Assembly (NCBI GenBank): GCA_963833905.1
Contig: CAWHZQ010000020.1
Location: 3,293 to 67,292 of the forward strand
Length of the DNA stretch: 64,000 nucleotides
Origin: an uncultured Gemmatimonadales bacterium
GTDB taxonomy: Bacteria > Gemmatimonadota > Gemmatimonadetes > Gemmatimonadales > GWC2-71-9
Reading direction: 5' to 3'
The position numbers and the translations under genes are program-made. Below are positions 1 to 64,000 of this stretch, one piece after another. Positions within the stretch are counted from its first letter, which is position 1. The number at the start of each line of letters is the position of its first letter. The notes beneath the pieces were generated by a model that did no database searches, had not been told where the DNA came from, and worked only from the letters and a program-made list of their open reading frames with translations.

Positions 1-73
1 ACGAAAACTGACGGGAGCCTGCGTCAATGAGCAACGCCACTCTAGCCGGTGTTGAGCGGCGCGGACCCGATGC

Positions 74-496
74 TCATGGGCTGGTCGTCGCCGGGGCCGC
101 CAGGACGACGATCCTGCCGGTCATCAGCTGGCCGTGAACCGCGCAGTCGTACTGGTAGGTGCCCGGCGCCGTGAACGTGAACTGGTAGGTGTTGCCTGCC
201 CCGCTCAGGATCCCGCTGCTGGTGAAGCTCGGCGAGCCCATGGATTCAACGCTGTGGGGCAAGTCCGCCCCGGCGGCCCACGTCCAGGTCACGGTCTCGT
301 TGACGGCGACGGTGTCCACCGCCGGGTTGGACGAGCCGTTCAGCGCGCTCGTGAAGAAGATGTCCCCCACGTTGGTGGTCGGTGGGGTCTGTGTGTTCGG
401 GGTGGTCGGTGTGTGCTCCGAGAAGCAGGCGGCGACAACGACGACGCCCGCGAGCGCGAGCCCGAGCAGCGCGAAATGACTCCTGCCCACGGTCAT
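74..496 (-). CDS. Cupredoxin (plastocyanin/azurin-like) lipoprotein
   Basis: C-terminal part of ORF 74..1003 from ATG at 496 (MTVGRSHF...); lipobox VAAC; type-1 copper ligands PHSV and YDCAVHGQLM. Confidence 0.85.
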   Translation of the reverse strand: MTVGRSHFALLGLALAGVVVVAACFSEHTPTTPNTQTPPTTNVGDIFFTSALNGSSNPAVDTVAVNETVTWTWAAGADLPHSVESMGSPSFTSSGILSGAGNTYQFTFTAPGTYQYDCAVHGQLMTGRIVVLAAPATTSP

Positions 497-1590
497 TTGG
501 CCTCCTCGACGATCACCGTCCCCTTCATGAACGGATGCACCACGCAGAAGAACTGGTACGTGCCGGGCTTCGTGAACGTGTGCGGCCAGCTGGCGCCGGG
601 CGCCATGTTTCCCGAGTCGAAGCTGCGGTCGACGGCGGTCACGGTGTGCTCGACCGCATCGTTGTTGGTCCATGCCACCGTCGTGCCCGTCGGGATCTCG
701 ATCCGGCCCGGCTGAAAGGCGATGCTCTTCATGCTCGCCTTGACGGTCGCTCCCGTCCGCGCCGCCGCCGAAGTGTCGCCGGGTGCGGGCGGTGCCGCCG
801 GTGCCGCCGGCGGCGGCGCCGCCGCGGGCTGCCGCCGACCGAAGTAGCGGGCCAGCGTGAACGGGATGGTAAACTCGAAGCCATAGCGCCGCTGGCTCGT
901 CCCGCGGGAGGCGCCCTCCAGCGTCGCGGTGCTGGTGTTGGTCGCCTGGAGCGAGAACGTGTGCGGCGTGCCGGGGATCGCGACGTGGACGCCGGCGCTC
1001 CACGCGGGCTTCTCGCCGGTAACCGAGTCGCGATGGGTGAGCGTCACCAGGTCCCCGGCGAGCGCGATGTAGCGATGGAGCCGAAGCACGAGCCCGCCGC
1101 CGAGCGCGACGTCCGCGTTGCCGCCCTGAGGATCGTCCAGGACGCGCGTGACCCCGATCAGCCGCACCGGCCCCAGCGCGCGCCCGATCGAGATCTCACC
1201 GTCGAGCCCCTTCACTGAGAGGTTGTAGCCCACCTGCCCACCGAGATCGAGCTGAGCGCCGCGGTCCTGCGAGAGTGGCAGCCAGCGCCCGTAGAACTCC
1301 CACTCGTTCGGATAGTTCGGGGTGAGTGTAGAGTTGGTCGAATAGAGGAACCCGACCTGGGTGTGCTTCGGCAACCCGGCGCCGATGACGAAGGTCGGAA
1401 AGTTGGTGACCTTCCGCGCCGGGGCCGAGGTGGCCACGAAGCGGTGCAGGAAGTTGAACTGCACCGTGCCGGTGGGCGCGATCCAGTCACCCGAGACGTT
1501 CGGCGGGCGGTCGAGCAGCGACTGCGCCGGCAGCGGGGCGGTCGCCGTGAGCGGCGCCAAGAGGAGGAGGAAGCCGAGGAATCGAGACAC
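493..1590 (-). CDS. Secreted beta-barrel-like (DUF5777-like) protein fused to a C-terminal cupredoxin
   Basis: GTG at 1590 with AGGAG upstream; signal peptide; beta-strand-rich region ending YGFEFTIPF; Pro/Ala linker; EHTV...FFCVVHPFMKG. Confidence 0.75.
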   Translation of the reverse strand: MSRFLGFLLLLAPLTATAPLPAQSLLDRPPNVSGDWIAPTGTVQFNFLHRFVATSAPARKVTNFPTFVIGAGLPKHTQVGFLYSTNSTLTPNYPNEWEFYGRWLPLSQDRGAQLDLGGQVGYNLSVKGLDGEISIGRALGPVRLIGVTRVLDDPQGGNADVALGGGLVLRLHRYIALAGDLVTLTHRDSVTGEKPAWSAGVHVAIPGTPHTFSLQATNTSTATLEGASRGTSQRRYGFEFTIPFTLARYFGRRQPAAAPPPAAPAAPPAPGDTSAAARTGATVKASMKSIAFQPGRIEIPTGTTVAWTNNDAVEHTVTAVDRSFDSGNMAPGASWPHTFTKPGTYQFFCVVHPFMKGTVIVEEAK

Positions 1591-1757
1591 GCGCGCTCCT
1601 GGCGTTTGGGCGGTAGTCGTAGACGCCCACGGTCTGGACCATACCAGTTCTGGCAAAATGTCCTTTCCGGCGCCAGTGCGGCAAGCCCGGCACCGAGCCG
1701 CGAACGCGAACGCCTCCAGCTCTCGCTGGAGGCTCGGCGCCGCTGCCCAGGAAACGC

Positions 1758-2162
1758 GTGCGTCTTCAGCTCTCGCCGGAGGCGCTCGACTGGCGGTGCC
1801 CGCTGTCGGCGCCGTGCCGGCATCCACGATGCCCGACTCGGCGCGTCGCGCGGGCCTTGATCGACGCACGGTATGCGGTGCTGGAAGCGGAGGATGGCGC
1901 GCGGGCCCTGCAGATCCTCGAGTACGAAGGGGTCCACATCGATCTCGTGCTCACCGACATCAAGATGCCGCGGGTCGACGGCGTCGAGCTCGGCCGCCGC
2001 ATCGCCGACCGGAAATGGCAGGTCCCCGTGATCTACATGTCGGGTGGCACAGGCGAGGGTCTCGTCGCGCCGCTGTTGCGGAAGCCGTTCTCGATGGACA
2101 CGCTGATGGGCGTTCTGGACCGGGCACTGCTGGGCGGGCGAGTGGGACAGCCCGCTGCCTAG
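1758..2162 (+). CDS. Single-domain response regulator receiver (N-terminus not resolved)
   Basis: DLVLTDIKMP, VIYMSG and LRKPF motifs; the N-terminal acidic-pair motif is not in frame. Confidence 0.7.
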   Translation: MRLQLSPEALDWRCPLSAPCRHPRCPTRRVARALIDARYAVLEAEDGARALQILEYEGVHIDLVLTDIKMPRVDGVELGRRIADRKWQVPVIYMSGGTGEGLVAPLLRKPFSMDTLMGVLDRALLGGRVGQPAA

Positions 2163-2164
2163 CG

Positions 2165-3994
<1,830 letters not shown>

Positions 3995-4007
3995 CAGGCC
4001 ATGAACC

Positions 4008-5405
4008 TCACTGCAAGAGTTCGCGGGCAGCGCCGATCAGCGCCTCCGCATCGGTGGTCGTCGGTGCCTCGGCGATGAGCCGGACGATCGGCTCGGTGCC
4101 GGAGGGTCTCACGTGGAGCCAGCGGTCCCGCCAGGAGAGTCGGAGCCCGTCCCGGTCGTCGGCATCCGCGTCGGGGAATCGCGAGCGGAGCTTGGCGTAG
4201 AGCGGCGGGAGGTCCGAACCGCGCGGTCCCTTCGCCTTCACGATAGTGTATTCGGGGGACGCGGCCACCAGCTGCGATACCGTAGCCCCAGACGTGGCAA
4301 GGAGATGCAAGATCAAGGCCACACCCAGGGGAGCATCGCGCCCGATGTGCAGCGCGGGCAACATGACGCCGCCATTCCCTTCACCGCCGATCACCGCGCC
4401 CTCATCGCGAATGGTGCGCGCCACGTTGGCCTCGCCCACCGGCGCGCGGACCAGCCGCGCCCCCGCGGCGCGGGCCGCGTCCTCGACGACCAGGCTGGTC
4501 GACAGGTTCACCACGACCGTGGCGTCTTTGGCGGAACTGGTGCGTCGATCCAACACAGCCCGGACCGCGAACGCCAGCGTGTAGTCCTCGCCGATCGGCC
4601 GGCCAAGCTCGTCGACGATGGCAAGCCGGTCCACGTCGGGATCCACCGCGAGGCCGATGTCGGCACCGCTCCGCCGCACCAGCTCGCCGAGCTCGCCCAG
4701 GTTCTCGGGCACCGGCTCCGGCGGCCGAGGGAAGCGGCCGTCGGGCTCGAGGTTGATGCCGCTCATGCGGCATCCCAGCCGCTCGAGCAGGGGCGGGATG
4801 GCGGATGCCCCGGCGCCGCGCACGCAGTCGAGCGCGACGTGGAAGCCGCGGGCGCGGATGGCCGCCACGTCGATCAGCGGCAGCGCCAGGACGGCGTCCA
4901 GATGACGCGCCACTGCGTCGCGGTCTTCGCGCAGGGCGCCGATGCCGTCCCAGCCCATCCGGGGCGGCCCCGCTTCCGCCAACGCGCGGACCCGCGCGCC
5001 GGCCTCGGCATCGAGGAAGATCCCGTCGGGGCCGACGAACTTGAGCGCGTTCCACTCGATGGGGTTGTGGCTCGCGGTCAGGATCAGGCCGGCGCCGGCG
5101 TGGTGGTGCTCCACCGCCATCTGCACGGTCGGGGTCGGCACCACGCCCACGTCGATGACGTCGACGCCCACCGACATCAGCCCGGCCGCCGCCGCATGGG
5201 TGAACATCGCGCCGCTCGTCCGCGCATCGCGCCCGAGGACCACGGCCGGCCGCGCCTTCTCGCGCCCGGCCGCCGGCTGCCCCGCGGCGGACGCCCGGAC
5301 CCAGGCACCCAGCGCCGCGGCGTGCCGGGCCACGAGCTCGGGCGTGAGGTCCGTGCCCACGTGCCCACGCATCCCGGAAACGCTGATCATCAGGGTGTCG
5401 GACAT
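4008..5405 (-). CDS. glmM: Phosphoglucosamine mutase (alpha-D-phosphohexomutase family)
   Basis: From MSDTLMISVSGMRG; TASHNP, DPDVDR and GEGNGG motifs; adjacent to glmS. Confidence 0.85.
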   Translation of the reverse strand: MSDTLMISVSGMRGHVGTDLTPELVARHAAALGAWVRASAAGQPAAGREKARPAVVLGRDARTSGAMFTHAAAAGLMSVGVDVIDVGVVPTPTVQMAVEHHHAGAGLILTASHNPIEWNALKFVGPDGIFLDAEAGARVRALAEAGPPRMGWDGIGALREDRDAVARHLDAVLALPLIDVAAIRARGFHVALDCVRGAGASAIPPLLERLGCRMSGINLEPDGRFPRPPEPVPENLGELGELVRRSGADIGLAVDPDVDRLAIVDELGRPIGEDYTLAFAVRAVLDRRTSSAKDATVVVNLSTSLVVEDAARAAGARLVRAPVGEANVARTIRDEGAVIGGEGNGGVMLPALHIGRDAPLGVALILHLLATSGATVSQLVAASPEYTIVKAKGPRGSDLPPLYAKLRSRFPDADADDRDGLRLSWRDRWLHVRPSGTEPIVRLIAEAPTTTDAEALIGAARELLQ

Positions 5406-5427
5406 CAGGACTGGATCTGGACGGGCG

Positions 5428-6476
5428 TCAGAGGGAGATCGGCAGTGCCGAGATGTCGCTGAAGGCGCGCTGGAACGCGTCGACGACCTCGGGGTCGAAG
5501 TGGCGTCTGCGCGCACCGCCGGAGCTCGTCGACCGCGTCCGCCGGGGTCCGGGACGGGCGGTAGGCGCGGTTCGTGGTCATCGCGTCGAACGCGTCCACC
5601 ACCGCCACGATGCGCGCCTCCGCCGGGATCTGCGCGCCGACCAGTCCGTCGGGGAAGCCGCCGCCGTCCATCCGCTCGTGGTGCGAGCGAACGATGCGCA
5701 GCACCGATCGGCGACTCGGCCAGGGTCGGCGCCAGGATGCGCTCCCCCAGCGCGGCGTGCCCCTTGATGTGCTCGAACTCCTCGGGCGTGAGCGGCCCCG
5801 GCTTGTTGAGGATGTCCTCGCGCGTCCCGATCTTCCCGATGTCGTGCAGCTCGCCGCCGAGCCGGAGGAACTCCAGGCGCTCGCCCGTGTACCCCAGCTG
5901 GACGGCCGTCTTCACCGCGTAGCGGCTCACCCGCGTCGAGTGGCCGCTGGTGTAGGCGTCCTTGGCCTCGAGCGCGTGCACCAGCGTCTGCACGCCGTTG
6001 ATCAGGGATTGCTTGTTGCGGCGGTCGAGCTCCCGGACGCGGCTCTCGAGGTGCTGCTGGTAGAACCGGTTCTGGAGCACCAGGTCCCGCTTCTCCAGCG
6101 CCTTGTCCACCCGCGCCCGCACTTCCTCCACCAGCACCGGCTTGGAGATGTAGTCGAGCGCGCCCAGCTTGAGGCATTCGACGGCGGTGGTCACCTCCGC
6201 CACCCCGGTGAGCATCACGAACGCCGTGTCCGGATAGCGTCGGAGCGCCTCGCGCAGGAAGGTGACGCCGTCCATTTCGGGCATGTAGATGTCCGAGATG
6301 ACGATCGGGATCTCGCCCTGGCTCTCGAGGATCGCGAGCGCCTCGGCGCCCGACGAGGCCTCGACCGTGGCCAGGCCGTGCGCCTGGATGACACGGGCGA
6401 GCGAATGCCGCACCTGGGCATCGTCGTCCACTACGAGGCAGTGCACGCTGGCCGGGGCGGGTGACGGGAGAGACAC
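5428..6476 (-). CDS. REC + HD-GYP cyclic di-GMP phosphodiesterase response regulator (frameshifted)
   Basis: LVVDDD receiver, HDIGK, then HHERMDGGGFP and VVDAFDAMTTNRAYR in another frame; shifts near 5705 and 5510. Confidence 0.88.
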
Positions 6477-6565
6477 GCTCCGAAGGTAACCGCAAACCGC
6501 CCCCCTCTACAACCGCGCGGCCCTCGCCATTACGCTTCTCCGACCCTCACCCGTTCCGGCCCGCG

Positions 6566-7735
6566 ATGACCCGCATTCTGCCCCACGATCACGAGCATCG
6601 ATTCGCCACCCGCTCGGTGCACGCCGGCCAGGTGCCCGAGCCGCTCTCCGGCGCGGTGATGACGCCCATCTACCAGACATCGACCTACGTGCAGGAGGGC
6701 CTGGGCCGCCACAAAGGGTACGAATACGGCCGCACCCAGAACCCCACCCGGGAGGCGCTCGAGCGCAACATCGCGGCACTCGAAGGCGGCAGCCACGGCT
6801 TTGCCTTCGGCTCGGGGCTCGCGGCGCTCGACACCCTGCTCAAGCTCCTCCGGAGCGGTGATCACGTGGTCTGCGGCGAGAACGTGTACGGCGGCACTCA
6901 CCGGCTGATGGAGCGGGTGTACAGCGAGCTGGGCCTCACGTTCACGTTCGTGGACATGCGGGACGTCCGCCTGGTGGAGCGGGCGCTGACTCCGGCCACG
7001 CGGATGGTCTATTGCGAGACGCCCACCAACCCCATGATGAACCTGGTGGACCTCGCCGCCGTCGGCGACCTCACGCAGGCCCGCGGGCTTCTCTGCGTGG
7101 TCGACAATACCTTCGCCACGCCCTACTTCCAGCGTCCGCTCGAGTTCGCCGCGGACATCGTGCTGCACTCGACGACCAAGTATCTGAACGGCCACAGCGA
7201 CATGGTCGGCGGGCTGCTGGTGACCCGGCGCGACGATCTCGCCGAGCGGATCGGGTTCCTCCAGAACGCCGCCGGCGCGGTCCCGGGGCCGATGGACTGC
7301 TGGCTGGCCCTGCGGGGAATCAAGACGCTCCCGCTTCGGATGCGGCAGCACGACGCCAACGGCCGGCGCATCGCCGAATGGCTGGGACACCGATCGGACG
7401 TGGCGAAGCTGTACTATCCGGGACTCCCGTCGCATCCTCAGCACGAGCTGGCCTGCCGCCAGATGACCGGCTTCGGGGGGATGATCTCGCTGGACCTGGG
7501 GGAGGCCGGCCGCGCCCGGCGGTTCGTGGAGGCCACGCGGATCTTCGCGCTGGCGGAATCGCTCGGCGGGGTGGAGAGCCTGATCGGCCATCCGGCCAGC
7601 ATGACCCACGCGTCCGTTCCGCCGGCCATGCGGCAGGCCATGGGCCTGACGGACAGCCTGGTGCGGCTGAGCTGCGGGGTGGAGGACACCGAGGACCTGA
7701 TCGAGGATCTCGACCAGGCGTTCGCCGCCGCATAG
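6566..7735 (+). CDS. metB: Cystathionine gamma-synthase/gamma-lyase (Cys/Met metabolism PLP enzyme)
   Basis: PIYQTSTY, ETPTNP, DNTFATP, HSTTKYLNGHSD, AESLGGVESL. Confidence 0.85.
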   Translation: MTRILPHDHEHRFATRSVHAGQVPEPLSGAVMTPIYQTSTYVQEGLGRHKGYEYGRTQNPTREALERNIAALEGGSHGFAFGSGLAALDTLLKLLRSGDHVVCGENVYGGTHRLMERVYSELGLTFTFVDMRDVRLVERALTPATRMVYCETPTNPMMNLVDLAAVGDLTQARGLLCVVDNTFATPYFQRPLEFAADIVLHSTTKYLNGHSDMVGGLLVTRRDDLAERIGFLQNAAGAVPGPMDCWLALRGIKTLPLRMRQHDANGRRIAEWLGHRSDVAKLYYPGLPSHPQHELACRQMTGFGGMISLDLGEAGRARRFVEATRIFALAESLGGVESLIGHPASMTHASVPPAMRQAMGLTDSLVRLSCGVEDTEDLIEDLDQAFAAA

Positions 7736-7743
7736 TCTCAAAG

Positions 7744-7769
7744 TGAAACCTAGGGACCGGGTACCCGTA
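7744..7769 (+). promoter_or_regulatory. SigW-type ECF promoter TGAAAC-N16-CGTA
   Basis: TGAAAC at 7744-7749 and CGTA at 7766-7769, about 30 nt upstream of the M48 peptidase. Confidence 0.65.
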
Positions 7770-7798
7770 AGGCCCCGCATCTCCAACCCGAGCCGGCC

Positions 7799-8815
7799 AT
7801 GAGCACTTCCCTGCCCGCCCAGCGCCCGCGTCAGACCTTTCCCCAGATCTCCGGCGTCTCGTGGGAGCACCCGGCCGATCGCGCCGCGCTGCAGGCCCTG
7901 CGGTCGGTCCCCGGCGTGGACGAGGTCATCCGGAAGACGCTCGCCCTGCTGGGCGGCGAGCGGGGCGTGCGGCTCCTGTTCCAGGGCAACGCCGTCCGGG
8001 TGGGACCGGCGCAGTTTCCCAAGCTCTGGCACCTCCACAACGAGGCGGTCACGACCTTCGACTGGCCCACCGTGCCGGAGCTGTACGTCTCCCAGACCCC
8101 GTTCTTCAATGCCGGAGCCTACGGCATCGACCAGCCGTTCATCGTGGTCCACTCGGCCGCGCTCGAGCTGCTCGACGACGACGAGCTGCGGGTGCTGATG
8201 GCCCACGAGCTGGGCCACGTGATCAGCGGGCACGCGCTCTACCGCACCATCGCCGCCATCCTCGCCCTCATCAGTCTCGGCGCGCTGCCCATGCTCGCCA
8301 GCCTGGCCGTGCTTCCGGTCCGCCTCGCCTTTCTCGAGTGGTCGCGGAAATCGGAGCTGTCGGCCGACCGCGCCGGCCTGCTGGGCGCGCAGGACGTCGT
8401 GGCGGCGCACCGGCTCGACATGAAGATGGCCGGCGGCGGCCGCGGCGAGGCCTTCCGCGCGCAGCTCAACGTGGACGCGTTCATGCAGCAGGCCCACGAG
8501 TACGCCACGAGCGGCGAGGGGCTGGACGTCGTCTACAAGCTGCTCAGCACCCTGGCGCTCACGCATCCGATGCACACCGTCCGGGCCGCGGAGCTCCAGC
8601 GCTGGGTCACGAGCGGCGAATACGACCGGATCCTCCGCGGCGAGTACGCCCGCCGCGGGCCCGAGACCACCGACCGTCCGCTGCGCGACGACATGACGGC
8701 CGCCGGCAACTACTACGCGGGCGAGGCGCGGGAGCTCGCCACCCAGGTCGCGGACGCGGCCAAGCGCGCCGCCGAGCGCGCGCGCGACGCGTTCCGGAAC
8801 GCCCAGAAGTCGTGA
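7799..8815 (+). CDS. M48 family zinc metallopeptidase
   Basis: HELGH motif, ELSADRAG, THP. Confidence 0.9.
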   Translation: MSTSLPAQRPRQTFPQISGVSWEHPADRAALQALRSVPGVDEVIRKTLALLGGERGVRLLFQGNAVRVGPAQFPKLWHLHNEAVTTFDWPTVPELYVSQTPFFNAGAYGIDQPFIVVHSAALELLDDDELRVLMAHELGHVISGHALYRTIAAILALISLGALPMLASLAVLPVRLAFLEWSRKSELSADRAGLLGAQDVVAAHRLDMKMAGGGRGEAFRAQLNVDAFMQQAHEYATSGEGLDVVYKLLSTLALTHPMHTVRAAELQRWVTSGEYDRILRGEYARRGPETTDRPLRDDMTAAGNYYAGEARELATQVADAAKRAAERARDAFRNAQKS

Positions 8816-10115
8816 GGCTGCTGGTCATCGGCGGAGGCGGACGGGAGCACGCCCTCTGCTGGGCGCTCCGGCGCGAGAACCCGGACGCGGATCTCTACTG
8901 CGCGCCCGGCAATCCCGGCACCGCCGGCCTGGCGACGAACCTCCCCATCGCGGCCGACGACCTGGACCGGATCGCCGACGCGGCCGACATGCACGGCATC
9001 GATCTCACCGTGGTCGGCCCCGAGGTACCGCTGGCCCGCGGGCTCGCGGATCGCCTCCGGGCCGAGGGACGCGCGGTGTTCGGGCCGAGCGCGGCGGCCG
9101 CGCAGCTCGAGGCGTCCAAGGCGTTCTCGAAGGAAGTGATGCACGCCGCCGGCATCCCCACCGCCGCCAGCCGCACGTTCACCGAGCTCCGCCCCGCCCT
9201 CGACTACGTCGACCGCCATTCCGAGCCATTGGTCGTGAAGGCCTCCGGCCTCGCGGCCGGCAAGGGCGCGGTCGTCTGTCTCACGCGCGGCGAAGCCGCC
9301 GCCGCGGTCCGATCCATGCTCGGCGAGCGCGTCTTCGGCGACGCGGGGGCCACCGTCGTCATCGAGGCGTTTCTCGAGGGCGAGGAAATCTCGGTCCTCG
9401 CGGTCACGGACGGCCGGGACGTCGAGCTGCTCCCGGTCTCCCAGGATCACAAGCGCCTGCTCGAGGGCGACGCGGGCCCCAACACCGGCGGCATGGGGGC
9501 GTACAGTCCCGTCGCGGTCGCCACGCCCGCGTTGCTGGCGCGCGCGCGCGCGGAGGTTCTGCTTCCGGCGCTCGAGGAAATGCGGCGACGGGACACGCCC
9601 TACACCGGGAGTGCTGTATGCCGGCCTGATGGTCGATCGCGACGGGACGCCGTGGGTGGTGGAGTTCAACTGCCGCCTCGGGAGATCCCGAGACGCAGGT
9701 CGTGCTGCCGCTCGTGGAGGGCGGCCTGACCGACGCGTTCTGGAAGGTGGCGCATGGGGAGGGCGTGGCTCCGATCGCCCGCCGGACCGGCGAGGCGTCG
9801 GTGACGACGGTGCTGGCCTCGCGGGGATATCCGGACCGGCCCGAGCAGGGGGCCGCCATCCGGATTCCCGAGGAGCTGCCGGCCGGCGTCACGGTCTTCC
9901 ATGCGGGCACCGCGCGGGGGCCGGATGGCGTGCTGCGGGTCAACGGCGGACGCGTGCTCAACGTGACGGCCGTGGCAGCGACCTTTCCCGAGGCGCAGCG
10001 GCTCAGTCGAGAGACGGCCGAGGCGATCGAGTACGAGGGGAAGATCTTCCGGCGGGACATCGGCTGGCGGGAAGCGGCGCGGGTGCGTGACGACGTGAGC
10101 GAGTCTCGGAGCTGA
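8812..10115 (+). CDS. purD: Phosphoribosylamine-glycine ligase (frameshifted)
   Basis: [26 protein letters not shown]...[24 protein letters not shown] spread over three frames. Confidence 0.93.
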
Positions 10116-10190
10116 TCGTCGCGCGCTCCGGGATGACGGGATCGGTTGAACCGTCCTCCCCGCGGAGCCTCCCCGTTAGATTTGGGAGCG

Positions 10191-11015
10191 ATGCCCGAGC
10201 TCCCCGAAGTCGAAACCATCGTTCGCGACATCCGCCCCGCCCTCGTCGGCCGCCAGCTCGGCCGAGTCTCGCTGAGCCACGACGACATCCTGAGCGGGGT
10301 CACCCGCCGGACGCTGTTGCGCGGCCTGAACGGCGCCACCGTGCACTCCGTCTTCCGGCGGGCGAAGCACGCGGTGCTCGACCTGGGCGCCCGGCGACTC
10401 GTCGTGCAGCCCGGCATGACCGGCTCCCTCATCGTCTACGACCGCCCCCTCACGGAGGAAGAGCGCCGCTACGCGGTGCTGCGCGCGCCGCTCGACGACG
10501 GGCGAGAGCTGGTCTATCGGGATGTCCGCCGGATCGGGAAGCTCCGGCTGCTCGACGCCGCCGGCTGGCGGCGCTATACCGAAGCGATCGGCCCCGAGCC
10601 GCTCGAGCCCGACTTCACCGCCGACCGTCTCGGCAGCGCCCTGGGGCGCTCGCGCCAGGCGGTGAAGAAGGTGCTCATGGATCAACGGTACCTGGCGGGC
10701 GTGGGCAACATCTACGCGAACGAGGCGCTCTTCGCGGCGGGGATCGACCCGTCGAAGCCGGCGCGCAAGCTCACGCCCGATGACCACCGCCGCCTGCACA
10801 CGGAGATCCGGCGCATTCTGGAAGCGGCCATCGCGTCCAACGGCTCGACCGTGAGGGATTACCGGACGGGCACCGGTGAGCCGGGCAATTTCCAGCTGGA
10901 GCTGCTGGTCTACGGGCGCGAAGGGGAGCCGTGCCGTCGCTGCGGCACGCGGCTCGCCGGTACGCACCTGATCGACGCGCGCATTTCCGTCTTCTGCCAC
11001 CGCTGCCAATCGTGA
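10191..11015 (+). CDS. mutM: Formamidopyrimidine-DNA glycosylase
   Basis: MPELPEVE N-terminus, GVGNIYANE, C-terminal zinc finger CRRC...CHRCQ. Confidence 0.97.
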   Translation: MPELPEVETIVRDIRPALVGRQLGRVSLSHDDILSGVTRRTLLRGLNGATVHSVFRRAKHAVLDLGARRLVVQPGMTGSLIVYDRPLTEEERRYAVLRAPLDDGRELVYRDVRRIGKLRLLDAAGWRRYTEAIGPEPLEPDFTADRLGSALGRSRQAVKKVLMDQRYLAGVGNIYANEALFAAGIDPSKPARKLTPDDHRRLHTEIRRILEAAIASNGSTVRDYRTGTGEPGNFQLELLVYGREGEPCRRCGTRLAGTHLIDARISVFCHRCQS

Positions 11016-12118
11016 GCCCCGCCCGCCGCGCGCAGCGGGCCGTTCCGCTCCCCGCCACCGACCTCGAGCAGCTCCGCCAGCGCGTCCGCGCGCTGGCGGA
11101 GAACCGGCCGGCCGTCTACCGGATGACGGACGCCATGGGCCGGGTGATCTACGTCGGCAAGGCCAAGCGGCTCCGCACCCGGCTGCTGACCTATTTCCGC
11201 GCGGCCTATCCGGACGACAAGGCGGCGCGGATTCTCTACGCGGCGGGCGACATCGCCTGGGACTACGTGCCGAGCGAGTTCGCGGCGTACCTCGGCGAGC
11301 TTCGGCAGATCCGGAAGTTCCGCCCGTACTTCAACCATCGGGGCAACGTCACCCGCCGGAGCGTGCTCATCAAGATCTCGAGCGACATCGCCCCGCGGGT
11401 GTATGCCGGGGCCACCGTCGCCCGGGACGACGCGCGCTGCTACGGCCCGTTCCGATCGATGGCGCGGACGCTGGAGGCGGTGCGGACGCTCAACGACCTG
11501 CTCGAGCTCCGCGACTGCAAGGCCGAGATGCCCGCGGTCTTCGCCGGCCAGGCGGATCTGTTCGATCAGCCGCGGCAGGCGGCGTGCATGCGTCACGAGT
11601 TCGGCGTCTGCAGCGGGCCGTGCGCCGGATTCGTGACGCAGCTGGATTATCGCCGGCGCGTCGAGACGGCCATGGCGTTCCTCGAGGGCCGGACGATCCA
11701 GCCGATCGATCGCGTCGTTCAGGCGATGCAGGGCGCCGCGGCGGAGGCCCGCTTCGAGGTGGCGGCGCGCTGGCGCGAGAAGTTCGAGCAGCTGGAATGG
11801 CTGCTGGCTGCCACCAGCCGCGCCCGCTCCGCCCGCGACCTCCTCACCTTCGTCTACCGCGACCCCGGCGATTTCGGCGACGACCGCGTGTACCTCGTCC
11901 GCCAGGGCGTCGTGCGGGCGTCGTTCCCGTATCCCAACACGCCGATCGAGCGCGAGGCCTTCCGCGCCGTCGTGGCCGAAGAGGCGGCCAGGCCTTCCCC
12001 GCCGGTCGGCCCCCTTCCGCTCGACGCCATCGACGAGATCCTGCTGCTCATGTCCTGGTTCCGGGCCCACCCGGAGGCGTTGCGCCGGACATCGCCGTAT
12101 GCCGAGTGGGCCGCCTGA
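11012..12118 (+). CDS. UvrC N-terminal-like (GIY-YIG + UVR motif) nuclease, Cho-like
   Basis: PAVYRM...IYVGKAKRLRTRLLTYF, Cys cluster CMRHEFGVCSGPC, AAAEARFEVAARWR; no RNase H/HhH C-terminal half. Confidence 0.8.
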   Translation: MSPARRAQRAVPLPATDLEQLRQRVRALAENRPAVYRMTDAMGRVIYVGKAKRLRTRLLTYFRAAYPDDKAARILYAAGDIAWDYVPSEFAAYLGELRQIRKFRPYFNHRGNVTRRSVLIKISSDIAPRVYAGATVARDDARCYGPFRSMARTLEAVRTLNDLLELRDCKAEMPAVFAGQADLFDQPRQAACMRHEFGVCSGPCAGFVTQLDYRRRVETAMAFLEGRTIQPIDRVVQAMQGAAAEARFEVAARWREKFEQLEWLLAATSRARSARDLLTFVYRDPGDFGDDRVYLVRQGVVRASFPYPNTPIEREAFRAVVAEEAARPSPPVGPLPLDAIDEILLLMSWFRAHPEALRRTSPYAEWAA

Positions 12119-12229
12119 GCGACAGTCCGAGGCCACGGGACGGCAGAGACCGTCCGCGTCAGGGGACGGTTCCCTACTGCGGCATGATGTAACGCTTTTC
12201 AGGCCAGCAAGTTAGTAATCTGCATTTTG

Positions 12230-12244
12230 TGGCACCCCACCTGC
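12230..12244 (+). promoter_or_regulatory. Putative sigma-54 promoter (TGGCAC-N5-CTGC)
   Basis: GG-N10-GC spacing, preceded by an AT-rich tract, upstream of the barrel gene. Confidence 0.5.
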
Positions 12245-12301
12245 CTGACCTTCCGCTGTTGCGCTCTCTGCGCAGCCATTCACTCGTTTGCGGGAGGTCA
12301 T

Positions 12302-12928
12302 ATGCTTCAACGAATCCTCTGGGCCGGCGCCCTCGCCAGCCTCGCTGTCTCGACGCCGTTGGCCGCCCAGCAGCGCTCCGTCGGTCCCTCGTTCGGCATC
12401 ACCCCTTACGCCGGGTACATGAAGTTCGGAAACCTCGTCTCTGGACCCTTCGGCACGAGCGTGCGGAACGCCGGGGCGGCGGTGTACGGCGCCGAAGCGA
12501 CGCTCGGCTTGACGCGGGCGATCGCCCTCGTCGGCAACGTCGCGTACACCCAGCCGGGACTCGAGATCGGCGCACCGCTGATCGGTGGGGTGTCGGTCGG
12601 ACAGAGCTCGGTGCTGCTCTACGACGCCGCGCTCCGGCTGCGGGTGCCGGTCGGCATGGGCGGGCTGCCGATCTCGCCGTTCGTCCAGGGCGGCGCCGGC
12701 TATGCGCGGCAGTCGTTCGACATCGGGCCAGCCTCGACGCATTCGACCAACTTCGCCTACAACGTCGGCGCGGGCGCCGACGTGGCGCTGGCTCCCCGTT
12801 TCGGCCTGCAGTTGATGGTCAAGGATTACATCGGGAAGTTCGATGCGCAGGAGGCGACGGGGCTGAACGTCGACACCAAGACGACGCACAACTTCGCGGT
12901 GAGCGCGGGGCTGCGGCTGGGGCTGTAG
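12302..12928 (+). CDS. Outer membrane beta-barrel protein
   Basis: GGAGG RBS, signal peptide ending LAA-Q, amphipathic strands, PFVQGGAGY. Confidence 0.75.
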   Translation: MLQRILWAGALASLAVSTPLAAQQRSVGPSFGITPYAGYMKFGNLVSGPFGTSVRNAGAAVYGAEATLGLTRAIALVGNVAYTQPGLEIGAPLIGGVSVGQSSVLLYDAALRLRVPVGMGGLPISPFVQGGAGYARQSFDIGPASTHSTNFAYNVGAGADVALAPRFGLQLMVKDYIGKFDAQEATGLNVDTKTTHNFAVSAGLRLGL

Positions 12929-12947
12929 GGAGGCGAGAATAGAGTTC

Positions 12948-13013
12948 GTCACCCTGAGCGCAGCGAAGGGGGCATGACCCGAATCATGCCCCCTTCGCTG
13001 CGCTCAGGGTGAC
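12948..13013. repeat. REP-like palindromic element, copy 1
   Basis: Perfect 30-bp inverted repeat GTCACCCTGAGCGCAGCGAAGGGGGCATGA with a 6-nt loop, between convergent genes. Confidence 0.9.
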
Positions 13014-13076
13014 TCACGCTCGGGCCGCTTCAGCGCGACTGCAACAGGAACACTCCACACTAGCTGGCCGCCCGGC

Positions 13077-13706
13077 TCACTCCAGCGGCACCCACAGCGC
13101 CGGCGTGCGCTCGAGGAGCTTGGCCCCGGCCGGCGATGTGACCAGAGGCCAGCTGTACCAACGGTTGGGATCGTCGTCGTGAATCTGGAACCCGATGCCT
13201 GGCCGACGTCCCTGCTCTCCCTCGAGCCAGGCCGGGTCGAGGCGCAGCACGAACGACCACACCGTCCCGTCGTCCGCCCCGCTCACCTCCCAACCGCCTC
13301 CCGCGCGCGCCGCGCCGAGCCGCCAGTCCGGATCGTCTCGCGGCGGCTCCCACCGTCCGGCCCGCCCGCGATAGACCACGCTGCTGTCGAGCACCCGCTG
13401 GAGCGACCACTGGAAATCGTCGTGCGCCGGGGCCGCGGCCCGATCGCCCGCGATATCGAAACACACCGCCACGGCATCCGCCCAGGAGCGCGAGCGGTCC
13501 GGCACGGCGACCGCCACGAACGCCGTGTCCACGGCCCGAAGCAGCCAGACCGAGGCCTGGCCCTGCGCCGTGGCGATGCGCAGCTGGGGCGGACCCCAGG
13601 CCGCGCTGTCGATGCGTCCGTCCGCCGCCGGAGGCCGCGCGATGGCGCGGAGCCGGAGCGTGTCGATTGGCGTCGGGACCGAGGGTATGCCCTGGAGCAG
13701 GAGCAA
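13077..13706 (-). CDS. Hypothetical protein, possibly secreted with a DOMON/CBM9-like fold
   Basis: ADGRIDSAAW, VAVCFD and IGFQIHDDD resemble CBM9-like patterns; start uncertain. Confidence 0.5.
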   Translation of the reverse strand: MLLLQGIPSVPTPIDTLRLRAIARPPAADGRIDSAAWGPPQLRIATAQGQASVWLLRAVDTAFVAVAVPDRSRSWADAVAVCFDIAGDRAAAPAHDDFQWSLQRVLDSSVVYRGRAGRWEPPRDDPDWRLGAARAGGGWEVSGADDGTVWSFVLRLDPAWLEGEQGRRPGIGFQIHDDDPNRWYSWPLVTSPAGAKLLERTPALWVPLE

Positions 13707-13733
13707 CAGTGAGGCGACGGAGGCGAGCAGCGG

Positions 13734-14229
13734 TTAATCCGTGTCCAGCGGTGTCAGCGGGACCAGGCGGCCGCGCGGCGGGATGCCCGGCTCGAGCTCC
13801 AGGATGCCCACCGAGGCCGGCAGGTCGAAGCGCCGCGGCCCGGCGCCGCCGGGGTTCATCACGGTCACGACGACGTCGACCAGGGTGAGCAGCGGGCGGT
13901 GAGTGTGGCCGTAGACGATGATCTCGGCGTCGGGGAACGCGGCCTGCAGGAGCTCGGGCGTCGGGACTCCCGAGCTTGTCGCCGTGGGTGACGACGATGG
14001 TGAAGCCGTCGAGCTCGACGGTGGCGATGGCCGGGAGCCGTCCCCGGACTTCCCAGCCGTCGGTATTGCCGTAGACCGCCGTGACCGGCGCGATGGTCTC
14101 GAGCTCCTCGAGAATCGACGCCGGGCCGACGTCGCCCGCGTGCAGGATGTGGTCGACCTCGCGGAATACCTCGAACACCTCGGGGCGGAGCAGACCGTGC
14201 GTGTCCGCGATGACGCCGATCCGCGCCAT
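13734..14229 (-). CDS. YfcE-like metallophosphoesterase (frameshifted)
   Basis: IADTHG, HAGDV, YGNTD, THG, then YGHTH and NPG after a shift near 13965. Confidence 0.88.
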
Positions 14230-14823
14230 CAGGCGTCGTCTCCCGTCCAGCGCCGGGCGATCTCGATGTCGAGGTCCAACTGATCGAGCACGCGCTGCAC
14301 GATGAAGTCCACCAGCTCGGCCACGGTCGTGGGCCGGTGGTAGAAGCCGGGTGCGGCCGGAATCACCACGGCCCCTGCCTCGGTGACCGTCACCAGGTTC
14401 CGCAGGTGGACCAGCGAGAGCGGCGTCTCGCGGGGCACGAGGATGAGCTTCCGCCGCTCTTTGAGGGTCACGTCCGCGGCGCGCTCGACGAGGGACCGGC
14501 TGGTGCCGGCGGCGATGGCAGCGACCGTCCCCATCGAGCACGGGCAGATCACCATGCCGCGGGTCCGCTGCGAGCCCGAGGCCGGCAGCGCGCCGCGGTC
14601 GCCGTCCGGAAAGCTCGTGACCGAGCGCCAGTCCCCGCCCGTGGCCTCGCGCAGCGCGTCCAGCGTATCGATGCCGCACTCGTCGCGCAGCAGCCGCATG
14701 CCGTAGCTCGAGGCGACGAGCCACACGGGCACCTGGTTCCTGCGCCAGCACGTCGAGCAGCCGCACTCCGTACGGCGCCCCCGAAGCGCCGGTAAGCGCC
14801 ACGACTACCGGATGCGGCGTCAC
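14229..14823 (-). CDS. ubiX: Flavin prenyltransferase (frameshifted)
   Basis: ALTGASGAPYG, PASGS, CPCSMGT, ADVTLKERR, PRETP, PGFYHRP. Confidence 0.92.
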
Positions 14824-14957
14824 CGTCCCCTCCGGTTGGGGGTCGGGGAACGAACCGGATGCCGGGGTGCCGGCGGTGGGGGTGGCCGCCGTGGCGACTT
14901 GGGCGGCTCTTCGGTCGCGCGCTTTCCCGGTGGCCGGGGGCCGGGCCGCGGCTTCAT
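14820..14957 (-). CDS. Putative 45-aa Pro/Arg-rich small ORF
   Basis: ATGA overlap with the ubiA-family stop and GTGA overlap with the ubiX start. Confidence 0.4.
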   Translation of the reverse strand: MKPRPGPRPPGKRATEEPPKSPRRPPPPPAPRHPVRSPTPNRRGR

Positions 14958-15856
14958 CGCACGAGCCGATCGATCAGCGCGAAGGCGAACACCGTGACGC
15001 TCATGACGCCGTTCATGGTGAAGAAGGCGGCGTCGAGCCGTGAGAGGTCTCCGGGGCGGACGAGCTGGTGCTCGTAGACCAGGATCCCGGCGGCCACCAC
15101 CAGCCCCGCGAAATACCACGCCCCGAAGCCCGCGCCCCACCCGAACAGCGCCAGCGCCGGAATCGTCACGGCATGGAGCAGCTTGGCCAGCAGGATGGCG
15201 CGCCGCTCGCCCAGCCGGACGACGGCGCTCCGGAGCCCCTGCTCCCGGTCGAAGCCGGCGTCGGGCAGCGCGTAGAAGATGTCGAACCCCGCGACCCAGG
15301 TGGCCACCGCCAGCGACACCGCGAGCAGCAGCCAGGCAGGATCGCTCCAGCGCCCCATCACCGCCAGATAGCCCCCGACCGGCGCGATGGCGAGGCTCAT
15401 GCCCAGCCAGAGGTGGGGCCACCAGGTGAACCGCTTCGCGAGGCTGTAGGTCAGCACCCACCCGAGCGCCACCGGGCTGAGGCGCAGGCAGAGCGGGTTG
15501 AGCAGGCCGGCGACCACGACGAAGAGCGCCGCGGCCACGACGATCGAGACCCAGGCCTGCGCCATCGTGAGCGCGCCGCGGGGGAGCTCGCGGTTCTGGG
15601 TGCGCGGGTTCCGCGCGTCGAACCGCAGGTCGGCGACGCGATTGAACCCCATCGCCGACCAGCGCGCGGCGGAGAAGGCGAGGACCACGAGCACGACGGT
15701 GCGAAGCGTCACCGGCGCCACGCGGGAGGCGGCCAGCACACCGAGCAGCGCGAAGGGCAGCGCGAAGAGCGTATGCGGCAGCTTGACGAAGTTGACGTAC
15801 CGGACGAGCAGCGACTCGCCGGCAAACGTCTGCCCTTCGCGCGCCGGAGAGGTCAC
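14954..15856 (-). CDS. ubiA: UbiA-family prenyltransferase (MqnP-like)
   Basis: VKLPHTLFALPFA, NRVADLRFDARNPRT, GFDIFYAL. Confidence 0.9.
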   Translation of the reverse strand: MTSPAREGQTFAGESLLVRYVNFVKLPHTLFALPFALLGVLAASRVAPVTLRTVVLVVLAFSAARWSAMGFNRVADLRFDARNPRTQNRELPRGALTMAQAWVSIVVAAALFVVVAGLLNPLCLRLSPVALGWVLTYSLAKRFTWWPHLWLGMSLAIAPVGGYLAVMGRWSDPAWLLLAVSLAVATWVAGFDIFYALPDAGFDREQGLRSAVVRLGERRAILLAKLLHAVTIPALALFGWGAGFGAWYFAGLVVAAGILVYEHQLVRPGDLSRLDAAFFTMNGVMSVTVFAFALIDRLVR

Positions 15857-17331
15857 AGGCGGATGCCGAGCTGCGGCCAGATCTCGTCCACCCGGCGCTT
15901 GGTGTCCGCGTCCATGGTGATGAGGTCCGGCCATTCGCGGGTGAAACCCTCCTCCTTCCACTTCTTCGTGGCGTCGATTCCCATCTTGCTGCCGTAGGTG
16001 AACGCGCGGCTCGCGTGGTCGAGCACGTCCATCGGGCCCATGGTGAAGCGGACGTCGCGCTCGGGGTCGATGTTGTTGAGCGCGATCCACCACGCCTCGT
16101 CCGGGTTGCGGACGTTGACGTGCTTGTCGAGGATGATCAGTACCTTCGCCAGCGACATGAGCCCCTGGCCCCACAGGGCGTTCATCACCTTGTATGCCTG
16201 CCCCGGATACTGCTTGTCGATGGAGACGAACACCAGGTTGTGGAAGATGCCGGCGGCCGGCATGTGGTAGTCGACGATCTCGGGCACGGTGAGCTTGAGG
16301 AGCGGGAGGAAGATCCGCTCCGTCGCGTGCCCCAGATAGTAGTCCTCCATCGGCGGCGGGCCGACGAGGGTGGCCGGATAGATCGGATCCCGGCGGGCAG
16401 TGATGGCGGTGACGTGCACCAGCGGATAGTAGTCGGCGAGCGAGTAGTACCCGGTGTGGTCGCCGAACGGCCCCTCGAGCACCAGCGGCTCGGCCGGATC
16501 GATGTAACCCTCGAGCACGAGCTCGGCTTCGGCGGGGACCTCGAGGTCGCAGGTGACGGCCCGGGCCAGCTCGACGGGCTCGCGCCTGAGAAAGCCCGCG
16601 AAGATGAATTCGTCGATCGTGGGCGGGAGCGGAGCCGACCCGGAGTAGATGCTCGCCGGATCGCCGCCGAGGGCGATGACGACGGGCATGCGCTCGCCCT
16701 TCTCCGCCATCTCGCGCCAGTGGGCGGCGCCGACCTTGTGGCGCTGCCAGTGCATCGCGAGCGTGTCGCGGCCGAGCACCTGGACCCGGTACATGCCGAC
16801 GTTCCGAATCCCTCGGGTGGGATCGGTCGTGATGACCATCGGGAGCGTGATGTAGCGGCCGCCGTCGCCGGGCCAGGTGGTGAGGAACGGGATCTGCTCG
16901 AGGTTGACGGCGGCGTCGCGCAGGATGACCTCCTGGCACGGCGGGCGTCCGCTCTTCACCCGCGGCGGGAACTTGCCGATCTCCGCCAGCTTGGGCAGCA
17001 TGGCGAGCTTGCCGAAGAGTCCCTCGGGCACCTTGAGGTTGAGCAGCTCCGAGATGCGGCCGCCGATGCTGTCGAGGTCGTCGACGCCGAGCGCGAGGCA
17101 CATCCGGCGCATCGAGCCGAACAGGTTGATGGCCACCGGCTGCGGACTCCGGGTGCCGTCGCCAAGCAGCACGTGCTCGAACAGCAGGGCGGGACCTCCG
17201 CCGGGGCTCTTCATGCAGCGGTCGGCGATCTCGGCGACTTCGAGGTGCGCGCGCACGGGGTGGGTGACGCGCACGAGCTCGCCGAGCTTGTCGATGGCCT
17301 TGATGAAGTCGCGGAGGTTGTCGAGGGGCAT
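15853..17331 (-). CDS. ubiD: UbiD-family menaquinone biosynthesis decarboxylase (MqnL-like)
   Basis: RNVGMYR, EGPFGDHTGYY, GPPPMED, SKMGIDAT. Confidence 0.93.
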   Translation of the reverse strand: MPLDNLRDFIKAIDKLGELVRVTHPVRAHLEVAEIADRCMKSPGGGPALLFEHVLLGDGTRSPQPVAINLFGSMRRMCLALGVDDLDSIGGRISELLNLKVPEGLFGKLAMLPKLAEIGKFPPRVKSGRPPCQEVILRDAAVNLEQIPFLTTWPGDGGRYITLPMVITTDPTRGIRNVGMYRVQVLGRDTLAMHWQRHKVGAAHWREMAEKGERMPVVIALGGDPASIYSGSAPLPPTIDEFIFAGFLRREPVELARAVTCDLEVPAEAELVLEGYIDPAEPLVLEGPFGDHTGYYSLADYYPLVHVTAITARRDPIYPATLVGPPPMEDYYLGHATERIFLPLLKLTVPEIVDYHMPAAGIFHNLVFVSIDKQYPGQAYKVMNALWGQGLMSLAKVLIILDKHVNVRNPDEAWWIALNNIDPERDVRFTMGPMDVLDHASRAFTYGSKMGIDATKKWKEEGFTREWPDLITMDADTKRRVDEIWPQLGIRL

Positions 17332-17345
17332 GGGGCTCCAGTCGG

Positions 17346-18099
17346 TCAGCCGTTCGGTGCCGCAAACGTCTCGCTCCGCGTCCCCACGTGCAGCGCGCAG
17401 ACGCCGCCCATGAACAGGCGATAGGACACCCCGTCGAATCCCTGCGCCGCGAGCCGCCGCGCCAGCTCGGGCGGGCTCGGGAACGCGATCGTGGATGCTG
17501 GTAACCACGTATAGGCGGTCGTATGTTTCGAGATCCGCCGGCCGATCCACGGCATCACGCGCCGGAAGTAGAACTCGTACAGCCGGCGGAGCACGGGCTG
17601 GGGCGGCAGCGTCATTTCCAGGATCACCAGGCGGCCGCCGGGCCGGAGCACCCGAGCCGCCTCGGCCAGCCCCGCGTCGAGATCCACCAGGTTCCGCACG
17701 CCCCAACCGACCATCGCGCCATCGAACGCGGCATCCGGGAACGGCAGCTCGAGCGCATCGGCGGTCACCGGCGCCAGGCCCGGCGGCCTTGTTCCGCCCG
17801 AGCCGGAGCATCGCCGGCACGAAGTCGGCGCCGACGATCCGCCCCCGGAATCCCGGCCGCCGCGCGAGGGTGGCCGCGAAGTCGAGCGTGCCGGCGCAGA
17901 GGTCGAGGTAGATTCCGTCCGGTCTCCGCTCCCACCCCAGCCGTCCGACCGCGTATCGCCGCCAGCCCTGATCGAAGCGCAGGCTGATGATGCGGTTGAG
18001 GCGATCGTAGGTGGGCGCGATGGCGGTGAAGACGTCCCGGACATAGGCCCGCTTTTCGGGCCCGCCCGAGACAGGTAACTCACGATCCGAGGCTAACAT
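17346..18099 (-). CDS. ubiE: Demethylmenaquinone methyltransferase (frameshifted)
   Basis: IAPTYDRLN, LDLCAGT, then DALELPFPD and GWGVRN after a shift near 17780. Confidence 0.9.
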
Positions 18100-18149
18100 A
18101 GGCGCTCAATGTAGTCCCGCCGCGAGACCGTTGGCAAGGCGGCGGCCGG

Positions 18150-18755
18150 GTGGCTGACACCCCCGAGTGGGTCCGGCTCAGCGACCAGGAGGTCGTCCTG
18201 ATGGCCCGGGCGGGTCGCGAGGCGGCCTACCGCGAGCTGATCCGCCGCTACGAGCGGCCGATCTTCGCGCTGCTGTTCCGCATGGTGCGGGACCGCGAGC
18301 TGGCCGAGGACCTGTCGCAGGAGACGTTCATCAAGGCGCTCAACGCGATCGAGTCCTATCGCCCCGAGTTCAAGTTCTCCTCGTGGATCTTCAAGATCGC
18401 CAACAACGCGGCGATCGATCACCTGCGCCGGCGCGAGCTCGACACGCTCTCGCTCGACGGCTCGCCGCACGCCGAGACGCCCGAGGCCATGCAGGCCACC
18501 GCGCTCCAGATCGGCGCCCGGCAGGAGTCGCCGCTCGACACGGTCGAGGCGAAGGAGCTGGGCGGCGCCATCGAGATCGCCATCGGAAGGCTCCGGCCGG
18601 AGTACCGCTCGTGCATCCTGCTCCGGCACGTGGAGGGGCGCGCCTACGAGGAGATCGCGGAGATGCTCGACCTCCCGCTGGGCACCGTGAAGACCTATAT
18701 CCATCGGGCCCGGAACGAGCTGCGGCAGGCCCTGGCCCACCTCAAGGAAGAATGA
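18150..18755 (+). CDS. ECF RNA polymerase sigma factor (SigW/RpoE-like)
   Basis: AEDLSQETFIKA, KFSSWIFKIANN, YEEIAEMLDLPLGTVKTYIHRAR. Confidence 0.95.
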   Translation: MADTPEWVRLSDQEVVLMARAGREAAYRELIRRYERPIFALLFRMVRDRELAEDLSQETFIKALNAIESYRPEFKFSSWIFKIANNAAIDHLRRRELDTLSLDGSPHAETPEAMQATALQIGARQESPLDTVEAKELGGAIEIAIGRLRPEYRSCILLRHVEGRAYEEIAEMLDLPLGTVKTYIHRARNELRQALAHLKEE

Positions 18756-18779
18756 AACCTCCCCCGTTCCCTCACCGTA
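18753..18779 (+). promoter_or_regulatory. SigW-type ECF promoter TGAAAC-N17-CGTA driving the anti-sigma operon
   Basis: TGAAAC overlaps the sigma stop codon; CGTA at 18776-18779; followed by GGAGG RBS. Confidence 0.6.
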
Positions 18780-18792
18780 GGAGGGTCCACTT

Positions 18793-19402
18793 ATGACCCC
18801 TGTTTCCGGGCCCCATCTCACGCCGGACGACTTCGACGCGTGGCTCGCCGGTGCACTCGCACCGGCGTCCGAGGACCATCTCGCCCAGTGCCTGGTCTGC
18901 CGGGAGCGCGCGGAGACCGAGCGCGAGATCGTCGAGCTCCTCGGCACGCTGCCGCTCATGAGTCCCGCGCCGGGGTTCGCCGAGCGGGTGATGGCGCCGG
19001 GTCTCGATTCCCCAGCCCGTCGCTCTCCCGGCGCTCGCCTCGCTCCGGAACCGGGTCTTCGCCACCCGCCGCTCGATGGCGCTGGCCGCGTCGCTGCTGG
19101 TGCTGGTCGCCGGCTCGATGACCGGAAGCGTGGTCTGGACGCTGGGCCATCAGGACACCCTCGCGGCGCTCGGCGGCTGGCTCACGGCACAGGCCGGCCA
19201 GGTCGCGTGGCTCGGCGTCCGCGGCGTGGCCTCGAACTTCATGGAGCAGCCCTGGTTCGCCGGGCTCAAGGCCCTGGCGGCGCATCCGGGCCGTCTCGGT
19301 CTCGCCTCCGCGCTCGCGCTTACCGCCTACCTCGGCGGTGTCCTGGCGCTCCGCCGCCTCCTGGCCCTGCCCGCGCAGCAGGTGGCCCATGCGAGCGCTT
19401 AG
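18793..19402 (+). CDS. Membrane anti-sigma factor with zinc-binding HxxxCxxC (frameshifted)
   Basis: HLAQCLVC, PAPGFAERVM, then hydrophobic segments in ORF 19076..19402. Confidence 0.8.
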
Positions 19403-20689
19403 CCGGCTGCTTCGGGCGGTGGCGCTGTTGTCGGTCCTCGCCCCACATGCTGCGTTCGCCGGTACGCTCAGCGATCCCGCCGGGTCCCGTACGGTACAGC
19501 TGGTCCATGGCTTCTGGTCGCTCGTCGCCGACGTCGCCACCCGACCGGGCGATGGCGACGATCTCCAGACGCCCCATCCCGCGCCGCAGGCGATTCCTCC
19601 CGGCGGAAAGGACGAGCCGCCAGGTCGCGCTCGACGACCTGAGCAAGCCGACGGGCATCGAGTCGCAGCTCAGGGAGGCGCTCCGGCCGGCATGACGACG
19701 GCGTCCGCGTCACGGTGACCAACGGCACCGCCCGCATGGGCGACTTCAGCATCGGGTCCAACGAGACCGTGCCCGGCCACCTGCTCGTGGTGCAGGGCAC
19801 CGCGGACATCTACGGCAAGCTGCTGGGCAACCTCGTCACCGTCGACGGCGACGTGGTGATCCACCCCGGCGGCGTCGTCTCGGGAGACATCCTGACGCTC
19901 GGCGGCGAAGTGCGCGACGAGGGCGGCGAGATCGGCGGCGAGGTCCGGACGTTCCGGACCTCCTCCGTGCTGGGCACCCCGCTGCCGGTGCAGGGCGCAG
20001 CGGCACCCACGGCGATCGAGACCGTGTTCCGGCGGATGGCGGGCGTGGTGGGCGTCTTCCTCACGCTCGGCGCGCTCGGCTTCGGCCTGGTGATGTTCGG
20101 CCGGCCGAATCTCGAGGTGGTGTCCGACACCGTGTCGCACTCGTTCGGGCGCGCGTTCGCCACCGGTCTCCTGGGCCAGCTGCTGCTGCTCCCCACGTTC
20201 GGCATGCTGGTGGTCGGCCTGATCCTCAGCGTCGTGGGCATCGTGCTGCTGCCGTTCGCGGTGGTGGTCTACGCGCTGCTGGTGATCGTCGGCGCGGTCG
20301 GCGGATACCTCGCGGTGGCGCACGCGATGGGCGAGACGTATACCCGGCGGCGGCTGGCCCTCGGGGCCATGATCGGCTCGCCCAACAGCTATCGCTACCT
20401 GCTGGTGGGACTGGGCGCGCTGGCGGCGTTCTGGGTGGCGTGGTCGGTCTTCGGCTGGGTGCCGGTGGCCGGCGACCTGATCCGCGGCGCGGCCATCCTG
20501 GTGACCTGGCTGCTCGCCACCGCCGGCTTCGGCGCGGCGCTCCTGAGCCGGGCGGGCATCCGCGAGAACTTCGCCGGGCGGCTCCTGCCGCCCGAGGCGC
20601 TCACCGACGAATACCTCTGGGCAACTCCGCAGTACGGCGTGACCGCCGCCAAGCGCCCCGGGTCACGGACGCCCACGCGGGGTCTCTGA
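19389..20689 (+). CDS. Membrane protein with a bactofilin-like beta-helical region (frameshifted)
   Basis: Signal peptide at 19389; short Gly/Val repeats (GNLVTVDGDVVIHPGGVVSGDILTLGG) followed by about 6 TM segments. Confidence 0.65.
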
Positions 20690-21534
20690 TGCGCCGAGTG
20701 CTGTTCTCCCTGCTGGCGCTCGCGCTCGGAGCGTCGGGCGTCGCCGCGCAGTCGATGCGCCCCTTCAGCACCTACCGCCAATGGCACGGCGAGACCCGGC
20801 TCGACGCGCGGCTGGACTATGCCGCCGGGGCGCTCCGCCTCGCCGCCGGCCGCCCGAACGAGCTCTACCGGATGGACGTGCTGTACGACGGTGAGCGCTA
20901 TGTGCCGGTGAGCGCGTTCGACGCGGCGCGCGGCGGCGTGGGGCTCGGGCTCCGCGCGTCGGGCGAAGGCGGCCTCCGGGTCGTGTCCCGGAACCAGCTC
21001 CGCCAGACGGCCTCGGTGACCTTCTCGCCCAGGAGCGACCTGGCGCTCGCCGTGACGCTCGGCGCGGTCGACGGGGACCTCGAGCTGGGCGGGCTCCGCC
21101 TGACCGATCTCAGGCTCGAGGCGGGCGCGAGCCGCGCCACCGTCCGCTTCTCGCAGCCGAACGCCGCGCGCTGCCGCGCGGCGACGCTCACTGCCGGCGC
21201 GGCGGAGCTGTCCGTGCTCGGCCTGGGCAACAGCCGCTGCGACCGCATCACGTTCGAAGGCGGCGTGGGTCGGGTGACGCTCGACTTCGGCGGGGCGTGG
21301 ACTTCGAGCTCGCAGGTCGCGGTGAAGATGGCGCTCGGCGAAGTCGCGCTGCGGCTGCCGCGCACCGTCGGCGTGCGGATCACGCTCGACAAGTTCCTCG
21401 CCAGCTTCGAGCCGCAGGGGATGGTGCGGCGCGGGACCAGTTATCTCTCGCCCGGTTACGACCAGGCGGCCCGCCATCTCGACATCGACGTGACGACAGC
21501 GATCGGCGGGGTGACGGTCGACTGGCTGGAATAG
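20689..21534 (+). CDS. Secreted LiaF/LiaG-like beta-solenoid protein
   Basis: Signal peptide; repeated LxLGAxxxxL units; last gene of the ECF operon core. Confidence 0.6.
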   Translation: MRRVLFSLLALALGASGVAAQSMRPFSTYRQWHGETRLDARLDYAAGALRLAAGRPNELYRMDVLYDGERYVPVSAFDAARGGVGLGLRASGEGGLRVVSRNQLRQTASVTFSPRSDLALAVTLGAVDGDLELGGLRLTDLRLEAGASRATVRFSQPNAARCRAATLTAGAAELSVLGLGNSRCDRITFEGGVGRVTLDFGGAWTSSSQVAVKMALGEVALRLPRTVGVRITLDKFLASFEPQGMVRRGTSYLSPGYDQAARHLDIDVTTAIGGVTVDWLE

Positions 21535-21545
21535 TAGTTTCCGAT

Positions 21546-22173
21546 ATGTCGCCGCTCGAGACGCTGGGCTTCGCGCTCGGCACGTCGTTCGCCTCCGGAC
21601 TCAATCTCTACGCCACCGTGGCCGCCGCGGGCCTGTTCGAGCGGTTCGGGATCATCCACCTCCCCGAGCCGCTCCAGGTGCTGTCGCATCCGATGGTGCT
21701 GGGCCTGGCGCTCGCCCTCTTCGTGGTCGAGTTCGTGGCGGACAAGATCCCGTACGTGGACAGCGTGTGGGACGCGGTGCACACCTTCATCCGGCCACCC
21801 GCGGCCGCTTTCCTCTCTTACAGCGCCTTCGCCGGCGGCGTCCCCGAGCAGTGGAAGATCGGCGCGGCGCTGCTCGCCGGCAGCGTGGCGCTCACCTCGC
21901 ACGGCGCGAAGGCCACCACGCGTGCTGCGGCCAACGTGAGCCCCGAGCCGGTGAGCAACTGGACCCTGAGCCTCGCCGAGGATTCGATCGCGGTGTTCCT
22001 CGCGTGGTTCGCGGCGGCGCATCCGGTGCTCGCCGTGGGGCTCACCGCGGTGCTCGTGATCCTGGCGATCCTGCTGATCTGGCGGTTGTTCCGGTTCTTC
22101 CGGCAGGTGGTGACGCGGTTCGGGCAGGCGGCCGAGCGGGGGAGAGACGGTCGCGACGCCGACGAGCCAGTAG
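21546..22173 (+). CDS. DUF4126 membrane protein (3' end uncertain)
   Basis: FASGLNLYAT, EFVADKIPYVDSVWDAVHTFIRP, SPEPVSNW; likely stop near 22171 is out of frame. Confidence 0.85.
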
Positions 22174-22200
22174 GCAGTCTGGCGAGTGGTGGATCGTCGA

Positions 22201-22960
22201 TCACCCGAGGCGGCGCGCGGATCCTCCCCCCCACCCCCAGCCCCAGCCGCCGCGCCGCCGAGCCATCCCGCACGGCAATCTCGATCGCCCCGCCCGAGCC
22301 CACGTACGCCAGCAGCCCGCCGGTCGGCACGTCACCGAAGGTGCGCCGGAGCGGCCCGATGTCGAGATCCTCGACCGCGAGCACCGCGTACGGCGGCACG
22401 AGCTCGGTCGTCAGGTTGGTGACCAGCGTGCCGAACCGGTCGACGTAGACGATCTCGCCGATCACGGCCTTCCCCTCGTAGTGCGGCTCCGTGTAGGTGA
22501 GCCGCGCAGGCATCGTGATGAAGGGCCCGCCGAGCGCCTGGAGCGGCGTGCCGCGCGCGAGCGCCGCGGCCGCCGGCGCGAAGAGGTCCCGGCCATGGAA
22601 CGTCGGCGCGGCCCCGGCCGGCGTCGGGAGGGTGACGATCTCGACCTCGGCATCGCGCAGGACCGGCGTGAAGAGCCCGTTGTCGGGACCGACGAACCAG
22701 TGGCCGTGGGCCCGGAGCGCGAGCGCCGCCCGCGTGGTGCCGACCCCGGGATCCACCACCGAGAAGTGCACCGTGCCGGCCGGGAATCGGTGCCAGGACC
22801 GGCCCAGCAGATAGGCACCGGCCCGGATGTCGCCCGGGGGCACGGCGTGGGTGACGTCGACCAGCACCGCCGACGGGCAGAGGCCCAGCAGGACGCCCTT
22901 GATCTCGGCGACGTACGAATCGGAACTGCCGAAGTCGGTCAGGAGTGTGACGAGGGGCAT
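22201..22960 (-). CDS. SAM hydrolase / SAM-dependent chlorinase-fluorinase family (DUF62) protein
   Basis: TLLTDFG, VVDPGVG, GPDNGL, TFHGRDLFAP, DRFGT. Confidence 0.9.
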
Positions 22961-22977
22961 GCCATAAGGTAACGCGC

Positions 22978-24397
22978 TCACGCCCGAGCCCTCTCCCAGC
23001 CACCCCATTGCCAGAGCGCCGTCATCGCCGCCGCGCGGGCCATCGCCGTGAGCGCGAGCATCCACCAGATGCCGGCCAGCCCGAACGAGCCGGCCACGAG
23101 CTCCGGCGAGCGGGATGCGGAGCGAGCTGATCCCCACGACCGCGAGCATCGTGTAGAGCGTGTACCCCGCGCCGGTCAGCCCGCCCTCGAGCACGTTTTC
23201 GAACGCCATCGCGAGCTGGGCCACGGCGGCCGCGCGGAGGTAGAGCGTCGCGTCGCGAATGACGGCCGCGTCGTCGGTGAACACGCCGACGATCGCCGCC
23301 GGGGCGAGCAGGAAGACCACCGCCAGCGCGCAAGCCGGCACCGCGGCGATGCGCGCGGTGAGCCATCCCGCCTGCCGGGCGCGCCGGGGCTGACCGGCAC
23401 CGAGGTTCTGCCCGACGAGCGTCTCGGCCGCCAGCCCGAAGCCGACGCAGATCATGTAGCTGATGCCCTCGATCTTGTGCCCCACGCCCAGCGCGGCGAT
23501 GGCCGGCGTGCCGAAGCGTCCGACCACCCGCACCAGCAGCATGTAGATCACGCTGAACAGCACGCCGGTGAGCATCGTCGGGAGCCCGATCCGCGCGATC
23601 GTGCGCGCCACCGGCAGGCTCAGCCCCAGCCGGATCCCGCCCCGGCGATAGAGCAGCACGATTCCCACCAGGAAGCCGAGGCCGCGCGTGAGCACCGTGG
23701 CAAGTGCGGCGCCGTACACGCCCAGCGCCGGGACCGGCCCCCAACCGAGGATCATGATGGGGTCGAGCACGAGGTTGAGGAGCACGGAGGCACCGAGGAG
23801 CACGAACGGCGTGCGGGTGTCGCCCGCGCTCCGGAACGCCGCGGTGACGACGAAGTACCCGTAGATGAGCACGGCGCCGAGCAGCTGGATGACGAGGAAC
23901 TCGCGGGCGAGCTCCGCCACCACGCCCTGCGCGTTCATGAGCCGGAAGATCGCCGGCAGGCTGAGGACGCCGCCGATGGCGATCACCACGCCGAGCACCA
24001 GCGCCATCACCAGCGCGGTGCCGGCGGCGCTGGCCGCGCGCTCGGGGTCACCCTCGCCATGCCGGCGCGCGGACACCGCGGTGAGGCCCACGCCGACGAG
24101 CTCGCCGATCGAGACGATCACCCAGACCGTGTAGCTCGCGAGCGAGACGGCGGCAAGCGCGTCGGGGCCGAGCGTCCGGCCGACCCAGAAGGTATCGGTG
24201 ACGTTGAAGAGCACCTGGAACAGCGTGGTGCCCACCGCGGGCAGGGCGAGACGGAGGATCGCGGGACGGAGGGGGCCGTCGATGATGCCGGTTCCCGAGG
24301 GCGGCGCGAGCGCCGGTGCGGCATCCGGCTGCTCGGCGTAGAGGCCGGCGGGAGGCACTACGGGGCGCGTCGCCTTGCTTATCGATTCTTTGTTCAC
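22978..24397 (-). CDS. MATE family efflux transporter (frameshift near 3' end)
   Basis: ILRLALP, DTFWVG, GDTRTP, NLVLDP, GQNLGAG; about 12 TM segments. Confidence 0.92.
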
Positions 24398-24415
24398 CGC
24401 GCCTCATGCAAGCTC

Positions 24416-24515
24416 GAGTCACCCTGAGCGCAGCCGAGGGATAGGGGGCCGGACCGCCACAAAAGAACGCAGTGTCGGCCGGCCTCCTATCCCTCTGCTG
24501 CGCTCAGGGTGACTC
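24416..24515. repeat. REP-like palindromic element, copy 2
   Basis: GAGTCACCCTGAGCGCAGC...GCTGCGCTCAGGGTGACTC; same arms as copy 1 with a different interior. Confidence 0.88.
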
Positions 24516-24535
24516 GCGGGGATCGGCCGCAGCGC

Positions 24536-25649
24536 TCAGTTCCGAAGAATCGGCAACGCCGCGCTCCGGCCGGCGGTCTTCCGTCGAAGCTCCCCGGCGA
24601 TGTCGCGGAGGCTGACGGCGGCGGGACTGTCGGGGCTGGCGACGAGGATGGGCTGGCCCGCGTCGGCCAGCTCGGCCATGCGGGGCTGGAGCGGCACGCT
24701 TCCGAGCAGCGGCGCGCCGATCTCCTCCGCCAGCCGCTGGCCGCCGCCCGAGGAGAACAGCTCGAGCCGGTGGCCGGTCTCCGGATCGACGAACGCGCTC
24801 ATGTTCTCGACCACGCCGATCACCGGCACGCCCACGCGCTCGAACATCTTGGCGCCGCGGAGCGCGTCTCCCACGGCCATCTCCTGCGGGGTGGTGACGA
24901 TGATCGCGCCCGAGACCTGCGTGGCCTGGACCAGGGAGAGCTGCGCGTCGCCGGTGCCGGGCGGAAGATCGACGAGGAAGTAGTCGAGCTCGCCCCAGTC
25001 CACGTCCTTCAGGAACTGGGTGACGATCTTCATGATGATCGGCCCGCGCCAGATGGCGGGCGCGTCGCGCTCGACGAGGAAGCCCAGCGACATGAGCTTC
25101 ACGCCGTGGGCCTCGAGCGGCTGGATCTTTCCGCCGATCACCGGCGGCTTCTCGAACACGCCGAACATGCGCGGGATGTTGGGCCCGTAGATGTCGGCGT
25201 CCATGACGCCCACCCGGGCGCCCTCCTGCGCCAGGGCCACCGCCAGGTTCACCGCCACGGTCGACTTGCCCACCCCGCCCTTGCCGGAGGAGACCGCGAT
25301 GATGCGCCCCAGGTTCGCCTGCTCGGCCGGCGTCGGCGCGGCGCCTGGAGCGGGACGCGGCGGGAGCGGACGGCGGCGGGTGGGTCGTGCGGGCGGGACC
25401 GGCGGGATTGGTGACGGTGATCTTGATCTCGTCGCGCCGGACACCGTCGATCGCCTGGACGGCGGCGCGGGCCTGGCGCACCAGCGTGGCGGGATCCTCG
25501 GGCGCGAGCAGGAACGTGAAGCTCACCCCGCCCGCGTCGGTCACGGAGAGGTCCCGGATCATCCCCGCCGAGAGCAGGTCGTTGTCCAGCCGTGGATTCC
25601 GGATCGCCGCCAGCGCCTCGACCACGCGCGCCTCGAGCGAGGAGGCCAC
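24536..25649 (-). CDS. mrp: Mrp/NBP35 Fe-S cluster carrier ATPase (frameshifted)
   Basis: N-terminal DUF59-like domain; SGKGGVGKST, DADIYGP, WRGP, DLPPGTGD, GVVENMS. Confidence 0.93.
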
Positions 25650-25879
25650 TAGACGGCCTCCACGTGCTTGACCTCGGGCACGGCCTCGCGCAGCCGGCTC
25701 TCGATCCCCTGCTTGAGGGTGACGGTCGAGGCCGCGCAGCCGTGGCAGGTGCCGCCGAGCCGCACGAGCAGCACGCCGTCGGTCTCGTCGAAGTCCACGA
25801 TCTCGACGTGGCCGCGGTGCGACGCGATGTAGGGACGCAGCGTGTCGAGCGTTTTCTCGATCCGATCGATGGTATCCAT
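25649..25879 (-). CDS. NifU family Fe-S carrier protein
   Basis: LRPYIASHRG...GTCHGC...TLKQGIE. Confidence 0.9.
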   Translation of the reverse strand: MDTIDRIEKTLDTLRPYIASHRGHVEIVDFDETDGVLLVRLGGTCHGCAASTVTLKQGIESRLREAVPEVKHVEAV

Positions 25880-25947
25880 GGCCCCCGGCGTAATTCCTAC
25901 TGAGTTACTCGGCAATATAGGCCCCCCTCGGGGCCGGTCAACGGCCG

Positions 25948-26977
25948 TCACGCGCTGCGGCGGCCGCCGTCCTTGAGGTAGCTGCGGGCGGCCGTGAGCA
26001 CGAGCGACTGCACCTCGGCGAGCGATCCCGTGAGCGCCAGGCCGGCGGCCTTGGTGTGCCCGCCGCCGCCGAAAGGCAGGGCGAAGGCGGCGACGTCCAC
26101 ATCGCCGACGGAGCGGAGCGAGACCTTCACCCGGCCCTGGCTCACCTCGCGGAAGAGGAGGGCCATCCGCACGCCTTCGATGGAGCGCGGGAACTCCACC
26201 ACGCCCTCGAGGTCGTCCGACGAGACGCCGAGGCGCTCGATGGCCCCGGGCGGCACCGTGACCCAGGCGAGGCCGTACTCCGGCTCCACCACGAGCGTCT
26301 GGAGCGCCTCGGCGAAGAGCCGGGGGCGGCCCTCGGGGGCACGGGCGTAGACCTCGAGATAGATCTCCTCCGGATCCACCCCCACCTCGAGCAGCTCGGC
26401 CGCCACGCGAAGCGTGCGGGGGCGAGTGTTGCTGAAGCGGAACCCGCCGGTGTCGGTGAGGATGGCGACGTAGAGTCCGCGCGCGGCCAATTCGGTGAGC
26501 TTCCAGCCGTTGGCGACGGCGAGCTCGAAGACCAGCTCGCCCGTGGCGGCCGCGCCCGCGTCCAGGTACCGCGGCCCATCCGGGAGCACTCCCTCGCTCA
26601 CATGGTGGTCCACACAGGCCACCGGCACCCCGCGCGACGCGGACCGTCTCGCCGAGGTTGCCGAGGCGGCCCAGGTCGGAGATGTCGAGCACCACGATGA
26701 CGTCGGCGCGCCGGAGCTCGCGGACGCCCTCCCGGGTGCGATCGACGCCGGGCAGGTCCTCAAAGAGGAAGGCAAACCGGGCGGGGGTAGGCGTGGGGTT
26801 CGTGATGACGGCGTCGATGCCCTGCGCCCGGAGCAGGTGCGCCAGCCCGGCCTCGCTGCCGAGGCCATCGCCGTCAGGATTGACGTGGGTGGTCAGGCAG
26901 ACTCGCTGGCCCGGCACGAGCACCGCGGCCAGGGCCCGCGCCGCGGCGACCCGATCGGGGGCGAGGGTGAAAGGCAT
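25948..26977 (-). CDS. nrnA: DHH family phosphoesterase (NrnA-like, frameshifted)
   Basis: THVNPDGDGLGS, VDHH, TDTGGF, SLRS, GGGGH. Confidence 0.9.
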
Positions 26978-27000
26978 GGGGAAAATCTAACAGGTGTGGA

Positions 27001-27040
27001 CGGCGGGCGGGCGGGCGAGCAGCCGCCTGCCCGCCCGCCG
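27001..27040. terminator. GC-rich hairpin downstream of the permease
   Basis: CGGCGGGCGGGCGGGCG / CGCCTGCCCGCCCGCCG inverted repeat just after the minus-strand stop; no U-tract. Confidence 0.4.
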
Positions 27041-27042
27041 CT

Positions 27043-28529
27043 CTACCGCTTCGCCGCCGCCTGCACCTTCGAGTGCCTCCGCCCGTAGAGGAAGTAGATC
27101 GCCAGGCCGAGCGCCATCCAGACGATGAGCCGGGCCCAGGTATCCACCGGCAGGCCGACCATGAGGTAGAAGCAGGCCAGGATGCCGAGGGCGGGCACGT
27201 AGGGAACCAGCGGCGTCCGAAATGGACGAGGACGGTCCGGCTCGGTGTAGCGGAGCACGAGCACGCCGGCGCAGACGATGGCGAAAGCGAGGAGCGTGCC
27301 GATGGAGACCAGCTCGCCGAGGAGGCCGATCGGGAAGCAATCCGGCGAAGATCATCGCCGCGACGCCCGTGAGCAGGCTCGCGACGTACGGTGTACGGAA
27401 CTTCGGATGCACCTTGCTGAAGATCGGCGGCAGCAATCCGTCCCTGGACATCGAGTAGAAGACCCGGGGCTGCCCCAGGAGCATCACGAGGATCACCGAG
27501 CTCAGGCCCGCGATGGCGCCGATCTTGACGACGGGCCGGAGCCAGGCGAGGCCGGGGCCGGCGGCGTTGATGCCGACCGCGATCGGATCAGGCACGTTGA
27601 GCTGGGTGTAGTTCACGATGCCCGTCAGCACGAGCGCCACGGCGATGTACAGCACCGTGCAGATGGCGAGCGATCCCAGGATGCCGATCGGCATGTCGCG
27701 CTGCGGATTGCGGGTCTCCTGCGCGGCCGTCGATACCGCGTCAAAGCCGATGTACGCGAAGAAGATCACGCCCGCACCTCGGACCACCCCGTCCCAGCCA
27801 TACTTGCCCGGGCCGGTGGCCGCCGGGATGAACGGCTCCCAGTTCTCGCGGTTGATGTACGCCAGCCCGAAGCCGATGAACAGGAAGACGACCGTGAGCT
27901 TGATGATCACGACGATGTTGTTGAACTTCGCCGACTCCGAGATGCCGATGATCAGGAGGATCGTGATGAGCCCCACGATGAGCATCGCCGGCACATTGAG
28001 CACGGCGCCCGTGCTGGACCAGCCCTCGGTGAACAGCCGCCATATGTTGAGCCCCGCGCCCGGCGGGGTGGTGTGTGTATAGGGCGCCGAGGTGTACTGC
28101 GGCGGGATCACGATGCCGAGGTCCTTGAGGAACGAGACCACGTACCCGGACCAGCCCACCGCGACCGTCGAGGCGGCAAACAGATACTCGAGGATCAGGT
28201 CCCAGCCGATGATCCACGCAATCAGCTCGCCCAGCGTCGCGTAGCCGTAGGTGTAGGCCGACCCGGCGATCGGGATCATCGCCGAGAACTCGGCGTAGCA
28301 CAGACCGGCCAGGGCGCAGGCGGTGCCGGCGAGGATGAAGGAGTAGACGATGGCGGGGCCCGCGTAGTTGGCCGCCGCCTGCCCCGTGAGCACGAAGATG
28401 CCCGCGCCGATGATGGCGCCGATGCCCAGTGCCACCAGGTTGACCGGCACCGAGCGCCCGCTTGAGGCTCTGGTCTGAGCCGACCTCGGCCTGGAGGGCG
28501 GAGATATCCTTCCGCAGGAAGAGGCTCAT
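27043..28529 (-). CDS. APC family amino acid permease (frameshifted)
   Basis: [32 protein letters not shown]. Confidence 0.92.
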
Positions 28530-30021
28530 ACGCCACCCCGTTCCTTCTGCAGCACGCTGTGCTTTCGGCCGTAGCCGAAGTAGATGACGAAGCCGATCAG
28601 GAGCCACACGAAGAGCCGGAGCCAGGTGTCCGCCGGCAGCGTGGCCATGAGGCCGAAGCAGGCCAGCATGCCCAGGATCGGCACCAGCGGCACGAGCGGC
28701 GTCCGGAAGGGCCGCTCGAGGTCGGGCCGTGTCTTCCGGAGAATCATGACGCCGGCGCACACGAGCACGAATGCCAGCAGCGTGCCGATGTTGACCAGCT
28801 CGCCGAGGATCTGGATCGGGAAGGTGCCGGTGATGATGGCGACGATGATGCCGACGTAGATGGTGGAGAGGTACGGCGTCCGGAACCGGGGATGGACCTT
28901 GCCGGCCCACGGGCCCGATGAGCCCGTCGCGCGACATCGAGTAGAACACCCGGCTCTGGCCCAGAAGCATGACCAGCACCACCGAGCCGAGGCCGAGGAC
29001 CGCGCCGATCGTGATGAGCGGCCGGAGCCAGCTGAGCCCCTGGATCTGCTCGACCGCGAATGCCACCGGGTGGGCCACGTTGAGGCGGTCGTACCGGACC
29101 AGGCCGGTCAGCGTGAGCGAGACGACGATGTAGAGTACCGTGCAGATGCCGAGCGAGGCCGAGGATGCCGATCGGCATGTCCTTCTGCGGATTCCTCGCC
29201 TCCTGCGCGGCCGTGCTGACGGCGTCGAACCCGATGTAGGCGAAGAAGATCAGGCCGGCGCCCCGGAAGACGCCGCTCCAGCCGAACTCGCCGAAGGTGC
29301 CGGTATTGGGCGGAATGAAGGGGTGCCAGTTCTCCGGGTTGACGTAGCGGAACCCGAAGAGGACGAACAGCAGCACCACGGCGAGCTTGAGGATGACGAT
29401 CAGGTTGTTGACCTTGGCCGACTCCTCGATGCCGATCACGAGCACCGTCGTGGCGAGCAGCACGATCAGCATTGCGGGCAGGTTGACCAGCGAGCCGGTC
29501 GGGTTCCAGCCCGGATGGATACAGGCAGTCACGGCGTTCGCCACGTCGGGCGCGGTGCAGAAGCGGAGCGGCGCCGACGTGAGCGCGGCCGGGATGTGGA
29601 TCCCGAAATAGTCGAGCATGCTCACGAAGTAGCCGGACCAGCCGACCCCGACGGTGGCGGCCCCCATGGCGTACTCGAGGACCAGGTCCCAGCCGATGAT
29701 CCAGGCGACGAACTCGCCCATCGTGGCATAGGAGTAGGTGTAGGCGCTCCCCGCGACGGGCACCGCGCTGGCCATCTCGGCGTAGCACAGCCCGGCGAGC
29801 CCGCAGGCGATCGCGGCCACGACGAACGAGAGGGGCACGGCGGGTCCCGCGTGCAGAGCGGCGGCGAGCCCGGTCAGCACGAAGATGCCCGCGCCGATGA
29901 TCGCGCCGATGCCCAGCATGGTCAGGTTCAACGCCCCGAGGGTGCGTTTGAGGGACCGTTCGCCGGTCGCGTCCGCCTCGGCGCGCAGCGCCGCGACGGA
30001 CTTCGTCGCCCACAAGCTCAT
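28526..30021 (-). CDS. APC family amino acid permease, tandem paralog (frameshifted)
   Basis: Same motifs as its neighbour; ATG at 30021 (MSLWATK). Confidence 0.92.
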
Positions 30022-30146
30022 AGAATGGTCCTCGAAGAATGGAGAAGCGCCGCACCGGACGGGCGGCGCCGACCTGCGACCTGCGTCGGCCAGCCTGATC
30101 GCAGGGAGGGGCTCCGCCGACACGCTCCCCGCCCGCTCGGGGACCT

Positions 30147-31604
<1,458 letters not shown>

Positions 31605-31711
31605 GCGCTCGAGGGACGGGGTAGCGGACCGGGTGATCGCTCCATACACGACGGCCCACCTGGGCCCGGGGAGGGCGGTCGGCAGGCCGGGAGTGGGCGG
31701 TTCCATCTCCG

Positions 31712-31739
31712 AGTGTAGGGCGGGGTCCCGGGAAATCAA
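31712..31739 (-). promoter_or_regulatory. Putative sigma-70 promoter for guaB (TTGATT-N16-TACACT)
   Basis: Near-consensus hexamers on the minus strand upstream of guaB. Confidence 0.5.
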
Positions 31740-31775
31740 GCGCCGTGCTTCCGGGCCGTCCGGCAACGAGGCGGC

Positions 31776-31804
31776 TGTCCGGTTCTCGAGCGACCCTGCG
31801 CGTC
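31776..31804 (+). promoter_or_regulatory. ECF promoter TGTCCG-N17-CGCGTC, copy A
   Basis: Same bipartite motif and spacer length at 35838 and 42187. Confidence 0.75.
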
Positions 31805-31898
31805 CTCTTCCCGAGGCGCATTGACTCTCAACGCCTCGGTGCGTCGCGGGGAAGACTCCGGGCGCACCATCCCGAAACAGGACTCAGGAGGACCTCAC

Positions 31899-32613
31899 AT
31901 GAGCACGCATCGCGTCTTGATAGCGGTTGGGATGGCCATCGCCAGCGGCTGCGCCGACCCAAGTGGCCCCACGCCACCGGTGATGATGTCATCCCATCCC
32001 GCGGACAGCACGGGCAGCGCAAACGGCGCGCCCGGTCCGGCTCGCCTTTCCGGCTCAGGATCCCGGCCCGCCGTTCTACAGCGAACTGGCGAGCGACTTC
32101 GTATTTCACACGGAGGAGGAAGCGGCCGTCGTGTTCTGGCGCTCGACGGCATGCATCCCCGACGATTTCAATCTCCTTCTCGCCCTGGACCTCACGCCCG
32201 CGTTTCCGAACGGCCCTCCACGGCCGTTCCTGTGCCCGCTCACGCTCGAAGGCGTCGCGACATGGCACGATCCCGCGACGGAACCCTTCCCGTACCTAGT
32301 GAAGGTTCGGGGATCCGGAGCGGTGCCGATCTGGTTCGTTGCATGGCCCGAATTGCAGGCCGCGATGAGCGACAGCATTCTGACGATCACCGACCTGGCG
32401 GGCCTGCCTTCGCTCCGGATCGGCTACGCGAGCTTCTACCAGGAGTCGGTGAGGAACTCGACGCAGGGACGGCGGCATCCCAGCAGCGCGACGGTGGCTC
32501 GTGGAACGATGGCCGACGGCGAGGAGCTTTCGACTGCACGTCAGCGAGAAGCTCCAGCGCGGCGAGCGGGACTACCTGAGCGTCCAGATCGAGATCGGCG
32601 GGAGACTAGCTGA
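31899..32613 (+). CDS. Hypothetical lipoprotein (frameshifted)
   Basis: AGGAGG RBS, lipobox ASGC; continues as PGPPFYS...VFWRSTACIPDDFNLL in another frame. Confidence 0.65.
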
Positions 32614-32736
32614 CCCCGCCATGAGGGAGGCGCGTGTGGTGAGCACCGGCAGAAACCAGACCACCCGGACGTGATAGTTGTGCCAGCGTCGTCGGATTAC
32701 GGCCAGGGCAGCGACGCTGAAATGCATCCAGTACCC

Positions 32737-33039
32737 TCAACGCTCCTCGATCGGCCGGAGCGCCGCTTCGGCCGCTCGGGTCATCCACCGATGCGCTGGG
32801 GGTGGCAGGTCGTAATCGGCAAGGAACCGGCGGTAATACTTACGCGCCGGACCCGACCGTCCCGCTGCCTCCTCCATCCGGGCCCGCTCGAAGGTGGCTA
32901 TGCCTGTGACGATCCGGGTGGCGTGCGTGATCTCGAAGCAGCGTTCGGGCGGCGTCGCCTCGCACCAGCGGAGCAGCCGCGCCGCGCGGACGTCCTCGCC
33001 CTCCTCGCTCAACCATCTCGCGGCGGCCAAACGGTCCAC
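32737..33039 (-). pseudogene. Orphan C-terminal TPR-like fragment
   Basis: FERARMEEAAGR..ARKYYRRFLADYD helical segment with no N-terminus or RBS. Confidence 0.4.
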
Positions 33040-33057
33040 ACACGCGCCCGAGAATGG

Positions 33058-35639
33058 TCACGGCGGCAGCCCGACCCGCGCCACGATCGTGGGGAAGCGC
33101 GGGTCTGTATGCAGCGAGGCCCACGTGGGTTCCGCCTTGATGAACTCGAGGCCCGGCTCCCGCTCGGCGGCCGCCTGCTCGAGCTCGGACAGGGCGGCCT
33201 CGGGTTCGCCCATTACGGCGTAGCCTCTGGACAGCTCCACGTGAGTTCCTCCCGGCAAGTGGAGCTGTCTAGCCGCCTGCAGCCCCGCAAGCGCCGTGGT
33301 GCGTGCTGCCGAATCGTGCCGGCCCCGCGCAATGGCTCGCACGATGGTAGACGTGTCGTGCAGCGTCTCGAGCAAGGCCAGCGCGTCGTCGCTGCGGTCC
33401 GACGCGAGGTAGAGGAAGAAAAGGTTGTGTGCCAGCGGGCCGGGGCTGGAATCCCGCGCGAGCCCACCCCGGAACACTGCGACGGCCTCGCCAGGCCGGC
33501 CCGCAGACCAGAGCGCCATACCGAGGATGTTGGTGGGAGGCCGGGCGAGCGGGTCGAGCTGGACGGCGGTCCGCGCTTCGACCAGCGCCTCAGGAAGAGC
33601 GCCAGGTGGCCAGCAGGTGCTCAGCCAGCCACTGGTGGGCGGTGGCGTAGCTGGGGTCGAGGGCGATCGCCCGCCGGACCTCCCGCTCCGAGCCGGCCCA
33701 GTCCCAGTAGCCGTACCGCAAGATCTGGTTGAGTGACGCGTGCGGCTCGGCCAGAGTCGAGTCCAAGGCGATCGCTCGGAGCGCCGCTGCTCTGGCCCGG
33801 GCGTATGCGGTGTCCCGGGGGACGCTGCCGACATGATAGTAGTCATAGAGCGCGTACACGTCCGCGAGCCCGGCCCAGGCCCGAGCAAAGGTGGAGTCGC
33901 GACCGAGAGCCTGGCGGAAGTACTCCGCGGCCTGCTCTAGGCTTTCAGGAGAGCGCCCGGTTCCACTCGGCCCGCCCAGCACGTACAGCCGGTAAGCCTC
34001 GAGGTCCGCGGTAGGCGCTCGCGCGACAGCGCGCTGAACGCCCCTCCGAGCGTCCCCCGCAAGACCTCGGCGACCTGCGCGGCCACGTCAGCCTGAAGCG
34101 GGAAGACGTCCGCGAGCACCGCTTCGTAGGGCTCCCCCCAGACGTGGGTACCGTCCGCGACCCGGATGAGCTCCGGCGTGATCCGCACTTGCCTCTGTCC
34201 GCTAGGGCTGACAGGCCGAACGGACAGTGCCATCGAGCACATAGTCGACCTGTAGCGCACGGCCGAAGGCGGGAGCGGTCTGCCTGAGCCGCGGTACTGG
34301 CGGGCGCTGCTCCGGGCGACCAGGCTGAAACGCGGCACTCGGGCAAGCCGGGTGGTGAGCTCCTCGCTCATGCCGTGAGCGAACGCGCGGTAGTTAGTGT
34401 CGTGCGACGCTCTCGAACGGGAGCACGGCGAGGCGTTATGCGGTTCCCGAACGTCGCACGGGCCGTTCTCGAGCGCGTTGTGTCTCTCCGGGCGTAGATA
34501 CACCCCGATCTGCGACGACGCACCCGTAGCCCGAGCGCGAGGGCTAGCGGAATAGTCCTGCGCCAGGCGTGGATTGTACCTGGCGAAGATGAGCCAGCCG
34601 GTTACGGGCGCTACGGCCCGTCGGAGGCTGTTTCGCGAGATCGTGTAGTCACTGCCATGGATCCGTTGCACGGTGCCACCAGGGCCCTGGCGAATTCCGC
34701 GGCCGTGATCTAAACCGATCGCCTCGGCGCCGGGGCCAGTGCCTTCGTGATGGCCAACTCGATCGTATTCCGGCACCTACGGGACGCCTGCATGCCGCAC
34801 GGATATGGGCACGTCACACGTGTGAAGTGCCGGGCCAGTGATGGCTTGCGGCGGTTGGGCCCGGTGAAGGGCGGCTCGCCTGCGAGCATCTCGTAGAGCA
34901 CGCAGCCGAGCGCGTAAATATCGGTCCGCGCGTCGACATCGGCGGTCGCCGAGTCGCCTGCTCGGGGCTCATGTAGGCCGGGGTGCCGATCGCGACGCCC
35001 GGTCTCGGTCAGGCTGCGACGGCTCCGGCAGCTGCCGCGAAGCGCGCGGGCGATCCCGAAGTCGGCAGACCAGCGCCTGCCCGTCGGCTGAGCAGGATGT
35101 TCCCCGGCTTGATGTCCCGGTGGACGACGCCCTGCGCGGTGGGCATAGTCCAGCGCTATCCGCCACCTCACGCGGCGATGCTTAACGCCTCAGCGATCGG
35201 CAGCTGCGGCTTCGCGAGCAAGCCGCTGGCGCAGCGACTCCCCGGCCACATAGCGGCATGACGTACCAGAGGCAGGCCCGTCGATTCACCGGAATCGAAG
35301 AGCGGGAGGATATGCGGATGCAGGAGTCGCGCGGCGACCTGAATCTCCTGGAGAAAGCGTTGCCGGCTGATCGAAGCCAGCGATCTCCGCGTACACGATC
35401 TTGAGGGCGACTTGTCGCCCATGTCGAGGATCCTCGGCGAGGTAGACGGCCGCCATGCCGCCGTGCCCGACCTCGCGGATGACGCGATAAGGCCCCAACA
35501 CCTCGCCGGGGCGCACCACCTGTCCCGCAATGGCATGCGCGGCGAACAGCGGCGCCGCCAGCTCGGCCGCCGGCCGGTCGAAGAATTCGAAGACAGGCTG
35601 TGGCGAGGACGGCGGGTCGCTGTCTGGCACTCGGGTCAT
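33058..35639 (-). pseudogene. Ser/Thr kinase with TolB-N-like and TPR domains, heavily disrupted
   Basis: [52 protein letters not shown] and TPRs across many frames; 34340-34710 is garbled. Confidence 0.75.
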
Positions 35640-35837
35640 GCGCGATCGATCTCGGGAAGAGGCGGGAGATGCCGGCTAGAGTGACGGCCGCAACCTACGC
35701 TATGAGGGTGGTACCACGGCGGCAAGGCCCGGGGACATCGCGACGATACTAACTGTCCAGATCCTGGCTGGATCTTCGCGCGGGTGAGCAACCCGCTGGA
35801 ACTCCGTCATCTTCCGGGGTGTCTCGTCCGTAGTCTA

Positions 35838-35867
35838 TGTCCGCCGGTCGTGGGATTCGTCGCGTCT
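35838..35867 (+). promoter_or_regulatory. ECF promoter TGTCCG-N17-CGCGTC, copy B
   Basis: Ends about 40 nt upstream of the subtilase start. Confidence 0.75.
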
Positions 35868-35905
35868 GCAGGTAGGACCGTTTCGATCCCACGACTCAGG
35901 AGGGC

Positions 35906-37468
35906 ATGATGATCGCCAGCACTCGCTGCCTGGTGGCAGGCGCAGGGATGTGGCTGTTCTTGTCCGGTTGCGGATCCGATCCGACTCCCCTGGAAGCCCC
36001 ACAGGCGCAGCCGGAATCTCCCTCCGCGTCGGTAGCAGGGACCACAGATATCAATGTTCTGCTCCGGGGTCCTGCCACTTCGGCGGACCGAAGCGAGCTC
36101 TCGAGGTACGGTGCGATCTACGCGGAAGTCGCCCAGATCAATGCCGTCCTCATGCGGGCGAGCGCCGACGACATTCCCAGAATACGGTCCTTGCCCTTCG
36201 TCGCTGCGGTGGGCCGGGACCAGCCCCGCGACGTGCCGCCGGAGGAGAACGTCGCAGCCGAGGGATTCATTCCGCTGGCACCTCACAATGTCTGGAATCT
36301 CGACGCCCTCAACGTCACAGACTTCGATCCCAGCTTCAGCGGTGCGGCACAGCGACAGGTCGCGTACGACGGGAAGGGAGTGGTCGTCACCTTCCTCGAC
36401 ACGGGCCTGATGCCGCTCTGGCCGTTCTACTTCGCCGGGAAGGACGTCGATACGCAACACTCGACGACTCTCATGGGCGGCGGCGAGAGCGGGAACGGGA
36501 CGGTCGTGAGCCCGAAGGACAAGTGGGAGCGCGACGTGCTGGGGCACGGCACGCACGTGTCCAGCGTCGTCCTGGGATACCGCTACGTCTCTGGATTCGC
36601 CGGCTCCTTTCAGGTGGATGGCATCGCACCCGCCGCTACCCTCGTCATGATCAAGGTGGCGAATCAGCGGTTCGGGCAGAGCTCCGCGATCGCGCAGGGA
36701 GTCGTGTATGCCACCGACCTTGTCCGCGCGGGAGGACCGCACGCGGGCAAGAGGATGGTCATCAATATGAGCCTCGGAGGACCTGAGCTCGATCCGGTGG
36801 AGCGGGCCGCGTTCGACTACGCGGTGCAGAATGGTGTTGTGCTGGTTGCGGCTGCCGGCAACAGCGGACCCACTGGCAATCTCATTTACCCCGCAGCCTA
36901 TGAGCCGGTGATCTCGGCCGCGGCGGCCGGTTGGGTCGGTGAGTGGGACGACCCAGGGGGAAACAACCCGTCCAATCCAGCCTGCGGCACGCTGCCGCTC
37001 GCTTCGGATCTACTGCAGCCCCTGGCGTTCTGGCGCCAGTGCGACGTACCTGATCCCTATGCTTCGGCCAACTTCTTCATTGCGCCATTCTCCTCGCGCG
37101 ACCCCGATGGGCTCGACAGTGGTGCGAACTACGATCTCGATGTCGCTGCACCGGGAGACGGGATCATCGGGCCCTGGGGATCGAACAACGGGCAGATCAG
37201 CTACCGCGCTACCGCGGGCACCTCGGAAGCGTCGCCGCATGTAGCCGGCATCGTTGCGCTGATGCTCCAGAAGAATCCCGGCATCACTCCGGCCCAGGTC
37301 GAGAGTTGCCTGGAGAGCGCGGCGCAACCGTTGATCTATTCGGGGCAACAGGCGCGGCCGTACTCGCCAAATCTGACCCCGGAGCCGCCGGTTACGATCC
37401 CGAGCTGGGGCAGCGACCGGAGCGGGCACGGGTTCATCACCGCTGATGCTGCGCTCGCCTGCGCGTAA
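35906..37468 (+). CDS. S8 family serine peptidase lipoprotein
   Basis: Lipobox LSGC; triad LDTG, HGTHV, GTSEASPHVAG; oxyanion AAAGN. Confidence 0.93.
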   Translation: MMIASTRCLVAGAGMWLFLSGCGSDPTPLEAPQAQPESPSASVAGTTDINVLLRGPATSADRSELSRYGAIYAEVAQINAVLMRASADDIPRIRSLPFVAAVGRDQPRDVPPEENVAAEGFIPLAPHNVWNLDALNVTDFDPSFSGAAQRQVAYDGKGVVVTFLDTGLMPLWPFYFAGKDVDTQHSTTLMGGGESGNGTVVSPKDKWERDVLGHGTHVSSVVLGYRYVSGFAGSFQVDGIAPAATLVMIKVANQRFGQSSAIAQGVVYATDLVRAGGPHAGKRMVINMSLGGPELDPVERAAFDYAVQNGVVLVAAAGNSGPTGNLIYPAAYEPVISAAAAGWVGEWDDPGGNNPSNPACGTLPLASDLLQPLAFWRQCDVPDPYASANFFIAPFSSRDPDGLDSGANYDLDVAAPGDGIIGPWGSNNGQISYRATAGTSEASPHVAGIVALMLQKNPGITPAQVESCLESAAQPLIYSGQQARPYSPNLTPEPPVTIPSWGSDRSGHGFITADAALACA

Positions 37469-37523
37469 GTCCGCCTGCGGGCGACCAGAATCAACCAACG
37501 AACTCGACGCTGCGGAGAGACTA

Positions 37524-38390
37524 ATGCGCCCTGTGCTCCGATGGGCCCTCAGAGGATTGGTCGTGATCGCCGGGTTGGCGTTGATCGTTTCCGGGCTGGT
37601 GTACGCGCTCTCGGAGCGCACCATGCGCCGCGTGTATCGGGAGCCGCTCCTGGCCCCCGTTCTGCCTGCGGATGGCGATGCGATCGTGGAGGGCCGGCGG
37701 CTGGCCCAGTTGCGCGGCTGTTCGGGCGGCTGCCACGGGAGCGAGATCGAGGGGAGCGTCTTCATGGACGAACCCTGCTCGCAAAGATCGTCGCGCCGAA
37801 CTTGAGCGCCGCCGTCCGGCGGTATTCGGACGCGGAGCTGGCTCGCATCATTCGACGCGGCGTGCGACCCGACGGCCGCACGCTCGTCGTCATGCCATCC
37901 GAAATGTTCAGCGCGCTCTCCGATGCGGACCTCGGGAAGATCCTGGCCTATCTGCACAGTGTGCCGCCGCATCCCGGCCCTGGCCGCGAGGTCCGGCTGG
38001 GCCCGCTCGCGCGTCTCGGGCTGGCGCTCGCGGAAGTACCAGACCGCCGCCCAGCTGGTGCGGCGCGCCGACTCCGTGGCGGCCACGTACCCGGCGCCGG
38101 ACGACCCTGTGGCCACCGGCGCCTACCTCGCCCGCACGGCCTGTACCGAATGTCATGGGCTCGACCTGAGCGGCGGTGAGAAGGCGCCAGACCTGCGCAT
38201 CGCGGCAGGCTATTCCGCCGAGGCGTTCACCCGCCTGCTGCGGACCGGGAAGGCGTCGGGTGATCGCGAGCTCGAACTGATGAGTCGGGTGGCGCGCCGG
38301 CGGCTTTCCCATTTCAACGATGCGGAGATCCAGGCACTGCGGGCCTATCTGCTGGCGAGGGCTGCGAGCGCACCGCGGCGGACGGACTAG
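37524..38390 (+). CDS. Membrane-anchored di-heme cytochrome c (frameshifted)
   Basis: N-terminal TM, CSGGCH, APNL...GVRPDG..MPS, CTECH. Confidence 0.85.
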
Positions 38391-41260
38391 GGAGTCCTGA
38401 GGAGTCGCGCCGCCTCGGCTCGCCGGCCACTTGCTTCGTAGTAGTCGGCCAGCCGGCGCGCAGCATCGTTGAGCCCCTTCCCGCTGTACGGGCTCGCTCG
38501 CAGCGTCTGATAGCTCCGGATCAGGAGCGGCTCGGCGTCGGGATTCCGACGCAGACCCGCGAGGCAGGCACCGAGCAGACTCTCGGTCTCCGCGGTCCGG
38601 AGGTCGCTGGTGCCAAGCTTCTCGTTCCGGATGGCGAGTGCTTCCCGCAAGCCGGGCTCCGCCTCGGCGAATCGCTTCTGATCGATGAGGAGGTTTCCGA
38701 GCGCGGTGAGGGCCTCGGCGATACGGGGATGGCCGGCCGGAAGCACCTTGCAGTAGATGACGACGGCTTCCCGGAGCGAGCGCTCGGCCTCGCGGTCGCG
38801 ATGCTCGCGATGCAGGAGAATGCCGAGGTTCCTCAGGCTCGCCGCGACAGCCTCAGCGGAGTCTCCGTAGATCCTGCGTCGCAGCGCCAGAGCTCCGCGG
38901 AGCAGGGTATCGGCTTCCTGGTACTTGCCTTCGTCGCTGAGAATCGCCCCCAGGTTGTTGCGGGTGACGACCGCATCCGCGTTCGACACTCCCACGCTAC
39001 GTGTAAGCGAGCCCAGGGCCTCTCGCGTCGCCGCCTCGGCCTCCGGGAGCTTGCCCATCCGGTAGTCGAGCACACCGAGCTGCGCCACCAGGGGAACCGT
39101 CAAGGGGCTTTCCGATCCCAGCAGGCGTCGTCGCATCTCGAGCGCCTCGACCAGCACCGACTCTGCTTGGGCGTACTTGCCTCTGTCCTCCAGGATCGAC
39201 TCCAGTTGCCAGAGGGAGACCGTCAGATCCGGATGCCCATGGGGATAGAGTCGCCGCTTACCCGCCACGACCTCGCGCTGCAGGCGCTCGGCGCCCTCTA
39301 GGTCACCACGCCCAGCCGTCAAGGCCGCGAGATCGTGCAGCACGGCCAGGACCTCCGGATGACCCGAGTCGTAGTGTCGGCGCAGGATCGCGAGCGCGGC
39401 CCGCTCCACCGAATCGGCCTGGTCGACCTTGCCGGCATAGAACAGCGTCACACCCAGGCTGTTCAGGTCCTTTGCCGTCTCGGGGTGGTCCTCCCCATAG
39501 GCAGCACTATCCAACGCCAGCGCTTCACGATAGCGTGCCTCCGCGACCGGATAGTTCGACTTCTTGGCCATGACGGATGCGAGGTTGCTCAGGGTCCGGG
39601 CCACTACGGAGTCGCGTTCCCCCCGCTTCCGTTGAATGTCGAGCGCGTGGCTCAGCATGGAATCCGCCCGGTCATACTCGCCGTTCTCGAACACCACGGT
39701 GCCCCAGGTCGCCAGCTCGTTGGCCTCCGCGAGACCTCCAGCGCCGTGGAGCCGTCGCGCCAGATCGATCGCCCGTCGGAGCAGCGAATCAGCCGCCTGG
39801 TAGTAGCCTAGATCGCGGTGCACCTGCCCCAGAAAGTCGAGCAGCTCGAGCTGGACGTCCGGCTGCCGCGCCAGCGCGCTGTCCACCCGACGAGTGCCGC
39901 GCTGGAGCAGCTCCCGGGCGGTGATCTCGCGACCGCGCGACTCGGCGGGCGTCGCCACGTTGAACAGATCCTTCACGAAATTCTTGACCTCGGTGGCCTT
40001 GATGGCCTCACGCGAGGCCACGCGCGCCTGCCATGCCGTGCCAGCGAGCCCGGCGACCAGCGCGAGGAAGAGCCCGGACGCCGCCCCGACCACCACTCGG
40101 TGCCGGCGCACGAATTTCCCCGTCCGGTAGAGACGGGAATCGGGGCGAGCGAGGACCGGTAGGCCGGCCGTGTAGCGCTGGAGGTCCGCCAGGAGGGCGT
40201 CGGCCGAGGAATAGCGCCGACCCGGGACCTTCTGCAGTGCCTTGAGGACGATTGTGTCCAGGTCTCCGCCCAGTTGCCGCCGGAGCCGCTCCGGCTCGGT
40301 CCCACGAGCCAGGCTTACGGCTGCCGGCGTGATCGCCTGCCGCGTGCCGTCGGCGAGGCTGATCTCCTCGGTGCGGGTGACCGCCGTGCTCGGCGCCTGC
40401 GGCACCTCCTCGCAGACAACATGCTCCAGCTCCTCGAGTGTGTGTCGCTGGAGCCGGTGGGCGCGGTGCCCGGTCAGCAGCTCGTATAGGATCGCGCCCA
40501 GGGCGTACACGTCGGTCGCCGTGGTCACCGGTTCCCCCCGAACCTGCTCCGGGGCGGCGTACTCCGGCGTCATGGCCCGCACGCCGGCCTCGGTCAGGGC
40601 CGTCGAGACCGCCCCCTCCTGCTCCACCAGCTTGGCGATCCCGAAGTCGAGAAGCTTCACCTGCCCTTCCGCGGTGGCCATGATGTTGGACGGCTTGAGA
40701 TCACGGTGGATGACGAGGCTCTGGTGCGCGTGGCGCACGGCACGGCAGACGTCCGAGAACAGCCGGAGCCGCTCGCCGATGCCGAGATGGTGTGCGTCGC
40801 AGTAGGAGGTGAGCGGCAGGCCCTCGACGTACTCCATGGCGAAGTACGGCTGCCCGTCGCCGCTCACGCCGCCATCCAGCAGCCGCGCGATGTGGGGATA
40901 GCTGAGCCGGGCCAGGATCTGCCGCTCGGCCAGGAAGCGGCGATGGATCTCGTCGGAGTCCATGCCGCGCTTGATGAGCTTGAGCGCGACGCGCTGCTCG
41001 AACTGCCCATCGGCCCGCTCGGCGAGATAGACCGTGCCCATCCCGCCCCGGGCCAGCTCCCGCAGGATCCGATACGGCCCGATCAGCATCCCCTCGAGTC
41101 GCGCGGACCGCTCGGCAGTGGCCTCGACGAGGAGCGGTGCGGCCAATGCCAACGCCGGCTGCTCCAGGAACCCGCCGCGCACCTCCGGGACGGCCTCGAG
41201 TCCCGCATCGAGCGCCTGCGTCAGCCGCCGCCAACGTCCGGCATGGTCGTCGCGGCTCAT
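38387..41260 (-). CDS. Membrane Ser/Thr protein kinase with TPR repeats (ECF-associated)
   Basis: [28 protein letters not shown]; TM segment; many C-terminal TPRs; ATGA-coupled to the ECF gene. Confidence 0.95.
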
Positions 41261-41826
41261 GGCGGCGCTTCGCCGAGCGTCTCGTACAGCCAGGCCTTGG
41301 CCCGGACCCAGTCCCGGCGCACGGTCCGGTCGGTGATCCCAAGTGCCGCCGCGGTCTCCTCCTCGGTGAATCCGCCGAAGAAGCGGCATTCGACGACCCG
41401 GCCGGCCCGTTCGTCCAACGCGGCCAGGCGGTCGAGCGCCTCGTCCACCGCCACGAGCGCGTCGGCGCGGGCGTCCAGCGACAGCATCTCCGCGTCCAGC
41501 GTCACCCGCTCACGGCGGCCGCCCCGCTTGCTCGCGAGGTGTTGCCGGGCGTAGTCGACGAGGATGCGGCGCATGGCCCGCGAGGCGATAGCGAAGAACT
41601 GGGTCCGGTCGGCCCACTGGGCGCGGGTCTGATCCACAAGCTTGAGGTAGGCCTCGTGCACCAGAGCCGTGGTACCGAGGGTGTGATCGGGGCGCTCCTG
41701 GCCGAGCTGGCGATGTGCGATGCGGCGAAGCTCGTCGTACACCAGTGGGAAGAGCCGATCGACCGCAGTGGCGTCTCCCTGGCGCCAGGCAGCGAGCAAA
41801 CCGGTCACATCGGGGTCGGAGGCCAT
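41257..41826 (-). CDS. ECF sigma factor, kinase-associated type (TIGR02999-like)
   Basis: [53 protein letters not shown]. Confidence 0.93.
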
Positions 41827-42186
41827 AACACGGGCCAGCAGCTTGCCGGGGGAACCGCAGTCGTGCCGCGGGGACGTTCGTCTCCGGCCGACTTCCGGCG
41901 CGTTCTCCGGCTGAGGGGAACAATGGTTCCCCTCAAAGATCAGAGCCGGCGTGCCGCGCCGCAACACCAGCGGGCGGGAGACCGGAGCTCGGGGTCGGTA
42001 GCGCTCAGCGGGGACGGGTGGCGGCAGAGGTACGGCAATGGCATGCATCACGTGGTGAACTTCAGGCGGCTGTCCCAGCCGTGCTGCTCCTCGTGCTGGC
42101 CGCGTGCACCGCCGATCCCACCGCTCCCAGAACGCGCCAACGGCATCGCCAGAGTTAAACGAGTAGCCGAGTCCTGAGGCGGCCCG

Positions 42187-42216
42187 TGTCCGGGTTGGCG
42201 TGCAAGTCCCGCGTCT
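42187..42216 (+). promoter_or_regulatory. ECF promoter TGTCCG-N17-CGCGTC, copy C
   Basis: Upstream of the cytochrome c peroxidase, divergent from the ECF gene. Confidence 0.75.
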
Positions 42217-42264
42217 AAGGATGAAGAGACACTCGGGCCGCCGACCTGTGAGACGAGCATCCTT

Positions 42265-43659
42265 ATGCAACTGACCCATTTGCCGAAATCGATCCCCATC
42301 GGTGGGCGCACACCCCCCTGGCGTGGAGCGCTGCCATTCCTGCTGCTCGCCGCCGCATGCGGCGGCGACGGTGCCGCGGCGCCTGCGGGCGTGGACTCCT
42401 ACCTGCACGCGCTGCTGGCCGGCGCTCACGCCACCGCCCTCGACCCCCCGCCAGCGCAACATCCAGCGCTGGTCGCCCTCGGCCGCGCCCTGATGTTCGA
42501 CAAGATCCTGAGTGGCAACCGCGACGTCTCCTGCGCCACTTGCCATGACCCGGTCGCCCACACCTCTGATGCGCTCTCGCTTTCGATCGGGACCGGTGGC
42601 GTGGGTGTGGGGCAGGCCCGAGCGCTGGGGACGGCCCGTCAGTTCATCGCCCGTAACGCCCAGGAGTTGTTCAACCGCGGGTATCCGGAGTTCACGTCGA
42701 TGTTCTGGGACGGGCGGGTGGCCCACAGGCCGGACGGGACCTTCGACACCCCGGCCGGAGCCGCGCTTCCTGCGGGGCTCAGCGGGCCACTGGCCGCTCA
42801 GGCGATGTTCCCGGTCCTTAACCGGCAAGAGATGCGGGGGCAGCCGGGCGACCTCGACCGGTTCGGCGCTCCGAACGAGCTCGCAGCGCTGCCCGACGAC
42901 GACCCCTCAGCGGCCTGGGCGGCGCTCATGCATCGTCTCCTCGCGATTGACGGCTACGTCACCCTGTTCCAGGCGGCTTACCCGGGAATCCCAGTCCAAC
43001 AGCTCGGCTTCCAACATGCCGCCAACGCGATCGCGGCCTTCGAGACCGAGGCGTTCGCCAGCACCGGCTCCCCCTTCGACGACTACCTGCGCGGCGCCGA
43101 TGATGCGCTTTCTGCGTCCGCGAAGCGGGGGGCACTGCTCTTCTTCAACACCCCCGGCTGCGCCGAATGCCACAGCGGGCCGCACCTGTCCGACCAGAAG
43201 TTCCACAACATCGGGGTGCCACAAGTTGGGCCGGGCTTCGGGCCGGCCGCGCCGCAGGACTTCGGGCGAGCCGGCGTGAGCGGCGATGCCGCCGAGCGCT
43301 ACCTCTTTCGCACTCCGCCGCTTCGGAACGTGGAGCTGACCGGCCCATGGATGCACGACGGGGTGTACACCACCCTGACGGCCGCCGTCCGCCATTACCT
43401 CGACCCCCGCAAGTCACTGACTGAGTTCAATCCCGCCGGACTCCGCGCGGAGCTACGGGAGACCTATCTCGACGACCCGGCCACCCTTCAGGCCATGCTC
43501 CAGACCCTCGATTCCAAGATGCGGCAGCCGGCCGATCTCAGCGACGCTCAGGTCGATGACCTTGTCGTCTTCCTGCACGCGCTGACCGACCCCGCCGCCA
43601 CCGATCTCGGGGCCGTGGCTCCGGCGTCGGTACCGAGTGGCCTTCCCGTCGGCGAGTAG
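42265..43659 (+). CDS. Di-heme cytochrome c peroxidase (CCP/MauG family) lipoprotein
   Basis: Lipobox AAAC; LGRALMFD, SCATCH, FWDGR, CAECH, FRTPPLRNV..TGPWMHDG. Confidence 0.92.
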   Translation: MQLTHLPKSIPIGGRTPPWRGALPFLLLAAACGGDGAAAPAGVDSYLHALLAGAHATALDPPPAQHPALVALGRALMFDKILSGNRDVSCATCHDPVAHTSDALSLSIGTGGVGVGQARALGTARQFIARNAQELFNRGYPEFTSMFWDGRVAHRPDGTFDTPAGAALPAGLSGPLAAQAMFPVLNRQEMRGQPGDLDRFGAPNELAALPDDDPSAAWAALMHRLLAIDGYVTLFQAAYPGIPVQQLGFQHAANAIAAFETEAFASTGSPFDDYLRGADDALSASAKRGALLFFNTPGCAECHSGPHLSDQKFHNIGVPQVGPGFGPAAPQDFGRAGVSGDAAERYLFRTPPLRNVELTGPWMHDGVYTTLTAAVRHYLDPRKSLTEFNPAGLRAELRETYLDDPATLQAMLQTLDSKMRQPADLSDAQVDDLVVFLHALTDPAATDLGAVAPASVPSGLPVGE

Positions 43660-43674
43660 GCACTTCACCCCTTC

Positions 43675-45141
43675 ATGCTGGAGCTACCGATGCTCTCCTT
43701 GCCCCACTTCCGGATGAAGCTGCGCCGAGCCGAGCCTGGGCTCGCCCTCCTGCTGGTCCTGCTCGCCTGCAATGAGGAGCCGCTGAGCGGACCCGCGTCC
43801 CACGATGTCCCCGCCGTGAGGGACATGGCGACGGCGCCGGGGAGCAGCAGCCCTCTGGTCCTCCGCGGCACCGTCGTCACTCCGAATGGCGTGATCAAGC
43901 ATGGATACGTCGGCATCGTGGGCGGCCGCATCGCGTCGGTCTCCGACAAGCAGCCGGACATCCCCGGCGCCCTGGTCGTCAATACCGACGGGATCGTACT
44001 GCCAGGCTTCGTCGACATCCACAACCATGTGCCCTGGAACGTGCTGCCCCGCTGGCATCCCGGCCAACCGTTCACGAATCGGTACCAGTGGCGTGTTGAC
44101 CCGTCGTACCTGCAGGCGGCCGGTGTCCCTTTTGATCACGTCTCTGCCTCGCATTTCTGCGAGATGAACGCCTGGGGCGAGCTTCGCGGCCTCGTCGGCG
44201 GGACCACCTCCATCATGGCAACGCACACGTTTCCCTGTATTCATGGACTGGTTCGCAACCTTGACCTGAACAGCGGATTCTACGGCACGACCGAGCTCAA
44301 TCTCGAGCACATCATCAACGTGCTCGGTGTTCCGCCGGCGACCGACCTCCTCGGGCGAGCACAGTTCGTCGGCGGCGCGCAATTCTACATTACGAACCCC
44401 TTCTATGAGGCCCTCGTGGTCCACGTTTCCGAGGGCACGGACGCGCTGTCGGAGGAGGAGTTCACCTTCCTGCAGACGGAGTCGCTGCTGAATCCGAAGG
44501 GGGTCATCATCCACGGCATCTCGCTTGGCCCGAGCGACTTCCAGGCGATGGCGGCAACGGGCACGGCGCTGGTCTGGTCGCCGCGGAGCAACCTGGAGCT
44601 GTACGGGACGACGGCAAACATCGCCGCCGCGCTGGATGCCGACGTCGAGATCGCCCTCGCACCCGATTGGGCGATCACCGGCAGCAGTAACGTGCTCGAC
44701 GAGCTCAAGACAGCGGGCCAGTGGAATCGAGGGCACCTGGGAGGGCGACTGACTCCACGCCAGCTCGTCGACATGGTCACTTCAGTGCCCGCGCACGTTA
44801 CGGGAGTCGACGACGAAGTCGGGACCCTGCGCGCCGGATTGCGAGCCGATGTGCTGGTGCTCCGCGGGGACCCCAACGACGCCTATAGCTCGGTGTTGCG
44901 GGCGAACGCCGCCGACGTGCAACTGGTGATGATCGAGGGAGTACCGCTCTACGGTGACGGTGCCCTGATGCAGAAGTTCTGGGCACCGGCCGATCTCGAG
45001 GCAGTGAGCGTGACGAACGCATCGAAGGTGCTGGCGACGCCAGCGGCAGGTCTGTCGGTCAACGGGTTGGCCGCCACCCTGCAAGCGGCACTTCAGGCCG
45101 AAGGAACGTCGCTCGCACCGCTCACGGAGGTCGGTCCGTGA
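43675..45141 (+). CDS. Amidohydrolase family lipoprotein
   Basis: Lipobox LLAC; PGFVDIHNH, HVSEG, IIHG, WSPRSN, APDW. Confidence 0.85.
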   Translation: MLELPMLSLPHFRMKLRRAEPGLALLLVLLACNEEPLSGPASHDVPAVRDMATAPGSSSPLVLRGTVVTPNGVIKHGYVGIVGGRIASVSDKQPDIPGALVVNTDGIVLPGFVDIHNHVPWNVLPRWHPGQPFTNRYQWRVDPSYLQAAGVPFDHVSASHFCEMNAWGELRGLVGGTTSIMATHTFPCIHGLVRNLDLNSGFYGTTELNLEHIINVLGVPPATDLLGRAQFVGGAQFYITNPFYEALVVHVSEGTDALSEEEFTFLQTESLLNPKGVIIHGISLGPSDFQAMAATGTALVWSPRSNLELYGTTANIAAALDADVEIALAPDWAITGSSNVLDELKTAGQWNRGHLGGRLTPRQLVDMVTSVPAHVTGVDDEVGTLRAGLRADVLVLRGDPNDAYSSVLRANAADVQLVMIEGVPLYGDGALMQKFWAPADLEAVSVTNASKVLATPAAGLSVNGLAATLQAALQAEGTSLAPLTEVGP

Positions 45142-45152
45142 AGGCACTGGCG

Positions 45153-46637
45153 TCAGGTCCGTGCGGAGGCGCTCCTCCTCCACAAGAGATACACCGGCAC
45201 CCCGCTCGCCACGATCAGCAGGCCTGGCCAGGTAAAGAGCGGCTTCTCGAGGAGTAGAATGACCATCAGCGCAGCGTTCGCTATCAGGTAGAGCGCCGGC
45301 AGCACGGGATACCCGAAGGCCCGGACAGGCCGCGGCAGGTCGGGTCGGGTCCGTCGGAGGCGGAACAGCGCGATGGTCGTCAGGAAGTAGAACACGATCG
45401 CCGCGAAGATCACGTAGTCCAGCAGCTGCCCGTACGTGCCACTGATGCAGAGCACGCTGGCCCAGACGGCCTGCGCGATCAGCCCGAAGATCGGCGTGCG
45501 GTAGATCGGGTGGAGCGTGCCCGCCCGCTGGAAGAAGAGGTCGTCGCGCGCCATCGCGTAGTAGACCCGCGGGCCGGAGAGAATGAGCCCGTTGTTGCAG
45601 CCGAAGGTCGAGAGCAGGATCGCCACCGCCATCACCGTCGCCGCACCGGTGCCGACGGCCACCTCGATGGCCGCGGTGGCTACCCGGTCCTGCGCCGCAT
45701 ACTGGAGCCCGCGGGCGAGCACGTCGGCGCCCTGCGGGTTGCCGCTGAACGGGAGCATGTTGAGATAGGCGACGTTGGCGAGGATGTAGAGCAGGCTCAC
45801 CGCCCCGGTGCCAATCGCGAGCGCGCGGGGCAGGTTCCGGGTGGGATTCTGCACCTCGGCGGCCGCGAACGTGACGTTGTTCCACGCATCGCTCGAGAAC
45901 AGCGAGCCCACCATGGCCGCCCCCAGCACCGGGATGATGGCGATCGACCAGTCCCCTGTCCCCCAGAAGTCGGCGAAGTTGGCGGCGGCGATGTCCGGCT
46001 GGCGGAACAGCGTAAGCCCCAGCAGCACGAGCACGGCGAGCGCCCCGATCTTGGCGACGCTGAAGACCGTCTGGATCGCCGCGCCGAGCGTGACGCCGCG
46101 CATGTTGGTGGCCGTGAGCACGGCGATCATGACGATCGCCACGACCCGCTGCGGCGAGAGGCCGAGCTGGATGGCCTCGGACGCGCCGGGGAGCCGGAGC
46201 TGCCCGAGCCGCAGGAACACGTCGGGCGAGACGCCGGGCACCAGGACGCCCAGGAACTTCGCGAACGCCACCGCGACCGCGGCGATGGTGCCGGTCTGAA
46301 TGACAGCGAAGAGGGTCCAGCCGTAGAGGAAGCCCGCGAGCGGCGAGAGTCCTTCCCGGAGGAACACGTATTGGCCGCCCGCCTTGGGCATCATCGCGGC
46401 AAGCTCGGCATACGCCAGTGCGCCGGTGACGGTCATGGCGCCAGTCACGATCCAGACCAGCAACAGCGCGCCCGGTCCCCACTGGCCCACCTGCCGGCCG
46501 ATGTCCGCCGAGACAATGAAGATGCCGGAGCCGATCATCGAGCCCACGACGAGCGAGATCGCCGCCAGCGGACCGATGCCGCGGATGAACTCCGCCGAGG
46601 ACGAGCTGGCGGGCTGGGCCTTCGCCGTGGTAGCCAC
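45153..46637 (-). CDS. APC family amino acid permease
   Basis: GSMIGSGIF, YAEL..MP.AGGQY, EVQNP.RNLP. Confidence 0.93.
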   Translation of the reverse strand: MATTAKAQPASSSSAEFIRGIGPLAAISLVVGSMIGSGIFIVSADIGRQVGQWGPGALLLVWIVTGAMTVTGALAYAELAAMMPKAGGQYVFLREGLSPLAGFLYGWTLFAVIQTGTIAAVAVAFAKFLGVLVPGVSPDVFLRLGQLRLPGASEAIQLGLSPQRVVAIVMIAVLTATNMRGVTLGAAIQTVFSVAKIGALAVLVLLGLTLFRQPDIAAANFADFWGTGDWSIAIIPVLGAAMVGSLFSSDAWNNVTFAAAEVQNPTRNLPRALAIGTGAVSLLYILANVAYLNMLPFSGNPQGADVLARGLQYAAQDRVATAAIEVAVGTGAATVMAVAILLSTFGCNNGLILSGPRVYYAMARDDLFFQRAGTLHPIYRTPIFGLIAQAVWASVLCISGTYGQLLDYVIFAAIVFYFLTTIALFRLRRTRPDLPRPVRAFGYPVLPALYLIANAALMVILLLEKPLFTWPGLLIVASGVPVYLLWRRSASART

Positions 46638-47020
46638 TAGGCGCCCGTGCCGGACTGCTGGGTGGTGGGCGGCACGGCCGGCGGCACGGGCGCGGCGACC
46701 TGGTCGGACGGCTTGGACGCCTGCTCCGCCGCCTTCACCGCCTCGTCCACCACGGCCTGGCCGGCGGCCGCGAGACCCTTCATCACCTTGGCGGCGCCGT
46801 CCATGATCCCCATGGTCCCGCTGATTGCCTGGATCGGGAGCTTGCCGGCACGCATGGTGTCCTCGACCGTCTCGGTGATCTTCGCCAGGATGCCGCTCGG
46901 CCGGCCGCGCTCGGCGTACTTGCTGTCGAGGAACTCGATGAAGTCCAGGATCTGATACCCGCGCTCGTCGCTCAGCGAGTCGAGCAGCCGGCCGATGCGC
47001 TGCTTGAGGAGATCGTTCAT
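46637..47020 (-). CDS. Hypothetical protein (DUF2281-like N-terminus)
   Basis: LDSLSDERGYQILDFIEFL; overlaps the permease start. Confidence 0.6.
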   Translation of the reverse strand: MNDLLKQRIGRLLDSLSDERGYQILDFIEFLDSKYAERGRPSGILAKITETVEDTMRAGKLPIQAISGTMGIMDGAAKVMKGLAAAGQAVVDEAVKAAEQASKPSDQVAAPVPPAVPPTTQQSGTGA

Positions 47021-47024
47021 CGGT

Positions 47025-48110
47025 TCACCTTTCGCTTTCCATCCCCGAGACCACCGACACCAGCTCCGCGACGGGCGTCGTGAGAAACCGGGTGCGGGCC
47101 GCCCGGATGGCGACGCGGAGCACCACTTCCTGCAGCGGCGGCAAGGCCTGAAACGCGGCCGCCTGAGCCGAAGGAATGATCACGTACACGAAGCCAGGCT
47201 CGGGCAGTGGTCCGCGCGTGAGGAGATAGGGCTGGCCTGGCGGCATCTCGCTTCGGAGCTCGTCGGCGTTCTTGACGGCGATCACCTGCAGCCGCCACTC
47301 GAGCGTCTGTCCGACGAACCGGGTGGGCTCCGCGCGAACTTCGGCAGCGCTTACCCCGACCAGCGCACCGCTGTCGGAGACGGCGACGGCGTCGGCCGGA
47401 ATCCAGCCCTCGACCTGTACTTTCACCAGATCGCCCGAACGGGCCACAATCCGGGCGGGCGTGCCGGCCTGGAGGGTGCCGAGCGTCCCGCCTGCGGGCG
47501 TGGCGCCGAGGGCCGTCTCGCGCGCGGTCTGGACGCGGTCAGGACCGTCGGTCGGCTCTGCCGGGCCAGGGGCGGGGGCGGCCGCTCCCGCTGCGGTCGC
47601 GGCGGGCGCCCGCCGGCGACCGCGGCGCGCGCGCGGCTGCTGGGTAGTCGCGGGCTGCTGGGGGGCCGAGGTGCGAAGCGCCCGCTTGGGAATCCACCCG
47701 TTCCGGCGGACCCGGGTCCACTTCCCCTTCTGCCCGACCCGCTCGAGCAGGGTTCCCTCGCGCACCCGGCCGAGCACCGGGCCGTTGGGCGAGCGGCGGA
47801 GGTTCTCGCCTTCATCCGTGGTCACGACGAGGTCGTACCCGTCGCGCCGGGTCCGCTCGGTGGAGTTGGTGTAGATCCAGCCCTCGACCGTGGCCTCGTT
47901 CCAGCTGCCGCGGGTCCGGCCGGCCTCGACCGGCGCCCCGGCCGGAAGGGTCACCAGCGGGACGCCGTCGGGGTCCTTGTGCAGGCTGGCGGGCGCGGTG
48001 AGCGCCGTGTCCTCCTGGGCCGCGACAGGGGTCGAGAGGGCGAGGCATGCGACGATCACGCAGGCTGGTAGGCGAAGCAGCCCGGGACTAGATTGCGGCG
48101 CGTAACTCAC
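47025..48110 (-). CDS. Secreted protein with repeated SH3b-like domains
   Basis: Signal peptide; three units ending EGWI/NGWI. Confidence 0.7.
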   Translation of the reverse strand: MSYAPQSSPGLLRLPACVIVACLALSTPVAAQEDTALTAPASLHKDPDGVPLVTLPAGAPVEAGRTRGSWNEATVEGWIYTNSTERTRRDGYDLVVTTDEGENLRRSPNGPVLGRVREGTLLERVGQKGKWTRVRRNGWIPKRALRTSAPQQPATTQQPRARRGRRRAPAATAAGAAAPAPGPAEPTDGPDRVQTARETALGATPAGGTLGTLQAGTPARIVARSGDLVKVQVEGWIPADAVAVSDSGALVGVSAAEVRAEPTRFVGQTLEWRLQVIAVKNADELRSEMPPGQPYLLTRGPLPEPGFVYVIIPSAQAAAFQALPPLQEVVLRVAIRAARTRFLTTPVAELVSVVSGMESER

Positions 48111-48140
48111 AGTCCGGCATTGTAGAGCACGCGGAGACTC

Positions 48141-49693
48141 ATGTCAAACGGCAGCGCCCGGCAGCGGGTCGTCCTGGTCGTGCTGGACGGCTGGGGCTAC
48201 CGGCGCGAGCACGACGGCAACGCGATCGAGCTGGCCTCGACGCCGGTCTGGCACCGGCTCTGGGCGTCGTACCCGCGGACCCTGCTGGACGCCAGCGGCC
48301 TGGCCGTCGGCCTGCCCGAAGGGCAGATGGGGAACAGCGAGGTCGGCCACCTCAACCTCGGCGCCGGCCGGGTGGTGCCGCAGGACCTCGTGCGGATCTC
48401 CCAGAGCATCCAGAGCGGGGAGTTCTACCAGCTTCCCGCCCTGGTCGAGCTCTGCAGCCAGCTCCGGCAGTCGGGCGGCACCCTCCACCTCGTCGGGCTG
48501 CTCGGCCCGGGCGGCGTGCACGCGCTCGACCGTCACCTGCTCGCCTGCGTCGAGCTGGGCGTGCGCCAGCGGGTGCCGGCCATCGCCATCCATGGCTTCC
48601 TCGACGGCCGCGACTCCGCCGCCGACCCTCGGGGCGGAGGTCGTCCGGACGCTGCTGCTCGACATGCGGCGGATCGCGGGGACGCGGGTGGACATCGCCT
48701 CGCTCACCGGGCGCTACTACGGCATGGACCGCGACCGGCGCTGGGACCGGACCCAGCTGGCCTACGACGCGATGGTGCACGGCATCGGCACGCCGGTGGA
48801 GCATCCGGTGCTCGCCGTGCAGGCGGCCTACCAGCGCGGCGAGACCGACGAGTTCATCCGGCCGCTGGTGCACCACCGGGACGGGCGGCCCGTGGCCACG
48901 ATGCGCGACGGCGACGGCGTGCTGTTCTTCAACTACCGCAGCGACCGGATGCGCCAGATCGTGAGCGCGCTCGCCATCCCCGGGTTCGACGAGTTCGACC
49001 TCGGCCACCGCCCGGCGCTCTCCTGCGTCACCATGACGCAGTACGACCAGACCTTCCCGCTGCCGCAGGCCTTTCCGCCGTTCAGCCTCGCGCGGATCCT
49101 GGCCGAGGTCCTGGCCGACCAGGGGCGGACCCAGTTCCGGACGGCGGAGACGGAGAAGTACCCGCACGTCACCTACTTCTTCAACGGCGGATACGAGCCG
49201 CCGTACCGGGGCGAGGAGCGCTGCCTCATCCCCTCGCAGCGCGTGGCGACGTACGACCTGGCGCCGGAGATGAGCGCCGCCGGCATCACCGACGCGCTGT
49301 GCCGCACGATCGAATCGGGCCACCACGATTTCATCCTCTGCAACTACGCCAACGCGGACATGGTGGGACACACCGGCGTGCTGCCGGCCGTGATCAAGGC
49401 GGTGGAGACGGTGGACGCCTGCCTGGCCCGGGTACTCGCCAGTGCGGAGCGGGCCGGGATCAGCGTCCTCATCACCGCGGACCACGGCAACTGCGAGATG
49501 ATGATCGACCCGGTGACCGGCGGCGTGCACACCGCGCACACGACCAACCCGGTGCCGTTCGTCGCGGTGCGAGCCGGCGCCGGCGCGCCTGCGCGGCGGC
49601 GGATCGCTCCGCGACGTGGCGCCGACCGTGCTCCGGCTGCTGGACATCACCCCGCCGGCGGAGATGACCGGGCGGGATCTGCGGGAGAGCTGA
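48141..49693 (+). CDS. gpmI: 2,3-bisphosphoglycerate-independent phosphoglycerate mutase (frameshifted)
   Basis: LDGWG, GQMGNSEVGH, LDGRD, GRYYGMDRD, AETEKYPHVT, DMVGHTG, TADHGN. Confidence 0.95.
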
Positions 49694-49723
49694 AAGTGGG
49701 GGACACTTTGCGTGAGAGCGTGC

Positions 49724-50556
49724 ATGGATCAGCGTAATTCGATCGTCGCCCGTCATCCCGAGCGGAGCGAGGGACCTGCGTCCCCTCGCTCGGACCATTC
49801 CCGGACGAGATCCCTCGCTTCGCTCGGGATGACGGCGGCGGCAGCGGCGCCTGCTCCTCGCCGTCACGCTGCTCGTCGCGGCCTCCCCGCCCCGCTCGCC
49901 GCCCAGGTGGGCCACCGCCCCAGTCCTCGCCCTACCGCGACATCCGGAAGGGGCACACCGTCACCCCCATCTTCGGCCAGTTCGGCGGCTCCGGCGGGCG
50001 GTTCGAGATCGGCCCGCACGACGGGCAGATCTACGGGCTGCGGTACGATCTCCGCACCGGCTCGACGATCCAGATCGGCCTCGGGTTTGCCCGCGCCGAC
50101 CTGCAGCGGCTCATCGTCGATCCGTTCGATTCACTGTCCCGGCGCGTCTCGGGTCCGGTGGACCAGACGGTCACGTTCGCCGAGGTGAACCTCCAGCTCA
50201 ACCTGACCGGCGGGAAGACCTGGCACCGGCTGGCGCCCTTCGTCGGCGCCGGCGTGGGCCTCACCTTCCCCAGCAGCACCCCCGCCGACACCAGCAGGTT
50301 CGAGCTGGGCAAGAAGATCTACCTCGCGCCGATGGCCGGCGTGCGGATCTTCGTCACCGACCGGCTCTCGCTCCGGGGCGAGGCCCGGGCCCTGTTCCTC
50401 AAGCTCAAGTATCCCTCGACCTTCGAGGACGAGCCCGCGGCCGAGCCCGGCGATCCGCCCGACAACTCCAACGCCGTCATCACCGATGGCAATGTCAGCG
50501 AGTGGATCACCAACTCGGTGCTGCTCGTCGGGCTCGGCTACTCCTTCTCGCTCTGA
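49724..50556 (+). CDS. Outer membrane beta-barrel protein (frameshifted, start uncertain)
   Basis: Signal-like LLVAASPAPLAAQ, PFVGAGVG, C-terminal VGLGYSFSL. Confidence 0.65.
49751..49834. repeat. REP-like palindromic element, copy 3
   Basis: CGTCATCCCGAGCGGAGCGAGGGA...TCCCTCGCTTCGCTCGGGATGACG. Confidence 0.85.
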
Positions 50557-50560
50557 TCCC

Positions 50561-50983
50561 GTGGCGGCCTCGCTCTCGCGCGTCGTCGGCTTTCGCGCCC
50601 TGCACCGCTTCTTCCGGCCGGACTGGAGCGAGGCCCGGAACCGGGAGGCGTTCGGCCCCCTGAGCGAAGCGCCGGGGCACGCACACGATTATCAATGCGT
50701 GGTGACCGTGAGCGGCCCGCTCGAGGCCACACGTGGAATGGTGATGGACCTGGCCGTCCTCGACCGGGTCCTGCAGGAGGAGGTCGTGGCCCGGTTCGAC
50801 GGACGGCACCTCAATCTGGACCTGCCCGAGTTCGCCTACGGCCGCACGCTGCCGACCTGCGAGGCGATCGCCGCGCACGTGTTCCCCCGCGTGGCCGCCC
50901 GTCTGCCCGCCGGCGTGACGCTCGAGCGCGTACGCATCCTGGAGGACCCGACGCTCTATGCCGACTGCACCGGACTCCCCTGA
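50561..50983 (+). CDS. PTPS/QueD family pterin synthase (atypical active site)
   Basis: F.ALHR, GHAHDY, GMVMDL, HLNLD, PTCEAIA, VRILED. Confidence 0.85.
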   Translation: MAASLSRVVGFRALHRFFRPDWSEARNREAFGPLSEAPGHAHDYQCVVTVSGPLEATRGMVMDLAVLDRVLQEEVVARFDGRHLNLDLPEFAYGRTLPTCEAIAAHVFPRVAARLPAGVTLERVRILEDPTLYADCTGLP

Positions 50984-51164
50984 GCTCGCCCGCTGAGCGC
51001 GGGCGGCGCGCGGTGCAGGCGGAGGTGCCGGCTGTGTTGGCATCGGGCTGCGGCGCCGTCTCCACCTTCCTAGCGGAGCCCACCGGTCGCCCGGCGCAGC
51101 GGGATGGTGCAGGTCGGCAGGGCGGTGAGCGGCACACCCCAGCGCCACGGCGCGGGGGCCGCCG

Positions 51165-51579
51165 GTGCCGAGTGACCGCGCGGCGATCGCGGAGATCCTG
51201 CGGACATCGCGGCGCATCGCGGTGGTGGGGCTGAGCCCGAAGCCGGAACGGCCGAGCCACGGGGTGGCCGCATACCTCCAGCGCGCGGGCTACACGATCA
51301 TCCCGGTCCGCCCGACCGGTACCACCATTCTGGGCGAGCCGGTCCACTCGAATCTCCGGGCCGCGGCCGCCGCCGGCCCGATCGACATCGTGAACGTCTT
51401 TCGCCGGTCGGAGTTCGTGCCGGCGCTGCTCGACGACCTGCTCGCCATCCGGCCGCGCCTGGTCTGGCTCCAGGTCGGGATCCGGGACGACCCGACGGCG
51501 CGAGCGGCTCGAGGCCGACGGAATTCCGGTCGTGATGGACCGCTGCCTGGCGGTGGACCACCAATTCCTGGGGGGTTGA
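51165..51579 (+). CDS. CoA-binding protein (YccU-like, frameshift near 3' end)
   Basis: IAVVGLSPKPERPS, IVNVFRRSE, WLQVGI, VMDRC. Confidence 0.88.
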
Positions 51580-52384
51580 TGCGGATGAGAGAGGCTGTCG
51601 CCGTCGCCTTCGCCTGCCTGGCGACGCTCTGCTCCCCGCTGGCGGCGCAGCGCACGCGCGACCGGCCCACCCTCATCTTCACCGTGTCGGGAGCCTATCT
51701 CGACGGGGTCGGGCCTCTGGTCGCGTGCCCGACCAGCCGGTGACCGACGACGCCACGTGCCGCTCACGGACCATTTCGCGCTGAGCCGGAGCGTGAAGCG
51801 GACGATCGGCGCGGGCTTCTCGGGCACGTACTACAAGGGCAGCCACCTCGGGATCACGGCCGAGGCGTTTCTCCTGGGACTGGGCTACGACGACACCTGC
51901 CGGCTCGTCGGCTCCGGCCCAGTCGGCGGCCAACGTCGAGCGGTGCAACTCGATCGATGAGCAGGAGCGCTCGGCCGCCGCCGTGGCGCTGTCGGGCGGG
52001 CTGGTCTACCGGATCGCGAGCGACGAGTTCATCTCGCCGTTCGCCGCGAGCGGCGGCGGGGATCCTGGTCAACAACCAGAGCCCGCTGCTGCTCGTCGGC
52101 GAGGCCAGCAACGGCGCCGAGCTGCTTCATCTACGACGACGACAACACGGGCACCCGGCTCCGGCCCGCCTTCGTGCTCGGCGTCGGGACGACCATCGCC
52201 GCCGGCAAGGGCTACCAGCTCCGCTGGGAGGTCCGCGACAACATCGTCGGCATCCAGAGAGTCACCAGTGCCACCGCCGGCACGGGCGCAGGTGCCGCCG
52301 CACGAGACGGCCTACAAGCACATCTTCAGCCTGAACGTGGGACTCGACGTGATCCTCGAGCGCGTGCGCGGGAGACGCTACTGA
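51579..52384 (+). CDS. Hypothetical secreted beta-barrel-like protein (multiple frameshifts)
   Basis: Signal peptide ending LAA-Q; beta-strand-rich fragments in successive frames. Confidence 0.5.
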
Positions 52385-53040
52385 CCGACGGCAGCGTCCG
52401 CGGCGCGGTCCTGGCCGGGCGGCGGGGCCACCCGCTTCGGCGGCCGGCCGAAGGGCCTGGAGACGATCGGCGGCGAGCGGATCCTCGACCGGCTGGTGGA
52501 CACGCTCACCGAGGCCCTGGGCGAGCCGCCGCTGCTCGTGGCCAACGCGCCCGACGCCGGCGCGCTGGCGTCCCGGCCTTCGGGTAGTGCCCGATGTCCG
52601 CCCGGGACTCGGGGCGCTCGGCGGGATCTACACGGCGGTGGTCGAGGCGCCGGCGCCGGTCGTGTGCGTCGCCTGGGACATGCCGTTCGTGTCGGTGGCG
52701 CTGGTCCAGGCGCTCGCCGCCGGGCTCGACGTCGCACGACGCCATGCTCGCCGAAAGCGACGGCCGCCGCGGCGTGGAGCCGCTCTGCGCCGCCTACGGT
52801 CCCGCCTGCCGCGACGCCATCGCCGCCACCCTCGATGCCGGCGACCTCCGCGCCATCGGCTTCCACCAGCGCATCTCTGTCGGTATCCTCCCTCTGTCCC
52901 AGGTCCGGCGCTTCGGCGATCCGGAGCTCCTGTTCTTCAACGTCAACACCGCGGACGATCTCGCGCGCGCGGACGGACTGTGGCGTCGACACGCATCCTC
53001 TCCATCATCGGGCGGAAGAACGCCGGAAAGACCACGCTGA
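52381..53040 (+). CDS. mobA: Molybdenum cofactor guanylyltransferase (frameshifted)
   Basis: GAVLAG, RFGGRPKG, GALGGIY, AWDMPF, EPLCAAY, FFNVNT. Confidence 0.85.
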
Positions 53041-53513
53041 CCGTGGCGCTCGCGAGCGAGCTCGCGCGGCGCGGACGGCGGGTCATGACCATCAAGCACA
53101 GCCACCACCCCGCGGACGTGGACCGGCCGGGCTCGGACAGCTGGCGGCACTTCCACGAGGGCCGTGCCGAGCGGTCGCTGATCGCGGCGCCCGATCTTCG
53201 CGTGCTCTTCGAGCGCTCCCCCGACGAGTATGATCCGGTGGCCCTCGCGCGCCGGTACATGGCCGACGCCGACATCGTCCTCGCCGAGGGCTACAAGCGG
53301 GCGCCGATCCCCAAGATCGAGGTCTTCCGGCCCTCGGTGTCGCCGACCCCGATCTTCGACGCCACCGCGCCCGACGCCCACCTCTGGGCGGCCATCGTCA
53401 CCGACGATCTCGACTTCGAGTCGCCCTGCAAGGTGATCCGCTTCCAGGACACGATGTGGCTGCAGCTGCTGGCCTCCCTGACCACCGAGTGCGCGCAGGC
53501 AATCGACGGATGA
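52980..53513 (+). CDS. mobB: Molybdopterin-guanine dinucleotide biosynthesis protein B
   Basis: IIGRKNAGKTT, IKHSHH, DSWRH, AEGYK. Confidence 0.92.
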   Translation: MASTRILSIIGRKNAGKTTLTVALASELARRGRRVMTIKHSHHPADVDRPGSDSWRHFHEGRAERSLIAAPDLRVLFERSPDEYDPVALARRYMADADIVLAEGYKRAPIPKIEVFRPSVSPTPIFDATAPDAHLWAAIVTDDLDFESPCKVIRFQDTMWLQLLASLTTECAQAIDG

Positions 53514-54764
53514 CCGCGCCGCTCTCGGCCGCCGAGGCCGCGCGCCGCATCCTCGACGACGTGCGCCGCCAGCCCGCGCTCCGGGTCCCGCTCGACGACG
53601 CGCTCGACAGCGTGCTCGCCGAGGACCTCGTGAGCCCGATCGACATCCCCGCCTGGACCAACTCGGCCATGGACGGCTACGCGGCCCGCGGCGACGACGT
53701 CCGGGGCGCGTCGGCCGAGGCGCCGGTGCGGCTCCGGGTGGTCGAGGTGCTCCCCGCGGGCGCGTTCCCCACGCGCCGGCTCGAGGCAGGCGAGACCGCC
53801 CGAATCTTCACCGGCGCGCCGCTCCCCGATGGCGCCGACACGGTCGTGCGGCAGGAGGATACCGACGAGGGCGCCGAGACGGTGACGATCGTGCGCGACC
53901 GCGACGTCGGCGTCAACTTCCGGCGCGTGGGCGAGGACATCCGGCGCGGCGCCACGGTGCTCACGGCGGGAATGGCACTGGGCCCGGCGCCGCTCGGCGT
54001 GCTCGCCTCCCTCGCCGTGGCCCAGCCATTGGTCTACCGCCGCCCGCGGGTGGCGATCCTCGGCAGCGGCGACGAGATCGTGGACGTCGACCAGCCCGAG
54101 GAGATCCTGAGCGGGCGGAAGATCGCCAGCAGCAACACCCATACGCTCGTGGCGCTGGTCCGCCACGCCGGCGGCGAGCCGGTGAATCTCGGCATCGCCC
54201 GGGACACGCCCGAGAGCCTGCGCGAGCACTTCCGGCGCGCGCTCGACTGCGATCTCCTGGTCACCACGGCCGGCATCAGCGTGGGCGAGCACGACTACGT
54301 CCGCTCCGTGCTCGACGAGCTCGGCGCCGTGCAGCGATTCTGGAAGTTGCGGATGCGGCCGGGCGCGCCGGTGGGCTTCGGGCTGCTCGGCGGGATTCCG
54401 TGGATCGGCCTGCCGGGCAACCCGGTGAGCACGATGGTGACGTTCGAGCTGTTCGTGCGGCCGGCCATTCGAAAGATGTGCGGGCATCCCCTGCCCTTCC
54501 GCCGCGCGGTGCCCGTGCGGCTCGCCGAGCCGGTCTCGGTCAGGCCGAAGCTGCAGCATTTCCTGCGCGCCGATCGTGAGCGAAGCGCCCGACGGGCCGG
54601 AGGCCCGGCTCACCGGGCCGCAGGGCTCGGGCATTCTCACTTCGATGGTGCTGGCGAACGCGCTGCTCGTCCTTCCGGAGGGTCAATTCGATACGCCTGC
54701 CGGGGCAACGGTGCAGGCGATCAGGCTCGACGATCCGGTGCATCAGCTCGAGCCCGGGTTCTGA
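53510..54764 (+). CDS. moeA: Molybdopterin molybdotransferase (frameshift near 3' end)
   Basis: SAMDGYA, IFTGAP, GSGDE, LPGNPVS, QGSGILTSM. Confidence 0.95.
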
Positions 54765-54847
54765 GCTAGCGCTCGGACCTACCGGACGCGGCCCGCCTCT
54801 CCTCTCCAGCCTTCCCCCAAGTCGTCTCTGCGTCAGTCGTTGTCTCG

Positions 54848-54890
54848 GGTGATTCCGGGGTGATTCGCGCGTGAGCGCCAGTCGTATACT
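54848..54890 (+). promoter_or_regulatory. Triple GTGA direct-repeat activator site plus -10 TATACT (site 1)
   Basis: GTGA at 54849, 54860, 54871; TATACT at 54885. Confidence 0.8.
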
Positions 54891-54949
54891 CGGCACGCAC
54901 CGAACGCCCCTACTCACGCGCATCGGGACATCGTCCCAAGGAGATATCG

Positions 54950-55966
54950 ATGCTCACCCTCAACTCGGAGCACCCGGCGATCCGGTCGCTCCACCACTTG
55001 CTTCCCCCGCTGGTCCTCGCCCTGGCGCTCGCCGCCTGCAACGGCGCGGACAGCCCCCTCGGGCCGCCCGACGGTTCGACCGTCCCCGCGAGCGAGCCGC
55101 TCGCGGCCGGCGGCGGGGCGGCGACGCCCGATTACTCGCTCGCGCCCGCCACCGGGCGGATCGTGTTCCAGTCATACCGGAGCGGCAGCGGCGACATCTA
55201 CCGGATGGACCCCCTGGGAACCACCCTCGTCCGCCTCACCACCTCGGTCGACGAAGAAAGGGTCCCGTCCTGGTCCTACGACAACAAGCGGATCGCGCTG
55301 GTGCGGCCGCGGCTGGACGCCAACAACACCAAGCACGACGACATCTACATCATCAACTCGGACGGTAGCGGCGGGCACTGGGCACGCGCGGTACCATCGC
55401 CCTGGCACCTGGGCGACCCCTCGTGGTCCCCCGATGGCTCGCGCCTGCTGGTGACCGTCACGGTGTCCTACACCTGGTATGTGGGCTGGATGGATCTGGC
55501 CACCGGTCAGATCGGCCTCTTCAACGGAGGCGGGTTCAATTATCCGGGACTCAAAGCATCGTACGACCGCAGCGGCCAGAAGATCGTGTATGTCGGCTCG
55601 GGCTCGAAGACCGTGGAGCAGATCAATGCCGATGGCACGGGTCACAAGGTCCTCGTGTCCTCGACCTTTGTGAGCCGCCCGGCCTATTCGCCGGACGGCA
55701 AGAAGGTCGCCTACAGCAGACTGATCAGTACCGGTGACGAGGAACTCTTCGTCAAGAACCTCGTGGATGGCACCACCAGGCGCATGACCTGGTCCGCGAA
55801 AGACGACAACTCACCGACCTGGTCGCCGGACGGGTCGAGGATCGCGTTCACGAGCCGCCGGTCAGGTCTGCTTCAGATCTGGACCATGAACGCCGCCACC
55901 GGGGGAAGCCTCACGCAGATCACACACACGGCCAACGCCGAACTGTACCCGCAGTGGTCCCACTAA
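54950..55966 (+). CDS. TolB-like PD40 beta-propeller lipoprotein 1
   Basis: AAGGAGA RBS, lipobox LAAC, repeated PxWSPDG, ends WSH. Confidence 0.9.
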   Translation: MLTLNSEHPAIRSLHHLLPPLVLALALAACNGADSPLGPPDGSTVPASEPLAAGGGAATPDYSLAPATGRIVFQSYRSGSGDIYRMDPLGTTLVRLTTSVDEERVPSWSYDNKRIALVRPRLDANNTKHDDIYIINSDGSGGHWARAVPSPWHLGDPSWSPDGSRLLVTVTVSYTWYVGWMDLATGQIGLFNGGGFNYPGLKASYDRSGQKIVYVGSGSKTVEQINADGTGHKVLVSSTFVSRPAYSPDGKKVAYSRLISTGDEELFVKNLVDGTTRRMTWSAKDDNSPTWSPDGSRIAFTSRRSGLLQIWTMNAATGGSLTQITHTANAELYPQWSH

Positions 55967-55984
55967 GCAGCGGCGGAGCACGAC

Positions 55985-56009
55985 ACGGCCCCCGGCACGC
56001 CGGGGGTCG
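55985..56009 (+). terminator. GC hairpin after propeller gene 1
   Basis: CGGCCCCCGGC...GCCGGGGGTCG. Confidence 0.45.
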
Positions 56010-56059
56010 TCTCGCTTCGTCCGTGTTCACAGATCGTCGATGGTCGGGAGCTTACACGA

Positions 56060-56102
56060 GGTGATCGGGAGGTGATTCGGGCGTGACCGCCGATCGTAGA
56101 CT
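56060..56102 (+). promoter_or_regulatory. Triple GTGA repeat plus -10 TAGACT (site 2)
   Basis: GTGA at 56061, 56072, 56083; TAGACT at 56097. Confidence 0.8.
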
Positions 56103-56166
56103 GGGCACGTGTTCACGGCCGTTCCGAATCCATTCGCACTGGGACCAGCGGTCCCAAGGAGAAACG

Positions 56167-57171
56167 ATGCCATCCCCCAGTCACCAGAGCCCGATCCTCG
56201 GCTCGTCCCGTTCCGTGCTTGCCCCGCTGTTCGCGCTGGCCCTGTCCGTGGCGCTCGGCGGCTGCGGCGCCACCGACAACCCGCTCGCCCCGGCCGCCGC
56301 AGACGAGGCACTCGCACCCGCCAGCGAGTCCGCTGCGCCCGCCTACGCCCTCACCGGCACCTCACAGCGGATCGTGTTCAATTCGGCCCGCAAGGGCGGC
56401 TACGACATCTTCAAGATGGATCCGCTGGGGCATAGCGTCGTCGGCCTGACCACCACTGCCTACGCCGGGGAGCCCGCCTGGTCCCAGGGCAACACGCGCA
56501 TCGCGATGGTGCGCGAGCGGCTGGACGCGTCGAAGGTCGGCCACACCGACATCTACCTGATCAACGCGGACGGGACCAACGGGCATTGGGCGCGGGCCAC
56601 CCCCTCCCCATACAATCTGCGCTACCCCTCCTGGTCTCCCGACGGGTCACGCATCCTGCTGACCATCCAGCAGCTGGGCAAGCCGTACCTGGCGACGCTG
56701 ATCCTCGCCACCGGTCAGATCAAGTTCGTCACCAGCGCTGGCATCAGCGTGCAGGGCAACTACCCGTCGTACAACCGGGCCGGCACGAAGATCGTCTTCG
56801 TCAGTCCCAGCGGCACGAGCTTTCAGGAGATGAACACGGACGGAACCGCCCGCAAGGTGCTCGCCTCGTTCGCGAAAACTCTGAGCGAGCCGAGATACTC
56901 GCCGGATGGCAGCAAGATCGCCTTCGAGATGCTGGACGGCCTCAACATCGACATCTACGTGTGGAACCTCGCCACCCACGTGAAAACCCGTCTCACCACG
57001 AGCACCGGTATCGACGAGCAGGCGACCTGGTCGCCGGACGGCTCCAGGATCGCGTTCATGAGCACGCGAACCGGGCAGCCTCAGATCTGGACCATGAGCC
57101 CGACCGGTGCGAACCAGGCGCGGATCACCTGGACGAACACGGCCGAGAAGGATCCGGCGTGGTCGCACTAG
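56167..57171 (+). CDS. TolB-like PD40 beta-propeller lipoprotein 2 (paralog)
   Basis: AAGGAGA RBS, lipobox LGGC, WSPDG repeats, ends WSH. Confidence 0.9.
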   Translation: MPSPSHQSPILGSSRSVLAPLFALALSVALGGCGATDNPLAPAAADEALAPASESAAPAYALTGTSQRIVFNSARKGGYDIFKMDPLGHSVVGLTTTAYAGEPAWSQGNTRIAMVRERLDASKVGHTDIYLINADGTNGHWARATPSPYNLRYPSWSPDGSRILLTIQQLGKPYLATLILATGQIKFVTSAGISVQGNYPSYNRAGTKIVFVSPSGTSFQEMNTDGTARKVLASFAKTLSEPRYSPDGSKIAFEMLDGLNIDIYVWNLATHVKTRLTTSTGIDEQATWSPDGSRIAFMSTRTGQPQIWTMSPTGANQARITWTNTAEKDPAWSH

Positions 57172-57190
57172 GCGGCCGCTCCAACAGCCA

Positions 57191-57234
57191 GGTGATTTCG
57201 GGATGATTCGCCGGTGAGTACCGGCCGGCATACT
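57191..57234 (+). promoter_or_regulatory. Triple repeat plus -10 CATACT (site 3)
   Basis: GTGA 57192, ATGA 57203, GTGA 57214; CATACT 57229. Confidence 0.72.
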
Positions 57235-57307
57235 TGGCGTGTCAACATCGCCCGAATCGACCAGTGATCCCTGTAGCGATCGACACTCGAGGGTGAAGGA
57301 GGACAGT

Positions 57308-57412
57308 ATGACCCGACCGACCGATGCCACCAGCGGGGCGCGCTTCGACTCTCCCCTCGCCCTGTGGATCACGATCTGGCAGCGTTACCTGGTGTACGGA
57401 CAGACGCTCTGA
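57308..57412 (+). CDS. Unannotated 34-aa small protein
   Basis: AAGGAGG RBS; MTRPTDATSGARFDSPLALWITIWQRYLVYGQTL; own promoter (site 3). Confidence 0.6.
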   Translation: MTRPTDATSGARFDSPLALWITIWQRYLVYGQTL

Positions 57413-57503
57413 CTGCGCAGGATTGGTTGCACGAAGCGGCGTTCAGCACAGGTGGCCCCCGGGCGGATCACCGCGCCGGGGGCTCGTTTCGGAGGAGCGA
57501 CCC

Positions 57504-60259
57504 TCAGGATGGCCGGTCGAGGGTCATCCGCCAGATGTCGCTCTCGCGCTCGGAGAGCGTGAAGTAGAACCGCCGGCCATCCACCGCGAATTCAGCGCGC
57601 GGGGATGGCCGCGCGGCGTCGTCGAACCGCACGAGGAGCCTGGGCTCGCCGCCGCCGGCCGGGACCGACCAGAGGCTCGCGTGGCCCTGCCCATCCAGCG
57701 CCTTGTAGTACACGGTGCGTCCCTCGGGCGACCACTGCGCCAGCAGCGGCACCGGGCGGACGGCGGGATCCCGGCTGTCGACGAGGAGCCGCGGCGCTCC
57801 CCCGTTTGGCGCGATCACCCACAGGCCCCCGTTGCGCAGGTAGACGATCTCCCGCCCGTCGGGCGACCAGCGCGCGTCCTGTCCGCCCTCGGTGGTGAGC
57901 TGGCGGGGCGCCTTCCAGCGGCCACCGGCCTCCCGCTCCACCGCGTACAGCTCGAATCGTCCCGTGCGGTCGGAGTGGTAGACCAGGCGTCGCCCGTCGG
58001 GAGACCAGTCCGGGAACCGCTGGTTGCCCGAGTCGGACACCACCGGGCTCGGCGTGCCGCCGATGGCGGGGATGACGAACAGGCGCCGGTGGCCCCCGCG
58101 GAAGCCGTAGTAGGCGACCTCCCGCCCGTCGGGCGACCAGGACGGCATGAAGGCATCGCCCGAATCCGGCGAGAGCAGCTCCGGCTCGCCGCCGGTGCGC
58201 GGCATCAGGTAGATCGCCTGGTGTCCACCGCGGTCCGAGTCGAACGCCAGCCAGCGTCCGTCCGGCGACACCGCCATGCCCTCGATCGACTGGTGGCCCG
58301 ACGTGAGGGGCTCGGCAGCCGCCGCCGACACTGGTCCGGCAGCGGGTATGGGGAGCGTGGCGACGTTGGCGTATTCGGTGAAATCGTCGTAGGCGAGCTG
58401 GCGGCCGTCGCGCGACAGATCGATCGTGTGGATCTGCAGGCCGGTGGTGAGCCGGAGCCGGCGCGCCCGCCGCTTGCCCGACCGATCGATGGCGACGCGA
58501 TAGACGTCCCGGCTGCCGTCCCGGCTGGAGACGAACAGCAGGCTCCGGCCATCCGGCAGCCAGGCGGGGCTCGTGTTGAGCGCCGCCGCGTCCGTGAGCG
58601 GCACCGGCGGGCCGCCGGACGCGGCGACGGTCCAAATGGCGCTGGGCGCGATGTTGCCGATGGCGTTGGGCGCGTAGACGAACGCCGCGTTCCCGAGCAC
58701 GTAGGCGATGCGCGAGCCGTCCGGCGACCAGGCGAACGAGTGCGGCTGCCCCACCTCCGCGATCGTCGTCGGCGGCCCGCCTTCGGCGGCGCGGACCTCG
58801 ATCCTCCGACCGACGGCGTAGACGATCTTCCGGCCATCGGGCGACCAGGCCAGGTAACTCGGACCCTCGTCGCTGATCGCCCCTTCGCCGTTGACGCCGG
58901 GACTCTGCTCCGGCGGCGCGACCAGCAGCCGGGCGGGTCCACCGAGCGCGGGGACGACGTAGATCGCCCGCCCCGCCTCGAAGCTGAGCCGCGAGCCGTC
59001 CGGGGACCAGCGGGGCCAGTGCTGGTCGCCCGGCGTGCTGTCGGCCACCGCAATGGTGCGGCCGCCGGAGAGCTGGCGGACGTAGATCCGGAGCCGTCCA
59101 TTCGGTCCCGCTGCGTAGGCGACGAACTTCCCGTCGGGCGAGAGGGCCGGATGGATCTCCAGCCCGGGCTGTCCGGTGACCCGGGTGATGCGGCCGGCGC
59201 GCAGCTCACGCGGCGCGGCTGGGGCGGAGGAGCGCCGCGCCGCCCGCGAGCGCGATCACGGCGCACGCAGCGAGCACCCACCGGCGCGCGGAACGTCGGG
59301 ATGCGAAATGGGGCTTCGAGAGGCCTGCTTCGACAGGGCTCGCCGGGCGGGGCGCGCGCGTGGCAGCTCCGGCGTCCTCGGGCAGCGACGCGGGCGTCAC
59401 CTCCACTTCCGCGGGTGGAGGGGGCCACGTGTCGGATAGCAGATCAGGCGCGTTGCGTATCTGCCGGGGATGCAGGCGGCGAGGAGTCGGCGGGCAGATC
59501 GGCAGGCGGTGGCTCGACGCTCACCGGACGCTCGGCAACGCTGGCGACCATCTGCGTCCTGATCCGCTCGGCCAGCGCCACCACGGCTTGATCCGGCGGC
59601 GCCTCCAGCTCCTGCTCCAGCAGCACTTCGTAGACTCGAGCGTGCTGGAGGGCGGCGGTGCGGTCGCCCGCCGCCACGAGCGCCTCCATCAGGCCAATGG
59701 CCACGCGGGCGTTGAGCGGATCCTGCGCCGCCAGCTTGCGCCACCATTCCGCGCAGTCCAGGTGGTCCCCACGATCGGCCGCCCGCCGGCCCAGACGCTC
59801 GAGCGCGGTGGCATGGTCCCGCGCCAGGCCCGCGCGCTCCTCCTCGAGCCAGCGCTCGAACTCGCCCGCCTCCGAGAGATGAAAGCCGTCGAGAAATGGA
59901 CCGCCGTATTCCGCGACCGCCCGCTCCGGGTAGCCGGCCTTCAGTGCGGCCGAGAACGCCGCGACGTCGCTCGTGACCAGATCGGGATTGAGCCGGACGT
60001 CCCGGGTTCCCAGGAAGACCTCGTCGGCGCCCATCTCCTGCCGAAGCGCGTAGAGGGCCTGGTTGAGTCCTTTCCGCGCGCGCTCCTCGTCCGTCTCCGC
60101 CCAGAGCATGCCGATCAGCCGGTCGCGTGTCATGCCCTGCTCGCCCGAAGCCGCCAGCAGGGCGAGCAGCCCGAGGCGCCGCGGCTGGGAAGCCGCGCCG
60201 CTCAAGCGCTGACCATCGCGCTCCAGGAACAACCTGCCAAACGTGTTAAGACGTAACAG
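57504..60259 (-). CDS. Transmembrane SARP/BTAD transcriptional activator with a C-terminal PD40 propeller (frameshifted)
   Basis: RLNTFG, QPRRLGLLALL, RDRLIGMLW, YGGPFLDGF, DPLN (HTH + BTAD); TM WVLAACAVIALAGGAALL; many WSPDG repeats; shifts near 59440 and 59210. Confidence 0.88.
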
Positions 60260-60355
60260 GTTAGGCTCGGTGATTCTGAGGTGACCGGTGGGAGCGATCT
60301 TGGTACCAATTGTAGAGTCGGAGCAGTGTGCCCACAAGACACAAGGAGCGCCGAA

Positions 60356-60820
60356 ATGCGTCCAGAAACCGAGCGGGTCGTTCGCGAGAGCTGGGCCCAA
60401 TTCGAGCCGGTCGCGGTGGAGTCGGCCGCGTTCTTCTACGATAAGCTGTTCGAGCTTGACCCCGAGGCGCAGCGCCTCTTCGCCAAAACCGACATGGTCG
60501 CACAGGGTCACAAGGTCATGCGGATGTTCGCCGAGATCGTGCACAACCTCGACCGGCCGGAGGCGCTGGTCGCCGAGGTGGCTGACCTCGGCCGTCGGCA
60601 CGTCGGCTACGGCGTGCAGGATCACCAGTACGACTCGGTCGGCACCGCGCTGCTCTGGACGCTCGAGCGCGGCCTGGGTCCGGCCTTTACCGACGAGATC
60701 CGGGATGCCTGGACCGAAGCCTACCTCCTCTTCTCGAGCGTCGCGCGGCGGGCCACCGCCCGCGCGTCCCAGCCCGCGAGGCTACACGGCGCTACCATAA
60801 GTCCTTATAGAAGAACCTGA
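60356..60820 (+). CDS. Single-domain globin 1
   Basis: FYDKLFELDP, LGRRHVGYGV, VGTALLWTL, AWTEAY. Confidence 0.92.
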   Translation: MRPETERVVRESWAQFEPVAVESAAFFYDKLFELDPEAQRLFAKTDMVAQGHKVMRMFAEIVHNLDRPEALVAEVADLGRRHVGYGVQDHQYDSVGTALLWTLERGLGPAFTDEIRDAWTEAYLLFSSVARRATARASQPARLHGATISPYRRT

Positions 60821-60827
60821 TGGGCAT

Positions 60828-60870
60828 GGTGAGATCCAGGTGATTTCAGCGTGACTCCGCCCGGTAGACT
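60828..60870 (+). promoter_or_regulatory. Triple GTGA repeat plus -10 TAGACT (site 4)
   Basis: GTGA at 60829, 60840, 60851; TAGACT at 60865. Confidence 0.8.
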
Positions 60871-60947
60871 TGTTCCCGTCAACTGGGCAGCGGCGAGGCC
60901 CGAAGCCGATGCCACCATCCAACGGGCCCTCGATTAGGAGTCACACC

Positions 60948-61475
60948 ATGAAGACCATGACCGCACTGGGCCTGAGCTCGCTCATCGTCCTGACGCTGGC
61001 GGCATTCACCGGCGCGGCGCGTCCGACGATCCTGCCGGCCCCGAGCGAATCCTCCTCCTTCTTCGCCGAGCTCCACGGCGACCTGCACGCCAGCCCCCGC
61101 GGGACGGCACGGTTCGGCACGGTCGAAGGCGGCCCGGGCGCCACGAAGTTCAGCCTGTCGCTGGGTGCCGACGGCGCGGATGGCTCCGTGCTCTTCACGC
61201 GGACCAACGGCGGCCGGCTGACGCCCGGCACTTACGCCATCTCGGGCCGGGACAACGGCACGGACGAGATCCGGGCGCTCGTCATGACCGGCTCCGCCAC
61301 TCGGCCCACCGGCGTCTTTCGGGGCCAGTCGGGCTACCTGATCGTCACCTCGGCGACCGACAACGTCATTCGTGGGCGGTTTGAGGTGGCGGCCACGGGC
61401 TTTCTCGCCTCGGATCCGGCGGACGAGTCCCGGCCGATGAAGGCGACCGGCATGTTCACCGCCACCCGCGAATAG
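60948..61475 (+). CDS. Hypothetical secreted beta-rich protein
   Basis: AGGAG RBS, signal peptide, beta-strand pattern ending GMFTA. Confidence 0.7.
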   Translation: MKTMTALGLSSLIVLTLAAFTGAARPTILPAPSESSSFFAELHGDLHASPRGTARFGTVEGGPGATKFSLSLGADGADGSVLFTRTNGGRLTPGTYAISGRDNGTDEIRALVMTGSATRPTGVFRGQSGYLIVTSATDNVIRGRFEVAATGFLASDPADESRPMKATGMFTATRE

Positions 61476-61495
61476 CGGCGAGAGAGGAGCGCACC

Positions 61496-61921
61496 ATGAC
61501 TGGCGAGCAGATCCGGCTGGTCCGGGTCACCTGGCTCGAGGTGGCCCAGATCGCCGATGCCGCGGCACGGCTGTTCTATGAACGCCTGTTCGAGACCGAT
61601 CCGGAGGTCCGTCAGCTCTTCGCGCACAGCGACATGGACCAGCAGCGAGTGAAACTCCTGCGGACCCTGACGGTCGCCGTGGGGGCGCTGGACAAGCTGG
61701 AGACGATCCGGCCGGCACTCGAAAACCTGGGACGACGGCACGTCGGCTACGGCGTTGAGGATCGTCATTACGAGCTGGTCGGAGCCGCGCTGCTGTGGAC
61801 GTTGGAACAGGGGCTGGGAGACGGCTATACCGCCGCGGTGCGTGAGGCATGGACCGCCGCCTACACGACCCTGGCGACCATCATGCGCGAGGCGGCGGCC
61901 ACGGTGGAGCGAGCCGCCTGA
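61496..61921 (+). CDS. Single-domain globin 2
   Basis: FYERLFETDP, LGRRHVGYGV, VGAALLWTL, AWTAAY. Confidence 0.93.
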   Translation: MTGEQIRLVRVTWLEVAQIADAAARLFYERLFETDPEVRQLFAHSDMDQQRVKLLRTLTVAVGALDKLETIRPALENLGRRHVGYGVEDRHYELVGAALLWTLEQGLGDGYTAAVREAWTAAYTTLATIMREAAATVERAA

Positions 61922-61937
61922 CGCTCGGGCCGGGTGA

Positions 61938-61966
61938 TTGATTCCGGCGGGGAACCCCGCTACTTT
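61938..61966 (+). promoter_or_regulatory. Sigma-70 promoter TTGATT-N17-TACTTT
   Basis: Immediately upstream of the riboswitch aptamer. Confidence 0.65.
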
Positions 61967-61977
61967 TGAGCCTTGTA

Positions 61978-62101
61978 GAAGGGGAGTAGCTCATCCGCCA
62001 CGAGGCGGACGACTGGATCGTCAAGACTGTCCGACGCGTTCGGGCACGGTCCAGCCGGGGTCGAGGGAGACACGATCTCCCCGTATCAGAGCGAGACCTT
62101 C
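61978..62101 (+). ncRNA. yybP-ykoY manganese riboswitch
   Basis: GAAGGGGAGTAGC, CGTCAAGAC and GCGAGACCTTC hallmark segments; upstream of a TerC operon. Confidence 0.88.
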
Positions 62102-62141
62102 GTCCACGCGAAAGCGGAGCGGACGGGGTCTCGCTCTTTTT
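62088..62141 (+). terminator. Riboswitch expression-platform intrinsic terminator
   Basis: GAGCGAGACC...GGTCTCGCTC stem followed by TTTTT; overlaps the aptamer 3' strand. Confidence 0.8.
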
Positions 62142-62184
62142 GTCATCAGACCCCACTCACCAGCAAGGTGCTACAGAGGAGCGC

Positions 62185-63024
62185 ATGAACAACGTCAAGA
62201 CCATGGTCCTGATGGCCGGCCTTCTGGGCCTGTTCCTGCTCGCCGGCCAGCTGCTCGGGGGGTCGCAGGGGCTCGTGCTCGCCCTGGTCCTGGGCAGCGC
62301 GTTCAACTTCATCATGTACTTCTTCTCGGATAAGATCGTGCTCCGGATGTACGGCGCGCAGATCGTCAGCGAGGAGCAGGCGCCCGAGCTCTACCGGATG
62401 GTCGACCGGCTCCGCCAGCGGGCGGGACTGCCGATGCCGGTCGTCGCGGTGGCGCCGCACGAGCAGCCCAACGCGTTCGCCACCGGACGGAACCCCGACC
62501 ACGCGGTCGTCGCGGTGACGACGGGCATCCTCAAGTACATGCCGCAGGAGGAGCTCGAGGGCGTCATCGCGCACGAGCTGGCGCACGTCAAGAACCGGGA
62601 CATGCTGATCACCACGCTGGCCGCGGGCGTCGCCGGCGCGATCAGCAACCTGCCCTACCTGCTCCTGTTCGGCGGCGGGCGGAGCGATGAGGACGGCCAC
62701 CCGATCGCGCAGCTGGCGCTGCTCCTGCTCGCGCCGATCGGCGCCATGCTGATCCAGTTCGCCGTGTCGCGCCAGCGGGAGTTCGAGGCCGACCGGGTCG
62801 GCGCCGAGATCCTCGGCCGGCCGATGCCGCTGGCCAACGCGCTCCGCCGGCTCGACGCGATGGCCCAGCGGATCCCGATGCAGGTGGCTCCGGCCGCCGC
62901 GCCGCTCGCGCAGGTGAATCCGCTCGCGGCCCACGGCGGCGTGGCCGGCCTGTTCAGCACGCACCCGCCGACCGAGGAGCGCGTCGCCCGGCTCGAGGCG
63001 ATGACGGTGGCGGCGAGCCGGTAG
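62185..63024 (+). CDS. htpX: Zinc metalloprotease HtpX
   Basis: PNAFATGRNP, HELAHVKNRD, SRQREFEAD, FSTHPP. Confidence 0.93.
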   Translation: MNNVKTMVLMAGLLGLFLLAGQLLGGSQGLVLALVLGSAFNFIMYFFSDKIVLRMYGAQIVSEEQAPELYRMVDRLRQRAGLPMPVVAVAPHEQPNAFATGRNPDHAVVAVTTGILKYMPQEELEGVIAHELAHVKNRDMLITTLAAGVAGAISNLPYLLLFGGGRSDEDGHPIAQLALLLLAPIGAMLIQFAVSRQREFEADRVGAEILGRPMPLANALRRLDAMAQRIPMQVAPAAAPLAQVNPLAAHGGVAGLFSTHPPTEERVARLEAMTVAASR

Positions 63025-63960
63025 GTGGGTCATCACGGCCTGGCCGTCTGGCTGGGCTTCACGGGGATCGTGATCGCCCTCCTGGTCCTCGACCTGGGGG
63101 TGCTCAACCGGCGGTCCCACGTGCTGTCGTTCAAGGAGGCGATGAGCTGGAGCGGCGGGCTCATCGCCTTCGCGCTCTTGTTCGGGCTCTTTCTCTGGTG
63201 GCGCGAGGGCGCGCAGCACGCGCTCGAGTACTACACCGGCTACCTGATCGAGCTCTCCCTCAGCGTCGACAATCTCTTCGTCTTCATCCTGATCTTCAAC
63301 TACTTCGGCGTGCCCTCCGAGGCCCAGCCGAAGGTGCTCAAGTGGGGCATCCTCGGCGCCATCGTGATGCGGTTCATCATGATCACGGCGGGGGCGCTGC
63401 TGCTCCATCGGTTCGAGTGGATCATCTACGTCTTCGGCGGGATCCTGATCCTGACCGGCATCCGGATGCTGCTGCAGCGGGATGAGCGGATCGAGCCGGA
63501 GAAGAACCCCATCGTGCGGCTGGCGCGGCGGGTGCTGCCGTTCACCGACAGCTACGACGGCGCCAACTTCACCTGCCGGACCAGCAGCGGCCGGCTGCTC
63601 GCCACGCCGCTGGTGCTGGTGCTCCTCGTGGTCGAGTGGTCGGATCTGGTCTTCGCCATCGACAGCATTCCCGCCATCTTCGCGATCACGCGCGACCCGT
63701 TCCTGGTCTACAGCTCCAACGTGTTCGCCATCCTGGGGCTCAGGGCGCTCTTCTTCGTGCTGGCGGGGATGCTGGACAAGTTCGTCTACCTGAAGCCGGG
63801 GGTGGCGCTGATCCTGGTGTTCGTCGGGGGGAAGATGGCGGTGAGTGCCTGGCTGCACGTGCCCACTCTCGCGAGCCTGGCGGTCGTCATCCTCACCCTC
63901 GGCGCGTCGGTGGGCCTGTCGCTCTGGCGGAGCGCCAGGGAGGCGCGACAGGCCGCCTAG
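63025..63960 (+). CDS. TerC/Alx family metal homeostasis membrane protein
   Basis: LSVDNLFVF, DLVFAIDSIPA, SNVFAILGLR. Confidence 0.95.
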   Translation: MGHHGLAVWLGFTGIVIALLVLDLGVLNRRSHVLSFKEAMSWSGGLIAFALLFGLFLWWREGAQHALEYYTGYLIELSLSVDNLFVFILIFNYFGVPSEAQPKVLKWGILGAIVMRFIMITAGALLLHRFEWIIYVFGGILILTGIRMLLQRDERIEPEKNPIVRLARRVLPFTDSYDGANFTCRTSSGRLLATPLVLVLLVVEWSDLVFAIDSIPAIFAITRDPFLVYSSNVFAILGLRALFFVLAGMLDKFVYLKPGVALILVFVGGKMAVSAWLHVPTLASLAVVILTLGASVGLSLWRSAREARQAA

Positions 63961-64000
63961 CGGCCCGCCGCACGCAGTGTGCTCTAGCGAGCCACCGGCA

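Follow-up and report, generated by a model that had tools for sequence, protein, structure and literature searches.

A kinase-coupled ECF43-type sigma factor and its predicted promoter motif before neighbouring cell-surface protein genes in an uncultured Gemmatimonadales bacterium

Studies of ECF sigma factors activated by a kinase are confined to two or three proteobacteria, and in the portions of the literature available to us their target promoters are poorly described. EcfP of Vibrio parahaemolyticus, which is paired with the kinase PknT, is intrinsically inactive, with DAED replaced by the uncharged sequence STTA, and phosphorylation of the second threonine restores polymerase binding (PMC8999054 and PMC8103513, both available in part). 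For EcfK of Xanthomonas citri, which is paired with PknS, direct phosphorylation has been shown, and the equivalent threonine is dispensable while sites in the linker matter (PMC13147305, available in part). According to the same partial texts, the ECF43 group has an adjacent Hanks kinase as its hallmark (PMC13147305), and its consensus at region sigma2.2 is QTTA with a phosphothreonine (PMC13147305; PMC8999054).

The locus described here lies in a 64,000-nt window, the whole stretch of DNA analysed, which covers forward-strand positions 3,293 to 67,292 of contig CAWHZQ010000020.1 in assembly GCA_963833905.1 of an uncultured Gemmatimonadales bacterium from soil. A sequence-only reading had described it as a kinase-associated ECF island with a readable promoter and a lipoprotein regulon, and this picture was supported wherever sequence analysis could test it. 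We consider it likely that the locus is a self-contained ECF43-type module, in which a kinase-activated sigma factor reads three promoters (P1, P2 and P3) and switches on three adjacent units.

The sigma factor (189 residues; 41257..41826, minus strand) scores 221.6 bits against TIGR02999, well above the cut-off of 126.15 and as expected from its earlier description as a TIGR02999-type ECF sigma, and it matches PF07638 across residues 6–183 (E 8.1e-55). TIGR02999 and ECF43 are taken here to coincide largely. Region 2.2 contains the sequence GTTA (Thr-52 and Thr-53) followed by LVHEAYLKL, at a place where ordinary sigma factors have the acidic DAED. A patch of the form xTTA or xxTA/G is conserved across 38 aligned homologues, 37 of which retain the threonine at its third place, the exception being L024, which has TA there. 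The HTLGTT stretch singled out in the sequence-only reading proved by alignment to be the sigma2.2 place of the phospho-acceptor threonine in ECF43 (PMC13147305, in the part available). That reading had also described the sigma factor as lacking an anti-sigma, and none of the 16 ORFs scanned between 30147 and 46637 contains an anti-sigma Pfam domain, in a search that sees known domains only. Assignment to the ECF43 type, of which GTTA is a hallmark, is made from sequence, on the TIGR02999/PF07638 match, the adjacent Hanks kinase, the GTTA patch and the absent anti-sigma domain.

The kinase gene (38387..41260, minus strand) encodes a transmembrane Hanks-type Ser/Thr kinase of 957 residues with a C-terminal TPR region. 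The Pkinase (E 6.2e-41) and TPR_12 (E 5.4e-58) matches are strong, the HRD, DFG and APE motifs are intact, and there is a single hydrophobic helix at residues 387–409. Pfam counts 6–8 TPR stretches over about 450 residues. The sigma stop codon and the kinase ATG overlap as ATGA, which bears out the earlier description of a sigma factor coupled to a transmembrane kinase-TPR protein. Full-length identity to the kinase of the closest relative is 58%.

These features suggest how the switch may work. With its stop codon overlapping the kinase start codon, the sigma gene would be expressed together with the kinase gene. As GTTA stands in place of the acidic patch by which a sigma factor normally grips RNA polymerase, the newly made sigma factor is expected to be inactive. 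The kinase would be anchored in the inner membrane, its catalytic domain on the cytoplasmic side and some 550 residues of TPR repeats on the outer side, where the TPR region may sense a signal from the envelope. The kinase would then phosphorylate the sigma factor, most likely on Thr-53; since the equivalent X. citri threonine is dispensable, other sites may be used as well or may matter more. The phosphorylated sigma factor would bind core polymerase and read TGTCCG(gTT)-N17-CGCGTC(t).

An alternative is that the sigma factor does read these promoters but is controlled by some partner other than the neighbouring kinase, or through the transcription of its own gene. A perfect 10-nt palindrome, 86–109 nt upstream of the sigma start, could be an operator, and the closest relative has its kinase gene in inverted orientation, outside the transcription unit of the sigma gene. 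We regard this as quite unlikely, given the ATGA coupling of the two genes here, the presence of a kinase-TPR gene beside the sigma gene in every close relative annotated (L001, L002, L004, L005, L012 and L017) and the loss of the acidic patch with retention of the threonine, as in the demonstrated ECF43 cases (PMC8999054, available in part).

The candidate promoter for the kinase-activated sigma factor is TGTCCG-N17-CGCGTC. An exact-match scan confirmed the three copies seen earlier, all on the plus strand, at 31776, 35838 and 42187, with identical hexamers and a 17-nt spacer. Dinucleotide shuffles of the window contain 0.14 copies on average, and three or more copies occurred in none of 100 shuffles. 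P1 (31776..31804) is intergenic and lies 94 nt 5' of the ATG of a predicted lipoprotein gene, with an AGGAGG ribosome site and then the ATG at 31899 downstream of it. P2 (35838..35866) lies 39 nt 5' of the ATG of an S8 protease gene, and P3 (42187..42215), which is divergent from the sigma gene, lies 49 nt 5' of a peroxidase ATG. No relationship is seen among the three 17-nt spacers, as had been claimed, nor among the flanking sequences, and the sites are therefore not copies of a longer repeat.

A scan of the genome, which had been proposed as a check, covered both strands of 24 contigs (3,599,638 bases) and found five exact copies, three of which fall within one 10.4-kb stretch, the island, and lie upstream of genes; at a genome completeness of only 73.7%, targets elsewhere may be missing from these counts. 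The relaxed pattern NGTCCG-N17-CGCGTC gave 18 matches, of which six were sorted outside ORFs, namely the three island sites and three others that by eye lie within reading frames, the gene caller used for sorting being crude. For two one-letter variants of the motif, all five genome matches were inside ORFs. In the island, the motif is thus specific to positions upstream of genes. It is absent upstream of the sigma-kinase operon, so the switch would act after translation and not by autoregulation.

The geometry of the motif fits a sigma promoter: both hexamers are fixed, the 17-nt gap between them never varies, the orientation is constant and the spacers are unrelated. It is very probably a promoter for this sigma factor, predicted to drive three groups of neighbouring genes for cell-surface proteins, and transcription would start at P1, P2 and P3; no RNA run was found to contain the stretch. 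It is very unlikely that the motif is instead bound by some other regulator, or that it is a repeat arisen by chance or left as a relic. Inverted repeats, a perfect one of 10 nt around P2 and one of 12 nt (92%) around P3, could be operators, but they are not shared between the three sites, and a fixed gap with a free spacer, in one orientation and at promoter-like distances of 39–94 nt from the start codon, is what a sigma factor reads. The motif also tracks one sigma clade across genomes, as described below.

The first unit behind this predicted promoter is a gene for a predicted lipoprotein of 235 residues without a family name (31899..32613, plus strand), which has no Pfam match and no clear fold match. 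In the window its frame is broken by three extra single bases (32034, 32523 and 32604), which are absent from short-read contigs of three studies, and once they are removed the frame is open for 235 residues. A public protein of the same length (P0001) is 100% identical over the 162-residue piece of the lipoprotein that was queried. The second unit begins with an S8 subtilase, a predicted lipoprotein of 520 residues (35906..37468, plus strand; PF00082, E 1.6e-35), in which the D/H/S motifs are visible and whose gene shows no gaps against short-read pieces. It is followed by a membrane-anchored dihaem cytochrome c (37524..38390, plus strand; PF13442/PF00034) with two CxxCH motifs. The cytochrome gene differs by one base at each of 37772 and 38032 from contigs of three studies; with both corrections applied, the reading frame continues uninterrupted as far as its stop codon at 38390 and encodes 288 residues. 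Both the lipoprotein and the cytochrome c genes are intact in near-identical public assemblies, and their frameshifts are probably assembly errors of the window.

The third unit encodes two further predicted lipoproteins, a dihaem peroxidase of the CCP/MauG family (464 residues; 42265..43659, plus strand) and an amidohydrolase-family protein (488 residues; 43675..45141, plus strand; PF01979, E 4.1e-17), whose gene starts 15 nt past the peroxidase gene. The peroxidase matches PF03150 (E 1.1e-36), and its TIGR03981 score of 268 bits is under the cut-off of 340. Domain searches thus confirmed the gene content given earlier, an S8 protease followed by cytochrome c and a peroxidase followed by an amidohydrolase. 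The signal peptides of the four predicted lipoproteins end in ...IASGC, ...LSGC, ...AAAC and ...LLAC, in gene order; these were read by eye from the translations and judged as lipobox patterns with cysteine at +1, and we take them to fit a permissive lipobox. A lipoprotein gene had been placed behind each site, and this probably holds for the 235-residue protein, the S8 protease and the peroxidase, but the cytochrome c that follows the protease has an N-terminal membrane anchor and no lipobox. Together the targets may form a surface proteolysis and redox toolkit.

Between the first and second units there is a further gene for a Ser/Thr kinase with a TPR tail (32737..35639, minus strand). It matches fragments of Pkinase and TPR domains and is badly broken in the window, with its kinase motifs scattered over three frames. 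Comparison with short-read pieces shows 1–3 gaps here, and no identical full-length protein was found. No motif is present upstream of this gene, which is probably outside the regulon.

A motif scan beside TIGR02999-type sigma genes, also proposed earlier, showed that the motif is conserved next to orthologous sigma factors in other Gemmatimonadales genomes. The closest relatives, L001, L002, L004, L005 and L012, have sites with at most one mismatch beside their sigma-kinase pairs; their sigma factors are 81%, 69%, 65%, 62% and 57% identical to that of the window, respectively. A search for the window's pattern within 400 nt upstream of each of 39 other sigma genes, on the strand directed away from that gene, found a site with at most two mismatches at 10 of the 39 loci, which come from related and non-independent genomes. 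At three of these ten there was a single mismatch, a result reached by none of 200 shuffles. The opposite strand gave such a site, with at most two mismatches, at one locus of 39. The motif was found at 8 of 13 loci with a sigma identity of at least 60% versus 2 of 26 below 60%, and its carriers form one clade on a tree. Only degenerate look-alikes are present at the other five of the 13 loci (L003, L006, L011, L050 and L056), so the exact wording of the motif is a dialect of a sub-clade. A weight matrix scan also gave high scores at P1–P3, which is circular, as the matrix was trained partly on the window's own sites.

In the relatives the motif is usually oriented away from the sigma gene and towards a predicted lipoprotein gene. 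Of 14 sites inspected in relatives and in the paralogous module described below, ten precede predicted lipoprotein genes, two precede genes for other proteins with a signal peptide (one a multicopper oxidase, one of the OmpA family), one precedes the kinase gene and one is unclear. The inverted kinase gene of the closest relative lies behind a motif copy. The amidohydrolase is 74% identical to the product of a gene directly behind the motif in the closest relative, whereas here the peroxidase gene intervenes between the promoter and the amidohydrolase gene.

The sequence-only reading had allowed that a paralogue elsewhere could be the cognate sigma factor. Contig C4 contains a paralogous module, with a sigma factor 63% identical to that of the window and two TGTCCG-N17-CGCGAT sites before two predicted lipoprotein genes. 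The -35 hexamer and the letters that follow it are common to both modules (TGTCCGGTTT), and the recognition helix of region 4.2 differs between the two sigma factors at only a few positions, so cross-reading is possible. The C4 sigma factor might thus read the three island sites mainly or in addition, in which case adjacency would be partly coincidental and the modules would cross-talk. This caveat is real but weakened by the -10 element: the C4 sites end in CGCGAT and all three island sites in CGCGTC, so that each module has its own -10 variant, and the part of sigma2 that reads the -10 element differs between the two proteins. Orthologues of the window's sigma factor moreover keep CGCGTC/T sites right beside them. 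We therefore consider it unlikely that the C4 sigma factor is the reader, and favour the sigma factor of the island itself. A broader possibility, which we put forward tentatively and with some doubt, is that kinase-coupled sigma modules are plug-in units with private promoter dialects in this Gemmatimonadales clade. A difference in the two final letters of the -10 block would keep the small local regulons separate, cargo genes would be exchanged freely behind the same promoters, and the motif-driven kinase of the closest relative would form a positive feedback loop that is absent here.

The pair at this locus resembles EcfK and PknS in that an ECF sigma factor without an anti-sigma, with a threonine in its sigma2.2 patch, lies beside a membrane Ser/Thr kinase with C-terminal TPRs, which are periplasmic in PknS (PMC13147305, available in part). 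EcfK belongs to Xanthomonas and the present sigma factor to another phylum, Gemmatimonadota; by alignment, the Xanthomonadales-type homologues L030 and L032 are 45–46% identical to it. The available text describes a QATE patch in EcfK, three TPRs in PknS and a type VI secretion system as the regulon, in contrast to a GTTA patch without an acidic neighbour, more numerous TPR stretches and predicted local lipoprotein and redox genes here, and no promoter consensus for EcfK was found in that text. In EcfP, according to the partial sources cited above, STTA occupies the same place as GTTA, and the same mechanism is proposed here. EcfP responds to polymyxin and confers resistance; nothing at the present locus points to polymyxin.

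RpoE-RseA-type pairs share with this locus a two-domain sigma factor and a two-block promoter before envelope-protein genes. Here, however, there is neither an anti-sigma gene nor a motif before the sigma factor's own operon, so neither sequestration nor autoregulation would apply. The typical -35 block of ECF promoters is GGAAC-like, unlike the TGTCCG found here. Set against these systems, the module is a known type of gene switch, with a sound and fairly ordinary regulon prediction, and it leaves the picture of how kinase-activated sigma systems work unchanged. It offers a readable predicted promoter together with a regulon that is local, compact and open to testing, from an uncultured-type soil phylum, and it supplies promoter, sigma and kinase parts for heterologous tests. 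As the island and C4 promoters differ only at the -10 block, they also form a convenient pair for examining how related sigma factors avoid cross-talk.

The motif TGTCCG-N17-CGCGTC is present in three exact copies in the 64-kb window, at positions 31776 (P1), 35838 (P2), and 42187 (P3), all on the + strand, as the sequence-only reading had reported. Shuffled versions of the window contained a mean of 0.14 copies, and none of 100 shuffles contained three. The 17-nt spacers of P1–P3 show no sequence likeness to each other, and neither do the flanks; the extended consensus of the sites is TGTCCG-gTT...-CGCGTC-t. The end of the -10 block is separated from the start codon by 94 nt for P1, 39 nt for P2, and 49 nt for P3.

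Each copy precedes one set of genes on the + strand, and the gene content proposed earlier was recovered. Adjacent to an IMP dehydrogenase gene (30147–31766, - strand), P1 is followed by a lipoprotein gene with its ATG at 31899. P2 is followed by an S8 subtilase lipoprotein gene (35906–37468) and the gene of a membrane-anchored dihaem cytochrome c (37524–38390), and P3 by the genes of a CCP/MauG-family dihaem peroxidase lipoprotein (42265–43659) and an amidohydrolase lipoprotein (43675–45141), beyond which lies an amino-acid permease gene (45153–46637, - strand). The ECF sigma gene (41257–41826) and the kinase-TPR gene (38387–41260) are situated between the second and third sets on the - strand. 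The cytochrome c and kinase genes are convergent, and their stop codons share a few bases at 38387–38390, so that there is no space for a terminator between them. Just 5' of P3, at 42066–42160 (+ strand), a short frame with an early stop resembles a lipoprotein signal peptide (a hydrophobic run ending in AAC), and it may be what is left of a gene that formerly stood first behind a divergent promoter.

Three genes have broken frames in the sequence of the window: those of the P1 lipoprotein, the cytochrome c, and a second kinase. The island was therefore compared with contigs from four public soil and rhizosphere metagenome runs. Contigs from three separate soil studies match the window almost letter for letter, for example with 2 substitutions over 1866 bases and 1 over 3151. 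Among the single-base differences listed, those at 31893, 32034, 32523, 32604, 37772, and 38032 coincide with the frame breaks, and short-read pieces align without gaps to the window across the genes of the S8 protease, the sigma factor, the peroxidase, and the amidohydrolase. When the base differences are applied, a 235-aa lipoprotein frame opens, as does a 288-aa cytochrome c frame with its stop unchanged. In addition, the 162-aa piece of the lipoprotein used as query has 100% identity to a public 235-aa protein. Reading these two genes as pseudogenes was rejected on the basis of the open frames obtained with the differences from three studies and the intact public protein; the frameshifts are probably assembly errors of the window, and together this evidence indicates that both targets are intact in nature. 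The single-base differences are concentrated in 31893–35100 and 37772–38032, and about 9 kb of adjoining genes contain none among the differences listed. The assembly of the window thus seems to have local indel errors, which elsewhere in the genome would mean fewer gene calls and perhaps a lower completeness estimate.

The second kinase, a Ser/Thr kinase with a TPR tail (32737–35639, - strand), lies between the lipoprotein gene of P1 and P2. Its kinase motifs are scattered across three frames, an in-frame stop codon occurs near 33060, and the short-read pieces differ from the window by 1–3 gaps each. The search for an identical full-length public protein found none (best match 54%), and no motif was found upstream of this gene.

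The 235-aa lipoprotein has no Pfam match, and an atlas search was uninformative. Its predicted structure is confident (pLDDT 84.4, pTM 0.76) and beta-rich. A Foldseek search with this model returned no match at E values up to 0.001, and the best hit of a wide fold search (Z 5.7, rmsd 5.2, 105 residues aligned) falls within the background range of the tool. Among 60 relatives searched, the sole other homologue (41% identical) is encoded at approximately 1266–1501 of locus L062 (contig C16 of genome G018), where it stands divergently beside a TIGR02999-type sigma gene (52% identical) without the TGTCCG/CGCGTC wording.

The sigma factor passes TIGR02999 with 221.6 bits (cut-off 126.15) and also matches PF07638. 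The sigma stop codon and the kinase start codon overlap in the tetranucleotide ATGA. The kinase contains HRD, DFG, and APE motifs and a single hydrophobic helix (residues 387–409) preceded by basic residues, followed by a TPR-rich portion of about 550 residues; this arrangement predicts an extracytoplasmic location for the TPR portion. No anti-sigma domain was found among the island ORFs. The proposed coupling of an ECF sigma to a transmembrane kinase-TPR protein with no anti-sigma factor thus agrees with the domain and gene structure. In the 16-residue region 2.2 sequence of the sigma factor, Thr-53 occupies the phospho-acceptor position of ECF43, and a threonine is kept there in all but one of 38 aligned homologues. 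The region 2.2 consensus of ECF43 is QTTA, and the corresponding residues are STTA in EcfP and QATE in EcfK, according to PMC13147305, PMC8999054, and PMC8103513. That the sigma factor works independently of the kinase has to be set beside the conserved Thr-53 position and the ATGA overlap, and we consider it quite improbable.

The genome (3.6 Mb in 24 contigs, rated 73.7% complete, with the window on contig C20) was scanned with the motif, as the sequence-only reading had proposed; its closest public relative carries the label Gemmatimonadales MAG. Five exact copies are present on both strands together, three of them inside the 10.4 kb of the island. The relaxed pattern NGTCCG-N17-CGCGTC gives 18 matches, of which six lie outside ORFs as defined by a crude gene caller: the three sites of the island, plus three that, by eye, each fall within a reading frame beginning shortly upstream. 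Two one-letter variants of the motif gave five matches, all inside ORFs. A weight matrix, built with the window's own sites so that the scores of the island sites are circular, gave a single further match above 20 bits, at C14:79984. This site sits within a histidine-kinase-like frame, near its 3' end. With the relaxed patterns and the weight matrix, no convincing site for further regulon members was found elsewhere in the genome.

Upstream of the sigma-kinase operon, no motif with two or fewer mismatches was found on the strand of the sigma gene, and autoregulation was rejected on this ground. A perfect 10-nt palindrome with a 4-nt center is present at 41912–41935, 86–109 nt 5' of the sigma start and with no T-run behind it, a candidate operator or leader hairpin of the operon. 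Inverted repeats also flank two of the sites, a perfect 10-nt repeat around the -10 block of P2 (35847–35856/35886–35895) and a 12-nt repeat of 92% around P3 (42178–42189/42231–42242). Their sequences are different, and none is common to the sites. Among the public sequencing runs found to contain the island sequence, none is an RNA run. An Rfam search of 31500–45300 gave no match at E values up to 0.1, and the searches for sigma-70-like promoters and intrinsic terminators gave one each, not above shuffle level. The base composition of the island (0.64–0.71) is just slightly lower than the genome mean of 0.70 and therefore does not argue for recent transfer.

The sigma-kinase pairs of the closest relatives have adjoining sites with at most one mismatch at five loci. 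At L001 (sigma 81% identical), one site precedes an amidohydrolase lipoprotein gene and one an inverted kinase gene; at L002 (69%), the sites precede a 157-aa lipoprotein gene and a multicopper oxidase gene; at L004 (65%), a lipoprotein gene and an OmpA-family gene. L005 (62%) has one site before a DUF4394 lipoprotein gene, and L012 (57%) has one site. The inverted gene at L001 (5744–8922) encodes the orthologous kinase (58% identical) and is convergent with the sigma gene behind a one-mismatch copy of the motif, an arrangement in which this kinase may be under the control of its sigma factor.

The sequence-only reading had also pointed to regions beside TIGR02999-type ECF genes. A pattern derived from the window only was scored over the 400 nt 5' of each of 39 other sigma genes, using the strand that reads away from the sigma gene; L002 and L005 were excluded because their gene order differs. 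Sites with two or fewer mismatches occur in 10 of the 39 regions on this strand versus 1 of 39 on the other. Three of the 10 have one mismatch, a number reached by none of 200 shuffles. The sites are found at 8 of 13 loci whose sigma factor is at least 60% identical to that of the window and at 2 of 26 below, although these counts overstate independence because the genomes are related. On a quick tree, the motif carriers form one clade. Fourteen sites were inspected: lipoprotein genes follow 10 of them, genes of other signal-peptide proteins follow 2, and a kinase gene follows 1, the remaining site being unclear. When 19 upstream regions were searched de novo for dyads of exact 5-mers, ATGTC-N19-CGCGT ranked first, in four sequences, a count also reached in 3 of 100 shuffles, so that this search has little power. 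Five close loci (L003, L006, L011, L050, and L056) have degenerate look-alikes only. That the motif is the site of some non-sigma regulator appears very unlikely, given the single orientation and fixed 17-nt gap of the sites and their distribution with sigma identity.

The genome contains five strong PF07638 genes. One of these, on contig C4, encodes a sigma factor 63% identical to that of the window, also with a kinase gene behind it. Two TGTCCG-N17-CGCGAT sites precede two paralogous lipoprotein genes in this module (locus L017, 8345 and 9649, - strand), out of five matches to this pattern genome-wide. The two sigma factors have nearly identical region 4.2 helices and differ in the part of sigma2 that follows region 2.2. 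From these sequences, a -35 reading common to both and a module-specific -10 reading would fit. An orthologue of the C4 sigma factor in another genome is associated with CGCGTT, however, and we do not press the point on the -10 element. That P1–P3 are cross-read by the C4 paralogue would accord with the shared TGTCCG block and region 4.2 helix; given the different -10 block of its own module, we regard this as unlikely.

We consider it likely that the island follows the ECF43 scheme. The sigma factor would be inactive as synthesized, the co-translated membrane kinase would phosphorylate it upon an envelope signal, and the phosphorylated sigma factor would then transcribe three local units encoding envelope proteins. 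As cargo, these units encode a protease, an amidohydrolase, two dihaem proteins, and a lipoprotein whose structural model is confident yet has no clear counterpart in the fold searches. The earlier term "surface proteolysis and redox toolkit" is fair as a description of this cargo, although it is not established as a finding. A literature search returned no paper joining ECF43 and Gemmatimonadetes. All sequence-testable features of ECF43 are found at the locus of the window, and by these features it is a further case of the already known kinase-activated type. Among known systems, the pair in the window is closest to EcfK/PknS of X. citri, whose architecture it shares, periplasmic TPRs included; EcfP/PknT of V. 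parahaemolyticus comes next.

What the first reader, a model, noticed from the sequence alone, without database searches (positions are those of the whole stretch)
54848..61921. Candidate new system: transmembrane SARP/BTAD-propeller one-component regulator with its local regulon
Seen: one protein with HTH-BTAD, one TM helix and a PD40 propeller, surrounded by genes sharing one upstream motif: two PD40 lipoproteins, a 34-aa ORF, a secreted protein plus globin, and probably a second globin. Known: characterised SARPs are mostly cytoplasmic activators of actinobacterial secondary metabolism. Inference: a ToxR-like membrane-tethered SARP whose sensor has the same fold as its induced lipoproteins (ligand sink or co-receptor), with globins hinting at an NO/O2 or envelope-stress output. 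I cannot verify novelty without a literature or database search.
Basis: partly seen in the sequence, partly recalled or inferred. Interest (0 to 1): 0.88.

Follow-up and report, generated by a model that had tools for sequence, protein, structure and literature searches.

The report
Membrane-anchored SARP regulator with local regulon
A soil Gemmatimonadales bacterium encodes a membrane-spanning transcription activator of the SARP type with an outward-facing double beta-propeller sensor, and one repeated DNA box marks the lipoprotein, small-peptide and globin genes it most likely switches on.

Summary
On the minus strand (57504-60259) lies a winged-helix + BTAD module, an 88-aa Pro-rich linker, one TM helix and a tandem PD40 propeller. 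In this assembly it is split over three frames. Short-read contigs from four soil studies lack one base at exactly both breaks, and close relatives have single ORFs of about 890-975 aa, so the split is most likely an assembly error.

Five promoters in the window, two more elsewhere in the genome and one weaker site carry three GTGAT(T/C)-type heptads at 11-bp spacing. The third heptad starts 14-15 nt before a TAnACT -10. This is the layout described for SARP boxes. The pattern gives 4 hits in the window against 0.02 expected.

Targets are four PD40 lipoproteins, a conserved 34-aa ORF, an LpqH-like secreted beta-barrel with a globin, and a second globin divergent from the regulator.

Across 103 genomes of the genus, box, regulator and globin co-occur. 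The box always sits 8 nt from the regulator's first matched codon.

DNA binding, the signal and any sensor-lipoprotein contact remain untested. The domain architecture is common in metagenome databases, but seven full-text searches found no paper on it. I rate it a new variant of a known kind.

The parts
54849..54890 (+). Box 1: heptads at 54849, 54860 and 54871 (GTGATTC, GTGATTC, GTGAGCG), with -10 TATACT at 54885-54890
54950..55966 (+). PD40 lipoprotein 1 (338 aa, lipobox LAAC). Its 5'UTR has a hairpin GGGAC-N3-GTCCC abutting the ribosome-binding site.
56061..56102 (+). Box 2: heptads at 56061, 56072 and 56083, with -10 TAGACT at 56097-56102
56167..57171 (+). PD40 lipoprotein 2 (334 aa, lipobox LGGC), 44% identical to lipoprotein 1
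57192..57234 (+). Box 3: heptads at 57192, 57203 and 57214, with -10 CATACT at 57229-57234
57308..57412 (+). 34-aa ORF with a strong Shine-Dalgarno site. The core GARFDSPL(A/S)LWIxIWQRxLVxG is invariant in 6 aligned copies. The ORF was found in 10 of 103 genomes of the genus.
57504..59255 (-). Regulator, third reading frame: periplasmic tandem PD40 beta-propeller (PD40 197.6 bits). It contains a compensated out-of-frame stretch between 58457 and 58474.
59206..59520 (-). Regulator, second reading frame: Pro-rich linker and the single TM helix (RRSARRWVLAACAVIALAGGAALL). The frame breaks lie near 59450 and 59216-59219.
59444..60259 (-). Regulator, first reading frame: OmpR-type winged helix plus BTAD (PF03704 48.1 bits). 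The CTG at 60259-60257 aligns with the ATG/GTG start of orthologs.
60270..60318 (+). Box 4, in the divergent region: GTGATTC at 60270, GTGACCG at 60281, a degenerate third unit at 60292, and a candidate -10 TAGAGT at 60313-60318. It starts 8 nt from the regulator's first matched codon.
60356..60820 (+). Globin 1 (single-domain 3/3 globin, PF00042 65.6 bits), divergent from the regulator
60829..60870 (+). Box 5: heptads at 60829, 60840 and 60851, with -10 TAGACT at 60865-60870
60948..61475 (+). Secreted 175-aa protein in no Pfam or NCBIfam family. The AF2 model is an all-beta barrel (pLDDT 88). The best structural match is the LpqH-like lipoprotein 4xin_B (Z 10.1).
61496..61921 (+). Globin 2 (PF00042 63.5 bits), 45% identical to globin 1. 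The best solved relative is 3wfw_A (E 7e-27). It starts 21 nt after the secreted-protein gene, so the two are probably one operon.

Best explanation
The minus-strand gene at 57504-60259 encodes one protein of about 900 aa. It is a membrane-tethered one-component transcription activator of the SARP type. Its N-terminal winged helix and BTAD domain are cytoplasmic. A single TM helix anchors it, and a tandem PD40 beta-propeller faces the periplasm as the sensor.

Proposed mechanism:
- After an unknown extracytoplasmic cue, protomers bind side by side to three GTGAT(T/C)-type heptads spaced 11 bp apart.
- The last heptad ends 7-8 bp upstream of a TAnACT -10 and occupies the -35 position. From there the protein recruits RNA polymerase, as SARPs do.
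- In this genome this would switch on at least seven promoters: four PD40 lipoproteins, a 34-aa peptide, an LpqH-like secreted barrel with globin 2, and the divergent globin 1.
- The box next to its own start codon probably also gives autoregulation.

Shown here: the domain order, the topology signals, the box with its statistics and geometry, its conservation, and its co-occurrence with the regulator.
Inferred: DNA binding, activation rather than repression, autoregulation, and the signal.

The three-frame split in the window is most likely an assembly artefact.
For: Architecture:
- Pfam BTAD 48.1 bits (cut-off 22.1) and PD40 197.6 bits.
- A profile of 13 HTH-BTAD modules aligns collinearly with EmbR (2fez_A), profile positions 8-252 to chain residues 16-272, E 5e-6.
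- AF2 of the 943-aa ortholog P0005 gives strands and helices at 28-123, a helical domain at 124-273, a disordered stretch at 274-350, a helix at 351-369 and beta-propeller at 379-940. Foldseek's best hits are tandem propellers: 2ymu, 1nr0, tricorn 1k32.
- There is one hydrophobic segment (Kyte-Doolittle 1.65), with 6 K/R on its N side and 3 on its C side.

Single ORF:
- Of the best 120 homologs, 78 carry BTAD plus PD40 in one protein.
- 19 of 26 matches in the genus lie in open frames of 880 aa or more, including the nearest relative G246 at 974 aa.
- Short-read contigs of 4 studies lack one base at both break points.
- The housekeeping gene moeA in the same window is frameshifted too.

Box:
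- 4 hits against 0.02 expected in the window.
- In a genome-wide PWM scan the five training sites score 36.8-43.6 bits by construction (four in the window, one at C4:20505). The next best are 20.1 and 16.8 bits, and 5 shuffles of contig C9 gave no hit above 14.
- Every strong site lies upstream of, and points toward, a gene.
- The third heptad starts 14-15 nt before the -10 in G000 and in ten sites of five relatives.
- The published SARP layout is direct repeats 8 nt upstream of the -10 that overlap the -35 (PMC11301090, passages).
- No sigma-70 consensus promoter was found in 54600-62300.

Link to this regulator (my hand tally of the tables):
- The 24 genomes with the regulator hold 102 pattern hits, and 18 of 24 have 3 or more.
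- The 79 genomes without it hold 76 hits, and 6 of 79 have 3 or more. Two of those six carry a broken or partial copy.
- The reversed control pattern gives 16 hits in all 103 genomes.
- In G000 and ten relatives the box starts exactly 8 nt from the regulator's first matched codon.
- In that stretch only the heptad bases are conserved, while the spacer varies. When the stretch is read as protein, this gives radical residue changes, as expected for a DNA site.

Regulon:
- The box precedes unrelated genes in relatives: globin, peptide, barrel protein, PD40 and other lipoproteins, a beta-helix lipoprotein and a NOS.
Against: - No binding or expression data exist. Direct repeats at 11-bp spacing suit any OmpR/PhoB-type winged helix, so another regulator could own the box.
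- The Pfam winged-helix hit is below its cut-off (20.0 against 26.2 bits).
- The globin-1 site has only two clear heptads, and its best -10 lies about 7 nt farther away than in the other sites. Activation there is less certain.
- The window gene really is in three frames. A second assembly's protein, P0001 (97% identical, 584 aa, 76-kb contig), is also propeller-only. A true frameshift in this lineage is therefore not excluded.
- In the window the codon aligned with the orthologs' start is CTG, a rare start.
- G001 has the regulator but 0 hits to the strict pattern. Its sites carry 2 or more mismatches.
- Genomes of one genus are not independent, so the co-occurrence is overstated.
- The tallies include the unpublished genome G227.
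Confidence: 0.7

Rival explanations
1. The boxes are real operator sites, but another winged-helix protein binds them, for example an OmpR/PhoB-type response regulator or one of the roughly 10 paralogous BTAD proteins of this genome. On this reading the SARP-propeller gene is only a neighbour or a target.
For: - Tandem direct repeats at one helical turn are the general binding mode of OmpR-family domains. The passage in PMC11301090 compares SARP binding to that of GlnR and PhoP.
- G000 has 11 BTAD matches.
- Conserved residues of the stretch I take to be the recognition helix are shared by paralogs at 48-50% identity. Specificity therefore cannot be read from sequence.
Against: - Box frequency tracks the presence of this ortholog group across 103 genomes.
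- The box abuts this gene's start at a fixed 8 nt in G000 and ten relatives.
- Paralogs have their own, different triple repeats next to them, for example TGACCGG at C9:128138 beside the paralog at C9:127426-128127.
Confidence: 0.12
2. In this particular strain the regulator is a genuine pseudogene with two frameshifts. The box-carrying genes would then be an orphaned or silent regulon.
For: - The window shows three frames.
- P0001, from another assembly, is also a propeller-only 584-aa ORF at 97% identity.
Against: - Both breaks are single extra bases compared with contigs from four independent short-read studies. One break lies in a run of four identical bases.
- moeA in the same window is also shifted. 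A fourth lipoprotein gene and one lipoprotein paralog on contig C4 are shifted too.
- Genome completeness is only 73.7% for 3.6 Mb in 24 contigs. This pattern is typical of indel-rich long-read assemblies.
- All boxes and target ORFs are intact.
Confidence: 0.1
3. The shared motif is only a promoter cassette copied along with duplicated lipoprotein genes, or a -35-type element for an alternative sigma factor. It would have no dedicated activator.
For: - The four PD40 lipoprotein genes are paralogs, and their UTRs share a hairpin. Part of the similarity does come from duplication.
Against: - The box also precedes non-homologous genes: the peptide, the barrel protein and a globin in G000, and a NOS and a beta-helix lipoprotein in G226. 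In these cases the flanks are not alike.
- Three phased copies of a heptad are not the form of a sigma -35 element.
- Two further PD40 lipoprotein paralogs with the same UTR hairpin lack the box.
Confidence: 0.05

Closest known systems
SARP-family activators (AfsR of Streptomyces; EmbR of Mycobacterium, PDB 2fez)
   Same: - An N-terminal OmpR-type winged helix is followed directly by a BTAD domain. The alignment with EmbR is collinear.
- The putative sites are phased direct heptads ending 7-8 bp upstream of the -10 and replacing the -35. This is the layout described for AfsR and other SARPs (PMC11301090, passages).
   Different: - The organism is Gemmatimonadales, not an actinobacterium.
- The protein is membrane-anchored with a periplasmic tandem propeller, not soluble.
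- The targets are lipoproteins, a small peptide and globins, not a biosynthetic gene cluster.
- There are three heptads, where two DNA-binding domains are seen on the afsS promoter.
ToxR/CadC-type membrane-integrated one-component regulators
   Same: - A cytoplasmic N-terminal winged helix, one TM helix and a C-terminal periplasmic sensor.
- No phosphorelay domains. The description of CadC and ToxR comes from abstract starts in the search listing (PMC5430869, PMC10629549).
   Different: - There is an extra BTAD domain between the DNA-binding domain and the membrane.
- The sensor is a PD40 tandem propeller of about 560 aa, unrelated to the ToxR or CadC periplasmic domains.
- An 88-aa Pro-rich linker is present.
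BguR / SusR membrane-spanning one-component regulators of Bacteroidota
   Same: A single-pass membrane protein that couples a periplasmic tandem beta-propeller sensor directly to a DNA-binding domain without phosphotransfer. A conserved motif lies before the neighbouring target genes (bioRxiv 10.64898/2026.01.10.698779, abstract and passages).
   Different: - The polarity is opposite. BguR has a signal peptide and an N-terminal sensor, with a C-terminal GerE helix-turn-helix.
- Its propellers are of the HTCS/Y_Y_Y type, not PD40.
- It controls glycan utilisation loci.
Ser/Thr kinases with the same PD40 tandem-propeller sensor
   Same: The sensor is 49-53% identical over 96-97% of its length. 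This holds in 18 of the best 120 homologs and in G000's own kinase at C4:28117-31038.
   Different: The output is a Hanks-type kinase domain instead of wHTH-BTAD.

Membership tests
SARP family (OmpR-type wHTH + BTAD activators) | BTAD domain (PF03704) | tested here: met
   48.1 bits against a cut-off of 22.1, residues 113-235 of the 272-aa piece
SARP family (OmpR-type wHTH + BTAD activators) | N-terminal OmpR-type winged helix contiguous with the BTAD domain | tested here: met
   Pfam Trans_reg_C reaches only 20.0 bits against a cut-off of 26.2. However, a 13-sequence profile aligns as one stretch with EmbR 2fez_A residues 16-272, E 5e-6. AF2 shows the strand/helix pattern at residues 28-123.
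SARP family (OmpR-type wHTH + BTAD activators) | Target promoters with phased direct heptad repeats about 8 bp upstream of the -10, overlapping the -35 | tested here: met
   Site architecture, compared with the description in PMC11301090. Only the presence and geometry of the sites were tested.
SARP family (OmpR-type wHTH + BTAD activators) | The protein binds those repeats and activates transcription | not testable with these tools
   Needs EMSA, DAP-seq or reporter assays
SARP family (OmpR-type wHTH + BTAD activators) | Soluble actinobacterial regulator of secondary metabolism or differentiation (the usual sense of the name) | tested here: not met
   Gemmatimonadales names appear on homologs. 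A TM helix and a periplasmic domain are present. The targets are not biosynthetic genes.
ToxR/CadC-like membrane one-component regulators | wHTH in the cytoplasm, a single TM helix, a periplasmic C-terminal sensor and no phosphorelay domains | tested here: met
   The topology is inferred from the positive-inside rule (6 K/R against 3).
ToxR/CadC-like membrane one-component regulators | Periplasmic domain homologous to those of ToxR or CadC | tested here: not met
   The domain is a PD40 tandem propeller
TolB (Tol-Pal system) | Scores above the TolB equivalog model | tested here: not met
   TIGR02800 gives 202 bits for the regulator ortholog, and 128 and 161 bits for the lipoproteins, against a cut-off of 343
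BguR/SusR-type membrane one-component systems | N-terminal periplasmic propeller sensor with Y_Y_Y domain, and a C-terminal GerE-type helix-turn-helix | tested here: not met
   The domain order is reversed and the families are different ones
Single-domain 3/3 globins related to flavohaemoglobin and Vgb | Globin fold family PF00042 and close solved relatives | tested here: met
   65.6 and 63.5 bits. Best solved relatives are 3wfw_A at E 7e-27 and 3s1i and 3ubc at E 1e-23. Haem binding itself was not tested.

The most novel reading that the evidence does not exclude
The PD40 tandem propeller may be a so far unstudied periplasmic receptor module that reads one envelope-borne protein or peptide cue.

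- In the same cell it is wired to two outputs: a membrane-tethered SARP and a Hanks-type kinase.
- Each of the two sits near paralogous PD40 lipoproteins, which could act as outer partners or co-receptors.
- The regulon-encoded 34-aa peptide could feed back on the system.
- The conserved output, cytoplasmic globins (plus a NOS in one species), would make this a trans-envelope switch for NO/O2 handling in Gemmatimonadota.
Probability: 0.15. Interest if true: 0.85.

Novelty: new variant of a known kind. Interest (0 to 1): 0.62.

Why it matters
- SARPs are studied almost only as soluble switches of antibiotic clusters in actinobacteria. Here the same DNA-binding and polymerase-recruiting module is anchored in the membrane of a Gram-negative-type soil phylum and joined to a large periplasmic propeller.
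- The predicted operator and regulon are unusually clean. That gives a testable entry into signal transduction in Gemmatimonadota, an abundant and poorly studied soil phylum.
- It also gives an entry into a domain architecture that occurs in many metagenome proteins: 78 of the best 120 homologs carry it.
- It links a periplasmic sensor to globin expression, and in one genome to NOS expression.

Tried and rejected
- Complex prediction: the regulator ortholog (residues 26-943) was folded with the 34-aa peptide. Verdict 'no answer' (score 0.00, mark 0.32). This is not evidence either way.
- Foldseek of the secreted-protein model against the PDB gave nothing at E <= 0.001. Only the VIA wide search gave a usable match, LpqH-like at Z 10.1, and that is fold level only.
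- The ESM Atlas search gave unnamed Gemmatimonadota clusters and a weak DUF6252 lead at 0.88. I did not follow it.
- Single-sequence phmmer of the HTH-BTAD piece against the PDB found only designed TPR proteins. The profile was needed to reach EmbR.
- The family-wide search for the peptide (151 genomes, E <= 1) gave mostly noise. Besides G000, only one hit reached 1e-4. The genus search was the informative one.
- My first generic triple-repeat scan (6 or more of 7 positions identical in all three copies) was too strict and missed the known sites. It was replaced by the scan: 11 hits against 0-1 in shuffles, 5 of them within 5 kb of a BTAD gene.
- NO synthase: found in 1 of 103 genomes of the genus and not in G000. 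The NO link is therefore anecdotal.
- Rfam: no family at gathering score in 54000-62500.
- The sigma-70 and terminator scan gave 0 promoters and 3 terminator-like sites, no more than in shuffles.
There is therefore no expression evidence.
- No box was found before htpX or terC (62140-63960) or before moeA. I do not count them in the regulon.
  - PMC11672702 and PMC12153261 were opened by passage search and were irrelevant.
  - PMC10599522 (a Geobacter regulator) was seen only in a listing.
  - Subscription journals are not covered. Supplementary files were not consulted, as they are closed.

Full report
WHAT IS THERE

The window is part of contig C20 of a 3.6-Mb, 24-contig genome with 73.7% completeness. 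Its close protein homologs carry the name Gemmatimonadales. GC content is 65-74%.

Between 54849 and 61921 I find the following genes:
- On the + strand, two PD40 lipoproteins at 54950-55966 and 56167-57171.
- A 34-aa ORF at 57308-57412.
- A globin at 60356-60820.
- A secreted 175-aa protein at 60948-61475.
- A second globin at 61496-61921.
- On the minus strand, between the small ORF and the first globin, the regulator.

Downstream follow htpX and terC. Upstream lies moeA.

THE REGULATOR IS SPLIT HERE, BUT IS ONE GENE IN NATURE

In the window the HTH-BTAD part stops at 59444. The linker and TM part is in a second frame (59206-59520), and the propeller is in a third (57504-59255).

Evidence for a single gene:
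- Homologs at 94-95% identity are single proteins of 892-943 aa that read straight through both places.
- Of the best 120 homologs, 78 carry BTAD plus PD40, 18 carry a protein kinase plus PD40, and 24 are PD40-only and mostly short.
- In the genus, 19 of 26 matches lie in open frames of 880 aa or more. The nearest relative, G246, has 974 aa.
- Contigs of four short-read soil metagenome runs from four studies were laid on 57400-60400. They lack one base at 59216 or 59219 in 4 of 4 runs, and at 59450 in the 2 runs that cover it. These are exactly the two break points.
- The first break point lies in a run of four identical bases.
- The same call shows a compensated pair of indels (58457 and 58474). 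This explains a six-residue stretch that departs from all orthologs.
- moeA in this window is also shifted: G001's MoeA aligns in frame 1 to residue 387 and then in frame 2.

I conclude that the assembly carries single-base insertions. One fact points the other way. P0001, from another assembly, is also a propeller-only ORF at 97% identity.

ARCHITECTURE

- Pfam gives BTAD at 48.1 bits and a sub-threshold Trans_reg_C at 20.0 bits.
- A profile of 13 HTH-BTAD modules, all translated from fetched loci, aligns in one stretch with EmbR (2fez_A, residues 16-272, E 5e-6).
- The AF2 model of ortholog P0005 (41-row alignment, mean pLDDT 76) has a winged-helix-like unit at 28-123, a helical domain at 124-273, a disordered stretch at 274-350, a helix at 351-369 and continuous four-stranded blades at 379-940.
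- Residues 1-25 of that gene call are disordered. I think they are not translated (see below).
- Foldseek matches the C-terminal part to tandem propellers: 2ymu, Aip1 1nr0 and tricorn 1k32, at E 1e-21 to 1e-17.
- The only hydrophobic segment (Kyte-Doolittle 1.65) has six K/R before it and three after it. The DNA-binding end should therefore be cytoplasmic. The linker is 88 aa with 23% Pro.

THE BOX

Read directly, each of four promoters has three heptads starting 11 bp apart. They have the form GTGAT(T/C)N, with the third usually GTGA(G/C)NN. The third heptad starts 14 or 15 nt before a TAnACT hexamer.
- The pattern GTGATNNNNNNGTGAYNNNNNNGTGA with at most 1 mismatch hits 4 times in the window against 0.02 expected.
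- A fifth site, at 60270, has two clear heptads.
- Genome-wide there are three more sites:
  - C4:20505, before a third PD40 lipoprotein paralog.
  - C20:123981, with four heptads, before a fourth paralog that is frameshifted.
  - C17:59369, a weaker site at 16.8 bits, before a 190-aa lipoprotein.
- Shuffled sequence gave no PWM hit above 14 bits.
- No sigma-70 consensus promoter is found in the region.

CONSERVATION AND LINKAGE

- Synteny:
  - G001 has moeA, regulator, globin, barrel protein, globin, htpX and terC, without the lipoproteins and the peptide.
  - G010 has only the regulator and the globin between moeA and htpX.
  - G009 has the regulator, the globin, the peptide and one PD40 lipoprotein.
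  - In each case the box is kept before the genes that are present.
- Five further loci show the same box and the same 14-nt distance to the -10. The box there precedes a globin, the peptide, the barrel protein, PD40 and other lipoproteins, a DUF1565/beta-helix lipoprotein and, in G226, a nitric-oxide synthase oxygenase gene at 548 bits.
- Box frequency across the 103 genomes of the genus (my hand tally):
  - The 24 genomes with a regulator match at E <= 1e-75 hold 102 of the 178 pattern hits, and 18 of 24 have three or more.
  - The other 79 genomes hold 76 hits, and 6 of 79 have three or more.
  - The reversed control pattern hits 16 times in all.
  - Of the six exceptions, G235 and G257 carry a broken or partial copy.
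- The globin is found in 24 of 103 genomes, 22 of which are among the 24 with the regulator. In all 12 genomes whose regulator is 73% or more identical, the two matches lie 91-99 nt apart on one contig.
- In G000 and ten relatives the box begins exactly 8 nt from the codon matched by the regulator's first query residue.
- Across four species only the heptad bases in that stretch are invariant, while the spacers vary. Long gene calls that read this stretch as protein show 'H..ITE', with radical changes at the spacer residues. Shorter gene calls start with M or V at the codon that is CTG in the window. The stretch is therefore an operator next to the start codon, not coding sequence.
- These counts include the unpublished genome G227. 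Related genomes are not independent.

THE TARGETS

- The lipoproteins are 44% identical to each other. They resemble the sensor only at the level of generic PD40 repeats, 23-29% over long pieces. All stay far below the TolB equivalog cut-off.
- The two globins are 45% identical. They are closest to single-domain globins of Methylacidiphilum (3wfw, 3s1i, 3ubc) and then to Vgb and flavohaemoglobins.
- The secreted protein has no Pfam or NCBIfam family. It has 197 representative relatives. It folds with pLDDT 88 into a small beta-barrel whose best match is an LpqH-type mycobacterial lipoprotein: Z 10.1, rmsd 3.5 over 106 residues.
- The 34-aa ORF is found in 10 of 103 genomes of the genus. It has an invariant core and a variable N-terminus. 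Its function is unknown.

MECHANISM

I commit to a membrane-tethered SARP-type activator that binds the three heptads, takes the place of a -35 contact and recruits RNA polymerase. It probably also limits its own expression through the box beside its start codon. I give this 0.7.

The cue is unknown. The PD40 propeller and the exported targets suggest a periplasmic protein or peptide, or an envelope state. The constant partner is a cytoplasmic globin, which points to O2 or NO handling.

Rivals: another winged-helix protein owns the box (0.12); the regulator is a true pseudogene in this strain (0.10); the motif is a copied promoter cassette or a sigma element (0.05).

COMPARISON AND NOVELTY

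- The protein shares the wHTH-BTAD module and the operator layout of SARPs. It fails the usual sense of that family, which is soluble, actinobacterial and tied to secondary metabolism.
- It shares its topology with ToxR and CadC, but not their sensor.
- BguR of Bacteroidota is a functional analogue with opposite polarity and different domains.
- The architecture is frequent and machine-named in databases.
- I rate it a new variant of a known kind, with interest 0.62.

Noticed in passing
G000 contig C4:28117-31038 (locus L060:8618-11539): This genome also encodes a 973-aa Ser/Thr kinase whose periplasmic tandem propeller is 53% identical to the regulator's sensor over its whole length. The same sensor module is thus wired to two different outputs in one cell.
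   Followed up: partly
G000 contig C4, about 26018 and 27349 (minus strand): Two further PD40 lipoprotein paralogs sit just upstream of that kinase gene; one is frameshifted. They share the 5'UTR hairpin of the box-regulated lipoproteins. They lack the GTGATTC box and share a different upstream sequence (TGTCCGG.TTTCGCC...GCGCGATGGA.{1,2}GTGTAGGG).
   Followed up: partly
window 54924-54947 and 56140-56164; also C4:20588 and C20:123875: A hairpin GGGAC-N3-6-GTCCC lies directly against the AGGAG ribosome-binding site. It occurs six times in the genome, each time before a PD40 lipoprotein gene. It may control translation or mRNA stability.
   Followed up: partly
locus L054:8505-9704 (G226): A bacterial nitric-oxide synthase oxygenase gene (PF02898, 548 bits) sits behind the same box, in a 9-kb cluster of six boxes next to the regulator. 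It is the only NOS found in the 103 genomes of the genus.
   Followed up: yes
window about 54590 (moeA, 53456-54769): moeA is frameshifted. G001's MoeA aligns in frame 1 up to residue 387 and in frame 2 from residue 373 on, and Pfam finds no MoeA_C domain. The mobA/mobB ORFs at 52496-53513 also look fused or shifted. The assembly seems rich in indels.
   Followed up: partly
G000 C9:128138, C4:84400, C8:135083, C5:70663, C9:6947, C12:9462, C14:155243: Other triple repeats at 11-bp spacing, with different words (TGACCGG, TTGAGAT, ATGAGAT, GTGAGGT, ATGAG), are each followed by a TAnnnT. Several lie beside paralogous BTAD genes. Each paralog may have its own box.
   Followed up: partly
window 58457-58474: Relative to short-read contigs of all four runs, the window has one extra base at 58457 and lacks one at 58474. 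This puts six codons out of frame: the window reads GKRRARRLRL where orthologs read GKP.G.P.RL.
   Followed up: yes
loci L048, L049 and L050 (G249, G231, G223): In three relatives the small-peptide gene may be longer, at about 61 aa. It would have an acidic N-terminal extension before the invariant core, which starts right after a G-G-A. This resembles a leader-plus-core layout.
   Followed up: no
window 57454-57490: A GC-rich inverted repeat followed by a T-rich stretch lies between the convergent small ORF and the regulator gene. It is a likely two-way terminator. It was read by eye only, and the consensus scan did not list it.
   Followed up: no
locus L014:4811-5457 (G013): A paralogous BTAD regulator (51% identical, 917 aa) has a C-terminal tail that does not look like PD40. 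It has its own triple repeat before a divergent 179-aa secreted protein that resembles the barrel protein of the window.
   Followed up: no

Follow-up and report, generated by a model that had tools for sequence, protein, structure and literature searches.

Triple 11-bp repeat promoters around a candidate membrane-spanning SARP regulator in a soil Gemmatimonadales bacterium

Genes and repeat promoters of the locus

The DNA comes from a soil Gemmatimonadales bacterium (MAG, 3.6 Mb), and an actinomycete origin is excluded. We analysed a stretch of 64 kb, referred to as the window. The locus of interest contains four promoters with triple repeats, a fifth and degenerate repeat site, lipoprotein and globin genes, and, flanked by promoters 3 and 4, a minus-strand regulator gene.

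54848..54890, + strand: promoter 1; heptamers GGTGATT (54848-54854), GGTGATT (54859-54865) and CGTGAGC (54870-54876); spacer 8 nt; -10 hexamer TATACT (54885-54890)
54950..55966, + strand: PD40 beta-propeller lipoprotein 1; 338 aa, lipobox LAAC; Pfam PD40 E 1.2e-21; GC3 0.88
56060..56102, + strand: promoter 2; GGTGATC, GGTGATT and CGTGACC at an 11-bp period; spacer 8 nt; -10 TAGACT (56097-56102)
56167..57171, + strand: PD40 beta-propeller lipoprotein 2; 334 aa; Pfam PD40 E 4.4e-27; GC3 0.90
57191..57234, + strand: promoter 3; GGTGATT, GATGATT and GGTGAGT; spacer 9 nt; -10 CATACT (57229-57234)
57308..57412, + strand: 34-codon ORF with the core RFDSPLxLWIxIWQ and a GGAGGA ribosome-binding site; the gene served by promoter 3
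57504..59048, - strand: PD40 beta-propeller sensor part of the regulator; 514 aa as ORF; Pfam PD40 E 3.6e-52; GC3 0.92
59206..59443, - strand: Pro-rich linker and single transmembrane helix of the regulator; from three-frame translation, orthologue hydropathy and alignment
59444..60259, - strand: SARP domain of the regulator (winged helix and BTAD), about 270 aa; from Pfam, AF2 and Foldseek
60269..60297, + strand: fifth site; GGTGATT, GGTGACC and GGAGCGA at an 11-bp period, facing globin 1
60356..60820, + strand: globin 1; 154 aa; Pfam Globin E 7.1e-18
60828..60870, + strand: promoter 4; GGTGAGA, GGTGATT and CGTGACT; spacer 8 nt; -10 TAGACT (60865-60870)
60948..61475, + strand: secreted 175-aa protein with a signal peptide; no known family
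61496..61921, + strand: globin 2; 141 aa; Pfam Globin E 3.2e-17

The initial annotation had reported four promoters with three GTGA cores each at an 11-bp period, and we recovered all of them, with cores beginning at 54849/54860/54871, 56061/56072/56083, 57192/57203/57214 and 60829/60840/60851. The core at 57203 reads ATGA in this assembly. Contigs from three other soil runs have G at this position, and with this base the central unit of promoter 3 becomes GGTGATT. The -10 hexamers, previously placed 14-15 nt past the last core, do lie there, which corresponds to 8-9 nt after the third heptamer (NGTGANN). Among 31 sites collected with a core definition blind to the -10, the spacer between the third unit and a TAnnnT-like hexamer is 8 nt in 28 and 9 nt in three. 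The proposed lack of a -35 element also held up, as the central repeat fills the -35 position and a sigma-70 consensus scan of 54700-62000 returned no promoter-like site. The four-site list itself was correct as far as it went and had missed the degenerate fifth site.

The repeats are rare. When the window was scanned with the pattern GTGA-N7-RTGATT-N5-GTGA and at most one mismatch, exactly four matches were found, all on the + strand. Over 100 dinucleotide-preserving shuffles the mean was 0.03 matches, and none reached four. The strict pattern has five matches in the whole 3.6-Mb MAG, the fifth being at position 20505 of contig C4. A weight matrix detected seven strong sites and one weak site in the genome, compared with a single marginal hit (12.05 bits) in the reversed genome.

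The motif precedes non-homologous genes, namely the PD40 lipoproteins, the 175-aa protein, the 34-codon ORF, and lipoproteins of 185 and 369 aa. In the 5'UTR of lipoprotein 1, the UTR alignment revealed a hairpin (GGGAC..GTCCC) adjoining an AAGGAG ribosome-binding site. Orthologues of the 34-codon ORF, with 33-34 codons, stand behind the same motif at four other loci; the third codon position accounts for most of their differences, and 4-6 of the codon changes are synonymous. A 755-aa ORF on the + strand (57324-59591) was considered as the gene of promoter 3 and rejected as a shadow frame over the PD40 sensor, since it has a GC3 of 0.71 and no Pfam hit, against the high GC3 and the PD40 match of the minus strand. 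A GC-rich hairpin lies at about 57450-57490, between the convergent 34-codon ORF and regulator. Globin 1 is divergent from the regulator at every orthologous locus. The 175-aa protein gave no Pfam hit at E<=1, and its nearest Atlas clusters are Gemmatimonadota hypothetical proteins. Globin 2 begins 20 nt past the 175-aa gene and is probably co-transcribed with it. There is no antibiotic or other biosynthetic cluster at the locus, and the predicted targets comprise lipoproteins, globins and small proteins.

Domain architecture of the regulator

The N-terminal part of the regulator, which likely starts at CTG 60259-60257 (GTG in two orthologues), has the two domains that define the SARP family. 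BTAD (PF03704) immediately follows the DNA-binding domain and was clearly detected at residues 111-233 (E 2e-12, 48.1 bits; cut-off 22.1). The OmpR-type winged helix is marginal by sequence (Trans_reg_C, E 7e-4, 20 bits, below the Pfam cut-off of 26.2) and is recognized by its fold; some orthologues have precomputed PF00486 hits. The AF2 model of the SARP domain has a pLDDT of 93.1. In a Foldseek search against the PDB, the best six matches were chains of AfsR as part of a transcription initiation complex (8k60, 8hvr) and of EmbR (2fez, 2ff4). Their E values range from 2e-9 to 2e-7, and the alignments span about 255 columns, in which the N-terminal sheet and helices are included. At the sequence level the regulator shares only 23-25% identity with AfsR and EmbR, and phmmer against PDB sequences matched solely designed TPR proteins. 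No Response_reg domain (receiver with the phospho-acceptor Asp) was matched by Pfam on the regulator, and its N-terminal DNA-binding domain followed by BTAD is not the order of an OmpR/PhoB response regulator.

The SARP domain is followed by some 80 residues of Pro-rich linker and then by the transmembrane helix WVLAACAVIALAGGAALLR (about 59280-59224), which is preceded by RRSARR. The hydropathy of an intact orthologue has its best window at 327-345, again with RRSARR before it and the PD40 propeller after it. From the positive-inside rule, the propeller would lie outside the membrane. Intact orthologues are one polypeptide of about 915 residues (the ORF has 935 aa in locus L017 and 941 aa in L023) in the order SARP domain, Pro-rich linker, one transmembrane helix and PD40 beta-propeller. 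At least 3914 database proteins are related at E<=1e-10 among 8000 scored, and BTAD and PD40 are both present in 112 of the 120 relatives listed.

This architecture combines features of known regulators. The AfsR-type SARPs of Streptomyces share the winged helix, the BTAD and the fold; however, they carry either nothing or a NOD-TPR part at the C-terminus, where the Gemmatimonadales regulator has the transmembrane helix and propeller. EmbR of Mycobacterium tuberculosis is alike in its SARP-domain fold (query-normalised TM-score 0.65 over 256 columns) but has a C-terminal FHA domain and phosphorylation control, and neither a membrane anchor nor a propeller. ToxR/CadC-type activators are described as binding DNA directly from the membrane and as having the layout seen here, in which a linker and a single transmembrane helix connect a cytoplasmic OmpR-like winged helix at the N-terminus to an extracytoplasmic sensor (PMC5430869, PMC10629549). 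Intact orthologues of the regulator keep this layout in one polypeptide, whereas in the window it is split. The ToxR/CadC-type proteins differ in lacking BTAD, in their other sensor folds, and in binding further upstream or at varied positions. To our knowledge, the 8-bp promoter grammar of SARPs has not been described for them.

Repeats as candidate operators of the regulator

In the SARP rule, direct repeats have an 11- or 22-bp period, the 3' repeat is 8 bp from the -10, and the -35 is overlapped (PMC10936776); the DnrI and ActII-ORF4 sites are described as three heptamers (PMC10972967). The Gemmatimonadales promoters have the same arrangement, with heptamers at an 11-bp period, 8 bp to the -10, and a missing or poor -35 that is overlapped, like those of AfsR (afs box), ActII-ORF4 and DnrI, and they share the number of three repeats with the latter two. 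The repeat itself is different, GGTGATT here as against TCGAG-type repeats, for example, in Streptomyces. A SARP-like geometry with a different repeat sequence had been proposed before; the measured geometry, the SARP-fold regulator in the cluster and their joint conservation all argue for it.

Sites and regulator are conserved together across species, and the motif is kept ahead of the same gene families in related species: promoter 1 is retained at three other loci ahead of PD40 lipoprotein genes and promoter 4 at seven. In alignments of eight promoters of the 175-aa gene and seven PD40 promoters, only the three cores, the -10 and a few bases past it are conserved. Three other SARP genes of the genome have repeats of their own directly at the start, in three or four copies with an 11-bp period (TGACCGG, TAACCGG and RTGAG) and with a -10-like hexamer 7-8 nt downstream. 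Among 61 genomes of the genus, a GTGAT-type match occurs in 12 of the 13 with an orthologue (E<=1e-80) and in 6 of the 48 without, one of these 48 being a genome marked as unpublished; these counts overstate the support since related genomes are not independent. The reversed pattern matched in none of the 61. Five of the six exceptions are accounted for, and the sixth (G074) is left out of this account. Two have a regulator of 54-59% identity directly beside the sites, in one the site adjoins a 51% paralogue, and two are short contigs bearing target genes.

The fifth site lies 10 nt from the start codon of the regulator. Its pattern, CTCGGTGATT..rGTGAy..GCGAT, is invariant in all 11 orthologous loci, even in the two that have no other site. 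The site departs from the canonical geometry in that 15 nt, not 8, separate it from the next -10-like hexamer (TAGAGT, 60313-60318). A minus-strand TACAAT (60314-60309) would instead place the site within the regulator's own 5'UTR. A degenerate site in this position makes autoregulation of the regulator probable.

The rarity of the sites, their geometry, the SARP fold, the architecture, the conserved footprint, the non-homologous targets, the start-codon site, the covariation among paralogues and the co-occurrence together make it probable that the triple GTGA heptamers are operators of the neighbouring regulator, a one-component membrane-spanning SARP. Its winged helix and BTAD would be cytoplasmic, joined by the Pro-rich linker and one transmembrane helix to a PD40 (TolB-like) propeller outside the membrane. 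We infer a stoichiometry of up to three SARP domains on adjacent units, each helical turn taking one domain; the unit centres would lie near -24, -35 and -46 if transcription starts 7 nt after the -10. In the manner of AfsR at the afs box ('sigma adaptation'), the bound domains would make up for the absent -35 contact and thereby turn on rather than repress the target genes. These would be the PD40 lipoproteins resembling the regulator's sensor, the 175-aa secreted protein with its globin, the 34-residue protein, and other lipoprotein genes genome-wide.

The SARP may bind the repeats and yet the system may be dead or rewired in this strain, with real frameshifts and promoters that are orphaned or always driven by a soluble SARP fragment. 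We consider this improbable. In its favour, two 1-base insertions relative to L023 and the other orthologues cut the regulator into three frames. The SARP-domain frame stops at TGA 59446-59444, past one insertion, and the linker and transmembrane part forms a second frame ending at the stop 59208-59206. Besides, the BTAD part is missing in 8 of the 120 relatives listed, so that split forms recur. If the split were real, the strain would have a soluble SARP domain or no working one. However, contigs of three soil runs from three studies have one letter fewer at 59219, and those covering 59380-59510 are likewise one letter shorter there. Apart from this, all three fragments have open frames, and their identity to the intact L023 protein is 90-95%. 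Another PD40 gene of the MAG also appears frameshifted, which points to assembly errors.

A classical response regulator of the OmpR/PhoB family could also bind the repeats, with the SARP gene as a bystander. This family, too, uses 11-bp direct repeats that replace the -35, and the PhoB/PhoP-type boxes share the period and the -35 overlap. The pho boxes, however, are bound by a response regulator that has a receiver domain and is phosphorylated, and both motif and regulon differ; the targets here are not those of a phosphate or envelope-porin regulon. The genome encodes six strong Trans_reg_C proteins, but they are on other contigs or far from the sites, and the Trans_reg_C search of the genome found no canonical OmpR-type regulator near the sites on the window's contig. 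The motif instead tracks the SARP-PD40 regulator across species, including the start-codon site, and each paralogous SARP has different repeats at the same position, which leaves this explanation with little probability. The least probable reading, a promoter relic carried by duplicated PD40 genes with no dedicated regulator, would fit three target genes that are paralogues with similar 5'UTRs, but the same motif stands ahead of unrelated genes, the 8-nt spacer is retained in nearly all sites, and cores and -10 are kept among species whose proteins are 40-90% identical, with no conservation ahead of unit 1 or in the stretches that separate the cores.

Implications for SARPs and Gemmatimonadota

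SARPs are 'exclusively found in actinobacteria' according to a 2024 review (PMC10972967), and the Gemmatimonadales regulator lies outside the usual delimitation of the family by actinobacterial host and antibiotic biosynthetic clusters. Our full-text search of open-access papers and bioRxiv found no published work on Gemmatimonadota SARPs or membrane-anchored SARPs. The whole SARP promoter grammar, with three heptamers, an 11-bp period, 8 bp to the -10 and no -35, is nevertheless present in this phylum, which suggests that the mechanism arose earlier and is employed more broadly than has been assumed.

On a more tentative level, the relatives counted above may form a large class of membrane-spanning SARP receptors in Gemmatimonadota, where a genome has several paralogues, each with its own three-unit 11-bp operator and each replacing the -35 contact while tethered. 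If true, the 'sigma adaptation' of actinobacterial antibiotic regulators would extend to a diderm phylum and to transmembrane signalling. The lipoproteins induced in this way are themselves propellers akin to the sensor and may therefore act back on it, for instance through delivery or titration of a ligand. For a soil phylum that is abundant and almost unstudied, the analysis predicts a regulon and an operator code. One protein and a 29-bp operator would make a simple system for a membrane-tethered activator at the -35, and the paralogue-specific repeats could act as a natural specificity table for DNA recognition by SARPs.

Repeat promoters in the window and the assembly

Four promoters with three GTGA heptamers each are found in the window at 54849, 56061, 57192, and 60829, as the initial annotation described. 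The pattern GTGA-N7-RTGATT-N5-GTGA, allowing one mismatch, matched only these four sites in the window, all on the plus strand, and none of 100 shuffled windows reached four matches (mean 0.03). The 11-bp period and the distance of 8-9 nt to the -10 were likewise borne out, with 8 nt between the end of the third NGTGANN unit and the -10 at three sites and 9 nt at one.

The -10 elements of the four repeat promoters
54885, plus strand, TATACT, promoter 1, 8 nt after the third heptamer
56097, plus strand, TAGACT, promoter 2, 8 nt after the third heptamer
57229, plus strand, CATACT, promoter 3, 9 nt after the third heptamer
60865, plus strand, TAGACT, promoter 4, 8 nt after the third heptamer

The promoters had also been described as having no -35. 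The central GGTGATT occupies that position, and a sigma-70 consensus scan of 54700-62000 found no promoter. A terminator scan of the same region gave one terminator-like site, inside globin 1, a number within the shuffle range.

The MAG assembly (3.6 Mb, 70% G+C, 24 contigs, 73.7% complete) contains five matches to the strict pattern, the fifth at 20505 of contig C4, ahead of a third PD40 paralogue. A weight matrix applied to the whole genome added sites ahead of genes for a 185-aa and a 369-aa lipoprotein and a weaker one ahead of another PD40 lipoprotein gene; the reversed genome gave 1 match at the 12-bit threshold. Among 31 sites in the collected loci, defined blind to the -10, the spacer to the -10 was 8 nt in 28 and 9 nt in 3. 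A fourth upstream repeat unit was considered and dropped: a TT(G/A) conserved in the PD40 promoters, some 8-9 nt upstream of unit 1, is out of the 11-bp register.

Several further features of these promoters were observed. Position 57203 is A in the window and G in contigs of three other soil metagenomes; with G there, the central unit of promoter 3 reads GGTGATT, the canonical form. The promoters of the 34-codon ORF and the 175-aa gene share a conserved CGTCAAC (57236-57250 and 60871-60885) about 8-14 nt past the -10, at or just past the expected start, where the PD40 promoters read GGCaCGT. Outside the window, at about 123600-123970 of contig C20, a promoter with four GTGAT repeat units lies ahead of a gene for a PD40 lipoprotein. 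The ORF of that gene ends after 69 codons and PD40-like sequence goes on in another frame, probably through a second indel in the MAG.

Genes behind the promoters

Three of the promoters are followed by the genes listed here.

Genes behind promoters 1, 2, and 4
54950-55966, plus strand, PD40 beta-propeller lipoprotein 1, behind promoter 1
56167-57171, plus strand, PD40 beta-propeller lipoprotein 2, behind promoter 2
Behind promoter 4, plus strand, secreted 175-aa protein of no known family, with a globin 20 nt later

The gene served by promoter 3 is a 34-codon ORF (57308-57412) with a GGAGGA ribosome-binding site. Behind the same motif, four other species carry 33-34-codon ORFs with the core RFDSPLxLWIxIWQ; most differences between the orthologues fall on the third base of a codon, and 4-6 codon changes are synonymous. 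A 755-aa plus-strand ORF (57324-59591) was rejected as the promoter 3 gene and taken as a shadow frame, because of its GC3 of 0.71 and its lack of a Pfam match, whereas the minus-strand frame 57504-59048 has a GC3 of 0.92 and five PD40 repeats (E 3.6e-52). Long shadow ORFs are typical at 70% G+C. Here they lie opposite real genes at 57324-59591 (plus), 62146-63858 (minus), and 53291-54640 (minus), and GC3 separates them.

No Pfam match at E ≤ 1 was obtained for the 34-residue protein, the 175-aa protein, or the lipoprotein of contig C17, and an Atlas search returned Gemmatimonadota hypothetical clusters only. An Rfam scan of 54700-61600 gave just two chance-level matches, far under the gathering scores. 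Contigs of the metatranscriptome run X20 cover 57147-57736, 60383-60625, and 60847-61444 at 90-99% likeness. These contigs extend to upstream of the predicted starts, could derive from carried-over DNA, and are uninformative on starts or expression.

The PD40 lipoprotein genes have a common element in their 5'UTRs, ACTCAcgCGCA..GGGAC-N4-6-GTCCC, placed directly against the AAGGAG ribosome-binding site and kept across species. This element may be a translational or mRNA-stability hairpin; it has no Rfam match.

Occurrences of the shared PD40 5'UTR element
54905-54949, window
56135-56166, window
4575-4614, locus L001
About 123860, contig C20 of the MAG

Two single-domain globins, about 45% identical, lie on either side of promoter 4 (60356-60820 and 61496-61921), and globin 1 and the regulator are divergently arranged in 11/11 orthologous loci. 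Just upstream of promoter 1, 52587-54769 holds molybdenum-cofactor genes (a MobA/MobB fusion and MoeA), and MoeA is retained as a neighbour in seven of the ten loci L023-L032. MoeA directly adjoins the regulator gene in L017, from G001, the closest species in the genus set. That locus is without PD40 lipoproteins 1 and 2, the 34-codon ORF, and promoters 1-3, and target genes beside the regulator therefore come and go.

The regulator between promoters 3 and 4

The interval from promoter 3 to promoter 4 contains a minus-strand gene for a BTAD protein. Its 270-residue domain, trimmed to the likely start at 60259, scored 48.1 bits for BTAD (cut-off 22.1) and a sub-threshold 20 bits for Trans_reg_C (cut-off 26.2). 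An AlphaFold2 model of the domain from 45 sequences reached a pLDDT of 93.1. The six best Foldseek matches in the PDB were the AfsR SARP domain in transcription initiation complexes (8k60 and 8hvr) and EmbR (2fez and 2ff4), over about 255 columns at 23-25% identity (E 2e-9 to 2e-7); the remainder were generic TPR proteins only (E ≥ 4e-3). The fold search was required because phmmer of the domain against PDB sequences returned designed TPR proteins only and missed the AfsR and EmbR structures.

In the closest relatives, the regulator is a single ORF with the SARP domain, a Pro-rich linker, one hydrophobic helix after RRSARR, and a propeller of about 510 residues; the intact ORF is 935 aa long in L017 and 941 aa long in L023. 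In the intact orthologue, the strongest hydropathy window covers residues 327-345. Relative to L023, the window has two 1-base insertions, near 59445 and 59219, which put each of the gene's three parts in a frame of its own. At 59219, the contigs from three soil metagenome runs, each of a different study, are all one letter short, and those spanning 59380-59510 are also one letter shorter there, the place in this case being judged from record lengths. The split is therefore not common to close relatives, and we regard it as probably an assembly error or a strain-specific lesion. The BTAD part is absent in 8 of 120 listed database relatives, which counts against a pure artefact. The fused architecture is common, with at least 3914 proteins at E ≤ 1e-10 among 8000 scored, and the relatives carry the automatic name 'Tol biopolymer transport system component/DNA-binding SARP family transcriptional activator' at the source.

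The 100-bp gap between the regulator and the divergent globin 1 contains GGTGATT-N4-GGTGAyC-N4-nnnGCGA, invariant in 11/11 loci and 10 nt from the regulator start codon. On the globin side, the next -10-like hexamer is 15 nt away, a non-canonical distance. We read the site as putatively autoregulatory, because it would fall inside the regulator's own leader with a conserved TA(G/C)(A/T)AT of the minus strand as the -10. TTGTGG-17-TACAAT on the minus strand, with only 3 of 6 matches in its first hexamer, is a tentative candidate for the regulator's own promoter.

Linkage across genomes and proposed mechanism

In eight of the ten orthologous loci compared (L023-L032), the motif stands ahead of the same gene families, namely the PD40 lipoprotein, the 175-aa protein, and the 34-codon ORF. 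Those target genes are missing between the regulator and MoeA in L027 and L031, and no convincing site was found in these two loci, L027 having one 11.4-bit match with no gene behind it. Outside the three cores, the -10, and a few bases downstream of the -10, the promoter alignments show no conservation.

Over 61 genomes of the genus, a loose pattern gave 54 matches in 20 genomes and the reversed control gave 0; by reading of the list, 40 of the 54 have a central GTGAT. A GTGAT-type match occurs in 12/13 genomes with a regulator orthologue (E ≤ 1e-80) versus 6/48 without, in a set whose genomes are interrelated and many of them incomplete, with G003 (flagged unpublished) counted among the negatives. 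Five of the six exceptions, all but G074, were looked into. A regulator 54-59% identical adjoins the sites in G055 and G069, the site of G013 abuts a 51% paralogue, and G019 and G072 are short contigs bearing target genes. In G063, the sole orthologue-positive genome without a match, sites appear under a slightly looser -10 definition. None of the six canonical OmpR-type regulators of the MAG genome is near the sites.

Complete genomes from the same order contain paralogues with 43-49% identity. The MAG genome has 11 BTAD matches, and repeats of other sequence stand at the gene starts of three SARP paralogues: TGACCGG three times, then TAACTT; TAACCGG three times, 8 nt, then TACTCT; and RTGAG four times, 8 nt, then TAGTGT. 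Triple or quadruple 11-bp repeat promoters with cores of this other kind (TGACCGG, TAACCGG, RTGAG, GTGAC/TTGAC, and GTGAGG) were seen at C9:128136, C9:~218050, C14:155243, C6:132862, and C9:6946, and three of them adjoin SARP paralogues.

The resemblance to SARP promoters noted in the initial annotation agrees with a rule stated in PMC10936776, by which the direct repeats of SARP targets recur every 11 or 22 bp and the 3' one lies 8 bp from the -10. According to the same paper, the afs box overlaps the -35 and is occupied by two adjacent AfsR SARP protomers, which touch both the core enzyme and sigma region 4 ('sigma adaptation'). PMC10972967 gives three heptamers in the DnrI and ActII-ORF4 sites and calls SARPs 'exclusively found in actinobacteria'. 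Our full-text search of open-access papers and bioRxiv returned no paper on SARPs in Gemmatimonadota, nor on membrane-anchored or propeller-linked SARPs.

By structural definition the regulator is a SARP, and the promoters follow the SARP grammar; it differs from SARPs as usually delimited in its host, a member of the Gemmatimonadales and not an actinobacterium, and in lacking the link to antibiotic clusters. By analogy with AfsR, the units centred near -24, -35, and -46 would hold as many as three SARP domains from membrane-tethered copies of the regulator, and the bound domains would recruit RNA polymerase to promoters without a -35. The layout is like that of ToxR and CadC, a one-component transmembrane activator, whose activity the extracytoplasmic propeller may set.
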